Shown here: in pieces, positions 1 to 64,000 of the stretch | How the letters are laid out: each line of letters opens with the position of its first letter | How positions within the stretch are numbered: position 1 is the first letter of the stretch | Source of the DNA: Candidatus Cloacimonadota bacterium | GTDB lineage: Bacteria > Cloacimonadota > Cloacimonadia > G963667145 | Length of the DNA: 64,000 nt | Direction: 5' to 3' | NCBI GenBank assembly: GCA_963667255.1 | Contig: OY762940.1 | Location: forward strand, 556,510 to 620,509 | Notes under the pieces: model-generated | The model's input: the letters and a program-made list of their open reading frames with translations, nothing else | The model's database searches: none | What the model was told of the DNA's origin: nothing | Position numbers and translations under genes: made by a program

Positions 1-2331
1 AAACTCAAAATAACAGTTGGCAGCACCGGTGTAAGCGGTATTTTTGGAATATTAAAAGCCACGGAAAGCGGTAGATTTATCCAAAACTTCGCCATTATGA
101 ATTCCACAATTAACGGCGACAAGAATTGTGTGGGAGCTTTTGCCGGAGTGGATGCCAGCCCCTCAGGTAGACCCTATACATTCAAGAATCTTCTTTCTTA
201 CAACAATAGGATTACCACTACGGGCGACTCTGTGGGTGGCATAGTGGGTAGTGCTCCTTATGCGACCATGACCAATTGTTTGGTAGTGAACGGATATTTG
301 GAGGCAAAAAATCACTTGGGTGGTCTGTCCTCTAAGGTGAAAGATTTGGTTAATTGCGGTGTGATAGTAGATACCATGAAAATAACTAATGCCAACGGGA
401 CTATCAACCGATTGGGAAATGTAACTGAAGGTTCGACTGTTGGCGTAGGTTGGTATTTTGGCAAAGTGTTAAAAGCTACTACAGCATTGTCGCCTGCTGA
501 TAGTCCAAATAATAATAACACTGCAACAGGCAACAACGCTACTGCTGGGAATTTTGTAGATTCCACTTATTGGAAGGACAGAGGGTTTACCCTTGCTAAT
601 GGATGGTTGCCTGCTCCAACGGGTAAATTCCAAGTAGCACCAACTCTGAAGAGCATGAACTATGACAGTATAGTGGTGGGCGGACTGTATCCTACCAGTG
701 GAGACGGAACGATTGCCAGTCCATATAAGATTACCGATACGCTGGGATTGAATATGTTGCATTTCTTCGTCAGTGGAGGACCTCTTGCAGGGAAGTATGT
801 TGAGGTTGAGATGCCTACTTGTTCTGCTGGCAATAATGTGATAGATTTGGGCAACTCCAGTAGCAATTGGGAACTCGACTTGAACGGAACTGAAGATGGT
901 AACTGGAGACCGATAGCCGATTTCAGCGGAAACTTGAATTTCAAAAATGGTGGTGTTGACCATTTGAAAATTCAACAAAGCTTTAACAGCAATCAAGGAT
1001 TTTTCGCTTCTGTTACCAGTGGTTATGTGAAAGGTATGGGAATTTACAATTCGAGATTGTCCGGTTGCACCGGAAATGTAGGATGCTTGATAGGTGAGCT
1101 TAGCGGTGGCTCTGTAGAGGCTGTTGTCGGTAGGCAAAATACCATCGTCAACGGTGCTACTGTGGGTGGATTGGTAGGTAAAATTTCTGGTGGCTCTATC
1201 AAACAAGGAATATTTGTTTGGAGTAGTCTCAACTCAGGAACGATTGTTGGTGGAGCACTTGGTAGCTTTGTAAGCGGTGATATTTCCCGCATAGCTGCCA
1301 TGGGTAATAAGATATCCTCCGAAAACTCTGTTTTTGTTAATACGATATTGGGTTCTGGAGCGAAAAATATAAATACCGACACGCTTATATGTGACAGCAC
1401 ACTAACGATTATCGGTTCGGGCAATGGGGCTTTCCCGAGTGCTGAAGACGGGAAATTGTATACCATGGTTAACCACATAGGCGACAATAGCTTGTGGACG
1501 AGCAATGGCTTTGACTCTATTACCTATTTCAGAAATTTGAATGAAACCAGAATTATCTTCACTCTAAAAAATGTTCCTCTGGCTGTAGATGACGGTATTA
1601 TGCCTACCTTGAGAGGAGATGGGACTTACGCTGTTCCATACCAAGTCTTTAATCCGGCTTCCTTGAAACAGGTAGGTTACGAGAAATATGTCCAAGGACC
1701 ATACTATTTTGTTCAGACTGCCAATATTGATATGAGCGATGTTCCGGACTTCTGGCCTATAGGTTTGAAAGATAATAACAATATTTATAACAAAACTTGT
1801 GACGGTTTTAAAGGCGTTTATAATGGTCGCGGATACAGAATCTCCGGATTGCATGTTGCTGACACTACCAAGGATTATGCAGGATTATTTGCCAAATCTG
1901 TTGGTTTCACCGATACTATTAAAAATGTTGTTTTGGATAGTGCCAGTATCGTGGGAACTAAATGGGTCGGTGCTCTTGTTGGCTATAACGATAGTGCTGT
2001 TATACAAGATTGTAGAGTGTTCAAATCTACTGTTAGACAATCTATTGCAAGCATTGTAGCTGGAGGAGTGGGCGGTATTGCAGGATACTCCAGCAAGACA
2101 GTAACCAGATGCTTGTCCGTGAACAACTATATGGCGAGTGGTAATAAAACAAATGATACCAAGATGGGCGGTATCGTGGGTCAAGGTGAGAGTTTGACAG
2201 TTAGCTATAACGCTGTTGTGGGAGCACTGTTCATCAATGAGAAGAGTAGCTTCGTAGGTAGGATATTGGGAGGTGGTAGTTCTATTATTTACACCAAGAA
2301 CTACAGTTGGGAAGGTGTGATGGTCAGATAG
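1..2331 (+). CDS. GLUG-motif repeat cell-surface/adhesin-like protein; 5' end lies outside the window
   Basis: Frame 1 is open from base 1, with no stop before the ATG at 97, so the ORF is truncated by the window edge. G-G-[ILA]-[VAS]-G motifs recur every ~20-30 aa (VGGIVGS, VGGLVGK, VGGALGS, VGALVGY, VGGIAGY, MGGIVGQ), as in GLUG/beta-helical surface repeats. Confidence 0.6.
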   Translation, partial: KLKITVGSTGVSGIFGILKATESGRFIQNFAIMNSTINGDKNCVGAFAGVDASPSGRPYTFKNLLSYNNRITTTGDSVGGIVGSAPYATMTNCLVVNGYLEAKNHLGGLSSKVKDLVNCGVIVDTMKITNANGTINRLGNVTEGSTVGVGWYFGKVLKATTALSPADSPNNNNTATGNNATAGNFVDSTYWKDRGFTLANGWLPAPTGKFQVAPTLKSMNYDSIVVGGLYPTSGDGTIASPYKITDTLGLNMLHFFVSGGPLAGKYVEVEMPTCSAGNNVIDLGNSSSNWELDLNGTEDGNWRPIADFSGNLNFKNGGVDHLKIQQSFNSNQGFFASVTSGYVKGMGIYNSRLSGCTGNVGCLIGELSGGSVEAVVGRQNTIVNGATVGGLVGKISGGSIKQGIFVWSSLNSGTIVGGALGSFVSGDISRIAAMGNKISSENSVFVNTILGSGAKNINTDTLICDSTLTIIGSGNGAFPSAEDGKLYTMVNHIGDNSLWTSNGFDSITYFRNLNETRIIFTLKNVPLAVDDGIMPTLRGDGTYAVPYQVFNPASLKQVGYEKYVQGPYYFVQTANIDMSDVPDFWPIGLKDNNNIYNKTCDGFKGVYNGRGYRISGLHVADTTKDYAGLFAKSVGFTDTIKNVVLDSASIVGTKWVGALVGYNDSAVIQDCRVFKSTVRQSIASIVAGGVGGIAGYSSKTVTRCLSVNNYMASGNKTNDTKMGGIVGQGESLTVSYNAVVGALFINEKSSFVGRILGGGSSIIYTKNYSWEGVMVR

Positions 2332-2365
2332 TCTTTGACAAGAGAAAATTTATAATAAGAAAATA

Positions 2366-2399
2366 GGGAACAACAATTTACTTGCTGTTCCCTTTATTT
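2366..2399. terminator. Rho-independent-type hairpin between convergent genes
   Basis: GGGAACA (2366-2372) pairs with TGTTCCC (2386-2392), and the stem can extend with one mismatch. It is followed by TTTATTTA and lies between the GLUG protein (+) and the PHP gene (-). Confidence 0.55.
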
Positions 2400-2457
2400 A
2401 TGCTGAAAATAGTTATCCAATCAGTTGGTTAGGATAGTCGTGAGAAGCCCAAACAGA

Positions 2458-3270
2458 TTATATTTCGGGCAAAAAAACTTTGCTGACCTTGGTGCAGTGA
2501 TAGTCTCCGAAATTCTTGTTTTTGGTCGGCCAATGGAAGTCGCTACCGCCTGTCACGAACAAGTCGTGTTCTCGGGCAATCTCCAGATAGTTGCTTACCT
2601 GATTTTTGCTGTGAGAGGTGTAGTAAGCCTCCAGTCCCTCTATGCCCATATCTATCAAGTCGTAAATATTCCGTTCGTGATTTAGACGAAACGGATGAGC
2701 CAACACGGAAATTCCGCCTGATGCTTTGATAGCTTTTATCACTTTTTGCGGAGAGAGTGCTCTTTTGGGAGTGAAGGTCGGCGACTCTTCCACCAGATAT
2801 TTATTGAAAGCCTCCGCATAGGAGTTGGCGTAACTGGCTTTGACCAAGGCGTTTGCCAAATGTGGTCTGCCGAGAATGTGCGTTTTCTCCGTTTTGATGT
2901 CGTCCAGAGTGAGGAAAACATCGTATTCGGCGAGTTTCTCTATGAACCGTGATATTCTGTCTTCCCTCTCTTGCAGATTATACTCTATCACATCCAAAAG
3001 GGCTTTGTGCGTCGGGTCAAAATTGTAAGCCAAAATGTGAACATCAAGCCCTTCGTGAAAACAGCTGATTTCTATCCCCGGGATGAGCTTGCATCTGTAA
3101 TCGGAGGCAATCTCTTTTCCATGCAGATAGCCGTCAATATTGTCGTGATCGGCAAAAGCGATGACATCGAGCTTTTTGCTGTCCGCCATATGCAAAATCT
3201 CCTCCGGCGAGTAAATCCCATCGGAGAAGTTGGTGTGAATATGTAAATCTACCTTTAGAGGTTGTAACAT
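2458..3270 (-). CDS. PHP-domain phosphoesterase (TrpH/YciV-like)
   Basis: Has the VDLHIHTNFSDG and AFADHDNIDG metal-binding motifs. I prefer the internal ATG at 3270-3268 (MLQPLKVDLHIHT) because it overlaps the dapA stop as TGATG. The longer ORF to 3378 would overlap dapA by 108 nt. Confidence 0.8.
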   Translation of the reverse strand: MLQPLKVDLHIHTNFSDGIYSPEEILHMADSKKLDVIAFADHDNIDGYLHGKEIASDYRCKLIPGIEISCFHEGLDVHILAYNFDPTHKALLDVIEYNLQEREDRISRFIEKLAEYDVFLTLDDIKTEKTHILGRPHLANALVKASYANSYAEAFNKYLVEESPTFTPKRALSPQKVIKAIKASGGISVLAHPFRLNHERNIYDLIDMGIEGLEAYYTSHSKNQVSNYLEIAREHDLFVTGGSDFHWPTKNKNFGDYHCTKVSKVFLPEI

Positions 3271-4154
3271 CAAATTAGCTTGTATCTTTTTAGAACTTGT
3301 TTCAAATTGTTGCTTTGCTCGTCGGACAGCGGCCACATCGGTAAACGATACTCCCTCTTTATCATGCCCATTTGCCACAGAGCGTCTTTCACAGGGATAG
3401 GATTTGTTACCATAAACATAGCCGAGTTGAGGTCGGACAGATATTGGTTAGCTTTCACAGCGTCTTGTTGATGCCCCTCTTGCCAGTTTCGCACCATATC
3501 ACTGATAGCTTTCGGTGCGATATTGGATGTAACGGAAATCACGCCTGTGCCAGATGCCGCCATGATGGGAATAGTAACATCGTCATCTCCAGAGAGCAAG
3601 ATGAAATCGTCGGGAGCATCTTTCAGGATTTTGGTTACTTGCACCAAATTCCCCGTTGCCTCTTTGATGCCCACTATCCTATCGAAGTCGTTAGCCAATC
3701 TCGCAGTGGTAGCCGCTTCCATATTCATTCCCGTGCGCGACGGCACATTGTAGATGACTATAGGGATGTCGGTGTTTTCCACTACGGCTTTGAAAAATTG
3801 ATACAAACCTTCCTGAGTTGTCCTGTTGTAATACGGAGTGATGACCAAAGCGAAATCCGCACCGAGTGCCTTGACCTTGTTGGTAGCTTTTATCGATTTA
3901 TCGACATTGTTGGTGCCAGAGCCGACCATCACGGGGACTCGTCCGTTGATTTTTTTTATTCCGAATTTGATAACCTCTTCTTTCTCCTCATCAGTCATAG
4001 CCGGAGCTTCGCCAGTTGTGCCCAATATCAATAGTCCATTCACACCGTTATCGATTTGATAATCAATAAGATTTGCAAATGCGTCAAAATCAACACTCTT
4101 ATCCTCATTAAATGGGGTAATAAGAGCAGTCCAAGTTCCTTGTAATCTTTCCAT
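3270..4154 (-). CDS. dapA: 4-hydroxy-tetrahydrodipicolinate synthase
   Basis: 294 aa. Has the typical DapA N-terminus (ALITPF...VDF..F..LI..QI..GV.GL...GTTGE) and is full length. Confidence 0.9.
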   Translation of the reverse strand: MERLQGTWTALITPFNEDKSVDFDAFANLIDYQIDNGVNGLLILGTTGEAPAMTDEEKEEVIKFGIKKINGRVPVMVGSGTNNVDKSIKATNKVKALGADFALVITPYYNRTTQEGLYQFFKAVVENTDIPIVIYNVPSRTGMNMEAATTARLANDFDRIVGIKEATGNLVQVTKILKDAPDDFILLSGDDDVTIPIMAASGTGVISVTSNIAPKAISDMVRNWQEGHQQDAVKANQYLSDLNSAMFMVTNPIPVKDALWQMGMIKREYRLPMWPLSDEQSNNLKQVLKRYKLI

Positions 4155-4181
4155 TATATCTCCGTAAAATTATTGTAGCTA

Positions 4182-5366
4182 TTAATAATAGTCTCCATAG
4201 CCGCTGGAAGAGCTTTTTTGTTCGTTGTTTTCAGTCTGTTCAGCTTGCTCTTCTGTGCTTTCTTCGGCAGGAGTCTCAGTTATCTCTTCTTGATAAGTTT
4301 CCTCTTGTTTCTGTTCAGTCTCGCTTGAGCTTTCTCCATAAGGATTTTCGGTTGCTTCTGCTGCCTCAGCTTGAGGATTTTCGGTTGCTTCTGCTGCCTC
4401 AGCTTGAGGATTTTCGGTTGCTTCTGCTACCTCAGCTTGAGGAGTATAGGTTTGCTCCAATTCTGACTCAGCGGGAATTTCTTCGGTTACATTTTCGTTA
4501 TCTATCGGAGTTGTCTCTGCTTCCAAATCCTCAATCTCATCTTGATACTCATCAATATTTGTCTCATTAGCTATATCTGTCGCAACCGGTTTTTTCTTTT
4601 TTTTCTTTTTCTTCTTTCCTGTCAATTTGGACAGTTGACTGAGATTAGCCAGTTGGCTGAGTTCGGAGAGTTTGCTCAAATCTTTCAGTTGCAAGAGGTC
4701 ATACATTTTGTGCATCTCCAAGACAGAGCTCAACTTTTGTAACTCTTGTAATTTTGTGAGTTCTTTCAGCCGAGAAAGCTCTTGCAACTGCGAAAGTTGT
4801 GCCAATTGTGCCAAGTCTTCCGGCAACTCCAACTCATCATCTTCGTCATCTTCCTCATCATCCTCTTCTTCAGCGGCGGCTTCGGCTCTCAGTCTTGCTT
4901 CGGCTTCTGCTTTCAGTTTCAACTCCAAAAGCTCTTTTTTCTTTCTATTTTTTTCTTCTTGTTCAAGTAGTTTAGTTACTTTTTGGTCATCAATGACAAT
5001 ATTTGTGTCAGGCTCTTCATAATCTTTTGCAGACGCTGTTTTTACAGAGAAAAAGTATGTTCCGTGTTGCGTATAAACGATGAGATTTGTGTCGTGTTTA
5101 CCTCGTTTTGGCATCAAAATCAGATGGACTTTATTCACAATTTTGATATCAATAAGACTTTTCTTCTCATCATTATTAATCACGAAATCCAAAATCTCTT
5201 CAGGCAAAGTGATGTTGGTAGAGACATTGTTCTCTACAAATACAGTAGTATTTTTTTGTGTTTTTTTTGTAAAATCGTCCTTTCTTTCTATAGTTTCTTC
5301 AGTAATTTCTTCTTCGATAGCTTCGGAGGAATTTTCTCCAAAAATGTTTTGAGCTTCATATTCCAT
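4182..5366 (-). CDS. Highly acidic low-complexity repeat protein, function unknown
   Basis: 394-aa ORF with a globular-looking N-terminal ~130 aa. This is followed by an E/D-rich stretch, blocks with Leu at every third position, a K9 run and 3 copies of NPQAEAAEATE. No signal peptide is seen. Confidence 0.6.
   Translation of the reverse strand: MEYEAQNIFGENSSEAIEEEITEETIERKDDFTKKTQKNTTVFVENNVSTNITLPEEILDFVINNDEKKSLIDIKIVNKVHLILMPKRGKHDTNLIVYTQHGTYFFSVKTASAKDYEEPDTNIVIDDQKVTKLLEQEEKNRKKKELLELKLKAEAEARLRAEAAAEEEDDEEDDEDDELELPEDLAQLAQLSQLQELSRLKELTKLQELQKLSSVLEMHKMYDLLQLKDLSKLSELSQLANLSQLSKLTGKKKKKKKKKPVATDIANETNIDEYQDEIEDLEAETTPIDNENVTEEIPAESELEQTYTPQAEVAEATENPQAEAAEATENPQAEAAEATENPYGESSSETEQKQEETYQEEITETPAEESTEEQAEQTENNEQKSSSSGYGDYY
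4341..4439. repeat. 33-bp tandem repeat x3 inside the acidic protein gene
   Basis: aggattttcggttgcttctgctgcctcagcttg occurs at 4341-4373, 4374-4406 and 4407-4439. The third copy has one substitution (g to a). Confidence 0.95.
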
Positions 5367-5384
5367 ATTGTCTCCTTCTTTTTT

Positions 5385-6167
5385 TTAATCTTTCCAAAAA
5401 AGCAGAAAGTCAAAAAAGCCTTTTTTTTCTCTCCATGGCACACCCCTTTTTTCCAACCAAAGTTGTGCTTCAGCACTTCCCAAACGGGCTGCTTGTTGGT
5501 AGTCTTCTATTGCTTTGTTTTCAAAATCTTTTTTTTCGGCAATTTGAGCATATATTAGGTAGCCGTCTGCAGAATAGGGGGATTTTTCCATTAACCTGTC
5601 AATAACTTCGACAGCTTCATCGTATTTTCCTTGTTTATAATAAAATCTTGCAAGGAACAGAAAATTCATCTCAACGGGTGCATTTTGTAATTCATTTTTG
5701 TAGCAATCGAGAGCGTAATCGATCTCTTTGTGGTATTCATGGATTCTGCCTAAATAGTAATTGGCATTGACTCTACCGGGGTCGTTGTTCAAAGTTTGGA
5801 TAAAATAATTTTTTGAGTTCTTATAGTCACCAATGCAATAGTAGGTGAGTCCCAATCTATAATTGATGGTATTCGGCTCTATCCACTCCACTTTTTTATA
5901 ATTTTCTAAGGCTTCGCTATATCTTTTTATTTTGAAATAGCAATCTCCCATTCCTTGGTAACCGATAACATTTCTAGGGTCTTCCTCTACAACCTTTGTG
6001 TAACAATAGATGGCGTCTATATACCTTTCATCTGCATAAAATTGTTCAGCTTTACCAATCTCTTCCAAGACATTGAACTGTTCACCCCACAATCCGTGAA
6101 AAAGGCACGAAAAGAGCAAAACAATCGAAAGTCTAAACCAAGTTTTGGACATACTCATCAACCTCAA
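5385..6167 (-). CDS. Secreted TPR-repeat protein
   Basis: N-terminal hydrophobic signal-like segment (WFRLSIVLLFSCLFHGLWG), followed by repeated TPR-like A/Y/G patterns (YYCIGDYKNSKNYF, YYLGRIHEY, ARFYYKQGKYDEA). The start is ambiguous (Met 1, 4 or 6) and overlaps the ftsY 3' end. Confidence 0.7.
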   Translation of the reverse strand: MRLMSMSKTWFRLSIVLLFSCLFHGLWGEQFNVLEEIGKAEQFYADERYIDAIYCYTKVVEEDPRNVIGYQGMGDCYFKIKRYSEALENYKKVEWIEPNTINYRLGLTYYCIGDYKNSKNYFIQTLNNDPGRVNANYYLGRIHEYHKEIDYALDCYKNELQNAPVEMNFLFLARFYYKQGKYDEAVEVIDRLMEKSPYSADGYLIYAQIAEKKDFENKAIEDYQQAARLGSAEAQLWLEKRGVPWREKKGFFDFLLFWKD

Positions 6168-7098
6168 AAAATTTTAAATTTTCTTTTTTTTCTCCCAAGC
6201 CCATCAGCTTAACGGGAATATTGTATTTTCTTTGGATTCCGAAGACTACACCGCCTTTCGCACTGCCGTCAAGTTTGGTGATAGCCACTCCGCTGAGGGA
6301 ACAAATTTTGTTGAACTCTTCCAGTTGAATCAGACTATTTTGACCCAAGCAACCATCCAAAACAACTATGGTTTCGTCAATTCCGTTTGGCAAGAGTTTT
6401 TTTGCTATTTTGCTGATTTTTTCCAGTTGTGCCATCAGGTTGGAATTGTTGTGCAATCTGCCGGCGGTATCTATGAGCAAAATGTCGTATTTTAGCTTTA
6501 TCGCCTGCTCGACACCCCTATAAACCACAGCGGCAGGGTCTTCGTTCATTTTGGCATCAATGAAATGGCAGTTCGCAGTTTCGCTCCAAATCTTCAATTG
6601 GTCGATAGCTCCGGCACGAAATGTATCCGCAGGCACGAGACAAACCGATTTTCCTTGTTGTCGCAAATTCCAAGCCAATTTGCCGATGGTGGATGTCTTG
6701 CCGACACCGTTCACGCCGACAAACATCAAGGTAGTCGGAGAGTTGGCGAAGTTAAATTTGCTCTGTTCTTTGTCGTAATCTTGGTGCAAAATATCTGCGA
6801 GAATTTCCTTGAGAGCGTCTGAATCGATTTTGCTTCTGCTTTTTATCTCACTCAGTATCTGAGAGCAACTATCCAAGTCGATATCTGCTTGAATTAGTTT
6901 TTCTTCCACTTTGGACAAAATTTCTTGCGTGATGTCTGTGTTGAATATTGAAGAGAAAGAGTGGAAAAGTTTTGGTTTGAGGGATTTTTCCGTGACCAGT
7001 GAAGAGGCGGCTTTGTTCTTTTTCTTGAAACCCAAAAATAAAACAAAAAAAAGGCACAGCAATATAGCTGCACCTATTATCAGGTATGATAAATTCAT
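6133..7098 (-). CDS. ftsY: Signal recognition particle receptor FtsY
   Basis: Has an N-terminal TM anchor and the SRP-GTPase motifs GVNGVGKTSTIGKLA, DTAGRLH and TKLDG. Confidence 0.9.
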   Translation of the reverse strand: MNLSYLIIGAAILLCLFFVLFLGFKKKNKAASSLVTEKSLKPKLFHSFSSIFNTDITQEILSKVEEKLIQADIDLDSCSQILSEIKSRSKIDSDALKEILADILHQDYDKEQSKFNFANSPTTLMFVGVNGVGKTSTIGKLAWNLRQQGKSVCLVPADTFRAGAIDQLKIWSETANCHFIDAKMNEDPAAVVYRGVEQAIKLKYDILLIDTAGRLHNNSNLMAQLEKISKIAKKLLPNGIDETIVVLDGCLGQNSLIQLEEFNKICSLSGVAITKLDGSAKGGVVFGIQRKYNIPVKLMGLGEKKENLKFFEVDEYVQNLV

Positions 7099-7105
7099 AA
7101 ACTAA

Positions 7106-7369
7106 TTATTCAGCAAATTTCTTGTTGATAAATTCTTGCAATCTGCTTTTTCTACGAGCGGCAGTTCTTTTGTGAATAACACTAGTTTTGGCAGCCTTGT
7201 CCAATTTGGAAAAAACCTCTCTCAAAATAGCCAAGCATTGTTCTTTGTCAAGGTTACCTTTTGTAATCTTCTTGGACAAGGTGGAAATAGTCGCTTTCAC
7301 GAAGTGGTTTCGAGCATTTCTTCTCTTGTCTTGTTTCAGTCTCTTTTCGCACGATTTATGTTCAGGCAT
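7106..7369 (-). CDS. rpsT: 30S ribosomal protein S20
   Basis: 87 aa and basic, with a KSCEKRLKQDKRRNARN start typical of S20. An AGGAG sits 6 nt upstream of the ATG. Confidence 0.9.
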   Translation of the reverse strand: MPEHKSCEKRLKQDKRRNARNHFVKATISTLSKKITKGNLDKEQCLAILREVFSKLDKAAKTSVIHKRTAARRKSRLQEFINKKFAE

Positions 7370-7524
7370 TTTTCACTCCTAAAAAGTTTATAATTATTAG
7401 TGTTTAAAAAAAATAGGCATAAAAAGTGTCAAGAGAAAAACTCTTGATATTAAAAAAAGTGATTTTCAAGTTTCAATAAAACTATTTTAGTTGACAGAGA
7501 GAGTGTCTGCCAAAGAGTTTGAGT

Positions 7525-7848
7525 ATGAAAAGATTTGTAAAGACATATCATTTTGACGAAGATTTCTATTTGGATGAGCTGGATAGCCTGACTGAGCATA
7601 ATGTAAAGAGGGAATACGAGAAGACGGGCGAAGTGGAGGTTGGCGTTTCCAGCGCTTATCAGATGATGCTTGTCAGGAGAAAGCAAGAGGAAGATTCTAA
7701 GAAGATAGATGAGCTGGAGCATGCTGTAAAGTTCTTGAAGCGAAAACTGACTATCTCCTTGTTTGTTAATCTGCTCTGCTTTTTGTTTCTGTTCGTTGTC
7801 TTCATTTTGAGCGTTCAAAAGATTTTGACAGTGATTTCTGCGTTGTAA
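7525..7848 (+). CDS. Hypothetical tail-anchored membrane protein
   Basis: ATG at 7525 preceded by AAAGAG. The body is charged and helical, and there is a single C-terminal TM segment (ISLFVNLLCFLFLFVVFILSV). I recognise no family. Confidence 0.45.
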   Translation: MKRFVKTYHFDEDFYLDELDSLTEHNVKREYEKTGEVEVGVSSAYQMMLVRRKQEEDSKKIDELEHAVKFLKRKLTISLFVNLLCFLFLFVVFILSVQKILTVISAL

Positions 7849-7876
7849 TTCAGTTTCCTTTCTAAGGAGAGACAAA

Positions 7877-8386
7877 ATGAGTTGGATTAAAGAGTTTATA
7901 GCGGATATTCCCGATTTCCCCGAAAAAGGTGTCATATTCAAGGATATTACGCCTCTTCTGAGTAGTGAGAATTTTGCTAAATCCGCCAAAGAGATGATAG
8001 AGAACAGTGGTGTGGATTGGGATGAGATAGAGGCTGTCGCCGGCATAGAGTCCAGAGGATTTGTGTTTGCCAGTGCGATGAGTGCCATCTTGGGCAAGGG
8101 TTTGGTGCTTATCCGCAAAAAGGGGAAATTGCCTCCGCCATTTTTGGCTAAACTCTCCACGAACGAATATGCGAGAGAGGTGTTGGAGGTGAAGCCGGGG
8201 AACAAGAAAATCTTGATTGTTGACGATGTGCTGGCTACGGGTGGCACTCTGCAAACGGCGTATGAGCTTTGCCAAGAAGCAGGTTACGAGGTCAAGGGTT
8301 TCAGTGTTCTCGTGGATTTGCCGTTTTTGCACGAAAGGGATTTTAGGGTAGCCGGAATGAAAGTGAAAAGTTTGGTGGTTTACTGA
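7877..8386 (+). CDS. apt: Adenine phosphoribosyltransferase
   Basis: 169 aa. Has FPEKGVIFKDITPLL and the PRPP-binding loop ILIVDDVLATGGT. Confidence 0.9.
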   Translation: MSWIKEFIADIPDFPEKGVIFKDITPLLSSENFAKSAKEMIENSGVDWDEIEAVAGIESRGFVFASAMSAILGKGLVLIRKKGKLPPPFLAKLSTNEYAREVLEVKPGNKKILIVDDVLATGGTLQTAYELCQEAGYEVKGFSVLVDLPFLHERDFRVAGMKVKSLVVY

Positions 8387-9915
8387 TGAATATGATAAAA
8401 ATCAAAAGAGCCCTTTTGTCTGTTACGGATAAAGAGGGCTTGTCTTTATTAGCCAAGGAGTTGTGCAAAGCGGGTGTAGAGCTAATCGCCAGTGACGGCA
8501 CGGGGAGATTTTTGCAAAGCGAGGGGATTCCGTTCACGCCTCTCTCCGAAGTGACTGGATACAATCAGGCTTTTGACGGCAGATGCAAGAGTTTGTCTGT
8601 GCAGATTATGGGCAGTCTGCTGTTTGACCGAGAGAAGCATAGTGAGGAAGCCGAAGAGCTGGGGGTTGTCCCTATCGATTTGGTTGTGTGTAACTTATAC
8701 GATTTTTACTCTGTGTGGCGAGGTGAAGCGGATGTGGAGAAATTGGTGGAGCAAATCGACATCGGAGGAGTCGCTCTCCTGCGGGCATCGGCGAAAAATC
8801 ACAGATTTGTGGTGTCGCTGAGCACCGTTGCCGATTACGGCACTTTTGTGCGTGAACTCGAAGAAAATCAAGGACATATCAGCGTGGAGACCTCCAAGCG
8901 ATTGGCGATAAAATCTTTTGTGAAATGCAGTGAATACGACAGAATGATTGCTTTGGGATTGAGCGGAAGCACGCTTCGTTACGGGGAAAATCCGCATCAA
9001 AGTGCGTGGAACTATCCTGTGGAAGATTTTGCTTTTGCGGGACTTCGGCAGTTACAGGGCAAGAGTTTGTCTTACAACAACTTCTTGGATATCAAAGCTG
9101 GCTTGGACTGTGCAAGAGAGCAATCGTTGCCTGCTTGTGTTATCATCAAACATGGTAATCCGTGTGGTGTCGCCATCGGAGAGAGCGGAGAAAACTTGTT
9201 GTCTTTGGCTTGGGCTGGAGATTCCGTGTCGGCGTTTGGCTCTGTCGTTGTGTTCTCTTATGCGGTAACTCGGCAAGATTTGTCGTTTATGTGTTTGGAA
9301 GAGAAAGCGAAAACCAAATTTGTGGAGGCTGTGATAGCACCCGAATTTAGCTCGGACGCTCTGGAGTATCTCGGGCAGAAGAAGAAATTGGCTGTGTGTA
9401 GCTATGATAGAGGGGCGAAATTCGCCGATGTTTCGTTTAAGCAACTCGACTCTATGCTGATTGCTCAAGAGGTGGATGTCGCAGGGCAAGAAGATTTGCA
9501 GGTCATCGTCGGAGATGAGAGCGGATTGGACAAGGAGTTGGCTCTTTTTGGGACAAGGGTCGTTAAGGCGTTGCTCTCCAATGCTGTTACGATAGTCTAT
9601 CGAGATGGCGAAGATTGTCTTCGGCAAATTTCCATGGGTTGCGGTCAGCCGAACAGATTGGATGCGATTTATTTGGCTGTGCAAAAGCTGAAGCGGGCGA
9701 TAGAAGCCGGCAATTTTACAGGGAAGCCGAGCGATTGCTATTTGGTTTCCGATGCGTTTTTGCCCTTTGCGGACAATGTGGAAGCGATAGCGGGAATCGG
9801 GATAAAGACGATTGTGCAGCCCGGCGGCTCGATTCGCGACCATCAGGTCATAGAGGCGTGCGAAAAACTAAGCGTGCGAATGGTTTTCACGGGTGTCAGG
9901 CATTTCAGACATTGA
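8386..9915 (+). CDS. purH: Bifunctional AICAR transformylase / IMP cyclohydrolase
   Basis: 509 aa. Has the MGS-like N-terminus (RALLSVTDKEGL), a C-terminal AICARFT region and the typical ...RHFRH end. The start overlaps the apt stop as TGATG. Confidence 0.9.
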   Translation: MNMIKIKRALLSVTDKEGLSLLAKELCKAGVELIASDGTGRFLQSEGIPFTPLSEVTGYNQAFDGRCKSLSVQIMGSLLFDREKHSEEAEELGVVPIDLVVCNLYDFYSVWRGEADVEKLVEQIDIGGVALLRASAKNHRFVVSLSTVADYGTFVRELEENQGHISVETSKRLAIKSFVKCSEYDRMIALGLSGSTLRYGENPHQSAWNYPVEDFAFAGLRQLQGKSLSYNNFLDIKAGLDCAREQSLPACVIIKHGNPCGVAIGESGENLLSLAWAGDSVSAFGSVVVFSYAVTRQDLSFMCLEEKAKTKFVEAVIAPEFSSDALEYLGQKKKLAVCSYDRGAKFADVSFKQLDSMLIAQEVDVAGQEDLQVIVGDESGLDKELALFGTRVVKALLSNAVTIVYRDGEDCLRQISMGCGQPNRLDAIYLAVQKLKRAIEAGNFTGKPSDCYLVSDAFLPFADNVEAIAGIGIKTIVQPGGSIRDHQVIEACEKLSVRMVFTGVRHFRH

Positions 9916-10654
9916 CCAAGAGGACGGCGACAAAGGCGATGGCGTTGTTCAGTGCGTGGTAGGTGCAACTGTAGGCGAACCCCAGCTTTATCCTCACGAA
10001 ACTGAGCACAATGCCCAAGAATAAGAACGGGAAGATTGCCAAAGCGAAATTCAGCGGGCTGGCGATATCTCCATAGTTCATATGCAATAAGGCGAAGCAA
10101 AGGCTGAAGATGACGGCTATCTTCGTTGGCTTTTCCCAAAAATTTTCCAAAGACTTCAAGTAGAAGAGGTTTCTCCCCAAGTGCATCAAAATGAGCCAGA
10201 TGCAAACTATCCAAAATGTTTTTAGCCAGAGAAATAAGGTGTTTTCCGCTTGAAGTCGGAAGAGAAATTCGCTACTGACGAAAGCCACAAAGCAAAAAAT
10301 GCTTAACGGCAGATATTGCAGTTTGTTGAGGCTGAGACGGAAAATGGCTTCCTCCACGATAGGTGCTGTGATGCAGAAGTAGAAGAACAGGGAGAAAATC
10401 AGAAAGCTACTTCCTGAGTCTTTTGCGGTCATGATTAGCTCACAGAGGGCTTTTTGGTTTGGTAGGCAGTTGCTCGGATAGTGATGCAAAAGCAGTTGCA
10501 AGGCTGTTTGGGTAAACAGGAAGGTTGCCATAAACAGCAGAATTCTTCTTGGAAATTTCATGATGGTTTTTATTAGGCGATAGGAGATTTGGTCAAGCAC
10601 AAAATAACTGATAAGTGACAAGGGATTGATAAAATAGACGATTGCGAAACGCAT
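9905..10654 (-). CDS. CPBP-family (CAAX) intramembrane metalloprotease
   Basis: Polytopic membrane protein carrying the EEAIFR, FALLHMNY and YHALNN motifs characteristic of the CPBP/Abi family. Confidence 0.8.
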   Translation of the reverse strand: MRFAIVYFINPLSLISYFVLDQISYRLIKTIMKFPRRILLFMATFLFTQTALQLLLHHYPSNCLPNQKALCELIMTAKDSGSSFLIFSLFFYFCITAPIVEEAIFRLSLNKLQYLPLSIFCFVAFVSSEFLFRLQAENTLFLWLKTFWIVCIWLILMHLGRNLFYLKSLENFWEKPTKIAVIFSLCFALLHMNYGDIASPLNFALAIFPFLFLGIVLSFVRIKLGFAYSCTYHALNNAIAFVAVLLVNV

Positions 10655-10680
10655 TCGTCTATTTTTTTTGTTCTCCCATC

Positions 10681-10810
10681 ATTCCCACACTTCCCTGCCT
10701 CATTCCCACACCACCCTCATTCCCGCGTAGGCGGGAATCCAGAAGGGGAGTGGATTGGAACATCAGCAGTTGCTTCTTCCCTTATGCATTCCCAAGCTGG
10801 AGCTTGGGAA
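10681..10810. repeat. Cluster of REP-like short palindromic elements
   Basis: (T)CATTCCC occurs four times in 110 nt. There are two hairpin-forming palindromes: ATTCCCGC-gtag-GCGGGAAT (10719-10738) and TTCCCAAGCT-gg-AGCTTGGGAA (10789-10810). Confidence 0.55.
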
Positions 10811-10875
10811 CGAGAACAAAAGATTTTAGAAAATACTATAGAAACACCACGGATTTTTTAGTGAGAAAACATCTT

Positions 10876-11070
10876 ATGAAAGCAAATTATATTGTAAATA
10901 ATGAATTTGTTTTACCAAGTGAAAATATCTTGCAAAATGAAATATTTGATAATCAAATTGCAAAGTATGTTGAGAAGGATGATGTTGTTGCGGTATTGAG
11001 TTCTATTCCACTTTTCTTGTTGGAATATCTTGGAGTCGAAAGTTTGGTAAAACAAATTTCAGAAAGTTAA
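10876..11070 (+). CDS. Possible small hypothetical protein (64 aa)
   Basis: Internal ATG of the 10642-11070 ORF, downstream of the palindromes. The sequence is not low-complexity (MKANYIVNNEFVLPSENILQ...), but it has no clear RBS and I recognise no homology. Confidence 0.25.
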   Translation: MKANYIVNNEFVLPSENILQNEIFDNQIAKYVEKDDVVAVLSSIPLFLLEYLGVESLVKQISES

Positions 11071-11168
11071 ATTTTCCTACTTCAAAATTTCCTTGACACG
11101 CTTAGCTCATTACAAATCTAAACAATAAGCACAATCGTGTTACATCACACTTAAGGATTTGGACAGTA

Positions 11169-13757
11169 GTGAAAAAATTAACAAGCAGTCAATTGCGAAA
11201 AAGTTTCATAGATTTTTTTATCAGTAAAGGACACAAATTCGTTCCTTCCTCTTCTGTAGTTCCACAGGATGACCCTACTTTGCTCTTCGCCAATGCAGGT
11301 ATGAACCAGTTCAAGAACATATTTTTGGGGCTGGAGCAGCCCGAGTATCCCCGAGTGGCGAACTCACAAAAATGCATCAGAGCGGGTGGCAAGCACAACG
11401 ATTTGGAAGATGTGGGCAAAGATGGCTATCATCACACTTTCTTCGAGATGTTGGGCAACTGGTCGTTTGCTGACTACTACAAAAAAGAGGCTATCCAGTG
11501 GGCTTGGGAGTTTCTGACGGAAGTGTTGGAGTTGCCCAAAGACAAGCTGTATGCCACTGTCCACACGAGCGACCAAGAGGCTTTCGATTTGTGGGCGAGC
11601 TGCACGGACATCAATCCGAAGCACATCGAATTTCACGGAGATAAGGACAACTTCTGGGAAATGGGGGCGACTGGTCCCTGCGGTCCCTGCTCGGAGATTC
11701 ATATCGATTTGGGCGAAGACGAGTGCAATCTGCAAACTACCGCTGGGCATACTTGCCGAGTGAATGGCGATTGTCATCGTTTCGTGGAGCTGTGGAATTT
11801 GGTTTTTATCCAATATCAGCGGATTGAGGACGGCTCGCTTGTGGATTTGCAGAACAAATATGTCGATACCGGAGCAGGCTTGGAGCGGATTGCCAGAGTT
11901 ATTCAGGGTGTGCCGAGCAATTATGACACGGATATTTTTACGCCGATTATCGCCAAGGTTCGCGGGATTTCTGCGGTTGAAGATGAGGTCGCTTTTCGCG
12001 TAATCGCCGACCACATCAGAGCGTTGACTTTTGCTCTGGCTGATGGCGGTATCCCGTCTAACGAGGGCAGAGGCTATGTTTTGCGGAGGATTTTGCGGAG
12101 AGCTTGTCGTTTTGGTCGGGTCATCGGTCTCACAGAGCCTTTCCTGTTTGGTTTGGTCGATGTTGTGGTGGATGCAATGGGCGAGCATTACACGGAGATT
12201 GGCGAGAAGTGCGATTACATCAAGATGATAATAACGGCGGAGGAAGAGCGGTTCAACAAGACTCTGGACAAGGGTTTGATTAAGTTTGAGGAGATTGTCG
12301 CTTCGGGCAAGGACATCTGCGGTGCAGATGCGTTTTTGCTTTACGACACCTTCGGTTTTCCTCTAGACCTCACTGCTCTGATGGCGGAGGAGAAAGGGCT
12401 GAGAGTTGATTTGGTTGGCTTTGAGAAGTGTATGGACGAGCAAAAACAGAGGGCGAGAGATGCGGCGAAGTTCGACCAAGGCTCTTCCGAGTTACAGGGC
12501 GATATTTCGGCTGTTGCTCCGAGTGAGTTTGTCGGCTACGATGAGTTGGCGACCACATCCACAGTTGTTTTTGCAGAGGAGGAAGAGAGTAGCCAGTGGG
12601 TCGTTGCTCTGGACAAAACGCCTTTTTATGCGACTTCCGGCGGACAAATTTGTGATATTGGCGAGGTAGTCGGTGCAGATTGGTCGTTGACTGTGCGAGA
12701 TGTTTTCAAGGTTGGCAAGGTCATTTTCCATCGTGGCGAGTTGCAGGGGAAATCTGCGAATGTCGGCGATGTGGCAGAGGCTACTATTGACAAGGGCAGA
12801 CGGGAAATCATCAGCACGCATCATACGGCTACGCACATTTTGCAGTCAATTCTCAAGAAAAATTTGGGCGAGTTTGTTCGTCAGAAAGGTTCGCAAGTAA
12901 CGGAAGACGGCTTGCGGTTTGACTTTGTGTGTATGGACAAGATTCCTGCCGAGCAGTTGCAAAAGATAGAGAACGAGATAAACGAAGTTTCGCGGGCTTG
13001 TTTGCCTGTGAACACAAGACAGATGGAGCTGGACGAGGCGAAGAGCGAGGGTGCTTTGGCGTTTTTCGATGAGAATTACGGCGAAAAAGTCAGAGTTGTG
13101 AATGTCGGCGATGTGTCTATGGAGCTTTGCGGTGGCACACATTTGAGCAATAGCGGGCAAATCGGCTTGTTCAAGATAGTTTCCGAGGGCTCAGTGGCAG
13201 CGGGCATCAGGCGGATTTCGGCGGTTTGTGCCCAAAAGGCTTTGGACTATTGCCTCGGCAAAGAAAATCTGCTGAACGAGTTGTCGGGGAAGTTGGGCTC
13301 TTCGCTCGATAAATTGCCCGAGAAAGCCGAAAGTTTGGTGCAAGAGCGGAAGAGCTTGTTGAGAGAGGTCGAGAGTCTGAACGACAGATTGGTCTCTTCC
13401 CGATTGACAGATTTTCTGTCAGACAAGCAAGTTATAGGCAACATCAGCGTTGCGGCTGGGTATCTGTCCGAGAACTCCGATTTGAAGAAGAGCGTGCCGA
13501 TTTTGCTTGATAAGTTGGGAGAAGGTTTGGTGGTGTTGGTCTCGCCCAAAGACGAGAAACTCTCCATCGGTGTGGGTGTCTCAAAAGGGGTTGTGCCGAG
13601 AGTGAAAGCTGGCGATGTCATCAGAGAGATTGCTTCCGTTTTCGGTGGCAAAGGTGGTGGCAGACCGGAGTTGGCTTTTGGTGCAGGGAATCTTCTCAAG
13701 AGTGGAGAGCCGGAAATCTTGAACTTGATTAAGAAGAGATTAACAGAGATATTATAA
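11169..13757 (+). CDS. alaS: Alanine--tRNA ligase
   Basis: 862 aa with a GTG start preceded by AAGGAT. Has the class II core (FANAGMNQFK, RAGGKHNDLEDVG), the editing-domain HxxxH (HHTATH) and CGGTH, and a C-terminal DHHA1-like GGKGGG. Confidence 0.95.
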   Translation: MKKLTSSQLRKSFIDFFISKGHKFVPSSSVVPQDDPTLLFANAGMNQFKNIFLGLEQPEYPRVANSQKCIRAGGKHNDLEDVGKDGYHHTFFEMLGNWSFADYYKKEAIQWAWEFLTEVLELPKDKLYATVHTSDQEAFDLWASCTDINPKHIEFHGDKDNFWEMGATGPCGPCSEIHIDLGEDECNLQTTAGHTCRVNGDCHRFVELWNLVFIQYQRIEDGSLVDLQNKYVDTGAGLERIARVIQGVPSNYDTDIFTPIIAKVRGISAVEDEVAFRVIADHIRALTFALADGGIPSNEGRGYVLRRILRRACRFGRVIGLTEPFLFGLVDVVVDAMGEHYTEIGEKCDYIKMIITAEEERFNKTLDKGLIKFEEIVASGKDICGADAFLLYDTFGFPLDLTALMAEEKGLRVDLVGFEKCMDEQKQRARDAAKFDQGSSELQGDISAVAPSEFVGYDELATTSTVVFAEEEESSQWVVALDKTPFYATSGGQICDIGEVVGADWSLTVRDVFKVGKVIFHRGELQGKSANVGDVAEATIDKGRREIISTHHTATHILQSILKKNLGEFVRQKGSQVTEDGLRFDFVCMDKIPAEQLQKIENEINEVSRACLPVNTRQMELDEAKSEGALAFFDENYGEKVRVVNVGDVSMELCGGTHLSNSGQIGLFKIVSEGSVAAGIRRISAVCAQKALDYCLGKENLLNELSGKLGSSLDKLPEKAESLVQERKSLLREVESLNDRLVSSRLTDFLSDKQVIGNISVAAGYLSENSDLKKSVPILLDKLGEGLVVLVSPKDEKLSIGVGVSKGVVPRVKAGDVIREIASVFGGKGGGRPELAFGAGNLLKSGEPEILNLIKKRLTEIL

Positions 13758-13772
13758 ATTTGGCAAAATATT

Positions 13773-14993
13773 ATGAGAAACAGTAGCAGAGACAATTGGT
13801 GGCAAACGGCTTTCTTTTATCAGCCGAGAGCAAATCTGAAATTTAGGCAGCTGGCTCAACAGGTGGTCAGATACAAGCAGATGGGCGTTGATGCTGTCTA
13901 TTTGGATGAGGTTTTGGATGCCGATTATCCCTATGGTGCTGTGAACAATTTTTACAAATTTAGTGCTGACAAGGGCGAAAAGGAAGATTTTCTCTCTATG
14001 TTGGATGCTTTTCATCGGGAAGAGATTGCGGTTGTCGTCAGGATGCGGGTAGATTGCACGACTCTTGAGAATAACCTTTTCAAACTCGAAGAGACACGGA
14101 ATGAGTGTTACCCTATTTCCGAGGAGGTCGGTCCGTGGAAAGACGAAAATGGCAAATCTCTGTGGCATGGATATGGGGGCAAATTTTATTTGAGTCACCA
14201 CGGCGAGGGTTATCCGCTGTTGGATTGGCACAGTCCTGTTTTGCGAGCCAAGATGGGCAAAGCTGTGCGGTATTTGCTAAACTTGGGGATTGACGGCATC
14301 GTTTTTGCGGGGATTGACAGCTGTATGTATGATTCGCAGGGCAACGACGACTATCGGACTCTTACCGATTTGAACCTCAAAGTTGTTCGCTTTTTACGAG
14401 ATTTGGTCGCTGAACGCGGAAATTGTTGCTCTCTCGGAGAGTTGGACTCTTCGGCAACGGCTGACAAATATGAGAAATATTCGTTCAAATCTTTCAACTT
14501 GCTGTTTCGCCAGTTGGAGCGAAGTGATAGTTTGGAAGTTTTGGACAATCTTTTGGATAGTGGGAAGAGGAAATTTCTCTACTTTGCCACTGAAGACAGT
14601 CGATTTTCGGAGAGTTTGGAGAAATGTTTTTTGGCTTACGCACTTTGCAGTTCGGACAATTTTCTATTGCAAGATAATTTATCGGAAAATAAATTGCAAA
14701 TGTATAAGGATGACAAATTCTTTGCGTTTATCCTTGCACTGCGGAAGAACGCTGTTTTGGGGATTGACAAGCTGGAGTGTGCCGACAAATTTCGTGGATT
14801 TTTGCTCAAAGGTGCCGAGAGAGCGATTGTTGTGGGTATAAATTTTGGCGAGAAAGAGTTTGTGTGGAAGGACATTGCCACAGACGATTTGGTGTTGCAA
14901 TCGCTTGACTTCTTAGGATTTGCGGACAGCAAGATTGAGGGCAAAAATGTAGTAGTCGCACCGATGAGTTTGATAATCGGAGAGATTAGTTAG
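13773..14993 (+). CDS. Alpha-amylase (GH13)-like domain protein, probably non-catalytic
   Basis: The N-terminus follows the GH13 pattern (WWQTAFFYQ..., GVDAVYLD, DFLSMLDAFHREEIAVVV, GIDGIVFAGID). By eye, residues at the canonical DxxxNH and GFRxD positions are replaced. Confidence 0.5.
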   Translation: MRNSSRDNWWQTAFFYQPRANLKFRQLAQQVVRYKQMGVDAVYLDEVLDADYPYGAVNNFYKFSADKGEKEDFLSMLDAFHREEIAVVVRMRVDCTTLENNLFKLEETRNECYPISEEVGPWKDENGKSLWHGYGGKFYLSHHGEGYPLLDWHSPVLRAKMGKAVRYLLNLGIDGIVFAGIDSCMYDSQGNDDYRTLTDLNLKVVRFLRDLVAERGNCCSLGELDSSATADKYEKYSFKSFNLLFRQLERSDSLEVLDNLLDSGKRKFLYFATEDSRFSESLEKCFLAYALCSSDNFLLQDNLSENKLQMYKDDKFFAFILALRKNAVLGIDKLECADKFRGFLLKGAERAIVVGINFGEKEFVWKDIATDDLVLQSLDFLGFADSKIEGKNVVVAPMSLIIGEIS

Positions 14994-15713
14994 ATGATAA
15001 ACAAGAGTTTTGTTACGAATTTTTTGAGCGGGTGTTTGGTTTTAGTTGGCTTGTTTGTGCCGTTTGCGGAGGAGTACCAATTGTGCAAAGAGGTAATTTT
15101 CACGGTTGGTCTTTTTGCTTTTTCGGGGGGCATCACCAACTGGATTGCTGTCTATATGCTTTTTGAGAAAGTGCCCGGATTGTATGGCTCGGGTGTTATT
15201 CCGTCGCGATTTCAGGAGTTCAAAGAGGGCATCAAAAATTTGATGATGAACCAGTTTTTTACCAAAGAGAATGTGGACAAATTTTTGAACGGCTCCGGCA
15301 TTGAGCGGATAGATTTGATGCCGATAATCGAGGATACCGATTTTAACCCGATGTTTGATGCTCTGGTCAAATCCATTTTGGAGTCGTCGTTCGGGGGAAT
15401 GATAGCCATGGTTGGCGGTTCTGCCGTGTTGGAGACTTTGCGTGAGCCTGTCGTGGTCAGACTAAAAGATGCCACTGTGAATATGGTCTCTTCGGAGGAG
15501 TTTCATCGGAGGATTGCCGAAAAATTGGTGAAAAAAGATGATGACATTTTGGAGAAAATTTCTACGATAGTGCAAAAGAGGCTCGATGAACTTACGCCAG
15601 ATTTGGTAAAAAAAATAATTCAGGATATGATAAGAAAACATTTGGGATGGCTTGTAGTGTGGGGTGGAGTTTTTGGCGGTTTGATAGGCTTTACCACGGT
15701 TTTTTTGAGATAA
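14994..15713 (+). CDS. DUF445-family membrane protein
   Basis: Has the GGITNWIAVYMLFEKVPG motif typical of DUF445/YheB-like proteins, plus terminal TM segments. Confidence 0.6.
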   Translation: MINKSFVTNFLSGCLVLVGLFVPFAEEYQLCKEVIFTVGLFAFSGGITNWIAVYMLFEKVPGLYGSGVIPSRFQEFKEGIKNLMMNQFFTKENVDKFLNGSGIERIDLMPIIEDTDFNPMFDALVKSILESSFGGMIAMVGGSAVLETLREPVVVRLKDATVNMVSSEEFHRRIAEKLVKKDDDILEKISTIVQKRLDELTPDLVKKIIQDMIRKHLGWLVVWGGVFGGLIGFTTVFLR

Positions 15714-15726
15714 AAAGGGGAAAGAG

Positions 15727-16746
15727 ATGTTTGATAAATTGTTAAGTTTGTTTACTAAAGATATTGTGATAGATTTGGGCACCGCCAATACTTTGATTTA
15801 TGTCAAAGACGAGGGCGTTGTGCTGGATGAGCCGTCGATAGTTGCTGTCTCTACCAAGGATAAGAAGAAGGTGAGTTTTGGTAGGGAAGCCAAAAAGATG
15901 TTGGGGAAAAATCCCGATTTGATAGAGGTGACCAGACCTTTGCAAGACGGTGTGATTGCCGATTTTGCGATTACGGAGCTGATGCTTAAGTTTTTCATCA
16001 AAAAGGCTTTGGGGAAGAGATTTTTGATTAAGCCAAAAGTTATCGTTTGCATTCCATCGGGCATCACCGAGGTGGAGAAAAGAGCTGTGAAAGACAGTGT
16101 TCTGAACTCCGGAGCCAGAGAGGTTTACTTGATTTCCGAGCCTGTAGCAGCTGCTTTGGGAGCGGGTATTCCCATTACAGAGCCACAGGGCAACTTGGTG
16201 ATAGACATAGGTGGCGGGACTACGGAGATAGCTGTGTTGTCGTTGTCCAATATCGTTGCTCACAACTCTATCCGCATTGCCGGAGACAAGATGAACGATG
16301 CGATAGTGAACTATTTGCGACTGAAGAAGAAAGTTTTTGTGGGCTTGCTGACCGCTGAGGAAATCAAGCAGAAAGTCGGCTCTGCCATCAAAGTCGATGA
16401 CGAGTTGGAGATGGTGGTCAAAGGGAGAGATTTGGTTTCCGGTTTGCCTATCAAGTTCAAGGTTACTTCCAATATGATACAAGAGGCTTTGGCGGACACT
16501 GTGCAAAAAATCGTGAGTGCCGTTTTGCAACTGTTTGAGATGACACCTGCGGAACTCACTGCGGACATAGCGGAAAATGGACTGTTTCTCACAGGTGGTG
16601 GAGCACTTCTCAAGAATTTGGACACCAAGTTGCGACAAGAGACGAATTTGCCCATTCATGTTGTCCCCGAGCCTTTGACTTGCGTAGTGCGAGGGACTGG
16701 CAAAGTGATGGAGAATTTTTCCGAGTATTCAGCCGTTTTGATATAA
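15727..16746 (+). CDS. mreB: Rod shape-determining protein MreB
   Basis: 339 aa actin-like ATPase with DLGTANTLIYV, DIGGGTTEIAV and LTGGGALL. Confidence 0.95.
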   Translation: MFDKLLSLFTKDIVIDLGTANTLIYVKDEGVVLDEPSIVAVSTKDKKKVSFGREAKKMLGKNPDLIEVTRPLQDGVIADFAITELMLKFFIKKALGKRFLIKPKVIVCIPSGITEVEKRAVKDSVLNSGAREVYLISEPVAAALGAGIPITEPQGNLVIDIGGGTTEIAVLSLSNIVAHNSIRIAGDKMNDAIVNYLRLKKKVFVGLLTAEEIKQKVGSAIKVDDELEMVVKGRDLVSGLPIKFKVTSNMIQEALADTVQKIVSAVLQLFEMTPAELTADIAENGLFLTGGGALLKNLDTKLRQETNLPIHVVPEPLTCVVRGTGKVMENFSEYSAVLI

Positions 16747-16756
16747 TTAACTTCTA

Positions 16757-17494
16757 ATGAAATATAGATTCCAATTGTTTGTTTTGATTATTTTCAGTTT
16801 TTTTGTGTTGTTTTCTGGCAGTGCGACGAAGACCTCAATAGCCGATTTTTTCCGCAAATACTTGTATCTCCCCGTTGTTTCTTCTTTTGAAAGTCTTGAG
16901 TCCAAAAGCAAGCTGATAGAAGAAAATAAGAGGTTGCAAGAGCTTAATCGGGAGCTTTTGACACAGAATCTAGCGTATCGCGACCAACAATTGGCTTTGG
17001 AAAAGAGAGATTTGGAGAAACGAGGCTTGCAACTCGCCACCGTGGTGGGAGTGATGGGCACTTACAATCAGAAAATTTTGGTTTTGGACATCGGCTCGCT
17101 ACAAGGGGTAAAGATAAACTCCCCCGTTTTCACTTCCCAAGGAGTGGTGGGTAAAGTCGTTTCAATTCAACTAAATACATGTCAGGTGCTTCCTCTTACC
17201 AATGTGGAATTTCACCTGAGCGTCAAATCGCAAAGAAGTAAGATTCAGGGTGTGCTGACCTCTTCTTTGGACGGCACGCTGTTTGTGGATATGATAGATT
17301 TTGGGGCGGATTTGCGAGCCGACGACTTGTTCATCACATCCAATTTATCTACGATTTTCCCAGAAGGGTTTAAGGTCGGCTTTGTGCAGTTTCTGCGGAC
17401 TTCGGACTATGGGAATAGATTGCAAGCGGTTATCAAGCCTATCGTGAATATCAATAGCTTAGAGACTGTGTATTTGCTAAAAGAGGGCAAGTAG
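16757..17494 (+). CDS. mreC: Rod shape-determining protein MreC
   Basis: Sits directly after mreB. Has an N-terminal TM, a coiled coil (ENKRLQELNRELL) and a beta-rich C-terminal domain (GVVGKV). Confidence 0.8.
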   Translation: MKYRFQLFVLIIFSFFVLFSGSATKTSIADFFRKYLYLPVVSSFESLESKSKLIEENKRLQELNRELLTQNLAYRDQQLALEKRDLEKRGLQLATVVGVMGTYNQKILVLDIGSLQGVKINSPVFTSQGVVGKVVSIQLNTCQVLPLTNVEFHLSVKSQRSKIQGVLTSSLDGTLFVDMIDFGADLRADDLFITSNLSTIFPEGFKVGFVQFLRTSDYGNRLQAVIKPIVNINSLETVYLLKEGK

Positions 17495-17496
17495 TA

Positions 17497-17997
17497 ATGA
17501 GAAATTTTAGAATTTTGGTGATGGCTGTCGTTGTGTTGTATTTGCAAATATTCTTTGCGACTTTCTTGGATTTTTCTCAATGTTTGTCCAACTTCTTGTT
17601 GCCGTTCGTTGTTTTGCTCTATGCTGTTTGGGGTAGCAGTAGGAAAACGGTTTGGCTACTTTTCTTCTTGGGTTTCGGATACGATATCTTTAATTCTATG
17701 TATTTAGGGTTTTCTCCGTTTGTTCTGCTGATTTGCTTGGTAATCTCTTCCCAGCTGTTTTTGTATTTCAATGTTCGCAATTTCTCCTCTTGCCTTTTGG
17801 TCTTGTTTGTGATTACCGTTTTTTATCAGATTGCCTACTATTTTATTTTTGTTTTGTTGTCCGCCGATTCCATTCAAGTCGGGAATTTGCAGATGATTAC
17901 TTATTCCCTTTGTTCGCTGATTTCCAATACGGTCATTTTTATTATTTTGGATTTGGCTTACCATTTGCGTTTCGTTCTCCATGAAAAATCAAGATAG
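17497..17997 (+). CDS. mreD: Rod shape-determining protein MreD
   Basis: 166-aa polytopic membrane protein located between mreC and mrdA. The call rests on synteny. Confidence 0.6.
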   Translation: MRNFRILVMAVVVLYLQIFFATFLDFSQCLSNFLLPFVVLLYAVWGSSRKTVWLLFFLGFGYDIFNSMYLGFSPFVLLICLVISSQLFLYFNVRNFSSCLLVLFVITVFYQIAYYFIFVLLSADSIQVGNLQMITYSLCSLISNTVIFIILDLAYHLRFVLHEKSR

Positions 17998-19747
17998 ATT
18001 AAAAGTTTTCTTCTTCCTAATTTTCCTCTGCTTTTTGGTTTTTCTCGCCAGATTAATGTGGATGCAGATAAAACTCGGGGAATATTATCAAGAGGTTGCC
18101 CAAAGCAATAGTTTCACAAAGAGGATTGTTCCCCCGCAAAGAGGTATGATTTATGACCGCAGATTTCGACCTTTGGCAATGAACCGTCCGTCTATTAACC
18201 TCTATATTCATCCGGACAAAGTGGACAAGTTGTCGAGATACACCGACTTTTTGTTTCCCATTTTTGGCTCTGATAGCAGTGCGTTTGCGATTAGTTTGAG
18301 CAAAAAACTCTCCGAAAATAGTTCCAATATTCTTTTGCAGGAAGATTTGGAGTATTTGCAATTTGTCAAGATTGCGGAGAATTTGAACAACTATCCAGCG
18401 ATAGAGATAAAAAACGAGAGCAGAAGAAAATACGCCATAAAATCGCATTTTCTTGGGTATGTTCGCAGTATCGATGCTGACGAATACAAAGAGCTGAGGG
18501 AATCGGACTACTCTTTGAATAGTTTCATCGGTAAAAGAGGCTTGGAAAAGCAGTATGAAACACTTTTGCGAGGTAAACCTGGTTACAAATTGGAGCAGAA
18601 GGACGCTTTCGGCAGGACTTCGGGGTTGGTTGCTGAGGGGCTAAAGGTGCAGAATGGCAAGTCTTTGGTTTTGAGTATTGATATGGACTTGCAAAACTAT
18701 ATCGGCGACTGCTTTGCGGGTAAAGACTACAAAGGTTTTATCGGGGTGATGGATGCCACTACAGGCGGTATTTTGGCTTATGTCAGTTTGCCTCAGTATG
18801 ACAACAATTTGCTAAATCAGACTATTAGCCGAGATGTTTGGCTTTCGCTACTTAACGATACTCTAAATCCGCTTTTGGATAGAGGAGTAGGTGCTGTTTA
18901 TCCTCCGGGTTCTATATTCAAGCCTATACCGGCTTCGCTCGGGTTGGAAGAAAACATTATCGATGAAAATACCACTTTGACTAAATGCACAGGTTCTTTC
19001 CGTTATGGAGGTAATGTTTTTAGATGTTGGGACCATAGTGGGCATGGGTCTCTTAATGTGGTTGGTGCTTTGAAACACTCTTGTGATGTGTTTTTTTATG
19101 ATTTATCTCTGCGGTTGAATTTGGAAAATTTCCGCCAGTTTACCAAAGAAAACGGAATAACCGTGAAAACAGGGATAGATGTGCCAGACGAAGTTATGGG
19201 ATTTTTCCCAAGTCGCTATTGGTATCTGAAGAAGTATCCTTTTACCTCATCGCAACAGGGTTTCAAAATCAACCTCTCTATCGGGCAAGGCGAATTACAG
19301 GTTACACCGATGCAGATGCTGGCGTATTACGGTGCTTTGGCTAACGGAGGAGTTTGGAGACAGCCACACTTTTTGAAAAAAGTGGTAGGCAATTCGGACG
19401 ACATTGAGTTCTCTTCTCGCCCATTGGAAATCTCGCAAAGCACGCTGGCTATCCTGGAGAGAGGTTTGTATGCGGTGGTAAACGACAAAGACGGCACAGC
19501 ACCGAGAGCCAAGCTAAAGAATCCGATAATGTATGGCAAAACGGGTTCAGCCCAAAATCATGTTAGCGATTTGCCCCATGTTTGGTTTGCAGGATATTGC
19601 CGATACAAAGACCCCACTTATCCTACGCTGGCTTATATAGTTATGTTTGAAAATCGAGACGGGGGAGGAGGCTCTATTGCTGCTCCTGTTGCCGCTCGGA
19701 TTATTAGTGAATACACCAATATTTTGAGAGAAAGAAGGAAAAAATGA
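17981..19747 (+). CDS. mrdA: Penicillin-binding protein 2 (elongasome transpeptidase)
   Basis: 588 aa with an N-terminal TM. The transpeptidase motifs are STxK-like (GSIFKP), SxD (SCD) and KTG (GKTGSAQ). Confidence 0.9.
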   Translation: MKNQDRLKVFFFLIFLCFLVFLARLMWMQIKLGEYYQEVAQSNSFTKRIVPPQRGMIYDRRFRPLAMNRPSINLYIHPDKVDKLSRYTDFLFPIFGSDSSAFAISLSKKLSENSSNILLQEDLEYLQFVKIAENLNNYPAIEIKNESRRKYAIKSHFLGYVRSIDADEYKELRESDYSLNSFIGKRGLEKQYETLLRGKPGYKLEQKDAFGRTSGLVAEGLKVQNGKSLVLSIDMDLQNYIGDCFAGKDYKGFIGVMDATTGGILAYVSLPQYDNNLLNQTISRDVWLSLLNDTLNPLLDRGVGAVYPPGSIFKPIPASLGLEENIIDENTTLTKCTGSFRYGGNVFRCWDHSGHGSLNVVGALKHSCDVFFYDLSLRLNLENFRQFTKENGITVKTGIDVPDEVMGFFPSRYWYLKKYPFTSSQQGFKINLSIGQGELQVTPMQMLAYYGALANGGVWRQPHFLKKVVGNSDDIEFSSRPLEISQSTLAILERGLYAVVNDKDGTAPRAKLKNPIMYGKTGSAQNHVSDLPHVWFAGYCRYKDPTYPTLAYIVMFENRDGGGGSIAAPVAARIISEYTNILRERRKK

Positions 19748-20964
19748 GAGGATTTTTTGACACCAGAAAATTGGATTTGCCCCTTTTTATTCTGTATATT
19801 TTGCTTCTTGTCATAGGTTGGTTGGCAATCTATAGTGCCACTTACCACGCTTCTTTGGCACAACAAACACCTTTGGACAAATTATACATCAAACAAGCTT
19901 TTTGGATAATATTTTCCGGCTTGGTTGTTGTGGGCATTTTGAAAACGCCTATGCGGTATCTGGAGATGTTTCCCAAGAGTATTTTCATCTTTTCCGTCAT
20001 CTTGTTGATAGCAGTATTTATGTTTCCGGCTGTCAAAGGCTCTCATCGCTGGATAAGGTTCTCGGGCTTTCAGTTTCAGCCTTCGGAGTTGATGAAAATA
20101 GGGTTTATCTTGTATGGAGCGAAGCTATTGACAGATGCCAAAAACTTGGTCGAGATAGTGTGGAAATGGGCTTTGCTTCTCGTTTTGACCACTGGACTCA
20201 TCGTGATAGAGCCAAACCTCAGTGCGACACTGGTCTACTTCTTCATCTCCTTTGTAATGCTCAGCTTTTCCCGAATACCATTCTGCTATTTGGTATCAGT
20301 TTTAGCACCTTTTTTTAGTGTCGTTTTCATAACAAACATTTGGCTGTTCTTTGTCTATTTCGCTTTTATCGCCTATTACCTGTTTCGCCATACGGATTTG
20401 TCCATTGTGAAAAGAAGTATCTCTGTTTTGCTTATTTTGTTTGTTTATTTCAATATTCCAGTCGCTTGGAATTTGCTGAAGGATTATCAAAAAAATCGTA
20501 TTTTGGTTTTCTTGGATCCGAGTTTAGACCCTCTCGGAGCGGGATATCAGATTATCCAGTCCAAGATAGCCATCGGTTCTGGCGAGATTTTTGGCAAGGG
20601 CTATATGCAGGGAACACAGAAGAATTTACGATTTCTCCCCGAGAGTCACAACGATTTTATCTTTTCCACTCTTTGTGAGGAAACTGGTTTTTTGGGAGCA
20701 TTTTTTCTTTTGCTAATCTATTTTTTATTTTTTTGGCGAATTATTTACTTGACGAGTAATCAGAAGGATGGGAATAGATTTTTGGTTAGTGTAGGGTTTC
20801 TATCTTTTTTGTTTTATCAGTTTTTGGTAAATATTGGTATGACATTGGGGTTGCTACCCTCCACGGGAGTTCCGTTGCCTCTCTTGAGTTACGGAGGCTC
20901 CAACTTACTGATAGTATCGATTGCGGTTGCGTATTTGATAAAAAAATCAGAATATAGTAGTTGA
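19744..20964 (+). CDS. rodA: SEDS-family peptidoglycan polymerase RodA
   Basis: 406-aa FtsW/RodA/SpoVE-family polytopic protein (QPSELMKI, LPESHNDFIFS, GVPLPLLSYGGS). The start overlaps the mrdA stop as ATGA. Confidence 0.9.
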   Translation: MRGFFDTRKLDLPLFILYILLLVIGWLAIYSATYHASLAQQTPLDKLYIKQAFWIIFSGLVVVGILKTPMRYLEMFPKSIFIFSVILLIAVFMFPAVKGSHRWIRFSGFQFQPSELMKIGFILYGAKLLTDAKNLVEIVWKWALLLVLTTGLIVIEPNLSATLVYFFISFVMLSFSRIPFCYLVSVLAPFFSVVFITNIWLFFVYFAFIAYYLFRHTDLSIVKRSISVLLILFVYFNIPVAWNLLKDYQKNRILVFLDPSLDPLGAGYQIIQSKIAIGSGEIFGKGYMQGTQKNLRFLPESHNDFIFSTLCEETGFLGAFFLLLIYFLFFWRIIYLTSNQKDGNRFLVSVGFLSFLFYQFLVNIGMTLGLLPSTGVPLPLLSYGGSNLLIVSIAVAYLIKKSEYSS

Positions 20965-20978
20965 TTAAGGAGACTAAA

Positions 20979-21236
20979 ATGAGTTTTGTTTACAAAAAGG
21001 ACGATTTTTGCATTCCTGTGACCAAGGCTTGCAGTAGATCAGAGGTTGAGTTTATCGTTAAAGATTTTATCAACAAGAAGATTACTTTTTGCCTTGGAGG
21101 AGATGAAGAAGAGACGGAAATTTGGCGTCAAGCCGGAGATAGAGATTTGGATTGCATCAAGAAAAAAGGTTCGCCGGACAATCCTGTAGCTGTTTATGTA
21201 GATGGAGTTAAGCAAGAAGATTATACTATCGGCTAA
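20979..21236 (+). CDS. Hypothetical small protein
   Basis: ATG at 20979 preceded by AAGGAG at good spacing. 85 aa, with no recognised domain. Confidence 0.45.
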   Translation: MSFVYKKDDFCIPVTKACSRSEVEFIVKDFINKKITFCLGGDEEETEIWRQAGDRDLDCIKKKGSPDNPVAVYVDGVKQEDYTIG

Positions 21237-21242
21237 TTTCAG

Positions 21243-21809
21243 GTGAAATTTTATATTTCATTCTTGTGCCTTACTCTGTTTTATAGTTTTTCATGGGCTC
21301 ACCCACACATTTGGGTTGAGTCCAGTTTGATTTTGACTCTCAAGGACGATTCTGTGGGCGAGTTGCAAAATAGTTGGAGCTTTGACCCGATGTTCAGCAG
21401 TATCATTTTTGAAGATTACGATGCCAATCATGACGGCAAATTCACCCAAAATGAGATTGCAACGATTGAGAAAGAGGCTTTTGCAAATCTCAAGAATTTC
21501 GATTTTTATTCCTATGTGTTCGTAGATGGGGTAAAGAAATCTGTCAGATATTCCGATTTTAGTGTGGTGGCAGACGGAGAAAAGGTTGTTTACTCATTCA
21601 AAATACTGTTCAACTACTCTCCGAACCCAAACTCTACTCTGCTCTTTGCCACATACGACCCGACAATTTTTACCGATTTGCTTTTGGTGGACGATCCATT
21701 AGTGATTTTGCCCGATGGTTACAGATACACCATGAGTTACAAAAAAGATGTGATTTTGGACGACATTGAGTTTCCCAGCATGGTTAGATTGGAGGTAGGG
21801 AAGCAATGA
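21243..21809 (+). CDS. DUF1007-family periplasmic protein (partner of NicO-type metal transporters)
   Basis: Signal peptide followed by HPHIWVES, the hallmark start of DUF1007 proteins. The stop overlaps the next gene as ATGA. Confidence 0.65.
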   Translation: MKFYISFLCLTLFYSFSWAHPHIWVESSLILTLKDDSVGELQNSWSFDPMFSSIIFEDYDANHDGKFTQNEIATIEKEAFANLKNFDFYSYVFVDGVKKSVRYSDFSVVADGEKVVYSFKILFNYSPNPNSTLLFATYDPTIFTDLLLVDDPLVILPDGYRYTMSYKKDVILDDIEFPSMVRLEVGKQ

Positions 21810-22651
21810 AAAGGCTAATTCTTGCGGTTATGATTTTCTCCTTTTTTGCTTCTATTTATGCGTCCAATCCTTTTTTTGCAGGGAAGAAGAACCCCTCGAC
21901 TGACAAGACGGAAGTTTTGACGACCAGCAAAGCTTTTTTGTCGCTGATGAAGTTGCAACGGGAGCTAAATCAAAAAATTGTTGTCGCCAGCAAAAAGGTA
22001 AAAGAGGACTGGAAATCTCTGTTCCCGCTAATTTTCTTGGTGTTTGCTTACGGAGTTATTCATGCCATTGGTCCGGGTCACGGAAAAGTTTTTTCGATTT
22101 TTTATTTTATGTCCGAAAAGGTCACGATTGCCAGAGGGATTTTGCTCAGTATGATTGTCGGTTTTTTCCACGGACTTATGGGAGTTTTGCTGGTTGTTTT
22201 TCTCAAGTATATTCTGCAAATTTACAGCTACTTGTTGCAACAAAATGTTTCGTTGGTAATCCAGCGGGTGTCGTTCTTTTTAATTTCGTTGCTGGGATTG
22301 TATTTTTTTGTCAGGAAGTTTGCGAAGAGGAGTAGCAACGATGTTGAACAGAAAGGCGGAATTGCTTTGGCTTTTTCCGTATCGATGGTGCCTTGCCCTG
22401 GGGTAGTGATGATTATGCTGTTTTGCATCTCCAACGATGCGTTGCCTTTGGGATTGCTCTTGAGCGGATTTATGAGCTTGGGAATGGCTTTGACGATAGC
22501 GAGCGTAGGATTGTTGGTTTTGAATTTGAGAAAGCTCTCTTTTACCGTTTCCAATTTTTCGATATTTGATAAAATCCGAGTTTCGTTCGATTATTTTTTT
22601 GCTTTTTTATTGTTTCTTTACGGAACGATTCTATTTATTGGTAGCTTGTAA
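21806..22651 (+). CDS. NicO/RcnA-family nickel/cobalt transporter
   Basis: Polytopic membrane protein with the HAIGPGHGK signature of the NicO family. Confidence 0.75.
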   Translation: MKRLILAVMIFSFFASIYASNPFFAGKKNPSTDKTEVLTTSKAFLSLMKLQRELNQKIVVASKKVKEDWKSLFPLIFLVFAYGVIHAIGPGHGKVFSIFYFMSEKVTIARGILLSMIVGFFHGLMGVLLVVFLKYILQIYSYLLQQNVSLVIQRVSFFLISLLGLYFFVRKFAKRSSNDVEQKGGIALAFSVSMVPCPGVVMIMLFCISNDALPLGLLLSGFMSLGMALTIASVGLLVLNLRKLSFTVSNFSIFDKIRVSFDYFFAFLLFLYGTILFIGSL

Positions 22652-22674
22652 GATAAGAGATTTATGGAGATTAT

Positions 22675-23307
22675 ATGAGAAGATTTTTGCGAGACCCGCT
22701 GAGTGGTTTTACCCATTTTGTCGGATTTGGATTAGCCATTTGGGCTTTGGTGATGTTGCTCATCCGCCCGCATAACACGGCAATGAGTTATACATCTCTA
22801 TCCATTTTCGGCTCGGGAATGATATTGCTGTATCTATTCAGCACGCTTTATCATTGGTTACCTTTGCGGGAGAGAGGAGTGAGGATTTTTCGCAAAATAG
22901 ACCACATTATGATTTTTGTTTTTATTGCTGCGTCTTACACACCTATTTGCTTATTGTCGTTGCAAGGAGGTTGGGGTTGGACTATCTTCGGTATCTGCTG
23001 GGGATTGGTAGTTTTCGGAGTTTTTTTGAAAATATTTTGGCTCTCCGCTCCGAGGTGGCTTTATACAGGCATTTATTTGGCGATGGGTTGGATTGTGGTG
23101 ATTGCCATTAAAAAGGTAATAGCGAATATTCCCCCAAAGGGTCTCATTTTGCTGCTTTTGGGCGGAATTTTCTATTCGCTCGGAGCAGTGATTTATGCAC
23201 TGAAGAAGCCCAACTTTAAGATTTTCGGGTTTCACGAAATTTGGCATATTTTTGTGATGCTGGGGAGTTTTTCCCATTTCTATATGATTTATTATTTTGT
23301 GTATTAG
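22675..23307 (+). CDS. Hemolysin III / PAQR-family membrane protein
   Basis: 210 aa with 7 TM segments. Motifs are LYLFSTLYH, RKIDHIMIFVFIAASYTP and HEIWHIFV. Confidence 0.85.
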   Translation: MRRFLRDPLSGFTHFVGFGLAIWALVMLLIRPHNTAMSYTSLSIFGSGMILLYLFSTLYHWLPLRERGVRIFRKIDHIMIFVFIAASYTPICLLSLQGGWGWTIFGICWGLVVFGVFLKIFWLSAPRWLYTGIYLAMGWIVVIAIKKVIANIPPKGLILLLLGGIFYSLGAVIYALKKPNFKIFGFHEIWHIFVMLGSFSHFYMIYYFVY

Positions 23308-23357
23308 TGGTTGCCAAGAGCAATGATTTTGGTTTATAAGAGAGTAAGGAGAAAAAG

Positions 23358-23885
23358 ATGAAATACGATATTGTTGAGATGTTGAGCGTAGAGACTATAG
23401 CCAAGCGAGTCAAAGAGTTGGGGCAAGAAATAAGTAACAGCTACAAGGGGAAGGAGTTGATTTTGGTTGGACTTTTGCGTGGCTCTGTAATTTTTTTGTC
23501 GGATTTGGTCAGAGAGCTTGATTTGGATGCGAAACTCGATTTTATGGTTGTCTCCAGCTATGGCAACGATATGGAATCGTCTCGAGATGTAAAAATTCTC
23601 AAAGATTTGGAAGAGCAAATCGAGGGGAAATCCGTGTTGATAGTGGAAGATATCATCGACACAGGGTTCACTCTGAAAAAAGTCGCCAAAATTTTGAAAC
23701 TGAGAAAGCCTGAATCTTTGAAAATCTGCACTTTGCTGGATAAGCCTGAACGGCGATTGGTGGATGTGGAAGTCGATTATGTTGGGTTCAAAATTCCCGA
23801 TGAGTTCGTAGTCGGCTACGGCATAGATTACGCCCAAAGCCACAGAAATTTACCCTTCGTGGGCAAGGTCGTTCCGAAAGATTAA
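23358..23885 (+). CDS. hpt: Hypoxanthine phosphoribosyltransferase
   Basis: 175 aa. Has the PRPP loop [14 protein letters not shown] and the C-terminal [16 protein letters not shown]. Confidence 0.9.
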
Positions 23886-23904
23886 TTTTCCCGGAAAAAA
23901 AATT

Positions 23905-23935
23905 ATGGGTGGCTACTTTTACTGTAACCACCCAT
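23905..23935. terminator. Bidirectional hairpin between convergent hpt and the methyltransferase gene
   Basis: ATGGGTGG (23905-23912) pairs with CCACCCAT (23928-23935). The stem can extend with one mismatch and has T-rich flanks. Confidence 0.55.
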
Positions 23936-23955
23936 TTAATTTAACTTGATATTTT

Positions 23956-24579
23956 TCACTTACGAAAAATTATCCATAAGCCTCGCTCGTCATTTATCAT
24001 CTCAAACTTTATCCCCAAAGTCTTAACGATTCCTGCGATAAACTCTCCAGATTGCTCAACTTTAATTTTTTTTATTTTGTCTTCCCAACTCTTTCCCGAG
24101 TGTTCCAGCATTTTCAAATGAATCTCTTCTTGCAGTTTGCCACTACCAAAACCGCATCCGAAATATGCAAGACCGCCTTTGGACAAAACCCGATAAATTT
24201 CGGAAAAGGCTTTTTGTTTATTCCGCCAAAACCAGAGGGAGCCTCTGCTTATTACCAAGTCAACGGAATTGTCGTCCAAAGGGATATCCTCAACATTAGC
24301 AAGGAGATAGGAGAATTTGTCACCGTAATTTTGCTCTTTGGCAATCGCTATAGCCTCAGGGTCAACATCCAGCAAGATGAATCTCATATCTTTGGCTTGT
24401 TTGGAAACCGCATCTGCCAAAAATCCTCCCGAACTTCCCAAGTCCAGACACAAGCCTTCGCTAAACCCTGCTTTATCAAGAATTTGCCCTGCTAATAAAT
24501 CGTAGCAAGGCAAAAAAATTTGAGAAGCTATCTCATGGAAGCCTCTTGCCCCTTTTTCCATATCCTTGTCTTCAAACAT
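23956..24579 (-). CDS. Class I SAM-dependent methyltransferase
   Basis: Has motif I LDLGSSGG and the methyltransferase type 11 pattern (DLVISRGSLWFW, LSKGGLAY). It is the last gene of the ABC uptake operon. Confidence 0.75.
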   Translation of the reverse strand: MFEDKDMEKGARGFHEIASQIFLPCYDLLAGQILDKAGFSEGLCLDLGSSGGFLADAVSKQAKDMRFILLDVDPEAIAIAKEQNYGDKFSYLLANVEDIPLDDNSVDLVISRGSLWFWRNKQKAFSEIYRVLSKGGLAYFGCGFGSGKLQEEIHLKMLEHSGKSWEDKIKKIKVEQSGEFIAGIVKTLGIKFEMINDERGLWIIFRK

Positions 24580-24582
24580 ACA

Positions 24583-25641
24583 TTACTTTACAATACTCTC
24601 TGCCAAAATTTCATCAATCTCATTATAGGTTAACTCTCTATGATAAAACAGTTTATAAAATTTCTTTACTTCAGTTTTTACATCGAAATCAAAATACTCC
24701 GGATAGAGTAAGTTGGATAACCAAATAATCCCCAAAAAGCGATTGATAGAAGGAGGGCGATTCACAAAATTATAAGGCGTATTGGGAACTCTGTAAACTT
24801 TTTTATTCTTCAAAGCATCAATTTTTTGCCATGGAGAACTTTTAAAAATTTCAGAATAAAAATCCATTCCCGGTCCACAACCTTTATCCCCGCAAATCAA
24901 AACTACTTCCGGATTCCACTTTATCACTTGCTCGATATTTACGGTAGCTCTGCCATATCCTTTCAGTTCATCCGCTTTGGCGACATTGATAGCCCCCACA
25001 TAAGAGATAACTTCTGAACTCAAAGAGCCAGCCGGATCGGTTTGCAAGCCATCTACACCATCGGCATAATACAATCTAATTTTCTTTTCATCAGGAATTC
25101 TTTTTGTGACCATTTTGGTGCGGTCTAATAAATCTTGGACATACTCTGCCAGAACAGTAGCTTTCTCTTCTTCGTTAAAAATTTCGCCCAATTTCTTGTA
25201 TGTCTCAGCCGTTTTTTCCAAGGACAAACTCAAAAGCAATACAGGGATACCAAGTTTTTCTTCCATACGGTCGGCGTTGGAAATAGTTAATTCGTCAATG
25301 TCTCCAATCGATATAACCAATTCGCAACCTTCCTTCAAAATCATCTCATAGTTTGTATTGTCTCTTTTCCCAAACTTGCCACCCAGCACAGGCAACCCTT
25401 GATAATATTTACTGGTAAATCTTTTCTCTTCTTCGCTCAGAGTCCAGTTGAGTCCGCCTAATTTCCTCTCGTTCAGAGAGTAGATAATCAATGTTCCTAA
25501 CGGACTTGAAGAATAAATTTTGTTTACATTTTGGGGAATCTCCCTCGTTCTACCTGCATCGTCAGTAAATTCTCTTCCCTTGGCAAACAAACAAACAAAA
25601 CTTGATAATATCAAAATCATCAAAATTACTTTTCTTTTCAT
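24583..25641 (-). CDS. ABC transporter periplasmic substrate-binding protein (BtuF/FecB cluster A type)
   Basis: Has a signal peptide and the layout typical of siderophore/cobalamin/heme-type binding proteins. It is adjacent to a FecCD permease and a FecE-like ATPase. Confidence 0.8.
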   Translation of the reverse strand: MKRKVILMILILSSFVCLFAKGREFTDDAGRTREIPQNVNKIYSSSPLGTLIIYSLNERKLGGLNWTLSEEEKRFTSKYYQGLPVLGGKFGKRDNTNYEMILKEGCELVISIGDIDELTISNADRMEEKLGIPVLLLSLSLEKTAETYKKLGEIFNEEEKATVLAEYVQDLLDRTKMVTKRIPDEKKIRLYYADGVDGLQTDPAGSLSSEVISYVGAINVAKADELKGYGRATVNIEQVIKWNPEVVLICGDKGCGPGMDFYSEIFKSSPWQKIDALKNKKVYRVPNTPYNFVNRPPSINRFLGIIWLSNLLYPEYFDFDVKTEVKKFYKLFYHRELTYNEIDEILAESIVK

Positions 25642-25659
25642 ACATTTTCTCCTTTAATT

Positions 25660-26433
25660 TTACATAATAGGCATACAGCTTCGATAAACTTTGCCGTCAA
25701 CCTCAAAATCCATAATCTTCACGGTAATTCCGTAAATTTTCTCCATATTCTCCTCGGTAATCACAAGGCTGGCTTTGTCGTAACAAATCAAAGAACCTTC
25801 ATAAATCAAGGCAACTTTGGACGGACAAAGGAAAGCGTGATTGGGGAAATGCGAAGTCATGATGATAGTTCTCCCTTGAATTGAGAGTTCGTTAATTTTA
25901 TTCAAAATCTTTATCTGATTGCCAAAATCAAGATTGGAAGTCGGTTCGTCCAAAACCAAAATGTCAGTTTGTTGGGTCAGCACCCGAGCAATGAGAGCCA
26001 TCTGTCGCTCTCCACCACTGATTTGGTTGTAGTTGCGGTCTTTCAAATGAGCGATGCCCATCATCTCCAAAGAGTTCTCGGCAATTTCATAATCTTCGGC
26101 AGAGGGCGATGAGAAAAATCCCAAATGACTGTTTCTGCCCATTACCACTACATCCAACACGGGAAAAGCAAACGGAGTGTTGTGAGCCTGTGGAACATAG
26201 CCGATTTTTCTAGCAATCTCCCGTCGTTTGCAATCGCACATACTCATATCGCCAAGGTAAATTTCGCCTTGATGTATTTTGAGGAAGCCCAAAATAGTCT
26301 TGAAATAAGTGGTCTTTCCTGCACCGTTGGGACCAAGCACACAAACGATTTCGCCCTTTTCCACCTTCATGTTGATATTTTCCAAGACAGTTTTATTCCC
26401 ATAACCGCAGAATAGATTGTTTACTCTTAGCAT
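25660..26433 (-). CDS. ABC transporter ATP-binding protein (FecE/BtuD type)
   Basis: Walker A GPNGAGKTT, signature ISGGERQ and Walker B ILVLDEPTSNLD. Confidence 0.9.
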   Translation of the reverse strand: MLRVNNLFCGYGNKTVLENINMKVEKGEIVCVLGPNGAGKTTYFKTILGFLKIHQGEIYLGDMSMCDCKRREIARKIGYVPQAHNTPFAFPVLDVVVMGRNSHLGFFSSPSAEDYEIAENSLEMMGIAHLKDRNYNQISGGERQMALIARVLTQQTDILVLDEPTSNLDFGNQIKILNKINELSIQGRTIIMTSHFPNHAFLCPSKVALIYEGSLICYDKASLVITEENMEKIYGITVKIMDFEVDGKVYRSCMPIM

Positions 26434-27473
26434 CAGAAATTTTCCTTTTTGTTGTTGAACAACAGATAGAGGAAAAATGGTCCTCCGATGAGAGAGGTTA
26501 AAATGCCCAAGGGAATCTCTACAGCCGCTACATTTCTCGCAAAATTATCTACTATCAGGAGGAATACACTCCCCAATAAGCCGGAGGCAGGTATTACATA
26601 TTTGTAATTTTGCCCTACTATGTATCTGCACATATGGGGCACTATTAGTCCTATCCAGCCTATCATTCCGCAAATGGAGATAGATGCTGCCGTTAGCAAG
26701 GTCGTTCCAAAAATTATAACAAGTCTAAGTGAAAATGTCGATATTCCCATCGATTTTGCTTCATCATCGCCAAAAGCCAGCAGATTGATTTTCCAGCGAA
26801 GCAAAATTAGAGGGACAAAGCCGATTGCAAGCGGGATAGTTATCAAATAGATATCCAAAGCGGTCACCGAGGACAGAGAGCCCATCAGCCAAAAAACTAT
26901 CGTGGGAAGTTTGCTGTTTGGGTCAGCGACATATTTTATCAGAGAGACAAAAGCGGTAAATAGACTGCTCACCACCATTCCCGTGAGAATCATCGTCAAA
27001 GTTATATCGCCCTTTTTTGCGAGGAAGTGACTGCCAAAGAAAGTTATGAGCACAGCTATCAGCCCGAAAATGAAAGCACTTATTTGGATAAAAAGGAAAT
27101 TGAAAGAGAAAAGTATTCCCAGTGCCGCTCCAAAGCCTGAACCTGCTGCAGCCCCTAATATATTCGGGGAGACCATTGGATTGCGAAACACTCCCTGACT
27201 GGCGGCTCCCGCCATAGACAGAGCACCACCCACCAGCATTGCTGCTATTACCCTCGGCAATCTCACAGACAAAACAACAGCCTGAAAGACATCACTTGCC
27301 TCGTTGTGCAATATCCCCAATTTGCCGAGAAGCACTCTCATCACATCTACAGGCGAAATGTAAAACCTACCCAAAGCCAAAGACGCAAAGAAGACGATTA
27401 TCAGCACTACAAAAATAATCGTTATTTTGACTTCGGGCGAGTTTCTATTTAGGGATTCCCCTTTTTTAGTCAT
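26433..27473 (-). CDS. FecCD/BtuC-family ABC permease
   Basis: 346 aa with about 9-10 TM segments. Has the typical RLPRVIAAMLVGGALSMAGA motif. Confidence 0.9.
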   Translation of the reverse strand: MTKKGESLNRNSPEVKITIIFVVLIIVFFASLALGRFYISPVDVMRVLLGKLGILHNEASDVFQAVVLSVRLPRVIAAMLVGGALSMAGAASQGVFRNPMVSPNILGAAAGSGFGAALGILFSFNFLFIQISAFIFGLIAVLITFFGSHFLAKKGDITLTMILTGMVVSSLFTAFVSLIKYVADPNSKLPTIVFWLMGSLSSVTALDIYLITIPLAIGFVPLILLRWKINLLAFGDDEAKSMGISTFSLRLVIIFGTTLLTAASISICGMIGWIGLIVPHMCRYIVGQNYKYVIPASGLLGSVFLLIVDNFARNVAAVEIPLGILTSLIGGPFFLYLLFNNKKENF

Positions 27474-27484
27474 CTATAAAATTT

Positions 27485-28381
27485 TTACAAATTCCATACT
27501 AATTTCACAAAGAGTTTGAAATCTGGTTCCAAATCATTATCATCATAATATCTGTATATAGGGAATTCCACACTAAGATCATAGCTTAAGTCAGAGGTTA
27601 CTCTGCCACCAAGACCAACGAGCCACCCGATAGTTGAGCTGCCATCATTTTGGGTTACACCGTAAGTTTTACTATCTGCAACAACCTCTCCAGTAAGTTC
27701 GGTTTTTATGCTTACAAAATTTTCTAAATATCTAGTATAAGACAAAATCCAACCCCACTCATCTCCGTCTTTATAGCCATAACAACCCTCTGAAAGAGCT
27801 ATTCTATAAGTGTTGGAAACAAAAAACATATTATCTCCGAACTCTTTCCTCAATTTCAACTCCAACATATTGGCAAAAGCTCCGGAACCAAGATCCAGTA
27901 CACCTGGCTTATTAAATACTGAAGAAGATACATGAGTATGTCCTGTCGGTAAAGTGACACTATAATAGGCTGCTAAAGCCCAAGGATCTTTTTTCTTTTG
28001 AGCCCATAGCCCATATTGGAAAAAAATCATCATATCAGCTAAGCCAAAATTGTCATCTTTCCCAAAGCTCGCCTCAGATATTTTCTTCACAACAGGAATT
28101 TGAAGTTTGATGTCAAAATTGTGCCCAAGCCCACGACGGATCATCAGATTTTCTCTAATCATTGTTGTTTCCCAATCATTACGCTCAATTCCTCTAGTGG
28201 AACCTTCATAATAGTGTATTTTCTTGAAATACATAGTCTTGGAAACAATAATCATCTTCCCTTTGGGTAAAATCAACCCTCTAAAATAGTTAGGGGTTCT
28301 TTTGCCTCCCGTTTCCTCTGCCAGCAAAATTTGGCAGAGTCCCATTGCTACAAAAATAAACACACATAAGATTTTCTTCAT
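27485..28381 (-). CDS. Putative outer-membrane beta-barrel protein, first gene of the ABC uptake operon
   Basis: Has a signal peptide (MKKILCVFIFVAMGLCQILLA), alternating beta-strand-like pattern and aromatic-rich strands. It may belong to the MetA-pathway/transporter-like OMP family, which I could not verify. Confidence 0.5.
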   Translation of the reverse strand: MKKILCVFIFVAMGLCQILLAEETGGKRTPNYFRGLILPKGKMIIVSKTMYFKKIHYYEGSTRGIERNDWETTMIRENLMIRRGLGHNFDIKLQIPVVKKISEASFGKDDNFGLADMMIFFQYGLWAQKKKDPWALAAYYSVTLPTGHTHVSSSVFNKPGVLDLGSGAFANMLELKLRKEFGDNMFFVSNTYRIALSEGCYGYKDGDEWGWILSYTRYLENFVSIKTELTGEVVADSKTYGVTQNDGSSTIGWLVGLGGRVTSDLSYDLSVEFPIYRYYDDNDLEPDFKLFVKLVWNL

Positions 28382-28643
28382 CTCTTTCTCCTTATTTTAG
28401 GTTTTTGGTATTTTTATAAAATATAACGGGGAGAGAGAAGAAAAAAAACCGTCTTTGACCCCCGATTTATTTTATTACCACGCCATTCCTTGCAAAGATA
28501 TTGAGAAGTGTCAACAAATTTTTTGGAAATAGAAAGGAAATGCTTATCAGTGTAAATATCCTTGAAAAAAGCAATTTACGATTGACAGAACATCTGCCCT
28601 GATTTTCTTTGAGGAGAATTTATTTTGGAGGAGGACTGACAAT

Positions 28644-29462
28644 ATGGTTAAAAATGTTTTGAACACAGCTAATGTTCTGCAATCGCGAGGGAAAGAGTTT
28701 GTTCTCGCTACTATTGTTGAGGGAGCCAGTGGTTCTCCCGGTAAAGCCGGCTTTAAGCTTATCTATCTCCCTGATGGTAAAACCAATGGCACTCTTGGAG
28801 GTGGCAAGTTAGAGTTTGATAGCATTGCTATCTGTAAAGAGACTTTGAAAACCAAGGTAAACTCTTTGTCTTCTTTTGAGCTTACCGAAGACAAACTGGG
28901 TATGGCTTGTGGAGGAAAGGTCAAAATTTTCTTTGAATATTTTGCACCTATGAAAATTTTTTACCTTTTCGGTTGCGGGCATTTGTGCCAAGCACTTTCT
29001 CCTATTTTGAGCACCTTGGGGTTCAAATTGGTGGCTATTGACAATCGCAGAGACTATGCTGTAAAAGAGAGATTGCCTTTTGTTGACGAAGTGGTTTGTG
29101 AGGATTATGTGGAGTTTTTGGATAAATTGCAAATCCAAGATAATGATGCGGTGGCTATATTCACTCATGGGCACTCACACGATCATGAGATAGTGGAAAA
29201 AATATACAGTAAAGGTTTTGACGGGAAATACATTGGCTTGATAGGAGCTGCAGGAAAAGTTGCTACTTCTCTGAGGAAACTGAATATAAAAAAAGGTGAT
29301 CCTTTTTTGAAGAAATTTTACAGTCCGATAGGCTTGAACATTGCTGAGACGACTACTGCGGAGATAGCTGTGGCTATTGCTGCGGAGGTGTTGGCTGTGT
29401 ATAATGGAGTTGAGAAGATAACTTCATTTTGTGGTAAATTGGACAAATATTTAGATGATTAA
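28644..29462 (+). CDS. XdhC/CoxI-family accessory protein
   Basis: Has the N-terminal XdhC_CoxI pattern (VLATIVEGASGSPGKAGFKL) and a C-terminal Rossmann-like part (YLFGCGHLCQAL). Confidence 0.75.
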   Translation: MVKNVLNTANVLQSRGKEFVLATIVEGASGSPGKAGFKLIYLPDGKTNGTLGGGKLEFDSIAICKETLKTKVNSLSSFELTEDKLGMACGGKVKIFFEYFAPMKIFYLFGCGHLCQALSPILSTLGFKLVAIDNRRDYAVKERLPFVDEVVCEDYVEFLDKLQIQDNDAVAIFTHGHSHDHEIVEKIYSKGFDGKYIGLIGAAGKVATSLRKLNIKKGDPFLKKFYSPIGLNIAETTTAEIAVAIAAEVLAVYNGVEKITSFCGKLDKYLDD

Positions 29463-29496
29463 TTTAGAATACTGGAAGTATTAAGGAGATAGAAAA

Positions 29497-29694
29497 ATGG
29501 CTGGAAAAAAAGGCGGAAAAGCCAAACTTGCTCACGAAGCAAAAGGATCAGGGAAATCTATTTGTCCTGTTTGCAATAGTGAGATTAAGCAAATTAAATT
29601 TATAAAATCAAAAATTTCTGACAAAGGTGGTTGGTCTCCCAACTATGTGATGGAAAATGTGTGCAAATGCAACGAAAATGAGCTTTTGAAGTAG
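29497..29694 (+). CDS. Small lysine-rich zinc-ribbon-like protein
   Basis: Strong AAGGAG RBS 8 nt upstream of the ATG. 65 aa with CPVC...CKC cysteine pairs. Confidence 0.5.
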   Translation: MAGKKGGKAKLAHEAKGSGKSICPVCNSEIKQIKFIKSKISDKGGWSPNYVMENVCKCNENELLK

Positions 29695-29706
29695 GAATAT
29701 TTTTTT

Positions 29707-30486
29707 ATGATTAATGTTGATTGGAAAGATAGATTTGACAAAGATATAGATTTTTTTGTCGATGAGAGGTTGCCTTCTGCTGATTATGATGTAGGGGTAA
29801 TCTATCGTATTTTCCCAATCAGAGAAGAGGGAATGGTTCCACAGGAAGTTTTGGACTATGTTGGGAAGAAAATCGCTAAATGTGGCAAGGAGTTAAACCA
29901 AGATTTTTTCGCTTATGTCTGGGGGAAATTGGGCAAGGAAGGCAAATATTTGTCTGTTGTTCTTTTTTCCGAATTGGCTAAAAAGGATGAGAAATTTTAT
30001 CAAGAGATTGTTACTCCTTATCTGAAAAAAGCTCATGGCGAGATACTTGATATGATGATTAAGAAAATCGTTGCTCCCGCTTTGCGTAAGGATGTAGGGA
30101 AGGGCTTGGATACTATTTTGATGCTTGTTCAAAAGGAAGAGACATCTATAAATAAGAGTCTTTTGAGTGTGCTGGGGAGTGATTTTAAGAAGAGACCTGA
30201 GTTTATAGAAACTGCATTTTCCAAACTGTCTATGCTGATTAGTGAAGGCGGAGACGAGACTGGCAAGTTTTTCATAGATTTGTTGAAGAAAATAGCCAAA
30301 ATAGACGAAAAGATTTTTAGCGATATTTTTTGTGAATTGAGCAGGACTAAGGACGGACATGTGATTGAGGTGCTTAGTAAAGCTATTTTTGTGAAGACTG
30401 ACGCTGTGGAAGCTGAGGTTGAATCTTGGGGAACTAGTGGAAATGCCAAAATTAAAAAAAGTTTTGTGAGAGCGAAAAAAAAATAG
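29707..30486 (+). CDS. Hypothetical helical-repeat protein
   Basis: 259-aa ORF that looks helical and K/E-rich. I recognise no motif. Confidence 0.45.
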   Translation: MINVDWKDRFDKDIDFFVDERLPSADYDVGVIYRIFPIREEGMVPQEVLDYVGKKIAKCGKELNQDFFAYVWGKLGKEGKYLSVVLFSELAKKDEKFYQEIVTPYLKKAHGEILDMMIKKIVAPALRKDVGKGLDTILMLVQKEETSINKSLLSVLGSDFKKRPEFIETAFSKLSMLISEGGDETGKFFIDLLKKIAKIDEKIFSDIFCELSRTKDGHVIEVLSKAIFVKTDAVEAEVESWGTSGNAKIKKSFVRAKKK

Positions 30487-30565
30487 AAGCGATAATTTTT
30501 ATAAAGCTCTATCTTTGTATTTGTTGATTGCAAATCGGATAGGGCTTATTTTTTTAGGATTTGAT

Positions 30566-31633
30566 GTGAGAAGAAAAACCAGAGAGATAAAGATGGGTAG
30601 CCTCTTGATAGGGGGAGATAACCCTATATATATCCAGTCTATGTGCACTACGGACACGGGGAATGTGGCGGCTACTGTTGGGCAAATCAGAGAGCTGGAG
30701 GATGCGGGATGTGAAGTAGCGAGGTTGGCTGTTCCCGATGAAGAGGCTTGTAACGCTTTGCCAAAAATTTTGGAGCAGGTTAAGATACCGATTGTTGCGG
30801 ACATTCATTTCGATTATCGCTTGGCTTTGGCGTCTCTCAGAGCGGGAGTTCATGGTTTGCGGATTAATCCCGGGAATATCGGTGGAGAGCAAAGGGTGCG
30901 GGAAGTGGTTTCTGTGGCACGAGATTTGCAAGTCCCGATTAGGATTGGTGTGAATGGTGGTTCTCTCGATAAGAAGTGGTCGGATAAATACGGGCTGTCT
31001 GCGGAGGCTCTGGTGGAGAGTGCGTTGGAGCATGTCGCCATTTTGGAGAAATTTGGATTTTATCAGACGAAAATCTCGGTGAAAGCCTCGGATGTTTCGT
31101 TGATGGTGGACAGCTATCGCTTGCTTTCGCAAAAAGTTGATTATCCCTTGCACTTGGGAGTGACGGAAGCCGGAGACGATTTTGCTGGATTGATAAAATC
31201 GGGAATTGGAATTGGCTCGTTGCTTTTGGATGGAATAGGAGACACGATTAGGGTTTCGCTTACGGCTTCTCCCGTAAAAGAGGTTTATGCAGCCAAAGAG
31301 ATATTGAAGAGTCTCGGACTTCGCCAAGGTTTGCAGATAGTTTCTTGTCCTACATGTGGCAGAACGAAAATCAATCTTATAGATTTGGCGGCAAAAGTAA
31401 AAAAAGCTTTGACATCTTTTCAAGAGTTTGATTTAAAAGTGGCGGTAATGGGATGTGTGGTCAATGGACCGCAGGAGGCAAGGGAAGCTGATTATGGAGT
31501 TGCAGGTGGAGTTGGAGAGGGGCTGATATTCGCCAAGGGTAAAATAGTAAAAAAAGTTCATGAAAGCAAACTTTTGGATGAGTTGGTGGAGCTGATAGAA
31601 CGAAAGGAAGGCATAGACAGTGGGAACAAGTAA
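30566..31633 (+). CDS. ispG: 4-hydroxy-3-methylbut-2-enyl diphosphate synthase
   Basis: Has RRKTREIKMGSLLIGGDNPIYIQSM, the C-terminal cluster cysteines (SCPTCGR ... GCVVNGPQE) and the full-length GcpE pattern. I prefer the GTG at 30566, preceded by AGGA, so that the conserved RRKTR lies at the N-terminus; the start remains uncertain (30515/30566/30593). Confidence 0.9.
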   Translation: MRRKTREIKMGSLLIGGDNPIYIQSMCTTDTGNVAATVGQIRELEDAGCEVARLAVPDEEACNALPKILEQVKIPIVADIHFDYRLALASLRAGVHGLRINPGNIGGEQRVREVVSVARDLQVPIRIGVNGGSLDKKWSDKYGLSAEALVESALEHVAILEKFGFYQTKISVKASDVSLMVDSYRLLSQKVDYPLHLGVTEAGDDFAGLIKSGIGIGSLLLDGIGDTIRVSLTASPVKEVYAAKEILKSLGLRQGLQIVSCPTCGRTKINLIDLAAKVKKALTSFQEFDLKVAVMGCVVNGPQEAREADYGVAGGVGEGLIFAKGKIVKKVHESKLLDELVELIERKEGIDSGNK

Positions 31634-33545
31634 ATCGAACAGCAGGGATATTATTCTTTTTGAAGGGAAATCTTACAATCCCGTAGTCGGCTCTTCGGTA
31701 ATTTCGGGGATTTTTGCCAATAAAGGCGGTAATATCAACCGCTACGATGCTGTGATGAGCACCATAAGCACAAAATACAAATCTCATTTTTTCAAGGGTG
31801 TCTATTCTTCGGCTGAATTGGAATTGAGATTGCGAGAGATAGACAATTTTTATCTTTATGTCAAAGCTATGTTGGAGAGGGTCGCAGAGCCGGGGCACGA
31901 ATGTTTTGACCTTTTGACTTCCGGAGACGCCAAGTCGTTTGCTCATTCTGTGGGGAGCATCGGTGGAGACAAGAGAAAACAAGCTTTTTTGAGTTATATT
32001 CAGGGTGTTTACTTTATAGGAAAATATGCTTTTAATTTGGCTATTCCCATGTTCGAAAAAGCTGTTCAGTTAGACCCGAATACTAATAAGTATCGAAGCG
32101 AGTTGGTGGCAACTTATATTAAGTTGGAAGATTTGAGCAAGGCTAAATCTATTGGTGAGAGCAGTCTTAATAATCAGGCTTCGACTTCCGATACATCTGA
32201 ATTAGCTGTAACTTATGCTTATTTGATGATTATCTACGCTAAACTGAAAGACTTTGAAAAAGCGATGATTTGCAAGAAGCGGGCAGAGAGTTTGGGGATT
32301 AATCAGGGAAAATACGAGTGGGACAATTTCCGCTATGCCAAAGTGCTGAAGCTGTTGGGCGACACTTTGTATTGCTGGGGACAATACGATTCGGCGAAGG
32401 CTTATTACAACAAGGCTCTGACTTTTAATTCGCGGATGATGGAGGCAAATCGCAGTGTTTTATTGGATTTGGATTTGATGTGTGCCAATTGTGATGTGTG
32501 GATGAAAACTGGTCGATTTGGCAAAGCTGAAGAGTATGTGAAAAAGGCTGAAAACTCTTTATATTCGCTATCTAATGGGAAATCTCTTCGTAAGGCTTGG
32601 GTTTTCTCTTTGAATGGGAAATTGCAAGAACTTCGTGGAGATTATTCGCAGGCTTGCGGATATTATCGAAGTGCAGTTGTTGAGCTGGAGGGGAGTGTGG
32701 GTCATTCCCATTTGTTGGCTGGAGTGATTTTTGCCGACTATGCCAGATGCAATGCCATAGGCGGTGTGGGTGATAGTGTTGGCGGTTCTCTTGCTAATAT
32801 CGTTTCAGCTTGTAAGGGTGGATTGGTATTTTCCGATGATGAAAAGTATAACAAATATTTTACTTGTGGCAGAGCGAAAAAAAATCTGAGAGATTATAGT
32901 TCTGCTGTCAAATATTATAAAAAAGCTCTGAGTAATTATGCGGATGAGTTTGGGAAATTTAGTTTCAAGGTGTTCACTGCTCAAAAATCGATTGCCAAGT
33001 GCTATTTGAAATTGGGCAAAACGAGCAAGGCGAAGAAATATATTTTGGCGGCTATCCAGACATATCAAGGGCTGTGTTTGCCAGATTATCCCGAATATGC
33101 AACTTTGCTTATGTTGTATGGAGATGTTTTGTTGGCGGACAAAACTCTGACTGAAGCGGTGAATTTTTATGAAAAAGCTCTGAAGATGTCTTCGCAAAAT
33201 TACGGTTCGGTAAATGCAATAACGGCAAAGGTTTATGAGGTTTTGAGCAATATCTATACCAAGCATGAGGTTTACGATAAGGCGATTTCCTATCTGAACG
33301 GAGTGCTTTCTTTCAAGAGTGGGCTGCATGGTGCACGCGAGCTGGATTTTGCTTCCGATTACCGTAGTTTGGCCTCGTTGTGGCACAAAAACGGGAATCT
33401 TACCAAAGCGAAAGAGTATTACTATAAGGTGTATCAAATCTATTTTAGGGATTTGGGCGTTTCTCACAAGGAGACCGAGTCTGCCAAAAGAGATTTTGAG
33501 AACATTTCGCAGGCATTGGAGAATAAGTCGTCTAAAAAGAAGTGA
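31620..33545 (+). CDS. Large TPR-repeat protein
   Basis: 641 aa with many TPR-like units (AKAYYNKAL, AVKYYKKAL, AVNFYEKAL, AKEYYYKVY). The GTG start overlaps the ispG end, and the start is uncertain. Confidence 0.7.
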   Translation: MGTSKSNSRDIILFEGKSYNPVVGSSVISGIFANKGGNINRYDAVMSTISTKYKSHFFKGVYSSAELELRLREIDNFYLYVKAMLERVAEPGHECFDLLTSGDAKSFAHSVGSIGGDKRKQAFLSYIQGVYFIGKYAFNLAIPMFEKAVQLDPNTNKYRSELVATYIKLEDLSKAKSIGESSLNNQASTSDTSELAVTYAYLMIIYAKLKDFEKAMICKKRAESLGINQGKYEWDNFRYAKVLKLLGDTLYCWGQYDSAKAYYNKALTFNSRMMEANRSVLLDLDLMCANCDVWMKTGRFGKAEEYVKKAENSLYSLSNGKSLRKAWVFSLNGKLQELRGDYSQACGYYRSAVVELEGSVGHSHLLAGVIFADYARCNAIGGVGDSVGGSLANIVSACKGGLVFSDDEKYNKYFTCGRAKKNLRDYSSAVKYYKKALSNYADEFGKFSFKVFTAQKSIAKCYLKLGKTSKAKKYILAAIQTYQGLCLPDYPEYATLLMLYGDVLLADKTLTEAVNFYEKALKMSSQNYGSVNAITAKVYEVLSNIYTKHEVYDKAISYLNGVLSFKSGLHGARELDFASDYRSLASLWHKNGNLTKAKEYYYKVYQIYFRDLGVSHKETESAKRDFENISQALENKSSKKK

Positions 33546-34228
33546 TGAAAAAAAAACTTTATTTCACTATTTGGGCGTTGATTTTTTTGACTTCGGGAAT
33601 TCCGTTTGTTCTCTATCCGTTGCTCTCTCCTATGAGAAAACTCAGAAATGCGGTTATCAGAGCGTTCGCTTTTTTTTATGCTCGCTTGAGCATCCTCGCT
33701 ACAGAGAGCAAATTTCAGATTGTGGGGAGAGAGAATCTGCCCGAGACGAATTTTCTGGCTGTTTGCAATCATCAGAACTTACTCGATATTCCCGTGATTA
33801 TTTGTGCTATTCCGCGGACAATTGGGTTTATTGCCAAGAGCGAGTTATACAAAGTGCCTATCTTGGCGATGTGGATGAGGCTGCTGGGATGTATTGGATT
33901 GAAACGGAGTAGTGCCAAGGCTTCCGCCGATGTTTTTCGTAAAGGCGTGAAGAAATTGAAATCCGGTCAAAATCTTATAGTGTTTCCAGAAGGAACTAGG
34001 AGCAGAGATGGCAAAATCAAGAAATTTAAAGCGGGAAGTTTCAAAATGGCTGTGTTAGCGGAAGTTCCGGTAGTGCCGATTACTTGCATAGGGACAAACA
34101 AGCTGTTTTCGCCAAACAATGTGATAAGAGTGATAATCAATCCTCCCGTGAGTTCTGCGGGCAAATCTACCAAAGAGTTGGCGGAAGAGGTGCAAAAGGT
34201 TGTGGAGAAGGGGTTGACGGTTAGTTGA
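33545..34228 (+). CDS. plsC: 1-acyl-sn-glycerol-3-phosphate acyltransferase
   Basis: Has the NHQNLLD (HX4D) and FPEGTRS acyltransferase motifs. The ATG at 33545 overlaps the upstream stop as TGATG. Confidence 0.85.
   Translation: MKKKLYFTIWALIFLTSGIPFVLYPLLSPMRKLRNAVIRAFAFFYARLSILATESKFQIVGRENLPETNFLAVCNHQNLLDIPVIICAIPRTIGFIAKSELYKVPILAMWMRLLGCIGLKRSSAKASADVFRKGVKKLKSGQNLIVFPEGTRSRDGKIKKFKAGSFKMAVLAEVPVVPITCIGTNKLFSPNNVIRVIINPPVSSAGKSTKELAEEVQKVVEKGLTVS
34162..34215 (+). repeat. Direct repeat copy 1 (within the plsC 3' coding end)
   Basis: The 54 nt match 36586-36639 with 2 mismatches. 34173-34215 is identical to 36597-36639 (43 nt). Confidence 0.95.
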
Positions 34229-34333
34229 AACGATTAACCTTCAATTTATTACTAATTTTATTTAGTTCTGTAAACTTCAACATCAGTAGATTACCCAAAT
34301 TACATATAGCCTTTGTTAGCGTTTCGTGCTTTT

Positions 34334-35113
34334 TTATTTCGGAGTTACTTGCCAAGTAATAGCGTCAAAGTTGAAATCTGAAAACAATTCATTTTGACTT
34401 ATTATTTTGACATCTCCACGCCTTGTTTCTCTGTTAAAATTGTAAACTCGGTAAATAAAGGCAGAATCTTCGTATTCCTCAAAAAAGTTTTTTTCATTTT
34501 TACTCATATAAAATGGTTGATTGAAATCACCGCTTGTAGTTTTAACTTCAATATAACGAGGAGAACCGTCATCATTTATCGAGGAAATATCATAACCTAA
34601 GCCATCTCCTTGTAATCGACTCAAATGCTGAACATTTTCCGTTGCTTTCGTTCTGTCTATTGAAAGAGCATCAATTAAGCGGTCAATTTCAAACTCTTTT
34701 ATAAATTCTTCACCTTGGTCGCCTATTTCATTATTTCGGTCTCTCACTTTTTCCCAATCAACTTTACGAGCAATAAAGCGTCTTGTTTTTCCCTTTATTT
34801 TTGTTACTTCCACAGGTTGAATAACCGTTTGTGAAATAGGGTTTAGCAGAGAGAATTTGGCAGGGAGTGAACTTTTGTTAACTACAAAACCTTCATCATA
34901 TGTCTTTATTGTTTCTCTTTGGTGAGCAACAATATTTCCTATCCGTTGAATGATAAGAACTTCGATTCGTGTTGTCGAGGGTATATTGTCCTCTTCACTA
35001 AATTCTAAAACTGTGTGTAAAAGTTGTTTTACTTCTGATGTGTTTAATTCACCATAAACGGTTAATAATGGTTTAATTGCCCGTCTTATTTCTGCTTCTG
35101 TATGTGCTGCCAT
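34334..35113 (-). CDS. DUF3883-domain protein (PD-(D/E)xK-like, candidate restriction endonuclease)
   Basis: The C-terminal region IGDQGEEF...GLGYDISS...YIEVKTTSG...FYMSKNEKNFF...FIYRVYNF matches the DUF3883/NO VEIN C-terminal pattern. It lies 9 nt downstream of the methylase gene. Confidence 0.7.
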   Translation of the reverse strand: MAAHTEAEIRRAIKPLLTVYGELNTSEVKQLLHTVLEFSEEDNIPSTTRIEVLIIQRIGNIVAHQRETIKTYDEGFVVNKSSLPAKFSLLNPISQTVIQPVEVTKIKGKTRRFIARKVDWEKVRDRNNEIGDQGEEFIKEFEIDRLIDALSIDRTKATENVQHLSRLQGDGLGYDISSINDDGSPRYIEVKTTSGDFNQPFYMSKNEKNFFEEYEDSAFIYRVYNFNRETRRGDVKIISQNELFSDFNFDAITWQVTPK

Positions 35114-35122
35114 TACTCTTTC

Positions 35123-36322
35123 TTAATAGTTCGTTATCATTAAATGTTCTGTCTCTCGGTTATTTCTATTCATAAAACTAACCAAATAGGTTTTGTCAAA
35201 CGATTGGATTTTTAATCCTTTGTTATTGTATAATTCAAAAATGAAATCAGTATTTTTAATTATCATCATCCATTTTGCTTTGCATTTATTGATAAGATAT
35301 TTCGCTAATCTTTCTTGGTCTTTTCTTGTAAACTCGTTTTTTGCATAAGTGCTAAACTCACTGTCGTATGGTGGGTCAAGAAAAACAAAGTCATTCTTCG
35401 AAGGATTGTGTTTATAAAAGAAATCTTCAAAATCTATATTCTCAATTATTGTACTGTCAAGTAAAGATTTTAGTTCTTTTGTTTTTAGATAATCAACTTT
35501 TTTGGAAAAGTTTTTTCGATTATAAGCAATTCCTCCATAAGGGACATTAAAATCACCGTTTGAATTATATCGAAACATTCCACTATAGGCGAAATTTCTA
35601 ATAAAAAGAAAGATAGCAGATTTAAAAGCGTTATTAATTCTATATTTTTCTGTGTTATTGTAGATGTGACGAAAATGCATATAGAAAGCACTTTTAAGTG
35701 CTGTTTCTATATTGTCTAAAATATCGTTATTTGGTAAAACTTGTTTGATTTTTTCAAGTTCCTTCATTCGTTTTATTTTACGAATTAGATTTATTTTAAT
35801 TTCTTTAATAAAGTTTTCAATATTGAAGTTGAAGATAGTAGAAAACATTCCATTAAATTCTTCAGCATGAGATAAAATAAATTCAAAAAGGATATCTTTT
35901 AATTTGGTTTCATCAATCAAGTCATCAGAATACTTTTTGTATGTTATTATAAAAAAATCTGAGTTTCTTTCAATTACGGAGGTCAGTAAATTCCAATTAT
36001 GTATAATCTCATCTACGGCTTTGAAAAAAAGTTGTTTATTACCATTTGTAATACTTTGATACAAATCAATTAACTCATCTGATTTGTCATTAATGTAGTA
36101 TTTGTTTGCTTGTAAAGCTGTGTACACAGCTCCACCTCCAACAAATGGCTCAAAATAGTTTTCAAATTTTTCGGGGAGATTAGGAACAATATATTTTAAT
36201 TCTTGTTCTTTTCCTCCAGCCCATTTTATAATTGGGTATAACCGTCTTGCCTTAACATAATTGCCTATACCTAATCCAATTTGGTTATAGGTTGCAACAG
36301 GTTCTTGTACTATATTATTCAT
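35123..36322 (-). CDS. Dam-family (alpha-class, D12) N6-adenine DNA methyltransferase
   Basis: Has KWAGGK, FxGxG (FEPFVGGGAVY), FRYNSNGDFNVPYG and DPPY (FVFLDPPYDSEF) in the alpha-class order. At 399 aa it has a long helical region between motif I and the FNVP motif. Confidence 0.85.
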   Translation of the reverse strand: MNNIVQEPVATYNQIGLGIGNYVKARRLYPIIKWAGGKEQELKYIVPNLPEKFENYFEPFVGGGAVYTALQANKYYINDKSDELIDLYQSITNGNKQLFFKAVDEIIHNWNLLTSVIERNSDFFIITYKKYSDDLIDETKLKDILFEFILSHAEEFNGMFSTIFNFNIENFIKEIKINLIRKIKRMKELEKIKQVLPNNDILDNIETALKSAFYMHFRHIYNNTEKYRINNAFKSAIFLFIRNFAYSGMFRYNSNGDFNVPYGGIAYNRKNFSKKVDYLKTKELKSLLDSTIIENIDFEDFFYKHNPSKNDFVFLDPPYDSEFSTYAKNEFTRKDQERLAKYLINKCKAKWMMIIKNTDFIFELYNNKGLKIQSFDKTYLVSFMNRNNRETEHLMITNY

Positions 36323-36465
36323 ATTACAAAGTTAATTTTTTCAAGTAATTAACAATGCTATTGTTGAAAAGTTGTCGGTTCTAAGCATGAACGCTAACAT
36401 CTGTATAAACTCAATGGTATTTATCCTTTCAAATTGGCATGCTAAGCGCAATTACATTTAGTTTT

Positions 36466-36556
36466 CTTTATATTTATTTCAAAATTTATTTGAGGCTAAA
36501 AATCCAAGAATATATGTCAAGCCAAAAATCTCAAATCCTAGATAAGCTCTCTAAAA
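36466..36556. repeat. 91-nt intergenic repeat, copy A
   Basis: 36466-36522 is identical to 38468-38524 (57 nt), and 36531-36556 is identical to 38534-38559 (26 nt). The two blocks are separated by an 8/9-nt variable patch. Confidence 0.95.
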
Positions 36557-36585
36557 CTTTTCCCGAAGATAGGGATTTCAGTATA

Positions 36586-36682
36586 CAAATCAACCCAAGA
36601 GTTGGCGGAAGAGGTGCAAAAGGTTGTGGAGAAGGGGTTAATTTTAAGTGAAGTTTCCCAATCCCCTATTTCAGTTTTGTAG
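36586..36682 (+). pseudogene. Detached duplicate of the plsC 3' terminus
   Basis: In the plsC-equivalent frame it reads KSTQELAEEVQKVVEKGLILSEVSQSPISVL*. The first 18 codons match the real plsC tail (KSTKELAEEVQKVVEKGL), with one synonymous and one K-to-Q change. No upstream coding continuation exists. Confidence 0.7.
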
Positions 36683-36708
36683 AGTTTGCAAAGAATACTT
36701 TGAAGAAT

Positions 36709-38187
36709 TTATTCTAAATAGATAATGCGGTCAGCAAGAGCAATAATTTCATCATTCTTTGGAGCAAGTTGTGCATCATTATTTTCTGCGATGAAACCAA
36801 TTATGTTAATATCTTGGTCAATTTGATATTGTTTCAATTCTTTAAATTTAACTGGCTCTTTAAATCCAAAATGTTCTAACTTATTTTCTTTGATGACACG
36901 CCCATCTAAATTCAACATTTCATAAAGCAAAGGAGAAATATAAGGATGTCTAATACAATTTGAAATCAAATTTGCATCAATAGATTCTTTGTATATGATT
37001 TCATCACCTTTTATTTTGTCTCTTATTATTTCAGAATTTTCTTGGTTAATTATTTCTGCAATTGTATGGACATTTTTATTTTCTTGTTCAATATTAAAAA
37101 CTGTTAGTACAGTTCGCATATCAACATTTTTTTGGGGTTCATTTCCTTGATACTCTGCAAATATAACAGCAAGGCTACAGTCACAAATATTAACTTTTCT
37201 CAATGTATCAATACTTGAATAATCGCCATTAAAATAAATAATTCCATTTAAGCTTGGGTTTTCTTTTTCAGTTACTAAAACAATTCTTTTAGAATAGAGT
37301 TTCTTGTTTTTCAATATTTCTTCGATTACTTTTGAAGTGGAGGATGTATATCCGCAAAGAACAATATGGTCTTTAATAGTTAGTTTCCCAAGTTTTCCTT
37401 TTTTAATGTTACTCATAATCTCTCCCGATTTAGTTGATATAGTAGAAATAAAAAAACTAATAAACGAAATATTTGCAATCAAAGTAAATGAAGAAAAAAT
37501 TTTGCCCATTACAGTAGTTGGGGCATCATCACATATCCCAACAAGTTTCAATGTATAATTTAAATAGTGAAAGTAAGAATTTGCATTACCTACCTGTGAT
37601 TCTGACAAAAATAGTGCAAATGAATTAATTATTACAATAAATAATGTTCCCAGTAAGAGAATAGCTATCAAAAAGTAGGATTCTTTGAAACTCCTTACTA
37701 AAATAGAAATATTTGAAAAAGATTTTTTTACTTTTAATAGTCTAATAAATTTTAAAAATTTAATAAACCTTAATAATCTACAGGTTCTAAAAAATCGAAG
37801 AAACCGAATAATTGGAATAAGAGAAACTAAATCGATAATTGGAAAGGGAGATAAAATCCATTTAACTTTATTTGTAATAGCATAGATTATAGAACCATCT
37901 TCGTCTTTTATATCTTCTATGAAATCGGAAGAAATATAAAAGCGAGTTAGATATTCAATAGCAAAGAATACTGTTAAGGAAGTATCTATATTGAATAAAT
38001 AATTCGGTAAGTTTAAATCTGAAAAAAATAATTCAAAAAATGTAGAAATAACAGAAATAAAAATAATAAGGAGCAAAATTAAATCTACATATACTCTTTT
38101 GGAATTATTTTCACTCTCTAACCACCAGTAAAGAAAGCCCTTTAATCCTTTTTGCTGTTTTTCCGCATATCTATCTAATTTTGACAT
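36709..38187 (-). CDS. Six-TM voltage-sensor-type ion channel with a C-terminal RCK/TrkA-N-like domain and a non-canonical pore
   Basis: S4-like segment RFLRFFRTCRLLRFIKFLKFIRLLK, with a basic residue every third position (9 of them). The pore-loop region is TLKLVGICDDAPTTVMGKIF, with GIC where K+ channels have GYG. After S6 comes HIVLCGYTSSTSKVIEEIL, a degenerate GxGxxG of RCK domains. Confidence 0.7.
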   Translation of the reverse strand: MSKLDRYAEKQQKGLKGFLYWWLESENNSKRVYVDLILLLIIFISVISTFFELFFSDLNLPNYLFNIDTSLTVFFAIEYLTRFYISSDFIEDIKDEDGSIIYAITNKVKWILSPFPIIDLVSLIPIIRFLRFFRTCRLLRFIKFLKFIRLLKVKKSFSNISILVRSFKESYFLIAILLLGTLFIVIINSFALFLSESQVGNANSYFHYLNYTLKLVGICDDAPTTVMGKIFSSFTLIANISFISFFISTISTKSGEIMSNIKKGKLGKLTIKDHIVLCGYTSSTSKVIEEILKNKKLYSKRIVLVTEKENPSLNGIIYFNGDYSSIDTLRKVNICDCSLAVIFAEYQGNEPQKNVDMRTVLTVFNIEQENKNVHTIAEIINQENSEIIRDKIKGDEIIYKESIDANLISNCIRHPYISPLLYEMLNLDGRVIKENKLEHFGFKEPVKFKELKQYQIDQDINIIGFIAENNDAQLAPKNDEIIALADRIIYLE

Positions 38188-38196
38188 TTACTATTT

Positions 38197-38457
38197 TTAA
38201 TAAAGTCCAATAATTTTACCAATAATAACGGGAATAGGTTGGTCATTTCGGTCGTAGGTGTTTGAAGAGTTAGCTCCAGATTTTGGTTTTACATGTGTTG
38301 CAGATACTTCCCAAGAATTTGAAGATGATGCTCCTGAGCGTGGTTTGATTTTCTTGCCGTCAAATTCCCAAGAATTTGATAGCAAGGCACCGCTTTTTGG
38401 TTTTAATTTTTTGCCGTCCCACAGCCAATCGCGTGGTAACTCAATTTTGTTAGCCAT
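38197..38457 (-). CDS. Small protein with three 19-aa tandem repeats, function unknown
   Basis: AAGGAAAAA lies 4 nt upstream of the ATG. The repeats are WLWDGKKLKPKSGALLSNS, WEFDGKKIKPRSGASSSNS and WEVSATHVKPKSGANSSNT, followed by a hydrophobic tail (IPVIIGKIIGLY). The stop is 9 nt from the channel start. Confidence 0.6.
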   Translation of the reverse strand: MANKIELPRDWLWDGKKLKPKSGALLSNSWEFDGKKIKPRSGASSSNSWEVSATHVKPKSGANSSNTYDRNDQPIPVIIGKIIGLY

Positions 38458-38467
38458 AAAATTTTTC

Positions 38468-38559
38468 CTTTATATTTATTTCAAAATTTATTTGAGGCTA
38501 AAAATCCAAGAATATATGTCAAGCAATAAGTCCTCAAATCCTAGATAAGCTCTCTAAAA
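38468..38559. repeat. 91-nt intergenic repeat, copy B
   Basis: See copy A. This copy lies between the Fic stop (38570) and the small-protein start (38457). It contains TTGACA on the minus strand 60 nt upstream of that start. Confidence 0.95.
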
Positions 38560-38569
38560 TTTTTTCTAT

Positions 38570-39532
38570 CTATGAAGGGCGATATCTATATTTGGTTAAT
38601 CTTTTCTCGCCTATTTTTATTAAGATTTTATTTTCGACTGCATTTTTCAGGTCGCGACTCGCTGTTGCAGAAGAAATATCTTTATTATGTCTCATATAAT
38701 CTTGACGCGAAAATTCATTGTTGCCAATAAAACTTTTGAATAATTCTATTCTATCTTTATCTGTTGGGCTCAATTGTTGGGTTCTCAACAAATCTTCAAG
38801 AGCGAAGTTAATGATTTCTAACATAAATTCTATAAAAAGGGTAGATTCTCCTAAGCTATTAGATTTTCCAAGAACATTGTAATAGTTCTGTTGTTTTTCT
38901 TTTATCAAAGTTTCAATTGGTAAAAATTCAAATACTGGGGAATACTCTTTTAAAATCACTGTTTGCCATAGTCTTCCCATTCTTCCGTTTCCATCAATGA
39001 ATGGATGGATGAATTCAAATTCGTAATGAAACACGCAACTCTTTATCAAGATAATGTCATTGTCGTTTTTTAAATAATCGAATAGATTTTTTAGTAAAGG
39101 GTAAACCATATCTCCAGGAGGAGCCAGATGTGCTAATTGATTTCCTTTTAAAATCCCAACTGCCGTATTTCTTATATTGCCAGCATTATCAACGAGGTTA
39201 TTCATCAGAATTTTGTGAGCCGAACAAAGTGACTTCATATCATAAACTTTGAATTTATTTAGATTTTTGTAAACATTGATGGCATTTTTTACCTCTATAA
39301 TATCTTTTTCAGGGGCTAAAACTTTTTTGTTGTCTAATAAATCCGTTATTTGCTCAATAGTCAGAGTGTTCCCTTCGATTTCTAAAGATGCTTGAATTGT
39401 TTTAATTCTGTTCTTTTTTCTAAGTTCTGTAGGGGGCTTTGTAAGACGAGCAGCCTTTATTTCTCCAATTTTTTCCGAAATGGAAGAGATTAAATTTAAA
39501 ATTTTGTTTGTTATTTTATAAGGAGGTTTCAT
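38570..39532 (-). CDS. Fic-family protein (class II, with N-terminal inhibitory motif and C-terminal wHTH)
   Basis: Active-site motif HPFIDGNGRMGRL, inhibitory-helix motif SLEIEGN ([ST]xxxE[GN]) near the N-terminus, and a C-terminal SSATASRDLKNAVENKILIKIG winged-helix-like segment. Confidence 0.9.
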   Translation of the reverse strand: MKPPYKITNKILNLISSISEKIGEIKAARLTKPPTELRKKNRIKTIQASLEIEGNTLTIEQITDLLDNKKVLAPEKDIIEVKNAINVYKNLNKFKVYDMKSLCSAHKILMNNLVDNAGNIRNTAVGILKGNQLAHLAPPGDMVYPLLKNLFDYLKNDNDIILIKSCVFHYEFEFIHPFIDGNGRMGRLWQTVILKEYSPVFEFLPIETLIKEKQQNYYNVLGKSNSLGESTLFIEFMLEIINFALEDLLRTQQLSPTDKDRIELFKSFIGNNEFSRQDYMRHNKDISSATASRDLKNAVENKILIKIGEKRLTKYRYRPS

Positions 39533-39544
39533 TTTTCCAAGTAA

Positions 39545-39570
39545 GTGATAGTATCATATGATACCATCAC
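39545..39570. promoter_or_regulatory. 26-bp near-perfect palindrome in the Fic leader (operator or RNA hairpin)
   Basis: GTGATAGTATCAT|ATGATACCATCAC matches on 12 of 13 positions per half-site. It is centred 25 nt upstream of the Fic start codon. Confidence 0.5.
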
Positions 39571-39809
39571 TCGTCACTAATTGTTTTGATTTTTTCATTT
39601 TAATTGCTCTATATACCCTTTATTTAATCTATAGTAAAAAATTATGGCTATTGGTCAAGCAAAAACAAGTTGATAGTGTTAAAAATTCAAAGTAATTTTT
39701 CGTCTAAATTTTAATCAGCAAATCTTATTTCCTCTTGCTAATCACGCTGTTTCCCACAATCAATAAAAAAAAGACTTGCTTGGATGAACCGTGCTAATTT
39801 CCTGTCTCT

Positions 39810-40214
39810 ATGTTGAGAAATTATAAAGCGATTATAAAGAAATTTTCTCTGCTCTGCAGGTGCTTTGCCCTTATGTTTATGCTCATTGGGTGTAAGCCTG
39901 CTCCTGTATCCGGTGAGGCGATAAAACTGGATATTGTCAATGGTTGCGGGCAGATAGACGCCGCTATCCAGTTCAAGGAGGTCGTCCCTACCGATAAGCT
40001 TATGGTTCTCTCCATCAGTAACGCTTCCAATTTTAATTACGACAAGACGATTATCGTCAGTCATACGGAAGACAAGGTGGAGATTAATATAGTGAAAACT
40101 TTGCTCAAAATCGATGAAGTGGTGGTTATAATTGACACGGTGAGTGTTACGAAATTCACGGTTTACTTGGGTAACGATTATAAAAAAATTATAGAAAGGA
40201 TTAGAAATGACTGA
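39810..40214 (+). CDS. LytR_C-domain lipoprotein
   Basis: Has a lipobox (FMLIGC) and the LytR C-terminal domain pattern (KLDIVNGCGQIDAA...ISNASNFNYDKTIIV). Confidence 0.65.
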   Translation: MLRNYKAIIKKFSLLCRCFALMFMLIGCKPAPVSGEAIKLDIVNGCGQIDAAIQFKEVVPTDKLMVLSISNASNFNYDKTIIVSHTEDKVEINIVKTLLKIDEVVVIIDTVSVTKFTVYLGNDYKKIIERIRND

Positions 40215-40518
40215 AAAATTAGTGTTGTGGTTGGATGAAATGAAGGCTATTGATATCAAACAATACGACCTAAGACAAAAGGTTTCTTATGCGGATATGG
40301 TGGTGGTGTGCACTGCCAAAAACGAAAATCATGCGAAAGCGATTGCCGAGTATCTTTTGGAGAAGTCGAAAGAGTCCGGTATAGCGATATTTAATAAAGA
40401 AGGGTTTGGCTCCAAATGGGTGCTGTTGGATTATTCGGAAGTGATAGTGCACATCTTCTTGGAGGAGACCAGAAAATATTACGATTTAGAGAATTTTTGG
40501 AGTGGGACGAATGATTAA
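40207..40518 (+). CDS. rsfS: Ribosome silencing factor RsfS (Iojap family)
   Basis: 103 aa with AIDIKQYDL...YADMVVVCTAKNENHAKAIAEYL and WVLLDYSEVIVHIF. Confidence 0.85.
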   Translation: MTEKLVLWLDEMKAIDIKQYDLRQKVSYADMVVVCTAKNENHAKAIAEYLLEKSKESGIAIFNKEGFGSKWVLLDYSEVIVHIFLEETRKYYDLENFWSGTND

Positions 40519-42151
40519 AGAGATAATTGCTCAAGATTTGTTGGAATGCTTGCAGGGGCTAAAAATAGAGCCGAAAAAGGTGCTGGTGCTGGATGCTGAC
40601 CCCAAATTTGGCGACTATAGCTCCAATGTGGCTATGGTGCATGCGAAAAGTGCCGGAATGACGATTGATGAACTTGCTGACAAGATAGTTGCGAAAATGA
40701 AAAAGAGCAAATATTATAAGAAAGTCGAACTTGCTAAGGGTGGCTTTATCAATTTTGTTTTGGATAGCAAGATTTATCACAATGCTTTGATTGAAGTGGA
40801 GAAGAGCAATTTTGCAGGACTGAATTATGGTCAGGGCAAGAAAGTTTTGGTGGAATTCGTCAGTGCAAATCCGACCGGTCCATTGAACATCGTGAGTGCC
40901 AGAGCCGCTTCTTACGGGGACACTCTTTGTTCCGTGATGAATTTCATCGGATACGAAGCCACCAGAGAGTTCTATGTCAACGATTACGGCAACCAAATAG
41001 ACATCTTGGCTGAGTCGATAGAGATTCGCTACAAGGAAATCTTGAGTGGTGTTGAGCAGGAATTTCCTATTGAGGCTTACCACGGCGAGTATGTGAAAGA
41101 TATTGCCCAAAAAATTGTGGATATTGAGGGCTCGAAACTCCTTTCTTTTTCCAACGAAGACCGCGAACGCCGTATCAAAAAATTTGCTCTTTATGAGATG
41201 ATGAAGTCGCAAAGAAACTCTCTGACCGCTTTTCGTGTGGAGTTTGACAATTGGGTGTCCGAGAAGGCTCTGCGAGAGGACAATATGGTGGAGGAAGCTC
41301 TCAGCTATCTCTCCGAAGCGGGTTACACTTACGAGAGAGACGAAGCTGTTTGGTTCAAGTCCACTATCTTTGGGGACGAAAAGGATAGAATTTTGATGAA
41401 GTCCGATGGGAACACCACTTACTTTGTGCCGGATATTGGCTACCATATCAACAAATATCAAAGAGGTTATGACATCCTAATAGATGTGCTTGGTCCTGAC
41501 CATCACGGCTATCTGAAGAGAATGGAAGCGGCGATGAAAGCTATCGGATACCCTACGGAGAAGTTGGAGTTTATTATCTTGCAACAGGTAAATCTCTATG
41601 AAGGCAATGAGTTAATCAAGATGAGCAAGCGAGATGGCAAGATTATCAAGATGGATGAGTTGATAAAAGAGGTTGGCACGGATGCCGCCAGATTTTTCTT
41701 CTTAGACCGCAAAATCTCTTCGCATGTCAATTTCGATATGGAGTTGGCGAAGAAGAAAAGCAACGATAATCCTGTTTACTATTGCCAATACGCACACGCT
41801 CGGATTGCCAGTCTCATCAAGAAAGCTAAGAAAGAGAAGATTCTTTTGAACAAGTTCAAAAAAGAGGATTTGTTAAAACTGACGGGGAAGCAAGAGATAT
41901 CTTTGATGAAGAAGATTTTGCAATTTCCGGAGATTTTGGATGCCGTGGCGACTACTCGCGAGCCGAACAAATTGACTAATTACACCTACGATTTGGCAGG
42001 GTTGTATCACAAATATTACGGCTCCAGTAAGATGATAAATAATGAGAAGCCGGAGCTCACAATCGCAAGGCTTTATCTGTCTTCATGTGTGAAAATGACT
42101 TTGGGGAAAGCTTTGGAATTGATGGGTATTTCCGCTCCTGAAAAAATGTAA
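40511..42151 (+). CDS. argS: Arginine--tRNA ligase
   Basis: Class I HIGH-like motif (SANPTGPLNIVSAR) and KMSK (KMSKRDGK), plus a C-terminal DALR anticodon-binding domain. The start could be the ATG at 40511 or the GTG at 40502. Confidence 0.92.
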   Translation: MIKEIIAQDLLECLQGLKIEPKKVLVLDADPKFGDYSSNVAMVHAKSAGMTIDELADKIVAKMKKSKYYKKVELAKGGFINFVLDSKIYHNALIEVEKSNFAGLNYGQGKKVLVEFVSANPTGPLNIVSARAASYGDTLCSVMNFIGYEATREFYVNDYGNQIDILAESIEIRYKEILSGVEQEFPIEAYHGEYVKDIAQKIVDIEGSKLLSFSNEDRERRIKKFALYEMMKSQRNSLTAFRVEFDNWVSEKALREDNMVEEALSYLSEAGYTYERDEAVWFKSTIFGDEKDRILMKSDGNTTYFVPDIGYHINKYQRGYDILIDVLGPDHHGYLKRMEAAMKAIGYPTEKLEFIILQQVNLYEGNELIKMSKRDGKIIKMDELIKEVGTDAARFFFLDRKISSHVNFDMELAKKKSNDNPVYYCQYAHARIASLIKKAKKEKILLNKFKKEDLLKLTGKQEISLMKKILQFPEILDAVATTREPNKLTNYTYDLAGLYHKYYGSSKMINNEKPELTIARLYLSSCVKMTLGKALELMGISAPEKM

Positions 42152-42173
42152 ATAAATTTTTAGAGAGGAAGTC

Positions 42174-43403
42174 ATGAAAAAAAAATCTTTGTCATGGGTG
42201 AGAGGTAAATTGGCAAAAAGTGATTTGCCACGCAAAATGTTTCCGATAGAGGTTGCCAGAGAAGCGAGGAAGTTTCACAGGCAAATCCCCGGATACAGCA
42301 TTTCGCCTCTTAGATCTTTGCAAAATTTGGCTCAAATGTTTGGTGTTGGTGGTATTTGGACTAAGGACGAGGCTGTTCGCTTGGAGTTGAACTCTTTTAA
42401 GGTTTTGGGCGGTTCGTTTGCTATTTATCAATTTGTGAAAGAGAAGTTGGGCATCGATGAGGCTAAAATGAGTTACGAATTTCTTATCTCCGATGAGGTT
42501 AAGAAGAAACTCGGAACGATAACTTTTGCTTCTGCTACAGATGGCAATCATGGGCGAGGTGTTGCTTGGGCTGCCAAGAAACTTGGTCACAAATGTGAAA
42601 TCTATGTGCATGCTGGAACTTCGCAAAGACGAATTGACGCTATAAAAGGTTATGGTGCTAATGTTACCGTCATCAGCGGAAACTATGATAAAGCAGTTAG
42701 GCAATGTATGAAGGATGCCGAGAAGAACGGTTGGGAGGTAATCTCCGACACTTCATGGGACGGTTACGAAGCTGTTCCCACTTGGATTATGCAAGGCTAT
42801 ACCACGATGATGAGTGAGATACAGGAGCAGTTCTCCGCTCAAGGCATCATCAAGCCGACTCATATTTTCGTGCAAGCAGGAGTTGGTGCTTTGGCTTGTG
42901 CGGTTATCGGTTTTTACAACAGCTTATTTCCCGATGACCCACCTATTTCCGTGGTCGTTGAGCCGGATAACGCAGCTTGCCTTTACTATTCCGCCAAGGT
43001 TGGCGACGGTTTGCCTCACACTGTGGACGGTTCTCTTTCCACGATTATGGCAGGTTTGGCTTGCGGAGAGCCCAGTCCGATAGCTTGGGATTTGTTGAAA
43101 GACCATGTAAACGGATTTTTGTCTTGTCCCGATTATATTGCGGCTAAAGGGATGCGGATTTACGCTACTCCGCTGAAAGGCGACCCGTTCATCGTTTCGG
43201 GTGAGTCTGGAGCGGTTACGCTTGGAGCGTTGATTACTATCCTCAAGGAGAAAGATTTTGTGAAATTGAAATCCGAATTGAAATTGGATGAGAACTCTCA
43301 GATTCTTTTGATAAACACCGAGGGGAACACCGACCCTGTTTTGTTCCGTCAAGTGATATGGGAAGGAGCAAATCCTGTGCCGAGTGACCACTGGACTGAG
43401 TAG
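42174..43403 (+). CDS. dpaL: Diaminopropionate ammonia-lyase (YgeX/DpaL type, PLP-dependent)
   Basis: From memory it is collinear with E. coli YgeX: NSFKVLGGSFAI (PLP Lys), TDGNHGRGVAWAA, PTWIMQGY, VQAGVGA, MAGLACGEP, SGESGAV. Confidence 0.9.
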   Translation: MKKKSLSWVRGKLAKSDLPRKMFPIEVAREARKFHRQIPGYSISPLRSLQNLAQMFGVGGIWTKDEAVRLELNSFKVLGGSFAIYQFVKEKLGIDEAKMSYEFLISDEVKKKLGTITFASATDGNHGRGVAWAAKKLGHKCEIYVHAGTSQRRIDAIKGYGANVTVISGNYDKAVRQCMKDAEKNGWEVISDTSWDGYEAVPTWIMQGYTTMMSEIQEQFSAQGIIKPTHIFVQAGVGALACAVIGFYNSLFPDDPPISVVVEPDNAACLYYSAKVGDGLPHTVDGSLSTIMAGLACGEPSPIAWDLLKDHVNGFLSCPDYIAAKGMRIYATPLKGDPFIVSGESGAVTLGALITILKEKDFVKLKSELKLDENSQILLINTEGNTDPVLFRQVIWEGANPVPSDHWTE

Positions 43404-43413
43404 AGCTTTTTTG

Positions 43414-43457
43414 AAAAAAACTTCTTTGCTTTAAAAAGGTGAAGAAGTTTTTTTATT
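43414..43457 (+). terminator. A/T-rich hairpin followed by a T-run after dpaL
   Basis: AAAAACTTCTT (43416-43426) pairs with AAGAAGTTTTT (43442-43452) across a 15-nt loop. The T-run continues after the stem. The stem has low GC. Confidence 0.4.
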
Positions 43458-43500
43458 TAAAGTGTATTCCCACTGTTAGTTTTGAGATTTGGTAAAAGAG

Positions 43501-44270
43501 ATGATTGAAAATTATTATGATAGCAGGTTTGAGTTAGGGCATTTTGAGATGAATGAATTAGGGATAGCATCTCCGGTTACGATGTTGACACTTTTGGAGG
43601 AAACAGCAGCCGACCACTGTCTTTTTGCTGGTCATGGCTTATATGAATTGGAAAGTCAAAAAATAGGCTGGGTTTTAATTTCCGGCTTTCTTCAAATGGA
43701 TAGATACCCTCGCTATAAAGAGAAAATCGTTATTCGAACTTGGATATCCAGCTATACCTCTATCAAGGGTTTTCGAGAAAACATAATATACGATGAAAGT
43801 AACAACATTTTGGGAAGAGGGAAAAGTATTTGGGTTTTTTTTGATATTGAGAAAAGGAGACCGACAAGAATCTTTGAAGATATTAAAACCAAATGGTCAT
43901 CTTGCAGTGTGGAAAGTATTGATAAGGACATTTCCAGAAGATTGCGGGAGTTGAGGATTTTGATTGGTCAAAGCAGTTCAAGGTTAACAGATACGATACG
44001 GATATTTACGGACATCTGAATAATATTCGATATTTGCAATGGGTAGTCGAATCGATACCGGAAGAAATCTATATTAATCACTATTTATATTCAATTGATG
44101 GCAGATTTACTGCCGAGGCACAACTTGGGCAAACAGTTGTATCGCTGACCAAAAATGAATCTGTGAGAAATCTCAACGATGACAAAATGTTTTCTCATAC
44201 AATAAAAATTTCCACAGAGGATAAAATTTGTGCGACTGCTAAAACTGTTTGGAAGAAAATAAAAGCATAA
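43501..44270 (+). pseudogene. Acyl-ACP thioesterase (two hotdog domains) interrupted by a frameshift
   Basis: Domain 1 is in the frame of 43489-44019. Domain 2 (FKVNRYDTDIYGHLNNIRYLQWVVESIPEE...) is in another frame that is open from 43926 to 44270. The two frames overlap over 43926-44019, so a 1-nt shift near 43930 would restore one ~255-aa protein. Confidence 0.7.
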
Positions 44271-44323
44271 AAAACAACGATTTTAAAGATTTTTCGCCAT
44301 TTTGGCGGGGAAGTTTTTTTTGT

Positions 44324-44935
44324 TCAAAATGAGCGAGCTTCCAGAGATTTGCTGAGTTTATCGGCGGTTTCCAAGCAGATTATCAGGAACGGATACAGCT
44401 TGTAGATTATTCGTTTGAATGGATTGAGGTTGTAGATTCTCGACTTTTGAGCCATTTCCAATTGTCTGTATTTGTGGAACACAATGGGAATGAGAGAGAA
44501 CACCACAAAGATTGTCAGGAAGATTGTCCGTTGCCACGGCTTATACCAGCAGAAAAAGGTAGCGACACTTCTCGCTATCTGATAGGGAGTGGTGCTGAAC
44601 ACAAAGAAGATGTTGATTATCAAGATGATAGTCAGGCGAGTTGTGTAAATCAGTGGCGATGCCAGTTGTGCAAAATCGAAATGCAGATAGTCGAGATTGA
44701 ATAGTGAGCTGAGAAAGAAAATAGTTACGAAGAACGAGATAATCTGTTTCCAGCCGTTTATTCTCCACAAAAGTTTGGCAACGAGCAGGATAGTTAGAGC
44801 CGCAAAAATTGCTTGAGTGCTTGCTTTGAAAAGCAGATAGGAGCTAAGCCCTATGAAGATAAGTTTCAGCAGAGACGGGATTTTGTGCAGAATAGTAGGC
44901 TTCGAATTGTAGCAAAAGATTTTCATAAGAGCCAA
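44324..44935 (-). CDS. bioN: ECF transporter transmembrane (T) component, BioN-like
   Basis: CbiQ/EcfT-type polytopic protein. It overlaps the ATPase gene and sits in a bioY-ATPase-T arrangement. Confidence 0.7.
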   Translation of the reverse strand: MALMKIFCYNSKPTILHKIPSLLKLIFIGLSSYLLFKASTQAIFAALTILLVAKLLWRINGWKQIISFFVTIFFLSSLFNLDYLHFDFAQLASPLIYTTRLTIILIINIFFVFSTTPYQIARSVATFFCWYKPWQRTIFLTIFVVFSLIPIVFHKYRQLEMAQKSRIYNLNPFKRIIYKLYPFLIICLETADKLSKSLEARSF

Positions 44936-45648
44936 GAAGCTTTTTGTGGGTTATGCGGTCTCTTTATCCCCCAACCTTGCAGTTTGTCCATAGCTTGCAG
45001 TTTGTCGCCATCGTAAACCACTGTTCCGTCGTGAATTATCATAAGCCGTGTTGCGTGATAGAGGACTTTGTCCAAGTCGTGCGAGATGACGATGATGGTA
45101 ATTCCTTGGTTGTGCAAATCCACCAAAGTTTGCAAAATCATCTGCACTCCGGGGTAGTCCAAGCCGATGAAAGGTTCGTCCAAGATTAAGATTTTCGGCT
45201 TTTGTGCCAAGATGGAGGCTATGGTCACTTTCTTCAGTTGACCGCCAGAGAGATGAAACGGCGAGCGGTCTTTCAGATGATAGATGTCCATTTTCTTCAA
45301 AATCTCTTCCGCAGATTGCTCTGGATTTGGCTCTTTGGATTGCTTGATGGCGAAACTCACCTCTTCCATCACGGTTTGGCAAAAAATCTGCGTATTTGCT
45401 TCTTGGAAGACCAAGCCGATTTTCTTCTTAGCTTCTTTGTTTATCCCCAGTTTCTTGTTTTCAAAATAGATTTCGCCTTCACTGGGCTTTACTAATCCCC
45501 CGAGATGGAGCATCGTGACGGTTTTCCCCGAGCCGTTCTTACCTGCTATCAGTAGAAATTCGCCCTCTTCCACAGCAAAATTTATATCGGACAGAATGGT
45601 TTTGCCATCGATTTTTTTGGAGAGATTTCTGACTTCCAGCAGGGGCAT
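44923..45648 (-). CDS. bioM: ECF transporter ATPase, BioM-like
   Basis: Walker A GKNGSGKT, signature LSGGQLK and Walker B ILILDEP. Confidence 0.85.
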   Translation of the reverse strand: MPLLEVRNLSKKIDGKTILSDINFAVEEGEFLLIAGKNGSGKTVTMLHLGGLVKPSEGEIYFENKKLGINKEAKKKIGLVFQEANTQIFCQTVMEEVSFAIKQSKEPNPEQSAEEILKKMDIYHLKDRSPFHLSGGQLKKVTIASILAQKPKILILDEPFIGLDYPGVQMILQTLVDLHNQGITIIVISHDLDKVLYHATRLMIIHDGTVVYDGDKLQAMDKLQGWGIKRPHNPQKASWLL

Positions 45649-45649
45649 T

Positions 45650-46180
45650 TTACAGGCTCTCTTTGAAGTATGGCTTGCTCATTTTGACGAGGATAGCTGC
45701 TACAACGGCTTTGAGGATATCGCCGAAGACGAATGGATAAAAGCCGATGCTCAAGGTTTTGGCAATCGTCCAATCCGCTCCGATGCTGGTTTTCAGCCAA
45801 ATTAGCCCGACAGGATAGATGCACAGAGCCGAGATGATTGTTACTATTAGAAAGCCGACTAAGTTCTCGGGTGTGACTTTTTTCAGCAGATTTCCTACTA
45901 TCACACAGAGCAAATAGCCGACGATATATCCACCCGTTGGACCAAGAATGACAGCGATTCCGCCTTTTCCCATAGAGAATACCGGCAGTCCCAACATTCC
46001 TAAAATCACATAGATGACTATCGCCAAGAATGAGGAACGCAAGTCGAGGAGCAGAACGCCGAGCAGGATGAAGAGATTTGTGAGCACTATCGGCACGGGA
46101 CCTATAGGCACGACAGTGTATGAGCCGATGATGAAAAACACTACGAATAAGGCAGTTACGGTTATTTTTTTGTAATTCAT
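45650..46180 (-). CDS. bioY: Biotin transporter S component BioY
   Basis: 176 aa with 6 TM segments. Has the BioY pattern (VPIGPVPIVLTNLF, GPTGGYIVGY). Confidence 0.85.
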   Translation of the reverse strand: MNYKKITVTALFVVFFIIGSYTVVPIGPVPIVLTNLFILLGVLLLDLRSSFLAIVIYVILGMLGLPVFSMGKGGIAVILGPTGGYIVGYLLCVIVGNLLKKVTPENLVGFLIVTIISALCIYPVGLIWLKTSIGADWTIAKTLSIGFYPFVFGDILKAVVAAILVKMSKPYFKESL

Positions 46181-46187
46181 TTCAATC

Positions 46188-46724
46188 CTATTTAATATTT
46201 CCCAGAAAACTCAAAATTGTGTTTCCTGCTTTGATTTCCTTGAACAAGTTAAAATTGCTATTTGTGATTGGTTCTTTTGCAGAGTGTTCCACGACGATAA
46301 TTCCCTTTGGTGCCAATGTTTTCTTTTCATAGATTAAATCCAAAACAGGTGAGAGCAAGTTGTGTTCGTATGGTGGGTCTAAAAAAATTAAGTCAAAAGC
46401 ATCCGTATTTTTTTTCAAAAAAGATTCTGCGGTTTTCTTTTGGATTTTGCAACTTGAAGCAACGCCAAGTTTGGCGATATTTTTTTTTATAGTGGACAGG
46501 GAGTCAGCTGATATGTCAACAAACTGAGCAGAACTCGCACCACGACTGACAGCCTCCAGCCCCAATCCTCCGAAACCGGCGAACAAATCCAAGACAGCCT
46601 TGCCATCGCACGAGCCGATAACAGCGAAAATCCTCTCTTTTATTGAGTCGGCTGTCGGTCTGACATTGGAAGATTTTGAGGAAAAAAGCCTAAATCCTTT
46701 GAAGTTGCCTGAGATGATACGCAT
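46188..46724 (-). CDS. rsmD: 16S rRNA (guanine966-N2)-methyltransferase
   Basis: Has RIISGNFKGFRL, RPTADSIKERIF, LDLFAGFGGLGLEAVSRGA and FLDPPY. Confidence 0.85.
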   Translation of the reverse strand: MRIISGNFKGFRLFSSKSSNVRPTADSIKERIFAVIGSCDGKAVLDLFAGFGGLGLEAVSRGASSAQFVDISADSLSTIKKNIAKLGVASSCKIQKKTAESFLKKNTDAFDLIFLDPPYEHNLLSPVLDLIYEKKTLAPKGIIVVEHSAKEPITNSNFNLFKEIKAGNTILSFLGNIK

Positions 46725-46733
46725 TTTGGAGAA

Positions 46734-47390
46734 TTATAGGTTGAGCATTTTTTTTAGCATACCTATCGTTATTTGATTTAGTTTCAAGTCCGAGTCGAGC
46801 TTTTCTCCGGCTTCGTTCAGGAGTTCGGCGATGTTCATCTCCTCGAAGTTTTTGGCTTTGCGGTTATCGTTTTCAGAGCTGTTATCTGTTTGCTTTACAG
46901 GAGCTTTGCTCTCTTGAGTTTCGATAGGCGGAACAGTATAGGGCAATTCAGGACTCTTTTTGAAATCGTCCAAAGTAATGCCCTCATCCAAGTCGTAGGG
47001 CAAATCTTCAAGGGTCTCTTTTTTGGGATTGCTTTTTTCGATAGGTGCTACTTTTATCTCTTCTTTAGTAGTTTCTTTGGGCTCAGTCTCCACAGAATTT
47101 TCGTCAACTTGTTCATCAATAGGCGTATGCTCTACCTGCTCCAAAGTCAATTTTTTGTATTCGTAATCGGGCAAAATATTGAGATTTCGCAGTTGCTCTT
47201 TGGAAAAAATCGAGAGAATGAGAGGATTGTATCTCAGACTGACATTGGCGAAAACCTTTTTGTCGAGCTCTTTAACTTTTTTTCGGGCGAATTTGTCCTT
47301 GTCGGCAAGCATCTGATACACTCCCATAGCGTGCGTAAACTCGCCTTGTTTCTCGTAGAGTTTAGCCATAGTCAGCGTGGGAGTTATCAT
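46734..47390 (-). CDS. Hypothetical protein with one TPR-like N-terminal unit and an acidic/low-complexity C-terminal half
   Basis: 218-aa ORF in an operon position between purA and rsmD. I recognise no catalytic motif. Confidence 0.5.
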   Translation of the reverse strand: MITPTLTMAKLYEKQGEFTHAMGVYQMLADKDKFARKKVKELDKKVFANVSLRYNPLILSIFSKEQLRNLNILPDYEYKKLTLEQVEHTPIDEQVDENSVETEPKETTKEEIKVAPIEKSNPKKETLEDLPYDLDEGITLDDFKKSPELPYTVPPIETQESKAPVKQTDNSSENDNRKAKNFEEMNIAELLNEAGEKLDSDLKLNQITIGMLKKMLNL

Positions 47391-47409
47391 CAGTCGTTAC
47401 CTTTGCGAA

Positions 47410-48684
<1,275 letters not shown>

Positions 48685-48691
48685 TTAATCC

Positions 48692-49501
48692 TTAAATATC
48701 CAATTGAATTTTTGCCATTCGATTCAATCCGTTTAAATCTTGTGTAATCCGGCAAGTGTAACCTTGGGCGTGAGCAATTTCCGTGATTTTGTCCGCTTGA
48801 GTCGCTCCTATCTCCAAGTATAAAGCACCTTTATAGGTCAAAAATCGGTTTAATTCTGTCAATATCTTTTTGTAAAAATAAAGTCCGTTATCCTCAGCCA
48901 ATAGAGCCGTTTGCGGTTCAAAATTTTTTATCTGCTTTTCAAGGGTCGAATACTCGATTTTGCCGATATATGGCGGGTTGGAAACGATGATGTCGTATTT
49001 TCTCGTGACATTGGAAAAGATATTGCTCTGGGAAAATTTAATGTTAGCATCGTGAATGGAGGCGTTTTCTTTGGCGATAGTCATCGGATGAATGTCCACG
49101 GCATCTACTTGGGAATTTGCTAAATGCAGAGCCAAAGAAATTGCGATACAGCCACTTCCAGTGCCGATATCCAAAATCCTCAGATTTTGTTTGTGCTTGT
49201 TGTCGTTTATGATTTCGTCCACTAAAAGTTCAGTTTCCGGTCTCGGAATTAACACGGTTTCATCGACCTTGTATTCTCTATCATAAAAATAGCTGTGTCC
49301 GAAAATATATTGCAATGGCTCGTCTGTTTTCCGTCTGGCAACAATTTCCGTGAATTTGTCCCACAAATCCGAAGAAACAGGATGGTCTTTTTGAAACTCA
49401 ATTTCGTTGTAATTCAGTCCGGTCAATTCTCGCAAGATGTAGAAAATCTCAGCTCTTGGCAATTCCGTGCTTTGTAGAGCATCACTAAAGGTTTTGTTCA
49501 C
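48692..49501 (-). CDS. prmC: Release factor glutamine N5-methyltransferase
   Basis: HemK pattern with DIGTGSGCIA and NPPY (IVSNPPYIG). Confidence 0.85.
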   Translation of the reverse strand: MNKTFSDALQSTELPRAEIFYILRELTGLNYNEIEFQKDHPVSSDLWDKFTEIVARRKTDEPLQYIFGHSYFYDREYKVDETVLIPRPETELLVDEIINDNKHKQNLRILDIGTGSGCIAISLALHLANSQVDAVDIHPMTIAKENASIHDANIKFSQSNIFSNVTRKYDIIVSNPPYIGKIEYSTLEKQIKNFEPQTALLAEDNGLYFYKKILTELNRFLTYKGALYLEIGATQADKITEIAHAQGYTCRITQDLNGLNRMAKIQLDI

Positions 49502-50390
49502 TCAAATCCTTTTCCAGATTGAAAGCGGCGATAGCTCCGTCCGCAGCGGCTGTCACCACTTGTCGCAAAGACTTTTGGCAGATATCTCCCGCAGCGTAGA
49601 TTAGCGGAACATTGGTTTTTTGGTCTTTGTCAGTAACGATAAATCCTCGCTCATCGAGAGTGATAAAATCTTTAATCAGAGCGGTTTGCGGTTGAGTGCC
49701 GGCATAGATGAAAACTCCGTCTGTGTTTAGGTCGCTTTTTTTGCCAGTCTTCACATTTTTAAGATTTATGGTAGAGACTTTGTCATCGCCATCTATTTTT
49801 TCCACAATTGAGTCCCAAACAAACTCTATCTTCTCGTTTTTCTTCGCTCTTTCCCCAATAATTTTAGTCGCTCTGAGTTGATTGCGACGATGGATAATGT
49901 AAACTTTTGTCGCAAATTTGGTCAAAAAAAGAGCTTCCTCTACGGCAGCATCGCCTCCTCCGACTACAGCGACGACCTTGCCTTTGTAAAACATTCCGTC
50001 GCAAGTGGCACAATAGGACACACCTCTTCCGGTGAATTTCTCTTCCCCTGGCACATTGAGCTTTGCGGCTTTGGCACCCATAGCGAGGATTATTCCTTGG
50101 CAATTGTAGGCTTGTTCGGTGGTTGTAATTTTGCCTTTTTCGATTTTGGTAACCTCTTCGTTTTTGATTTCGCAGCCAAAATTTTCTGCTTGTTTGCGGA
50201 AGATGTCAGTCAGCGAAAATCCGTCGCCACTTGGATAACCCGGGTAGTTTTCGATGTCGGCAGTTTGCGTGATTTGTCCTCCGGTGATGCCCGATTCCAA
50301 AATCAAGGTTTTCAGACCGCCTCTCGCAGCGTAAATTCCCGCTGTTAGTCCGGCAGGTCCTCCGCCGACAATTATCAAATCAAAATCCAT
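49485..50390 (-). CDS. trxB: Thioredoxin-disulfide reductase
   Basis: Has GGGPAG, the redox-active CATCDG, GGGDAAVEEA and a C-terminal GD motif (AAGD). Confidence 0.92.
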   Translation of the reverse strand: MDFDLIIVGGGPAGLTAGIYAARGGLKTLILESGITGGQITQTADIENYPGYPSGDGFSLTDIFRKQAENFGCEIKNEEVTKIEKGKITTTEQAYNCQGIILAMGAKAAKLNVPGEEKFTGRGVSYCATCDGMFYKGKVVAVVGGGDAAVEEALFLTKFATKVYIIHRRNQLRATKIIGERAKKNEKIEFVWDSIVEKIDGDDKVSTINLKNVKTGKKSDLNTDGVFIYAGTQPQTALIKDFITLDERGFIVTDKDQKTNVPLIYAAGDICQKSLRQVVTAAADGAIAAFNLEKDLSEQNL

Positions 50391-50400
50391 TTGGCTCTCC

Positions 50401-50664
50401 TTATTGTTTCACTTTAATGATAACTTGCTGATTTGCAGGAAATTCCATTCCGCCAATGCTGTCCAATTTTGTGTTAATAATTTTGCTCCCTTCGGAGTTG
50501 ACAGCTTCTATTTGAGCATTGTTCAGATTTTTGGATTTCCCCACAAAAATTAGTTTATCAGGCTCGGAATTTTCGCTTTCTTTCTCGGTTTGGAGCATCA
50601 AATCGCATGCACAAATGAGTAGCGTTAGTAAAATGCAGATAGCTAAAAGCGGTTTCAGTTTCAT
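50401..50664 (-). CDS. Small putative lipoprotein
   Basis: Signal peptide with a lipobox-like LLICAC. 87 aa, with no recognised domain. Confidence 0.45.
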   Translation of the reverse strand: MKLKPLLAICILLTLLICACDLMLQTEKESENSEPDKLIFVGKSKNLNNAQIEAVNSEGSKIINTKLDSIGGMEFPANQQVIIKVKQ

Positions 50665-50666
50665 TG

Positions 50667-51653
50667 CTAATTGATTTTGAAATTTTCCACTTCGCTGTCA
50701 CTCATTTTGGTTGTGGTTGTCGTAGCAAAATCGGTTCCCAACGCACCGTAGTAAATTTCCGTTTCCTGATTTTCGCTGACTTTGTTGCAATAGCGGAGCA
50801 AAATTCCTCCGCACAATTTCACGAGATTCAAGTCAATTTCATCTCTTGACTGGACAATCCCGAGAGGCGAAGCAAAATTCTTCGCTCTGATTGCAAACTC
50901 TCCTGTGCCGTTTTTTGTCAGGTAGTTGTTTTCGCCTTGGCTTTTGCCGAGAACAAATTTAGCGTTTTCGTTTATGCGGAAATGACGACCCAAGTTCAAG
51001 AAGGTTAAATTTCTTTTGTCCAACATACCATAATCCATAATGTCTCGCAACCTCTTGCAATAGCCGATATCAGTGAGCAAACAGCCACCAGCGGATGAGG
51101 GTATCGAGGGCAAATTGAATTTTTCGGCTAACTCGTATTGTTTCTTGCGCGAGCGACCAGAGATGTCCAAGAGTTTTTCTTTATCCACAAGTCCGTCCAA
51201 AATCGGCTTTGTGTCGGGCAAGATTTTTTGCGAAAGAGGACGAATAATATACTCCCTAACTTTGCTGATTTTGTCCACAGCAGCCAGAGAGTTCTTGGTT
51301 TGCGACATCGGTCGCTGAGAGACCACCTCTCCGCTACAGATGAAGGCGGCGTTTTCTTCCAGCATAATTTCGTTCGCTTTATTTAGCATCATCCCATGAC
51401 AGTTGATGCACGGATTGAGGTTCTTCCCATAGCCGTAACTGGGACTTTTCAGCATCTCTAGATATTCGTCCGTAATATCCACTATTTTGATGCGAAAACT
51501 GTTTTCTTTGGCGATTTTTATGGCATTGTTCGGAGGAAAAAATGGAGTGGAAAAGCAGACAGGAATTACTTCAAATCCCAAATCTTGCATAAGATAAACG
51601 ATGAGAATGCTGTCCAATCCTCCGGAAAATAGGGAAATAACTTTTGGTTTCAT
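50667..51653 (-). CDS. PP-loop ATP pyrophosphatase family protein (ThiI/MnmA-like tRNA-thiolation superfamily), exact function unknown
   Basis: N-terminal SGGLDS PP-loop (VISLFSGGLDS), NPCINCH, and the Cys-containing SSAGGCLLTD. Confidence 0.55.
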   Translation of the reverse strand: MKPKVISLFSGGLDSILIVYLMQDLGFEVIPVCFSTPFFPPNNAIKIAKENSFRIKIVDITDEYLEMLKSPSYGYGKNLNPCINCHGMMLNKANEIMLEENAAFICSGEVVSQRPMSQTKNSLAAVDKISKVREYIIRPLSQKILPDTKPILDGLVDKEKLLDISGRSRKKQYELAEKFNLPSIPSSAGGCLLTDIGYCKRLRDIMDYGMLDKRNLTFLNLGRHFRINENAKFVLGKSQGENNYLTKNGTGEFAIRAKNFASPLGIVQSRDEIDLNLVKLCGGILLRYCNKVSENQETEIYYGALGTDFATTTTTKMSDSEVENFKIN

Positions 51654-51747
51654 TAATTTTGACCTCGACTAACCTCAACAAGAGTCTTGTGCAAAAGAAA
51701 GATGTCAAATATTTTGTTAGCTATGCAGTAATATTTGCGGGGTATTT

Positions 51748-53697
51748 CTATTTTCTATCACTATTCTGCTCATAATCTTCCATTCTATTGAATGAATACT
51801 CATATTCGTAGCTCATGGGGACGATTTCGTTGTAATCGGCGATGGTTGCGTTGGACAAGCAAGCCTCAATAATCCGCTTGCCCGTCAGCAATAAATCGTC
51901 TTTAAGATATTTTTGCAATTCTGTTTTGAAAAACTCTTGGAGTATTTCTGCTCCAGCATCGTAGCCTTCGTATCCGACCTCCGATTGCGTGTAAACTTTG
52001 AAGAATCTTGAAGGTATTTTTGAGCCTTCAAGTGTGAGATAATTTAATTCATAACCCAAGAGAGGACAACGGGCAGCTTGGTATTGGTCAGGCTTTAGGC
52101 GTGCAACACCTCTTCTGGTTAGGTATTCTCGCATCAAGAGTTGTGGTTTAAATCCAACATTCCAAACACCAATATTTTGGTTAGGAACTAAGGTGAAAGT
52201 GGTGCGGGGAGTTTCGATGATTTGCTTCAACAGCATATTTGCGTGTGGCACTCGTTTCCCGGTAGCAAATGGCCAGTATGAACCAACGCCCTCGCTTTCC
52301 ATTTTCCCCGAACTCACAATGCTCGGGTTGTCATGCCCACGAGGTGCAACAAGTCTCCAAAGCCAAGCCAAAGCCGGAGGCAAGATGTGAAACATTCCGA
52401 TAATTCCATACGACGGATTTTCCTTTGAACAAACAGGCGTGCGTATACCAAAGCTCCTAATATCGACAGAAACAGGCTTGTTTACTATATTCGGGACTAT
52501 CTCACGCGGGATGACCACTCTTGGGTTGGGACACGACTTCCCAGGCTCATCTTGTATGTGTTCCCAAATCAAAGCCGTGGAACTCGGTGTGGTTTCAATA
52601 TTTAAAAACAATAGCGGGGAAGATGGACTGAGTGTTGTTTTTTCCAAAGTAGGGTCATCGCCATATTGCTTAACACTGTCAACTCGCACAAACCAAGCGT
52701 TTTCGGCATCAATTATGCTAAGCTTCCCGTCTTTCCCTTGAAGCGAAGGATGGCAAAAAGCCATATCGTCCGCAACTGCGTTGAATGAGCAAAAGCGAGG
52801 TATGGAGATAAATCTTTCTTCAGAGGTTACAAGATTTTTGCCCAACGACACGCTGCCATCATATTCTCGCAGAATATGCTGATGCATTTCGCTTTTTCCT
52901 CCGCCACTGGCACCTTCGTGCATAAATGTGGTTAAGTTGTCGTAAGGGCTTATCGATTGCACAGCCGAACAGTGAGCGATTACCCACTCCTCTTTTTCGG
53001 CATGGTTGAGCATTACGCCGTAAAGCCCTTTCTTGGCACTTGGTCCAGGATATAGATTATAAGAGTAAAGTTCGTGAACTGTTTCGGTGCGGTTGTGGAC
53101 AACGACCTGTTTCCCGTCAAAATGAGTATGCCTAAATATAGGTGCAACGAAGATTACCGATTTCAATTCATCTTTGCCCTCCAACTTATCTACGGGGACT
53201 ATTTTTTGGAGCATCGACAAGCCAAGAGCAAAAAATGCCGCATTTGCCGGAGTGATAGCTATTCCTATCGAGCCGATATTTTCTCTGCCTGCAAAATAGA
53301 AGAAAACAGCCAAATCTTGTTTTTTCAACCAATCAAAAGTCTCTGTTTGCAAGCCGGAAAATTCGTAGCCATATTTATCGACAAATCGCTTTTTATCTGT
53401 AGGACTATTATCAGCGATAGCCATTGTGTTAGGGTCTCTGCGACGCATATACGCTTCGGTATAGTTAGCCGAAATACCGTTTTTCACTCGCTGGACAACA
53501 GCCTCCGTAAAAAGACCTTTCCCTGGAACATCGTATTGAACTTCATACTGCATATTCTCTTTGCCGTTAGTGGATGCAACGGCCAACTCTTCGCAGGTAT
53601 TGAATACGGTATAGCTTTTGCACTCACTCAATAATTTTGAGATATTGTCCGGCACAATAATATTTTTATCTTTTAAGATAGTTAATAAATTGTTCAT
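51748..53697 (-). CDS. Large conserved hypothetical protein with a Walker A-like GASGGGKSE motif (possibly DUF4914 family)
   Basis: 649 aa counted from the ATG at 53697, which is preceded by AAGAGG at 7 nt. The P-loop-like EGASGGGKSEM resembles the HprK/PEPCK-type nucleotide loop. The family assignment is from memory only. Confidence 0.5.
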   Translation of the reverse strand: MNNLLTILKDKNIIVPDNISKLLSECKSYTVFNTCEELAVASTNGKENMQYEVQYDVPGKGLFTEAVVQRVKNGISANYTEAYMRRRDPNTMAIADNSPTDKKRFVDKYGYEFSGLQTETFDWLKKQDLAVFFYFAGRENIGSIGIAITPANAAFFALGLSMLQKIVPVDKLEGKDELKSVIFVAPIFRHTHFDGKQVVVHNRTETVHELYSYNLYPGPSAKKGLYGVMLNHAEKEEWVIAHCSAVQSISPYDNLTTFMHEGASGGGKSEMHQHILREYDGSVSLGKNLVTSEERFISIPRFCSFNAVADDMAFCHPSLQGKDGKLSIIDAENAWFVRVDSVKQYGDDPTLEKTTLSPSSPLLFLNIETTPSSTALIWEHIQDEPGKSCPNPRVVIPREIVPNIVNKPVSVDIRSFGIRTPVCSKENPSYGIIGMFHILPPALAWLWRLVAPRGHDNPSIVSSGKMESEGVGSYWPFATGKRVPHANMLLKQIIETPRTTFTLVPNQNIGVWNVGFKPQLLMREYLTRRGVARLKPDQYQAARCPLLGYELNYLTLEGSKIPSRFFKVYTQSEVGYEGYDAGAEILQEFFKTELQKYLKDDLLLTGKRIIEACLSNATIADYNEIVPMSYEYEYSFNRMEDYEQNSDRK

Positions 53698-53859
53698 TTT
53701 AAACCTCTTACAAATGCTTTGAAAAAATTTTGTTTTGTTAATGCTCACAGTCAGTGGCGTTCAAATTTTTGAACTCCTAAACGAAATCAACCTAAAAATA
53801 GGTCAATGATTTTTTGTGAAAGTATGTTAGAAATGAGTCAATTCCGTGTGTTGATTGAG

Positions 53860-54909
53860 TTAAAACAGTCTCAACATCTCCAAATCCGCACAAATTTTGA
53901 GCGAATAGGAATAGTTCAACTCTTTGTTTTTCAGATTGTAAACATTATCCAAGCAGAATTGAAAATCTATTTTGTCGCTGATGGCAAGGTTGTAATTGTA
54001 GAACAAGGAGATATTTTGCAAATATTCGTTTTTGTTGTCGGCTTCGGTGGTCGTCCAAAAAAGCCGGCTTCCTTGGGAGCAGTAAAAATTGTCGGCATAA
54101 AAATAGGACAAAACGATTTTGGTATTTTGGTAATGAAAATTGCCGAGAAGATAAACTCCGTTGCCCTCACTGGCTTTCAATCTTTTCACACTGGTGGCTT
54201 CGCTGAAACGGAGGTAGTAGCCTTCCAAGTCAAAATAGTCGCCGAATGAATAGCCAAGCCCTTGTGCCAGAGAGAAAATCGATTGAATGGGAGCATCTTG
54301 CAGGGAGTCGTTTATCACGATTTTCGCACTGTCGATTTCTCCGCCTTGATGAGTGATAACTCCTTGAAAGGGAAAGTATAAGTTGCCGATGAGCTTGCTT
54401 TTGCCACTATAGCCAACCGCAAATTTTTCTTGTTTGGCGGAAGCGGGAAAGATGAACTCTTGCCAATCGAGCCAAAGTTCAATTTTGCCGATAGAGTTAT
54501 CAAATTTGAATTTCACTCCGCTTTTGCTGAAATCTTCAAAATCTTTTTCTTTTTCGGAGAGGGGAGCAATTTGCTTTCCGTCGGGGGAAAAATTCCCCAA
54601 TGAGGCAGAAAAGTTGTCGCCGAGTTTGACTTCCATTCCCAAAAATGGAGAAGTTTTGGCAAATTTGTCGCTTCCGCTGTAGCTCAATAAGAAAGTGCCC
54701 AAAGTGATTTTGGCTCTGTTTTTATACTTGTATTCTATCGACGGAAACAAATTGTAGCCGGTAAGAGTGTAGCCCTCGGTGGTCGCATATTCGTTGTTTT
54801 TGAAGTAAGTTTCCGCTTTGAAATTCAAAGCAAGCGAATCTGTATTTTTATCAAAAGCGAACAATAAGCCAAACAGAAGAAACAGGAAAATTAGATAGTT
54901 ACGGAGCAT
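53860..54909 (-). CDS. Putative outer-membrane beta-barrel protein
   Basis: Has a signal peptide (LIFLFLLFGLLFAF), alternating aromatic/polar strands and a C-terminal ...LRLF typical of OMP termini. Confidence 0.5.
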   Translation of the reverse strand: MLRNYLIFLFLLFGLLFAFDKNTDSLALNFKAETYFKNNEYATTEGYTLTGYNLFPSIEYKYKNRAKITLGTFLLSYSGSDKFAKTSPFLGMEVKLGDNFSASLGNFSPDGKQIAPLSEKEKDFEDFSKSGVKFKFDNSIGKIELWLDWQEFIFPASAKQEKFAVGYSGKSKLIGNLYFPFQGVITHQGGEIDSAKIVINDSLQDAPIQSIFSLAQGLGYSFGDYFDLEGYYLRFSEATSVKRLKASEGNGVYLLGNFHYQNTKIVLSYFYADNFYCSQGSRLFWTTTEADNKNEYLQNISLFYNYNLAISDKIDFQFCLDNVYNLKNKELNYSYSLKICADLEMLRLF

Positions 54910-55699
54910 AAACGATTTTCAAACCCGTTTTTTCTTGATACTCTTTGTAATCTCTTCCGGAGCTTTTTTGCTTGGAATAAAAAATACCGAGCCTGGCATT
55001 GCCAATTTTGTAGGTTAATGATGTGCTTCCATTGATAGAATTTTCGTAATCTTCGTCTATGTAAGCCAATTCTCCGGAAAAGCAAAATTTCTGGAAAAAA
55101 TTGTAATCGGTGGCGGTGCGAAGAAAGAATTTGAGGTCTCTGCCAGTAGCGTGATAATAGTAGCCTCCGCCGAAATAGCAAGTGATTTTTTCTGTTGGTT
55201 TGTAGCCGAAATTAAGAATAACACACTCATGGCTTATTCCTTCCAACTCTTCGTCCGTGAATTTATTTTTTAAGCTGTCTGCCCTTGATGGTGATTTTAG
55301 TAGTCCGTCCAAGTAATGGCAAGATTCGTGATACAAGGGCAAGAAATTTACTTGCCATTTTTCACTAATTGCATAAGTAAAATTTATTCCAATAATTCCA
55401 TACAAATCGTTTAAAGCATAATGTCCTCGGAGGTCGCTTGGGGCTTGGATAAACAAGTTCAGTCCGTAAAAAACATTATAAAGGCATTTATCTTTTTTCA
55501 CTGTAAAGAGATTGTTGATAACTTTGGGATTGACTTCAATTACATCGTAATAAGCGTTATAAGAGATATTTAAGTCATTGTAAGTGGATTTAGGATTTTC
55601 GAGACATTGGTAGGCAAAAATATTTGCACTTCCTACTAACAACACAAAAAACAACAGATGCTTTTTGTAAGCAAACTTTGGGAAATTCATTGAATTCAC
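54899..55699 (-). CDS. Signal-peptide protein, beta-rich, putative outer-membrane protein
   Basis: Hydrophobic N-terminus (LLFFVLLVGSANIFA) and a Y/F/G-rich strand pattern. It overlaps the downstream OMP gene by 11 nt. Confidence 0.4.
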   Translation of the reverse strand: MNSMNFPKFAYKKHLLFFVLLVGSANIFAYQCLENPKSTYNDLNISYNAYYDVIEVNPKVINNLFTVKKDKCLYNVFYGLNLFIQAPSDLRGHYALNDLYGIIGINFTYAISEKWQVNFLPLYHESCHYLDGLLKSPSRADSLKNKFTDEELEGISHECVILNFGYKPTEKITCYFGGGYYYHATGRDLKFFLRTATDYNFFQKFCFSGELAYIDEDYENSINGSTSLTYKIGNARLGIFYSKQKSSGRDYKEYQEKTGLKIVYAP

Positions 55700-55787
55700 T
55701 CCTTCTTTATAGGAGCGACACTTTTTATTTTTTGTGGATAGTCAAGACATCTTTTGGAGATTTGTGGAACTCGTCATCTCTCAAAAC

Positions 55788-55862
<75 letters not shown>

Positions 55863-55874
55863 TCTATAAGAAAT

Positions 55875-56378
55875 TTAAAAATCAACGGAAAGGCTTACCT
55901 TTTGTTCTTCCGGTTGGAACTCCAAGCGAATTTCCTTTTTCATTATGTAATAGTTGTATAGTCGTGCATCTACAAAGGCGTCCAGCATAGAATAAAGTGT
56001 AATCCCTATAACCCAACCGATGTAACTCTGTCTTTTGTCGTAAAAGTGTTCGTAGAGAGCTTCATGTTCACTTTTCTTTATTTTTTGTAGCTCTTTGTTG
56101 TTCTCGTAGGCTTTGCCCAGATGGTGCACGAAAAGTCCTGCAACCACGAACCCTTTCAAATAACTCTTGCAATAAAACTGCCCGCCTCCGGGTATGACAG
56201 CAGAGAGGAGCAACGCTTTATACGAATTTTTTGTGTCAAAAAGATATTTCCCTTCCACCTTATTGGGACTAACGGATTTCCCGTCATCGATTTTTTCAAT
56301 TTCGTCTTTGGTGCTTTCTTGCAAACCCGACAAGATACCGAAGATTAACAAAAAAATCAGAAGTAAACTCTTTTTCAT
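55875..56378 (-). CDS. DUF5683-like membrane protein
   Basis: Has a signal/TM segment and the SAVIPGGGQFYCKSYLKG motif, which resembles DUF5683 proteins of FCB-group bacteria. Confidence 0.5.
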   Translation of the reverse strand: MKKSLLLIFLLIFGILSGLQESTKDEIEKIDDGKSVSPNKVEGKYLFDTKNSYKALLLSAVIPGGGQFYCKSYLKGFVVAGLFVHHLGKAYENNKELQKIKKSEHEALYEHFYDKRQSYIGWVIGITLYSMLDAFVDARLYNYYIMKKEIRLEFQPEEQKVSLSVDF

Positions 56379-56902
56379 CCCAAGTAGCGTTCCTGTTCGC
56401 TATAGATGCACCCGCAATATTGCTGACGATACATTTCTTCCTGCTTGGACATTTCTATGCCTTCTTTCCAATAAACTCTCAAATCAGTGTCCAAAAATTC
56501 GACACCATATTTTTTGGCAAGATTTTTGCCAATTTCCACGATTTTATCGTGATTTTGGAACTTGCTATACAAAAGAGTCGTGGAGAAGTAGTCGAAGTTT
56601 CCGTTTTTGGCAACAATTGCAGTGTATCTCAGCCTTTCGTAATAACAAATTACACAGCGACTATTTTCTCGGAAACACATTTTTTGCAAGAAATTGTTCA
56701 CTTCATATTCGTCCTTGATAATCGATTTTATCCTGTTTTCCCCAACAAAATTCTTGAGACAGTTCAACCGTTTTTCGTATTCCGTGTAGGGATGAATATT
56801 GAAATTCGACCAAAAAGCGGTGATGTCAAACTCCTCTCGCAGATGATGATAGGGAGCAATAAAGCACGGAGCACAGCAGACATGCATCAAAAGCGATTTC
56901 AT
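56375..56902 (-). CDS. queH: Epoxyqueuosine reductase QueH (DUF208)
   Basis: Has LLMHVCCAPC at the N-terminus and the C-terminal QQYCGCIYS cysteine pattern. Confidence 0.8.
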   Translation of the reverse strand: MKSLLMHVCCAPCFIAPYHHLREEFDITAFWSNFNIHPYTEYEKRLNCLKNFVGENRIKSIIKDEYEVNNFLQKMCFRENSRCVICYYERLRYTAIVAKNGNFDYFSTTLLYSKFQNHDKIVEIGKNLAKKYGVEFLDTDLRVYWKEGIEMSKQEEMYRQQYCGCIYSEQERYLG

Positions 56903-57010
56903 TTTTTGTCTATCAAAATTAGCGGTTTCGCCCCGAATCTATTCAGCAGGCGATTCCCGATGATGATGTCCGCACAGGCTATTAGCAATAGAATATACAG
57001 TTTTTTTCGA

Positions 57011-57508
57011 TTAATTTTCATCTTTCTTCAATTTCAAAAATGGCTTGATTGCCTTTTCGCAAATTCTCCAAAATTTTGTAAGAAAAAACTCTTTTTTCCG
57101 TAGAGGGTCCAAAAGAATTGTGGTCAAGTTTAGATTGTTGGCAAAGTAAATATCCGTAATGAGATTGTCGCCGATGAACAGAGTTTTTTCGGGATTTATT
57201 TTCTCGCTGATGATTGTTTGGACTGCACTCTTTGTGCAGGGTTTGTGACAATTTCCATAAGCCTTGACGGGAAGATTGGCACAACTCTTTTCTATTCTTT
57301 TTTGCTTGCCGTTGGAGAAAACGAAGAGGCGAAATTTTTTGCTCAAGGTGTTCAGTTTCTGGGCAATTTTATAAGGAATTTCTCCGCTCCAAGCCGTCAG
57401 CGTGTTGTCGTAGTCGAAGATAATGGTCTCGTAGTGGACGAAGTTGCTAAAGTCGATTTTGTCCAAAGAAGAGTAGTAATGGTCTGGGCGGAATTTGTCG
57501 AGTATCAT
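57011..57508 (-). CDS. HAD-superfamily (YqeG-like, subfamily IIIA) phosphatase
   Basis: Motif I is FDYDNTL, and the C-terminal part has GDNLITD. Confidence 0.7.
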   Translation of the reverse strand: MILDKFRPDHYYSSLDKIDFSNFVHYETIIFDYDNTLTAWSGEIPYKIAQKLNTLSKKFRLFVFSNGKQKRIEKSCANLPVKAYGNCHKPCTKSAVQTIISEKINPEKTLFIGDNLITDIYFANNLNLTTILLDPLRKKEFFLTKFWRICEKAIKPFLKLKKDEN

Positions 57509-58188
57509 TAATACAGATGTTCCAAAAGGTCGTTGAATAGGCTGTTTATACCGAGGCTGATGCTGTAAGTTTGGTAGGTTGTTTTGAGATTATAATAGTC
57601 AGCATTTCCGGTTTCTTTGCCTTTGGAATCCAAAATGTTATGAGCGAAACCGGAGTTGTCGGCAGAGAAGTTCTTGAACATAAATTCTATGGAAATATCG
57701 GAAAAAACAAGAGCCCCGATGCCGAGTCCGAAATATGAACCGTCTTCTAAGTTGCCACTATTGTAAGGGCTACTGCCTTTTTGGAAGGTCATCCCTTGAT
57801 GATAAATGGCGTAACAGTCTATTTTCCCTTTGTAGTTGTAAAAATGGATATTGCTCATAAAATACACGGGAATAAAGTAAAAATCCCCGAAACTGCCACT
57901 GGAAGTGGGGACTTGGAAATTGACACCTGCTCCCAAATCCAAAATCCAAACTCTGGAGAACAACTCTATGCCACAGGAAAAAGTGTTGTAATCTTTGGTC
58001 TTAGGGTTAAAAGTGGAGTCAATCACAGTGGATACAGGTGTATAGTCGATGTTTAATTTTCCCGATTCCAAACTGCTCTTTGCTCGGAAAGTCAAAGGGA
58101 AACTGTCCTTGAAAATGGTTTTCAAACGACTTTCGGAATGCAACAGGCAAGCGAATGTGAATAAAATAAAGAGGGCAGTTTTTTTCAT
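57508..58188 (-). CDS. Putative small outer-membrane beta-barrel protein
   Basis: Has a signal peptide (MKKTALFILFTFACLLHS), an alternating strand pattern and an aromatic C-terminus (...EHLY). Confidence 0.5.
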   Translation of the reverse strand: MKKTALFILFTFACLLHSESRLKTIFKDSFPLTFRAKSSLESGKLNIDYTPVSTVIDSTFNPKTKDYNTFSCGIELFSRVWILDLGAGVNFQVPTSSGSFGDFYFIPVYFMSNIHFYNYKGKIDCYAIYHQGMTFQKGSSPYNSGNLEDGSYFGLGIGALVFSDISIEFMFKNFSADNSGFAHNILDSKGKETGNADYYNLKTTYQTYSISLGINSLFNDLLEHLY

Positions 58189-58205
58189 ATAAGTTTTCTA
58201 AAAAA

Positions 58206-58282
58206 TGGCGTCCCCGGACCGATTCGAACGGTCGACCTTTTCCTTAGGAGGGAACTGCTCTATCCTACTGAGCTACGGGGAC
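58206..58282 (-). tRNA. tRNA-Arg (anticodon CCT), CCA encoded
   Basis: The minus strand folds as GTCCCCG-TA-GCTC-AGTAGGATA-GAGC-A-GTTCC-CTCCTAA-GGAAA-AGGTC-GACCG-TTCGAAT-CGGTC-CGGGGAC-G-CCA. There is one G-A mismatch at the top of the anticodon stem. Confidence 0.9.
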
Positions 58283-58521
58283 ATAAATTGGTTCATTATT
58301 CTTTGTAGTTTGAACCAACTTCAACTCATTTTATTTTGCTTATATCAGGCAAGGAAATTTTGTTTTTTTTAGTTAAGAAATTTTTTATTGTCCATTTTTG
58401 CGAGATAGAAGAATTGTTATTTAGCTTCTCTGAAAAATGGGGGAAAAGAGTCAGCTCAAAAAACGCTTGACAGTTTACTGAAATAATCGGACTTACTTGG
58501 CAAAAAAGTAGGGGGTGAGTG

Positions 58522-59727
58522 ATGAACAATTTGACTGAAAAGTTGTCTGCCTTGGCAAGTAAAGGCGAACGCTCTCTCATTAGAGAAATTTTGAAATTGC
58601 TGGATAAAGGCGATGTTATTTCGTTTGCTGGAGGTCTCCCGTCGCCAGAGTCTTTTCCGACTGGGGACATCAGCAAGGTTACAGCCAAGATTTTGGCAGA
58701 AGAGGGTGAAATCGCTTTGCAATACGGAGCTACCGAGGGCGACAAGATTTTGTGTGAGCAATTGGCTCTTTACAATAACCGCAAGGGATTTGGCATTAAA
58801 CCCGAAAATGTTTTGCCGACAGCTTCGTCTCAACAGGCGTTGGATATTATCGGGAAGATGTTTTTGGATGCGGGCGACAACATCGTCATGGGGCTTCCGT
58901 CATATCTCGGAGCGATTAACGCTTTCAAGGCTTACAATCCGAACATTATCGGAGTCAAGCATGACGAAAAAGGTTTGTCGGCTGATGGGTTGCGAAATGT
59001 TTTGAAGGGGTTGCAAGCGAAAGGGGAAAGAGCTAAATTTGTATATCTTGTTCCCGATTTCCAAAATCCAGCCGGAATCACTATGCCATTGGACAGAAGA
59101 GTGGAGATTTTGGCAATCGCCAAGGAGTTCGACTTGCTTATCATCGAGGACTCTCCTTATTGCGAGATTCGTTTTTCCGGCGAACATCAACCGACCTTTT
59201 ATAGTTTGGACGACATGGGACGAGTTTTGAATTTGGGCACTTTTTCCAAAGTGTTGGCTCCGGGATTTCGTTTAGGTTGGATAATCGCTTCTACAGAAAT
59301 TTTGGATTCCGCCATCGTGGTAAAGCAGACGATGGATTTGTGCACCAGTCCGTTCATTCAGAGGATTGCCGGACGATATATGGAAGCCGGATATCTTGAG
59401 GCGAATTTGGGAGGTATCATCGATTCCTACGGGAAAAAAGCTCAAACAATGTTGAAAGCGTTTGAGGAGTTTATGCCAAAAGGCGTTACTTGGACGACTC
59501 CCGAGGGCGGATTGTTTCTATTCCTAAGATTGCCCGAAAATATTGATACCGAAAAGCTTTTGGAAGTGGCGATTAGAGATTACAAAGTCGCTTTTGTTCC
59601 GGGAGTTGTTTTTCATTGCGATGGCTCCGGCAGAAATACCATGCGAATGAATTTTTCTTACGAATCGGAAGAGACGATACGCGAAGGTGTGAAGCGACTG
59701 GCTGAGGCTATCAAGGCGAATATGTGA
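58522..59727 (+). CDS. Class I/II PLP-dependent aminotransferase (2-aminoadipate/aromatic aminotransferase-like)
   Basis: Has the GGLPSPESFP, NPAG and FSKVLAPGFRLGW (PLP Lys) motifs. The start could be the ATG at 58522 or the GTG at 58519, after GGGGGTGAG. Confidence 0.85.
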   Translation: MNNLTEKLSALASKGERSLIREILKLLDKGDVISFAGGLPSPESFPTGDISKVTAKILAEEGEIALQYGATEGDKILCEQLALYNNRKGFGIKPENVLPTASSQQALDIIGKMFLDAGDNIVMGLPSYLGAINAFKAYNPNIIGVKHDEKGLSADGLRNVLKGLQAKGERAKFVYLVPDFQNPAGITMPLDRRVEILAIAKEFDLLIIEDSPYCEIRFSGEHQPTFYSLDDMGRVLNLGTFSKVLAPGFRLGWIIASTEILDSAIVVKQTMDLCTSPFIQRIAGRYMEAGYLEANLGGIIDSYGKKAQTMLKAFEEFMPKGVTWTTPEGGLFLFLRLPENIDTEKLLEVAIRDYKVAFVPGVVFHCDGSGRNTMRMNFSYESEETIREGVKRLAEAIKANM

Positions 59728-60392
59728 TGATGAAGTGTAAATTTTGCGGACTAACGATAATTGGCGACCCAACTTTTTGCAAGGGTTGTCGCAAGTCAAC
59801 GGGACTTTTGAGGAACGAACTCAGTGCCATCAAGTCGTTGCGATTTTCTTTTGGAAATGTGAAGTGGAAAGAGCATCGTTTGCTTAGTGCCTTGCTCCTT
59901 TTGCCTTTTCTTGCTTTTGTGTTTTCGTTGTTCTTTTTCGACTACTTGCCATACTATTGCGGGTTAGTAGTTTTTCTACTGCTGTTTTTGTCGCCATTGG
60001 CACAGGACAAAGTTTGGCTCAAGAAGATTTATAGATTTGTGCCGTTTTCTTTGACTTTTGTCGCTTACATTTTTCTTCTTCGTCTCATTTGTCAGGGCGA
60101 CCCGATATTGAATTTGGTTTACTTCATTATGTGCAATTACGGGCTAAGCCTTTCTCTACCCATTGTTTATAAGCTTGGCAAAGGCTGTTCTCTTCGCCAA
60201 TCTTTTTCTTGGAGTTTTAAGACGATAAAAGAGAGCAGATGGCAACAGATGTTTTTGCTTTGGGCTTTGTTTGCCCTCAATCTGTTGGCGATTTTGCCTG
60301 TTGGTTTGGGACTATTTTTTACCCTGCCTCTTTCTTATCACGCTATCTCTCACTATGGCGAGCAGTTGGAAGAGCATTACAAATCCTTATAG
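59727..60392 (+). CDS. Membrane protein with an N-terminal zinc ribbon
   Basis: Has CKFCG...CKGC followed by several TM segments. The start overlaps the aminotransferase stop as TGATG. Confidence 0.5.
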   Translation: MMKCKFCGLTIIGDPTFCKGCRKSTGLLRNELSAIKSLRFSFGNVKWKEHRLLSALLLLPFLAFVFSLFFFDYLPYYCGLVVFLLLFLSPLAQDKVWLKKIYRFVPFSLTFVAYIFLLRLICQGDPILNLVYFIMCNYGLSLSLPIVYKLGKGCSLRQSFSWSFKTIKESRWQQMFLLWALFALNLLAILPVGLGLFFTLPLSYHAISHYGEQLEEHYKSL

Positions 60393-60401
60393 ATAGACAA
60401 T

Positions 60402-61295
60402 ATGAGCGGGACTAACACGGAAATTATATTCATCCACGGCTTAGGGCAGAAGTTGCCTGAGGAGATTTTGCTTTCTTGTTGGCGAAAGTTCTTGCTTGCC
60501 AGTCAGATTGACATCCCCGAAGAGACTATGAGTATGGCTTATTGGGCGGATTGTATCCCAAATCATATTCCGGAAAGCATCCGGCCATCCACAGACAAAG
60601 CGGTTGAGGATTTACTGGATTTTGTGTCTGCGAACAAAGACAGTTTTCATGTCGGCACAGGAGATGAAGTTGACAAATTTTTCGCTCACAAGGGGAAAGA
60701 GCTGATAAGCATTTTAAACTCCGCAATAGTCCTCAAGGAAAACATTATCAGTTCCGTGTCTCAGGACGCAAAATATTATATCAACGATTCTCATATTGGG
60801 CAACAGATGCGAGGGATTTTGCTCTCCAAAATTGTTTCCGCTTGGGAGAGAGACAAAAAAGTGGTGGTTATCGCTCACAGTTTGGGTTCTGTGATTGCTT
60901 ACGATTTGTTTTGGCAATTGTCATATCGTGCTGAATATGAAGAATATAGAGATAAAAAAATTGAAGCTCTTTTTACACTCGGTTCGCCACTGAGCAACGA
61001 AGAAATTTTGGCAAATCTTCTTTCGTCATCTTATCGCAAGAAAAGTTCGTTTTATCCCACAAATATGCAAAATTGGTTCAATTTTTCTTGTCTCGGAGAT
61101 GTCGTTACTCACAATTCGAAAATCGGAGAAATTTTCTTGGAGCCAATGAAAAACTTGGGTCTTTTGCAAGATATTCGAGATTATAAAAATCTGTATAATC
61201 CGTATGTTTGCTCGGGGTATCATAACCCGCACAAATCCTATGGCTATCTTGTTCAACCCAAATTAACTAAGTGCTTGAATAAAATTTTATTTTAA
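60402..61295 (+). CDS. Alpha/beta-hydrolase-like protein (lipase/esterase fold)
   Basis: Has a nucleophile-elbow-like VVVIAHSLGSVIAYD and the N-terminal IFIHGLG. Confidence 0.55.
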   Translation: MSGTNTEIIFIHGLGQKLPEEILLSCWRKFLLASQIDIPEETMSMAYWADCIPNHIPESIRPSTDKAVEDLLDFVSANKDSFHVGTGDEVDKFFAHKGKELISILNSAIVLKENIISSVSQDAKYYINDSHIGQQMRGILLSKIVSAWERDKKVVVIAHSLGSVIAYDLFWQLSYRAEYEEYRDKKIEALFTLGSPLSNEEILANLLSSSYRKKSSFYPTNMQNWFNFSCLGDVVTHNSKIGEIFLEPMKNLGLLQDIRDYKNLYNPYVCSGYHNPHKSYGYLVQPKLTKCLNKILF

Positions 61296-61412
61296 GCAAA
61301 AAATATAGCAATTTTTTCATTTTGTTGTGAATTGATAGTTGAAAATCTTGAAACTTGGGCGGGTATTTTAGTTTTTACCGCCTATTTGTAAATTATTTTA
61401 GGAGTATATGCA

Positions 61413-62948
61413 ATGAAAAAAATTGGAGAAATTGTTAAGGGTAAAAATAGAATTAAAAGTTTGTTATTGTTCCTAATTGTAAGTTCGGTCTTTTTAAATA
61501 TTTTAACATTAGATTACAGCCATGATTGGGGAGGAGATTTTGCTGGATATGTTGGTCAAGCAAATGCTCTTGTAAATGACAATGTTGAGAAATTCATAAA
61601 AGATTCGGAATTTCGATGTATGTTTTCTGAATCGAAGGTGATAGGTCCTGTCGCTTATCCTTGGGGATACCCTCTAATTTTATATTTTCCCATCAAAATT
61701 TTTGGAATAAATTTTTTAATTTTAAAAGTAGTAACTTTCATTTTTTTTATTGCTTCTTTATTTATAATTTATTTTTTGTTCAAAAATGAAATATCCAAAA
61801 TAAATAGTTTGTTATTGATACTTATTTTTTCGGCTTCACCTTTCTTTTTTAGTTTTAAACAAAATGTGTTATCAGATATTCCTTCTCTGTTTTTCGCACT
61901 ACTTTCCCTTTTATTAATAAAAGTAATTTACTATAATGATGTAAACAAATTATCTCACAAAAAAGAATTTTTTCTATTGATTCTATTAGGACTGTCTATT
62001 TTTTTGAGCCTATTCATAAGAACAAATTTAATTATTCTTCTACCTTTAATGTTTATAGTTCAGGTATTAAAATATAAAAAGACAATAGTGAATAAGAAGT
62101 ATATATTTCATTTTCTTTTACCGTATTTAATTGTTGGTTTTTCCTATATGCTTACAACTATAGTTTTGCCAATTTCATCATATTCTAGCGTATTATCCTT
62201 TGGGCTTTTTAAACTATTCCCAATAAGAGCCATAAGAAATATTTATTTTTATTTGTATGTTTTTAGTATTTTTTGGGGGAATTGTTCAGAATTTTCTAAA
62301 CTAATGATGAGAGCTAATATATATGGTTTGGATTTATTTGCAGTAATGCATGGATTTTTTTCAGTTTTTTTTGTAGTAGGATTTTTGCACTCTGCAAAAG
62401 AAAAGTCTTTTTTTGTATTTTTTTTCTTAATTTCTATCGTATTGTTTATATGTTTTCCTTATTTACAAGGATTAAGATATGTTGTAACATTGATCCCTTT
62501 TTATTTATTATTTATATTTAAAGGAATTCTAAAAATAAAATTTAACAAGATAATTGGAGTTAGTTCTCGGAAGATTTTGTATTATGTTTCGTTGCTTTTG
62601 TTTTTGTGCTTTTTCATTCAAAATATTGGGTCTATTGTTGTTGGGAAGACTAAGTATGCAAATAAAGTTGATGGTCCTTTTTCAGAAACTTCTCAAGAAT
62701 TGTTTTCTTATTTAAAGAAGAATACTTCTCAAGATTCAATTATAAGTTTTTTTAAACCAAGGGTTCTTTATTTTTTTACAAAAAGAAAATCTTTTGAAAT
62801 AAATAGTGTCCCCTATTTTCAAAAAGTTAACCCTAACTATTATGTGTTTTATAAAGGTGGCGATCAAAAAATGCATTTATTTTTGAAAAATAATTATAAG
62901 CTAATTTTTGAGAATAGATGTTTTGAAGTTTTCAAAATATTTGATTAG
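61413..62948 (+). CDS. Polytopic membrane protein, GT-C-fold (ArnT/PMT/GT39-like) glycosyltransferase candidate
   Basis: 511 aa with more than 10 predicted TM helices. The first extracytoplasmic loop has Asp/aromatic residues (LDYSHDWGGDFAGY), and there is a soluble C-terminal domain. The gene is extremely AT-rich. Confidence 0.45.
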   Translation: MKKIGEIVKGKNRIKSLLLFLIVSSVFLNILTLDYSHDWGGDFAGYVGQANALVNDNVEKFIKDSEFRCMFSESKVIGPVAYPWGYPLILYFPIKIFGINFLILKVVTFIFFIASLFIIYFLFKNEISKINSLLLILIFSASPFFFSFKQNVLSDIPSLFFALLSLLLIKVIYYNDVNKLSHKKEFFLLILLGLSIFLSLFIRTNLIILLPLMFIVQVLKYKKTIVNKKYIFHFLLPYLIVGFSYMLTTIVLPISSYSSVLSFGLFKLFPIRAIRNIYFYLYVFSIFWGNCSEFSKLMMRANIYGLDLFAVMHGFFSVFFVVGFLHSAKEKSFFVFFFLISIVLFICFPYLQGLRYVVTLIPFYLLFIFKGILKIKFNKIIGVSSRKILYYVSLLLFLCFFIQNIGSIVVGKTKYANKVDGPFSETSQELFSYLKKNTSQDSIISFFKPRVLYFFTKRKSFEINSVPYFQKVNPNYYVFYKGGDQKMHLFLKNNYKLIFENRCFEVFKIFD

Positions 62949-63101
62949 GAAATTTGGATAAGTTTTTAATTTATAACTTTAACATGGGCAAAAAGTTAAT
63001 TATTCTTAAAATTTTACTGAGAAACTAATTTTACTTGACTTGGATAACTGCTTAATTTTTTTGGTTTGGCAAGAAAATATTAAATTGAAGGAATTTGCAT
63101 A

Positions 63102-63380
63102 ATGGTTAAGTTAAGATTGAAAAGGATGGGCAGAAAAAATATCCCGTTTTACAGAATTGTGGCTGTTGATAGTCGCAAAAAACGAGATGGAGCATATATA
63201 GAAGCCTTAGGTTATTATAGTCCCAAAAGTGAAGATGATAGGGTAAAAATTGATGCGGTGATTGCTAAAAAATGGCTCAATTTGGGTGCTCAGCCTACAG
63301 ATACAGTAAAATCTCTGTTGAGAGAAGAAGGTATTCTCAAGGGTTGGCACGAAGAAAAAGTTGCTGCGGCTAAAAACTAA
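63102..63380 (+). CDS. rpsP: 30S ribosomal protein S16
   Basis: Has [30 protein letters not shown], the canonical S16 N-terminus. Confidence 0.95.
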
Positions 63381-63382
63381 GC

Positions 63383-63619
63383 GTGCAAACGAAAGAGCTG
63401 TTAACTGTATTAATAAGTGAGTTGGTTGATTTTCCTGCTGAAGTTGTCGTTGAAGAGTTTGATGGAGATTTCGGGGAAATTTTTCAAGTGAAATTAAATA
63501 AAGAAGATATTGGGAAAGTTGTCGGGAAAAAGGGTAAAACTGTTTCCGCTTTGAGACAATTGTTCAAGAGCATTGCTCGCAAAAGTGGAAAGTCGTTCGA
63601 GTTGGAGATAGTTGAATAA
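63383..63619 (+). CDS. KH-domain RNA-binding protein (YlqC/UPF0109)
   Basis: 78 aa with GKVVGKKGKTVSALRQL (the KH GxxG loop) and the conserved position after rpsP. Confidence 0.8.
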   Translation: MQTKELLTVLISELVDFPAEVVVEEFDGDFGEIFQVKLNKEDIGKVVGKKGKTVSALRQLFKSIARKSGKSFELEIVE

Positions 63620-63635
63620 TTCGAGTGTAATTGTT

Positions 63636-64000
63636 TTGGCTTCTTTTCGAGGTTATTTGTTGAGTTCGGAAAGATTTGTGAGGCTGAAACTAAATAGAAG
63701 TTGGCATAGAAGTGTTAGTAAAAGTGACTATTTTTTGTTACTATTCGGTCGGGAGATTAGATACTTGGACAGTTTTAGATTGGAGTATCCCGAAGAGAGT
63801 GACGAGGCTTGTATAGCGATAGATGACGAGGATTTGGTGCAAGAGCTTTTGCAGTCCAAAAATGTTGGTTTGGGTTTATTGAAGAAAGATTACCAAGGTT
63901 TGACTTCCGATGGTTGTCCCTACAGCGGATTTGAGGTTTATTATCAAGACGAATTGATGGGCAAGGTTCTCGGTTATAGCAATGAAAGTGGCTTGCCTGT
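63636..64000 (+). CDS. rimM: Probable 16S rRNA processing protein RimM, 3' end outside the window
   Basis: The frame is open from 63612 to the window end. It ends with a PRC-barrel-like YSGFEVYYQDELMGKVLGY and sits in rpsP-KH-rimM synteny. The N-terminal part is divergent and the start is uncertain (TTG at 63612 or 63636). Confidence 0.4.
   Translation, partial: MASFRGYLLSSERFVRLKLNRSWHRSVSKSDYFLLLFGREIRYLDSFRLEYPEESDEACIAIDDEDLVQELLQSKNVGLGLLKKDYQGLTSDGCPYSGFEVYYQDELMGKVLGYSNESGLP

Follow-up and report, generated by a model that had tools for sequence, protein, structure and literature searches.

The segment of this Candidatus Cloacimonadota genome that follows plsC holds two unrelated cargos in tandem, an R-M gene pair and a channel operon, which were most likely joined there by one recombination between versions of the locus, a known and integrase-free route of accumulation. 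More specifically, we put at about even the probability that a single recombination, whether unequal, one-sided or Campbell-type, stacked two alleles of one hotspot. The locus shows, at base-pair resolution, how two unrelated defence-type operons can gather at one core-gene hotspot of a small genome without a nearby integrase or a transposase in the island, and the junction scar would be the record of the event. All positions refer to the window, the whole 64,000-nucleotide stretch of contig OY762940.1 that was analysed (Table 1).

The island and its cargos

The island spans 5.5 kb of minus-strand, defence-type genes between plsC and the LytR_C-domain gene (LytR_C)/rsfS. Its GC content (34229 to about 39725) is 0.24-0.34 vs 0.40-0.45 in the flanks, and all of its genes lie on the strand opposite to those flanks. 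From left to right the order is plsC with its own tail (T1), the nuclease, the methylase, element copy A, the joint, a second plsC tail (T2), the channel, the 86-aa gene, element copy B and Fic, as in the sequence-only reading. Transposase and integrase genes are absent from the island. The synteny of plsC is kept in five of five sister species, and beyond the right edge the sequence aligns with the relatives' LytR_C upstream region. The plsC to LytR_C/rsfS segment is an apparent cargo hotspot for imported low-GC defence-type genes.

The candidate nuclease has two PADLOC matches, PDC-S36 (1.2e-34) and PD-T4-1 (5e-20), and the channel has none in PADLOC. The 86-aa protein has ten homologues, 51-75% identical, which occur in unrelated contexts and are accompanied by neither the channel nor the element. 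Positions 38582-39567, in Fic, share 78-81% DNA identity with Fic loci on other contigs that do not carry element B, and Fic with its operator is a self-contained imported module.

Table 1. Positions of the features of the island and its left edge in the window
Feature	Position	Strand	Evidence and remarks
plsC (1-acyl-sn-glycerol-3-phosphate acyltransferase)	33545..34228	+	Pfam Acyltransferase E 6e-33; core gene, island left edge
plsC tail copy 1 (T1)	34162..34215	+	plsC codons about -22 to -5; repeat search
Terminator-like hairpin over plsC stop	34219..34248	+	Terminator scan
Inverted repeat, left arm	34314..34331	.	TTGTTAGCGTTTCGTGCT; best inverted match to head region; suggested bound of R-M cassette
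NOV_C/DUF3883-type candidate restriction nuclease	34334..35113	-	Pfam NOV_C E 5.6e-16
D12-class N6-adenine DNA methyltransferase	35123..36322	-	Pfam MethyltransfD12 2.1e-33; PADLOC MTase_II 2.2e-57
Degenerate small head ORF (M-stop-LRLACQFERINTIEFIQML...)	36341..36457	-	5' edge of R-M cassette; tblastn, alignments, cargo annotation
Inverted repeat, right arm	36382-36400		Within head ORF
100-nt element copy A	36462..36561	.	Repeat search, BLAST E 2.8e-38, nhmmer
91-nt core of copy A	36466-36556		Ends of the sequence-only reading
Joint A-T2	36562..36585	.	24 nt by repeat extension; 29 nt (36557-36585) with the 91-nt core's end
plsC tail copy 2 (T2)	36586..36639	+	54-nt internal plsC-tail fragment, non-coding, without start codon
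Ion channel, 6-TM Ion_trans + RCK/TrkA_N	36709..38187	-	Pfam Ion_trans 5e-10, Slo-like_RCK 3.3e-12
86-aa repeat protein	38197..38457	-	ORF, 9 nt upstream of channel gene
100-nt element copy B	38464..38564	.	Repeat search, BLAST, profile
Fic (SoFic-like) gene and palindromic operator	38570..39570	-	Pfam Fic 3.9e-19; PADLOC SoFic 7e-44
Fic coding part	38570-39532	-	
Island right edge, approximate	39725..39745	.	MAFFT with G001, ctg10958l, G002, G003; GC step

Two interleaved repeat pairs and a unique joint

Two repeat pairs, the plsC tail and the 100-nt element, are interleaved across the island. The tail copies agree at 52 of 54 positions (repeat search of the window), enclose an insert of 2370 nt and, as a direct repeat longer than 30 bp, have just these two copies in the genome. 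T1 continues into native-like last four plsC codons and a stop, and the resulting C-terminus (...GLTVS*) is equal in length to, and resembles, that of G001 (...DLVVY*), the closest sister species. T2 ends abruptly on both sides; its plsC homology stops 13 nt short of the plsC stop position, it carries a K->Q change at a residue conserved in the genus, and no terminator-like hairpin follows it. The right-hand contexts of T1 and T2 therefore differ.

The element copies are 94% identical over 101 nt, with one 1-nt indel (BLAST). The sequence-only reading had described a 91-nt duplicate with runs of 57 and 26 identical nt around a variable patch, and these exact runs are reproduced: 36466-36522 equals 38468-38524, followed by an 8/9-nt patch with three substitutions and one indel and then by 26 identical nt. 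When copy B was compared with the 1.59-Mb genome by BLAST, it matched itself (E 1.3e-47) and copy A, with all other matches at E >= 0.04; the corresponding genome search recovered the second plsC tail at E 3.5e-19. A profile of A and B found the two copies only (E about 1e-41/1e-40), the next match having E 1.4. Outside the genome, neither the element nor the plsC-tail repeat was found in 232 Cloacimonadota genomes or when the genome, viral, plasmid and phage collections were scanned; for the element this covers the class, viral contigs, plasmids, phages and the genome-contig collection, the last scanned with a 33-nt core. It also does not adjoin the homologues of the 86-aa protein or of Fic. 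A search for further copies of the 57-nt core had been suggested from the sequence; none turned up in the genome (BLAST, profile) or in the collections, and within the genome the element is confined to this locus. The joint between copy A and T2 matches only itself in the whole genome (blastn-short) and resembles neither the Fic 3' flank nor plsC upstream of T1. A 70-aa ORF that runs across the dead plsC fragment and the element (36439-36651) is spurious, and annotators could take both the fragment and the duplicated element for att sites.

Several further proposals of the sequence-only reading did not hold. It had suggested that the element may double as a portable promoter or leader. The TTGACA that it noted is present but lacks an acceptable -10 at 16-18 nt, and sigma-70 sites number 33 vs 28.9 +/- 5.9 in shuffles, so we rejected the element as a promoter. 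We likewise rejected it as an RNA, with no Rfam match at E <= 1 and fold z-scores of +0.35 to +1.44 for both copies on both strands; the lack of any copy elsewhere also speaks against portability. The AAGGAAAAA site ahead of the 86-aa gene and the ATG-TAA beside copy A are both in the sequence, but the latter, read as the counterpart of the 86-aa gene start, is actually the broken start of the separate head ORF of the R-M cassette. A degenerate third copy upstream of Fic (39616-39660) gave p 0.09-0.44 and is missing from the profile matches at E <= 100, while the supposed likeness between the sequence right of copy A and the Fic 3' end reached a local alignment score of only 13 (shuffle p 0.31).

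Proposed stacking of two alleles and its rivals

Comparison with relatives indicates that the site is variable. In all four sister species G002-G005, which are other species with plsC 58-63% identical, LytR_C-rsfS-argS comes directly after a single plsC tail and the site is empty. G001 carries a different cargo after plsC (Shedu, a channel and PDC-S01) and no plsC-tail duplication. Searches for other strains of the species by exact look-up of plsC (with two start choices) and Fic gave no match, and a metagenome scan with plsC returned relatives at <=45% identity only; in the 90% clustering plsC, nuclease, methylase and channel are each the sole member of their cluster. Contigs bearing the relatives' rsfS or 409-aa neighbour gene derive from G001-like strains and are arranged differently. 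No further strain of the species was found in the collections, nor has a single-cargo allele, as predicted from the sequence, been seen. A methylase homologue in G054 is partnered by an HNH nuclease and adjoins an IS200-type gene, with no common flanks.

If two alleles were stacked, the population would once have held at least two versions of the locus. Version 1 would have consisted of plsC with its native end and terminator-like hairpin, the R-M cassette and the 100-nt element, and version 2 of plsC with altered last few codons, the channel and 86-aa genes, the 100-nt element and Fic. A join between version 1 (a few dozen bases beyond its element) and version 2 (67 nt before its plsC stop) would have produced tandem cargos in which a dead 54-nt plsC tail and a second element flank a 24-29-nt joint. 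This join could have been an unequal crossover between two chromosomes, a homology-facilitated illegitimate recombination in which incoming DNA was joined by one-sided homologous and illegitimate recombination, or a Campbell-type integration of a circularised fragment via the tail or the element. All of these routes would yield the identical product, and none would involve a dedicated recombinase. A Campbell-type single crossover between alleles had been proposed from the sequence; its geometry fits and the site is indeed variable, but since other routes give the same layout, the proposal stands for the arrangement and not for the particular route.

A right-end copy (A) followed by the joint and a left-end copy (T2) is what a tandem or Campbell product should show at its junction, and the differing right-hand contexts of T1 and T2 are as expected for two alleles. 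In addition, the T1-T2 block begins at its left with the native-like plsC 3' end, the terminator-like hairpin and sequence from downstream of plsC, and it has a copy of the resident element at its right, which would make the same locus its previous address and points to another version of that locus as the probable donor. The 4-6% mismatch between the repeat copies, of both tail and element, can mean either two alleles or simply age, and caveats against the stacking of alleles are that the genome is metagenome-assembled and that the joint offers no hint of the right flank of the donor. We infer the existence of two alleles, the single stacking event and its mechanism alike. Should both single-cargo alleles be found, the uncultured phylum Cloacimonadota would offer, at this locus, a clean natural case of general recombination stacking alleles.

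A rather unlikely alternative is that events in a single lineage, with no second allele, built the same structure, either by tandem duplication of the stretch from plsC tail to element, each copy retaining one cargo after reciprocal deletions, or by insertion of the R-M genes with a patched junction. The templates of such patches would be copy B, about 2 kb to the right, and the plsC tail, about 2.4 kb to the left. The abrupt ends of T2 and A on both sides are patch-like, and the R-M cassette, with a head ORF of its own and an imperfect inverted repeat, has the look of a discrete unit. A second scar elsewhere in the genome, at the SMR locus, lends further support: it consists of a nearby-gene fragment, 13 nt and a 161-nt SMR gene tail, and the genes on either side of it are adjacent in G001 too, so such scars can arise without the stacking of alternative cargos. 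However, the duplication would require at least three clean events and does not by itself explain the native-like plsC end at T1 vs the different continuation of T2, and patches copied from a template would be unusual at 54 and 100 nt with 4-6% mismatch. The SMR scar flanks no new cargo relative to G001, and we rejected the idea that tail duplications generally mark insertions in this genome.

That the plsC tail, or the unit of element, joint and tail, is an att site through which circles enter by a recombinase encoded elsewhere, in the manner of SCC elements at rlmH or of integron cassettes, is very unlikely, even though an insert flanked by a duplicated conserved-gene 3' end is a classic att signature and the site has been used repeatedly, in G000 and G001. 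Neither the island nor its surroundings encode a recombinase, and across the genome PF00589 matches just two tyrosine recombinases, both distant (C1:77 kb and C1:1.56 Mb). The right edge of the island (39533-39745) lacks a third tail copy, and G001 lacks the tail duplication altogether. The left junctions differ by at least 13 nt, the R-M genes starting past the terminator-like hairpin and the channel unit 13 nt inside plsC, and the element has no hairpin potential and occurs nowhere else. A metagenome assembly artefact, in which two co-existing strain haplotypes were concatenated, is highly improbable. The genome is a single-contig MAG and the two units do resemble two alleles, but their common flanks of just 54 and 100 nt are far under read-overlap lengths, and simple concatenation would not make a joint of unique sequence. 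The divergence of the copies argues against this as well as against both collapse and exact assembly duplication, which the sequence-only reading had named as a concern, and comparable structures are known in isolate genomes (PMC2853133).

The stacked locus may also be open to reversal. The identity runs of 43 nt (tail) and 57 nt (element) would be enough for rare RecA-dependent loop-out, in which tail x tail recombination would delete the R-M block and element x element recombination the channel block, either one restoring a single-cargo allele. We consider it improbable that the locus is an integrase-free cassette array, with plsC tail and element as homology 'addresses' from which RecA loops cargos out as circles. 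It is equally doubtful that such circles re-enter any genome of the species that has a tail or element, in an integron-like shuffling by general recombination.

Known systems and the edges of the R-M cassette

R-M gene 'insertion with long target duplication' was reportedly described by Nobusato et al. in 2000. Documented cases are R-M genes inserted with target duplications of >30 bp, of low GC, without mobility genes and overlapping gene 3' ends (PMC2853133; Furuta, Abe & Kobayashi 2010). Our locus likewise has an R-M pair of low GC content and lacks a mobility gene; the pair lies between direct repeats of >30 bp that derive from single-copy host sequence, overlap a gene 3' end and are unique in the genome. 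R and M homologues, the nuclease being a candidate, lie between T1 and T2 in an insert of <20 kb that holds no other mobile-element genes. In contrast to those cases, the insert here also bears a 100-nt copy of a resident element from beyond the next cargo, there are two interleaved repeat pairs and two stacked cargos, and the empty-site comparison genome is another species, not a strain.

Arrays of T6SS effector-immunity and Rhs modules are proposed to be built by one-sided homologous and illegitimate recombination (PMC5361080; Kirchberger et al. 2017). They resemble the present locus in that modules enter by homology in a conserved gene at one end and by illegitimate joining at the other, in the lack of an integrase, and in that older modules stay downstream, each after a relic of the conserved gene's end. 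Here, however, the anchor is the housekeeping gene plsC, the cargos are unrelated opposite-strand defence-type operons, and there are two units only. Composite SCC islands at rlmH (orfX) of staphylococci are tandem elements with different cargos and repeated conserved-gene 3' ends between them, and they rely on Ccr serine recombinases of their own and on a short core that is fixed. Our locus shares the different tandem cargos separated by a repeated conserved-gene 3' end, but no recombinase or fixed core was found at it. Integron arrays are similar in that promoterless or short-leader cargos stand in line with a repeated element between them; they differ in that no intI-type integrase is near the array, in island or flanks, no attC-like hairpin is present, and the element lies 5' of the cargos in just two copies. 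Finally, pan-genome studies of E. coli and Pseudomonas describe core-gene hotspots where defence islands sit without mobility genes, with junction scars rarely resolved in such surveys. The variable defence content between two conserved core genes, with cargo that differs in relatives, is the same here, whereas the junction scar of what appears to be one stacking event has been kept.

The R-M cassette may have edges of its own. An imperfect inverted repeat, with a shuffle p of 0.06 for the match, is suggestive of its bounds, and TTGTTAGCG also occurs 9 nt past the plsC stop in G001. The head ORF occurs four times in the genome and in every case fronts a low-GC cassette at its 5' edge. It has no Pfam or Rfam match, and relatives occur in G007 and in metagenomes. 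As a sign of selection on the encoded peptide, its excess of third-position changes is only mild (79/90/110), with 54 synonymous vs 134 non-synonymous codon differences. If the locus were an integrase-free cassette array, the head ORF may be the portable expression leader of the cassettes. It is an undescribed conserved small ORF, possibly worth its own study.

The repeat pairs and their island

The end of plsC and the low-GC island to its right together hold two interleaved pairs of direct repeats, one of a 100-nt element (copies A and B) and one of the plsC tail (T1 and T2). Copies A and B are identical over 57 nt, diverge in a clustered 8/9-nt patch (three substitutions, one indel) and are identical again over 26 nt. 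The sequence-only reading had described a 91-nt duplication with these same runs, which proves exact, and its observation as a whole, two interleaved repeat pairs, is confirmed in the sequence. In a BLAST search of the 1,587,896-bp complete genome, copy B recovers copy A at E 2.8e-38 besides its self-match at E 1.3e-47, with all remaining matches at E of at least 0.04, while T2 is recovered as a second plsC-tail copy at E 3.5e-19, and a profile of A and B retrieves these two alone. Given that genome matches are limited to A, B and the tail copies, the repeats are real and not dispersed. In addition, the 4-6% divergence between copies rules out both assembly collapse and exact duplication. GC content is 0.24-0.34 from 34229 to about 39725, the right edge being set by alignment with relatives, versus 0.40-0.45 outside. 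Elsewhere in the 1.59-Mb genome, two longer repeats, presumably insertion sequences, are scattered in near-identical copies, one of 1.1 kb (more than ten copies) and one of 1.3 kb (several); no copy lies inside or adjoining the island.

Features of the island, related loci and comparison scars (bare coordinates, window; C1, contig of the studied genome; L039 and L113, loci of the closest sister species; L126, locus of another Cloacimonadota genome)
Feature	Position	Strand	Remarks
plsC	left of island	plus	
plsC tail	34162-34215 (T1) and 36586-36639 (T2)		direct repeat, 52/54 identical
NOV_C/DUF3883 nuclease, then D12 methylase	right of plsC	minus	
100-nt element	36462-36561 (A) and 38464-38564 (B)		direct repeat
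Copy A, joint, T2	between D12 methylase and channel blocks		
Ion_trans+RCK channel, then 86-aa repeat protein	right of T2	minus	
Copy B, then SoFic-like Fic gene		minus (Fic)	
LytR_C, rsfS, argS	right of Fic	plus	
Head ORF, window copy	36341-36457	minus	stop at codon 2; before D12 methylase and NOV_C nuclease
Head ORF	C1:249973	plus	before HTH protein, two N6_N4 methylases, 418-aa protein
Head ORF	C1:306082	plus	before DUF6144, YhcG nuclease, zeta-toxin-like kinase
Head ORF	C1:485460	minus	before PLD-like protein, D12 methylase, N6_N4 methylase
Head ORF relative	L126:1230-1430	minus	upstream of a Fic gene
SMR (small multidrug resistance) scar	C1:110956-111116 and C1:114443-114779		
Split hotspot	L039 8465-11409 and L113 7302-9384		

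The central junction and the site in sister species

At the centre of the island, A (a copy of the right-hand B) is followed by 24-29 unique nt and then by T2 (a copy of the left-hand T1), a novel joint of the kind that a tandem or Campbell-type product would show. T1 continues into the plsC C-terminus GLTVS*, equal in length and similar to the DLVVY* of the closest sister species, and is followed by a terminator-like hairpin. T2 is an internal 54-nt fragment in which plsC similarity breaks off 13 nt short of the stop position, and it carries a K-to-Q change where all six species have K. The block between T1 and T2 begins with the sequence native to the region downstream of plsC and ends with a copy of the resident element, so its former address was this same plsC locus.

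Comparison with sister species places this locus in a wider context. In four of them the run of a LytR_C-domain gene (LytR_C), rsfS and argS starts within about 140 nt after plsC, leaving an empty site. In the closest one, the genes after plsC instead encode a Shedu nuclease (convergent with plsC), an ion channel and a PDC-S01 ATPase, the plsC tail is not duplicated, and an inversion splits the site, parting the plsC half from a LytR_C gene preceded by a C5-methylase/NgoFVII-type restriction-modification (R-M) pair. Empty sites in four species and other cargo in a fifth indicate that the plsC/LytR_C interval is a defence-cargo hotspot in this clade. The plsC-side half in the closest sister ends at a tRNA gene, and an ion-channel gene sits among defence genes at the site in both genomes (29% identical). 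No conspecific genome or contig was found in any collection searched.

Proposed routes to the stacked cargos

In the simplest account, two versions of the hotspot would have recombined once, stacking both cargos. The Campbell-type crossover proposed from sequence alone fits the layout, but so would an unequal crossover or a one-sided homologous event completed by an illegitimate join; all three yield the same product and are indistinguishable from it, leaving that interpretation partly supported. A site-specific recombination system acting here is unlikely, given that the genome's only two tyrosine recombinases both lie far from the locus, the 100-nt element is without hairpin potential, no third tail copy marks the island's right edge, and the left junctions of the two cargos differ. 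Duplication and loss, or templated patches, would be a rather improbable origin, though one kept alive by a scar at the SMR gene. There, the SMR tail recurs as a 161-nt copy (98.8% identical) 3.6 kb downstream of the gene, separated by 13 nt from a preceding 162-nt fragment. The fragment derives from a 302-aa gene which this genome lacks and which the closest sister species retains 1.7 kb further on; gene order between them is unchanged in that species, and there is no scar. This shows that right copy-short joint-left copy junctions form in this lineage with no gain of alternative cargo.

The locus resembles known structures. Like R-M 'insertion with long target duplication' (PMC2853133), the T1/R-M/T2 arrangement has both R and M genes inside an insert below 20 kb, a repeat above 30 bp and no mobility genes; that definition asks for a conspecific empty site, whereas the empty sites here belong to other species. 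The stacking logic is also that of the displacement arrays which have been proposed at T6SS and Rhs loci (PMC5361080).

Two further duplications occur in this genome. The rmlD ribosome-binding site and first 15 codons are repeated (C1:722823-722893 and C1:724869-724939; 71 nt, 91.5%) around a very low-GC block of glf (UDP-galactopyranose mutase) and DUF4422 within a polysaccharide locus, the counterpart at a gene's head of the plsC tail duplication. A 105-nt leader that includes a start codon occurs twice, 836 nt apart (C1:1539543-1539647 and C1:1540379-1540484), on either side of an NTase_sub_bind (HEPN-like) protein gene.

The head ORF, the 86-aa protein and the Fic module

The 91-nt element had been suggested as a portable promoter or leader; it carries a TTGACA hexamer and nothing further in favour of a promoter role. 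The ATG-TAA beside copy A (36457-36452, minus) opens a degenerate small ORF, M-stop-LRLACQFERINTIEFIQML..., here called the head. The genome has intact relatives at three further loci, and each of the four copies marks the 5' edge of a low-GC cassette that runs in the same direction (three of the cassettes are R-M systems), so a portable leader, if present, may be the head and not the 91-nt element. Head ORFs follow the pattern MQLRLACQFG.INTIEFIQ.L over 25-66 aa with variable tails, and have no match in Pfam or Rfam. About 14 metagenomic small proteins begin with MIKEKYNQWRLSYQIGRIRTIGYIHKL, again with variable tails, one of them 4 nt ahead of a hydrolase gene. An imperfect inverted repeat (34314-34331/36382-36400; core GTTAGCG) brackets the R-M cassette with its right arm within the head, and the C1:485460 cassette has an analogous inverted pair at the same head position, these matches being individually weak (p 0.06 and 0.15). 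TTGTTAGCG also occurs 9 nt past the plsC stop in the closest sister species (L039, about 11386).

The 86-aa protein (38197-38457, minus) is a triple-repeat protein. Its metagenome homologues, 51-75% identical to it, neighbour a HAD-PNKP phosphatase, unknown 195- and 291-aa proteins and toxin-antitoxin genes, never a channel, and the 100-nt element is absent beside them.

Two tentative resemblances near Fic did not hold up: that of the joint to the Fic 3' flank gives p 0.31, and that of a 'third copy' upstream of Fic gives p 0.09-0.44 and is missing from the A and B profile matches at E of 100 or below. The 100-nt element is not part of a Fic module, since Fic loci on other contigs are without it. 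Fic and its upstream palindromic operator, GATAGTATCATATGATACCATC, are kept together as one module (38582-39567) with 78-81% DNA identity to Fic loci on contigs (L107-L110) of other organisms, which suggests that gene and operator were acquired together by recent lateral transfer; the named Fic relatives in a protein search are Bacteroidales.

Follow-up and report, generated by a model that had tools for sequence, protein, structure and literature searches.

Prokaryotic relatives of BK and MthK have been used as structural models, and their biology is largely unexplored. MthK, the best match in sequence and fold of the channel described here, has the same layout of a pore and a single RCK domain; it differs in having two transmembrane helices and a canonical TVGYGD filter and in lacking a voltage sensor. 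Its soluble RCK domain is produced from an internal start at M107. BK/Slo1 and E. coli Kch, like the channel, combine voltage-sensor-type S1–S4 helices with a pore and RCK. Both keep GYG, and BK has two tandem RCK domains and an S0 helix, whereas the channel has one RCK domain, ten S4 charges and no GYG. Physiological tetrameric channels without K+ selectivity are well known: NaK, CNG/HCN and CASTOR/POLLUX/DMI1 have the tetrameric P-loop fold with an altered pore signature and pass Na+/K+/Ca2+. The channel has the pore fold and the altered signature in common with them, and CASTOR/POLLUX also carry RCK domains.

Ligand-gated, membrane-depolarising effectors in defence islands have precedents in the type X Thoeris system, which has an ion-channel effector and a two-gene layout (bioRxiv 10.64898/2025.12.03.692087), and in the CRISPR-associated Chp1, a ligand-gated tetrameric depolarising pore (bioRxiv 10.64898/2026.08.05.743128). 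The comparison with the Thoeris effector is one of description, and Chp1, unlike the channel, does not have the voltage-gated-channel fold. Both also differ from the locus in that its cassette is not accompanied by a gene for a TIR, CARF or cyclase protein; the annotated genes of the island (34.3–40 kb) show no TIR gene. Type II toxin-antitoxin and Abi cassettes likewise couple a small upstream gene to a potentially lethal membrane protein, and likewise lie in AT-rich islands among defence genes, with alternative cargos in one slot. They differ in that the cassette described here has no homology to known toxins or antitoxins and its small protein has many partners.

Architecture of the channel protein

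The channel gene (36709..38187, minus strand) is located in the 64,000-nucleotide stretch of DNA analysed here, which we call the window. It encodes a protein of 492 amino acids with an S1–S6 voltage-sensor/pore module and one C-terminal RCK domain. Comparison with Pfam identified Ion_trans at residues 33–252 (39.4 bits, cut-off 25), Slo-like_RCK as the best domain match (46.5 bits, cut-off 24) and TrkA_N (28.9 bits, cut-off 23.8); Castor_Poll_mid did not match. A sequence search of the PDB found MthK (3e-8), BK/Slo1 (7e-7) and also Kv channels, and the top Foldseek matches of the AF2 model (pLDDT 72) were MthK and Slo1, with E values from 7e-15 to 1e-13. In the model, helices span residues 31–54 (S1), 62–86 (S2), 100–121 (S3) and 125–196 (S4–S5), followed by a pore helix (206–214) and S6 (226–262). 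The protein therefore has the S1–S6 helices, with S5 and S6 joined through a re-entrant P-loop, that define the voltage-gated-like superfamily, and the Rossmann-type RCK domain after S6 that defines RCK channels, which appears in the model as a beta-alpha-beta pattern. The full voltage-gated layout with six transmembrane helices and RCK, which a preliminary description of this DNA had proposed, was confirmed. We consider it very probable that the protein is a real channel belonging to the clade of RCK channels with altered filters discussed below.

Helix S4 (residues 128–155; 37723..37806, minus strand) has an Arg or Lys at every third position: R128, R131, R134, R137, R140, K143, K146, R149, K152 and K155. 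The period had been recognized before, but the number of basic residues is ten, with K155, and not nine. Since the clade median is nine and the sister sequence of the clade, P0022, which retains GYG, also has ten, the long array of charges is a family trait.

The RCK domain occupies residues 271–492 (36712..37377, minus strand; Pfam). Within the family, conservation is highest in its Rossmann N-lobe, where the invariant residues of the alignment are concentrated. The GxGxxG dinucleotide motif of NAD/ATP-type KTN domains is missing. Residues 278–284, CGYTSST, align instead with CGWSEST of MthK in the HMMER alignment, so canonical nucleotide binding is unlikely. The motif, which had been described as degenerate, does depart from GxGxxG, as is normal for Ca-type RCK domains. 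The idea that ligand control is likely non-standard is weakened accordingly, as a motif of the same type as that of MthK is by itself no sign of unusual regulation. The Ca2+ ligands of MthK, which we take to be D184, E210 and E212, are not reproduced: E210 aligns with the conserved E378 and the other two positions are F343 and I380, in an alignment (HMMER) with 20% identity in which a shift of 1–2 residues (E345) is possible.

A candidate internal start, Met258, follows GGGAGAG and a 4-nt spacer within the channel gene (37414..37426, minus strand), in the linker between S6 and RCK. This methionine is at least 90% conserved in the family alignment. GGAG-like runs are found 4–8 nt 5′ of the homologous Met in the Treponema-type loci L001–L003 and L016 and in L012, L076 and L079, and are absent in L077, L078 and L081; the loci scored were those from outside Aquimarina. 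The conserved Met and the upstream GGAG suggest that a soluble RCK subunit is made from an internal start, as it is in MthK.

A clade of RCK channels without the GYG filter

The selectivity-filter site of the channel, where K+ channels have T-V-G-Y-G-D, reads LVGICD (residues 215–220; 37528..37545, minus strand). HMMER placed the channel sequence tlklvgicddapttvmgkif under tiatvgygdyspstplgmyf of MthK, and MAFFT agreed. The replacement, previously noticed by eye, is thus real, and the T-x-G-[YF]-G-D signature of K+ channels is lacking in the P-loop.

The channel profile has 247 hits below 1e-30. The channel is included in a monophyletic clade of 28 representatives (support 1.0) that come from Treponema, Aquimarina, Deferribacterales and metagenomes. 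The pore helix is three residues shorter in all 28, and the full T-x-G-Y/F-G-D signature is found in none. Six retain G at both glycine positions, and one sequence, P0019, reads G-Y-G and then K. Residues at the first glycine position vary and include K, Q and N, and the filter has no conserved motif. The entropy of the filter columns is 1.90 bits in the clade versus 0.16 in GYG relatives, while the most conserved parts of the clade, S4 (1.49), S6 (1.55) and the RCK N-lobe (1.38 bits), are lower. S5, S6 and a D-x-P-x-T-x-x-G-K motif after the filter are conserved. The confidence of the AF2 model of the channel falls below 50 at residues 217–220, around the filter. NaK, CNG/HCN and CASTOR/POLLUX each have a conserved filter motif of their own; the clade has none, and has the three-residue deletion in the pore helix in addition. 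P0022, the sister of the clade, retains TVGYGD, and on sequence grounds the clade is derived from GYG potassium channels.

The missing signature, the shorter pore helix and the hypervariable filter make a non-standard selectivity, as expected earlier, very likely. Judging from these pore sequences, the channel is probably not K+-selective.

A two-gene cassette and the mini-protein family

The preliminary description had located the channel between a restriction-modification (R-M) cassette and a Fic gene in a defence-type island, and Pfam, PADLOC and NCBIfam confirmed this position. The R-M cassette (34334..36322, minus strand) consists of a Dam-family MTase (35123..36322) and a NOV_C/DUF3883 protein (34334..35113), with matches to MTase_II (2e-57) and PDC-S36/PD-T4-1 (1e-34/5e-20). 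Upstream of the channel cassette lies a SoFic-like Fic-domain protein (38570..39532, minus strand; Pfam Fic 4e-19, PADLOC SoFic 7e-44). Between the Fic gene and the channel is the gene of an 86-amino-acid mini-protein (38197..38457, minus strand). Its stop is separated from the ATG of the channel by the 9 nt given earlier (AAATAGTAA), which contain no SD; the mini-protein gene has its own, AAGGA, at about 38466–38470, just downstream of a junction repeat.

Two copies of this repeat, each of about 100 nt and 94–97% identical, delimit the pair. Copy 2 (38464..38564) is directly upstream of the mini-protein gene and copy 1 (36462..36561) is between the channel and R-M cassettes. An orphan 3′ end of plsC, identified through Pfam Acyltransferase, lies just past the channel stop (54 nt, 36586..36639) and is 96% identical to 34162–34215. 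The repeat search thus gave the order plsC tail, first cargo, 100-nt repeat, plsC tail, second cargo, 100-nt repeat, Fic. The mini-protein and channel genes are therefore one cassette with duplicated junctions, in tandem with the R-M cassette. The junction repeats are absent from the five genus-mates searched. A scan for promoters and terminators in this AT-rich DNA returned 34 sites versus 29.6 expected.

The GC content of the channel gene is 26.6%, versus 40% for the window. The claim that it is the most AT-rich gene there holds roughly, the MTase having 27.6% and the region at 61.0–63.2 kb 26.7%. Since the mini-protein gene has 39% GC versus 27% for the channel, the pair is a recent mosaic.

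The mini-protein is made of three 19-amino-acid beta-hairpin repeats, with the motif W-x-x-DGK-x-x-KP-x-SGA-x-SSN, and a C-terminal helix; the AF2 model (pLDDT 75.6) shows the three hairpins and a helix at residues 75–82. It had been described as unique, but its profile matches about 196 protein clusters, which have at least three beta-hairpin repeats and the helix. No family was found for it in Pfam, NCBIfam, PADLOC or PHROGs, and Foldseek against the PDB gave nothing better than E 1.6. Designed WD40 "WRAP-T" proteins, a PDB profile match at 2e-6, were rejected as homologues and attributed to similarity in repeats and composition; the independent E values of single stretches were 7–32, and the repeat period is 42 versus 19 amino acids.

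No mini-protein was found by tblastn at 14 genomic loci with channel homologues, nor in 231 further species of the phylum to which the host belongs. The partners of the family belong to at least 12 unrelated types, usually 3–25 nt away, and most are not channels: a 237-amino-acid family (13 loci), GmrSD, HAD_PNKP, DUF6946 and a Zn-finger transmembrane protein. With so many other partners, the mini-protein is not a dedicated channel subunit. Nonetheless, two additional, independent types of operon place its homologues next to channels of the voltage-gated type. One is formed by GIY-YIG, BacNaV-like (TFESW) and mini-protein genes (L038–40 and L084–86); the mini-protein of these operons has 86 amino acids and is 66% identical to that of the window. 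Among the matches listed there are two 86-amino-acid homologues, and 66% is the higher of their identities. In the other (L052), the mini-protein adjoins a divergent 647-amino-acid Ion_trans + RCK protein without GYG that matches Castor_Poll_mid. At a density of about 0.3 channel genes of this kind per genome, as in the relatives, and with about 12 other dereplicated contexts, some 0.004 adjacencies would be expected by chance, and two were seen. A functional coupling of the mini-protein to the channel is a tentative reading, somewhat short of an even chance.

Distribution, neighbourhoods and possible roles

The channel was found in one of six species of its own genus (missing in five genus-mates), in one of 41 relatives (missing in 40), in two of seven species of a Treponema genus and in eight of 81 Aquimarina species, one copy having two stops. 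Each genus tested shows a patchy distribution, and the ORF is intact in all genomes but one. These results indicated that the channel is an accessory and not a core housekeeping gene. No relatives were recovered from IMG/VR contigs searched with the channel profile.

Three separate branches of the clade have caspase, TIR or nuclease genes near the channel. The order caspase, SpbK-like TIR (7.6e-39), other genes and channel is syntenic in eight Aquimarina species, and the TIR is present in all eight channel-bearing genomes, an association that may be a single inherited event. It recalls type X Thoeris, but the TIR is three genes upstream of the channel, unlike the two-gene layout of that system. 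A WD40-caspase protein adjoins the channel in Deferribacterales (L012), a HEAT-caspase protein is two genes away in L079, and a PDDEXK_4 gene lies directly 3′ of the channel in L078, with a second Ion_trans gene nearby. The closest homologues (58–62% identity), which include P0006 (62%), Treponema OMZ 840, P0009, P0016 and P0021, have ordinary metabolic or ribosomal neighbours and no mini-protein. The two-gene defence or toxin module proposed before is partly supported. The accessory status, the defence island, the single cassette and the mini-protein adjoining other voltage-gated-type channels in two operon types stand in its favour. On the other side are the closest homologues, and neither the channel nor the mini-protein has a match in PADLOC-DB 2.0 at E ≤ 0.1, while their neighbours do.

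The explanation that we prefer, although it must be regarded as tentative, is that the channel is a non-selective RCK channel acting as a depolarising effector of Abi or toxin-antitoxin type, with the mini-protein as its regulator. The protein would assemble as a tetrameric cation channel on the plan of MthK and BK, each subunit bringing a voltage sensor (S1–S4) whose charged S4 is very long and a pore of P-loop type. A gating ring of RCK domains would lie in the cytoplasm, perhaps completed by the soluble RCK from Met258. Because the pore helix has lost three residues in the clade and TVGYG has been abandoned, reading LVGIC in the channel, the four K+ sites could not form. Opening of a pore that passes cations without K+ selectivity would then depolarise the cell rather than hold it at the K+ potential. 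The gene is foreign here, having come with the mini-protein gene as a translationally coupled two-gene cassette, and lies in a slot also holding the R-M cassette, beside the SoFic-like gene. The channel would be conditionally toxic, its gate set by the RCK ring and the voltage sensor, and the mini-protein could be an inhibitor or a trigger sensor. Taken on its own, a defence or toxin role for the channel comes close to an even chance.

An ordinary accessory cation channel for physiology, such as cation homeostasis or osmotic or electrical signalling in particular niches, imported on the island next to an unrelated mini-protein whose adjacency is meaningless, is a real contender, if somewhat on the unlikely side. 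Most close homologues lie among genes of housekeeping type, with neither defence genes nor a mini-protein beside them, the clade spans phyla with RCK and S4 strongly constrained, as expected of a regulated channel, PADLOC recognizes neither gene, and NaK, CNG/HCN and CASTOR/POLLUX are precedents for physiological channels without K+ selectivity. A physiological filter should be conserved, however, and here it varies more, relative to GYG relatives, than any other part; the patchiness in each genus, the caspase, TIR or nuclease neighbours in three branches, the slot shared with an R-M system and the independent recurrence of the mini-protein next to voltage-gated channels also argue against this reading.

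It is quite improbable that the channel serves by itself as a defence or toxic effector, with an infection-linked signal acting on its RCK ring or voltage sensor, and that the mini-protein is an independent, self-contained small gene of the defence island whose operons are shared with any gene that happens to be near. Clade members near caspase or TIR genes without a mini-protein, and the variety of mini-protein partners at short distances, fit this proposal, but the two further adjacencies to channels are far above chance, the channel has no SD and follows the mini-protein after 9 nt, and both genes are inside one repeat-bounded cassette. A non-conducting protein, decayed or repurposed as a scaffold such as a voltage- or ligand-sensing membrane regulator, is very improbable. 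Filter residues that vary freely, with K, Q or N at the first glycine position, the shortened pore helix and the low AF2 confidence at the filter speak for it. The conserved S5, S6 and D-x-P-x-T-x-x-G-K would be hard to explain without a pore, and the ORFs are almost all intact.

The non-GYG RCK clade with its hypervariable filter, its accessory spread, the cassette structure and the mini-protein family are newly described here. The clade amounts to a natural experiment on the purpose of the filter, in which voltage sensor, inner helix and RCK are constrained while the filter drifts. Such drift points to a use where only the ability to open a hole on command counts. The patchy spread, the caspase, TIR and nuclease neighbours and the pairing with a widespread mini-protein lead to a concrete hypothesis of channel-mediated abortive infection. 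If it is true, the voltage-gated channel superfamily would be tied to bacterial immunity, beside the ion-channel effector of type X Thoeris, and a first function would be assigned to the mini-protein family, about 196 clusters of hypothetical proteins. A broader reading, which we consider unlikely, is that this family supplies the small subunit shared by a new class of anti-phage systems of two or three genes, where it senses infection and releases diverse effectors. These would include voltage-gated-type channels, BacNaV-like and RCK-type, that have abandoned the selectivity filter and whose opening just collapses the membrane potential; MthK/BK-type channels with an auxiliary subunit would then be a class of bacterial immune effectors.

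Channel architecture and a candidate internal start

The window channel (P0001) is a 492-aa protein encoded on the minus strand at 36709..38187. Its residues 33-252 match Pfam Ion_trans (39.4 bits, cut-off 25), and it also matches Slo-like_RCK (46.5 bits, cut-off 24) and TrkA_N. A PDB sequence search returned MthK (3e-8) and BK/Slo1 (7e-7), as well as Kv/KCNQ channels. In the AlphaFold2 model, based on 18 homologues (mean pLDDT 72), S1-S6 are present, the pore helix is short (206-214) and the C-terminal domain is of the Rossmann type; the top PDB matches of the model in Foldseek were MthK and Slo1 (E 7e-15 to 1e-13). These results confirmed the voltage-gated layout proposed in the preliminary description. 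The proposed filter replacement is real as well, because LVGICD aligns to the TVGYGD of MthK (HMMER). The period of three of the basic residues in S4 was exact, and their number was ten (128, 131, ... 152, plus 155) instead of nine. The RCK glycine motif, CGYTSST, indeed departs from GxGxxG. However, it aligns to CGWSEST of MthK (HMMER), and what had been called degenerate is the MthK/BK state and no anomaly. A phage protein family of unknown function, phrog_7872, matches the transmembrane part, residues 30-253 (1.7e-19), outscoring Pfam Ion_trans; a search of IMG/VR contigs with the channel profile found no relative.

The soluble RCK of MthK comes from an internal methionine, M107. In the window channel, Met258 lies in the equivalent S6-RCK linker, M107 being slightly nearer the first RCK strand, and is kept in at least 90% of family members. 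Within this gene of 27% GC, GGGAGAG followed by 4 nt precedes the Met258 ATG (37414-37426, minus strand). Among the loci scored, all outside Aquimarina, GGAG-like runs were found 4-8 nt 5′ of the homologous Met at L001-L003, L016 (Treponema-type), L012, L076 and L079, and the residues they encode vary between loci (GEI, ESV, EVV, VED). No GGAG-like run precedes the homologous Met in L077 or L078, and L081 has GGGTGA. By analogy, Met258 may be an internal start for a soluble RCK that forms an MthK-like gating ring. The two proteins differ in that, of the MthK Ca2+ ligands, just the equivalent of E210 is conserved in the window channel (E378, HMMER).

A clade without the canonical selectivity filter

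A word-indexed search identified 17 channel relatives (36-62% identity) in Treponema pedis, Treponema sp. OMZ 840, Deferribacterales and metagenomes. A genome scan added relatives in eight Aquimarina species and one Muiribacteriota MAG. When 1.84 billion representatives were searched exhaustively with a profile, 247 matches fell below 1e-30. The 109 full-length matches were aligned. A 3-residue pore-helix deletion and the lack of the canonical T-x-G-Y/F-G-D characterize 28 of them, the window channel included, so the canonical GYG filters that would have spoken against the preliminary description are not those of its orthologues. The remaining sequences mostly keep WW-x-x-V-T-x-T-T-V-G-Y-G-D. 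In a maximum-likelihood tree the 28 channels form one clade (support 1.0), and its sister, P0022, still has TVGYGD.

The residues found at the G-Y-G positions of the clade include GIC, GLG, GFT, GLV, ELV, DFA, KIG and GLF, among others; both glycine positions hold G in 6/28 members, and P0019 has G-Y-G followed by K. In the clade, column entropy at the filter (six positions) amounts to 1.90 bits, versus 0.16 bits in the GYG relatives. The lowest-entropy regions of the clade are the RCK N-lobe (1.38), S4 (1.49) and S6 (1.55), and a D-x-P-x-T-x-x-G-K motif is kept after the filter. The long S4 is a family trait (median of 9 charges in the clade, 10 in the GYG sister). The overall pattern is one of constraint on the scaffold and gate of the pore, on the voltage sensor and on the ligand ring, together with a filter that is free to vary. 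The four K+ sites of a canonical filter need both signature glycines and the Thr/Tyr, and changes in the signature lead to non-selective cation channels, as in NaK, CNG/HCN and the GIRK2 'weaver' G-to-S mutant. Taken together with the variation in the clade, these known effects make non-selective conduction the most economical inference. We conclude with high confidence that the window channel genuinely belongs to a new sub-family of filter-less, RCK-gated voltage-sensor channels and, with moderate confidence, that its conduction of cations is probably not K+-selective.

The alignment also contains another group of RCK channels without GYG (e.g., P0089, P0091, P0102, P0115, P0140), distinct from this clade, which has a conserved motif of the A-G-E-P-[IV] type. 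This is a conserved alternative filter, unlike the hypervariable one of the window channel's clade.

The island, the cassette and the mini-protein

The channel gene lies in a region (34.3-40.0 kb) of 26-36% GC, compared with ~42% in the surroundings, flanked by plsC (Acyltransferase) and argS. Each of the island genes is encoded on the minus strand; their order is Fic, mini-protein, channel, Dam-family MTase and NOV_C/DUF3883 protein. The Fic is SoFic-like (PADLOC 7e-44), and the NOV_C/DUF3883 protein matches PDC-S36 (1e-34) and PD-T4-1 (5e-20); the location between an R-M cassette and a Fic gene was correctly described. At 26.6% GC, the channel gene is close in AT-richness to the MTase gene (27.6%) and to the stretch at 61-63 kb (26.7%), and its description as the most AT-rich gene of the window is only roughly right. 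That second strongly AT-rich stretch (61000-63200, 24-29% GC) is as low as the channel island.

In coordinate order, the plsC 3′ end (34162-34215) precedes the R-M cargo, which is followed by a ~100-nt junction repeat (36462-36561). The plsC 3′ end then recurs (36586-36639) ahead of the channel and mini-protein cargo, and a second junction repeat (38464-38564) separates this cargo from Fic. The two direct-repeat pairs are a recombination scar, in which alternative cargos for one slot were joined in tandem. Therefore, the mini-protein and channel genes constitute one transferable unit, which competes with the R-M system for the same slot. The channel, the mini-protein and the junction repeats were absent from the five other species of the host genus, and the mini-protein was absent from all 231 other species of the host phylum.

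The 86-aa mini-protein (38197..38457, minus strand) is preceded by an AAGGA Shine-Dalgarno sequence; none was seen upstream of the channel ATG, which, as first noted, is 9 nt from the mini-protein stop. In the mini-protein a 19-aa unit (W-x-x-D-G-K-x-x-K-P-x-S-G-A-x-S-S-N) occurs three times, and the C-terminal helix is hydrophobic; AlphaFold2 modeled the protein from 23 homologues as three beta-hairpins and a helix at 75-82 (pLDDT 75.6). Searches of Pfam, NCBIfam, PADLOC and PHROG gave no family match, and there was no fold match. The protein had been considered unique, but a profile search found 196 protein clusters. Among the 120 matches listed, homologues are 66-194 aa long, vary in repeat number, are called 'hypothetical protein' if named, and have as named hosts Hydrogenophaga, Haemophilus haemolyticus, Campylobacter showae, C. 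suis, Nitrosomonas and Rodentibacter.

The 51 mini-protein loci represent ~13 distinct contexts, each with a same-strand neighbour 3-25 nt away and a partner that changes by context. The commonest partner is a family of unknown proteins of ~237 aa (13 loci, among them L044, L047, L048, L051, L054-L056, L058, L062, L063, L067 and L068) without Pfam, PADLOC or PHROG match, whose gene usually begins 4 nt past the mini-protein stop. Others are GmrSD-type restriction enzymes, HAD_PNKP, PD-(D/E)xK-like proteins, small TM proteins, a 638-aa Zn-finger TM protein and, on two IMG/VR contigs, DUF6946.

Voltage-gated-type channels are present in two further contexts. One is a metagenomic operon, found in two diverged versions (L038-40 and L084-86; L038 1521-3609, L084 1748-4484), with the order HTH, GIY-YIG, 278-290-aa BacNaV-like channel (FQVMTFESW) and mini-protein. 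The channel has the filter TFESW and a coiled-coil tail; an SH3_3 protein follows the mini-protein, and Abi_2-like and DUF4160 genes lie alongside. Taken by itself, this operon resembles a defence module. Its 86-aa mini-protein is 66% identical to that of the window, the higher value of the two same-length homologues in the match table. In the other context (L052), a 647-aa Ion_trans + RCK + Castor_Poll_mid protein, also without GYG, is encoded divergently, 114 nt from the mini-protein gene. Relatives carry ~0.3 such channel genes per genome. The other 12 contexts have ~24 flanking positions, at which ~0.004 channels would then be expected by chance. Two were seen, an excess that, on this rough estimate, spans orders of magnitude.

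Distribution of the clade and possible role of the cassette

The clade is accessory in every genus counted, rather than a set of ubiquitous core genes: it was found in 8/81 species of Aquimarina, in 2/7 of the genus that includes Treponema OMZ 840 and in 1/6 of the host genus. One of the Aquimarina orthologues (G313:C37:27799-29256) has two in-frame TAA stops and is likely a pseudogene, which is consistent with a dispensable channel gene.

Two readings of the role in this genome stand out, and the neighbourhood evidence bearing on them covers a few dozen loci. The one we tentatively rank as most likely is that the window channel is a conditionally depolarising effector in a two-gene cassette: the cassette would deliver the channel, the mini-protein would regulate it, and conditional opening would depolarise the membrane. 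Its main rival, an ordinary accessory cation channel with incidental neighbours, we regard as only somewhat less likely. Ordinary neighbours, and no mini-protein, were found for the channels of Treponema OMZ 840 (glutamine synthetase, DEAD helicase), P0009 (ribosomal proteins, Obg, RsfS), P0016 and P0021; the closest homologue, P0006, lies beside a HAD hydrolase and acetyltransferases, also without mini-protein. The expected link between channel and mini-protein thus held by half, since these close homologues lack it.

Conflict-type contexts occur on four separate sub-branches of the clade. In eight Aquimarina species (L004-L009, L013, L014; e.g., L005 3207-9425) the channel gene is the last of a syntenic same-strand cluster with the order caspase (Peptidase_C14), 139 aa, TIR, DUF6804, 419 aa, 306 aa and channel, after which come DUF1508, DUF4236 and Excalibur genes. 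In L012 (Deferribacterales) the divergent neighbour encodes a 1064-aa WD40-caspase protein, in L079 a HEAT-caspase protein is two genes away, and in L078 a PDDEXK_4 gene directly follows the channel and a second Ion_trans gene is nearby. The Aquimarina TIR matches PADLOC SpbK (7.6e-39); an SpbK-like TIR is present in 10/81 Aquimarina species and lies ~3.4 kb upstream of the channel in 8/8 carriers, an association that may represent one inherited event. Two further Aquimarina genomes have the TIR and the 306-aa gene and no channel.

An ion-channel effector has been described in a type X Thoeris system (bioRxiv 10.64898/2025.12.03.692087), and Chp1 is a precedent for a channel or pore effector in bacterial immunity (bioRxiv 10.64898/2026.08.05.743128). 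In light of these precedents, the role of depolarising cassette, if true, would not constitute a new category; it would add a variant to the channel and pore effectors already known in bacterial immunity.
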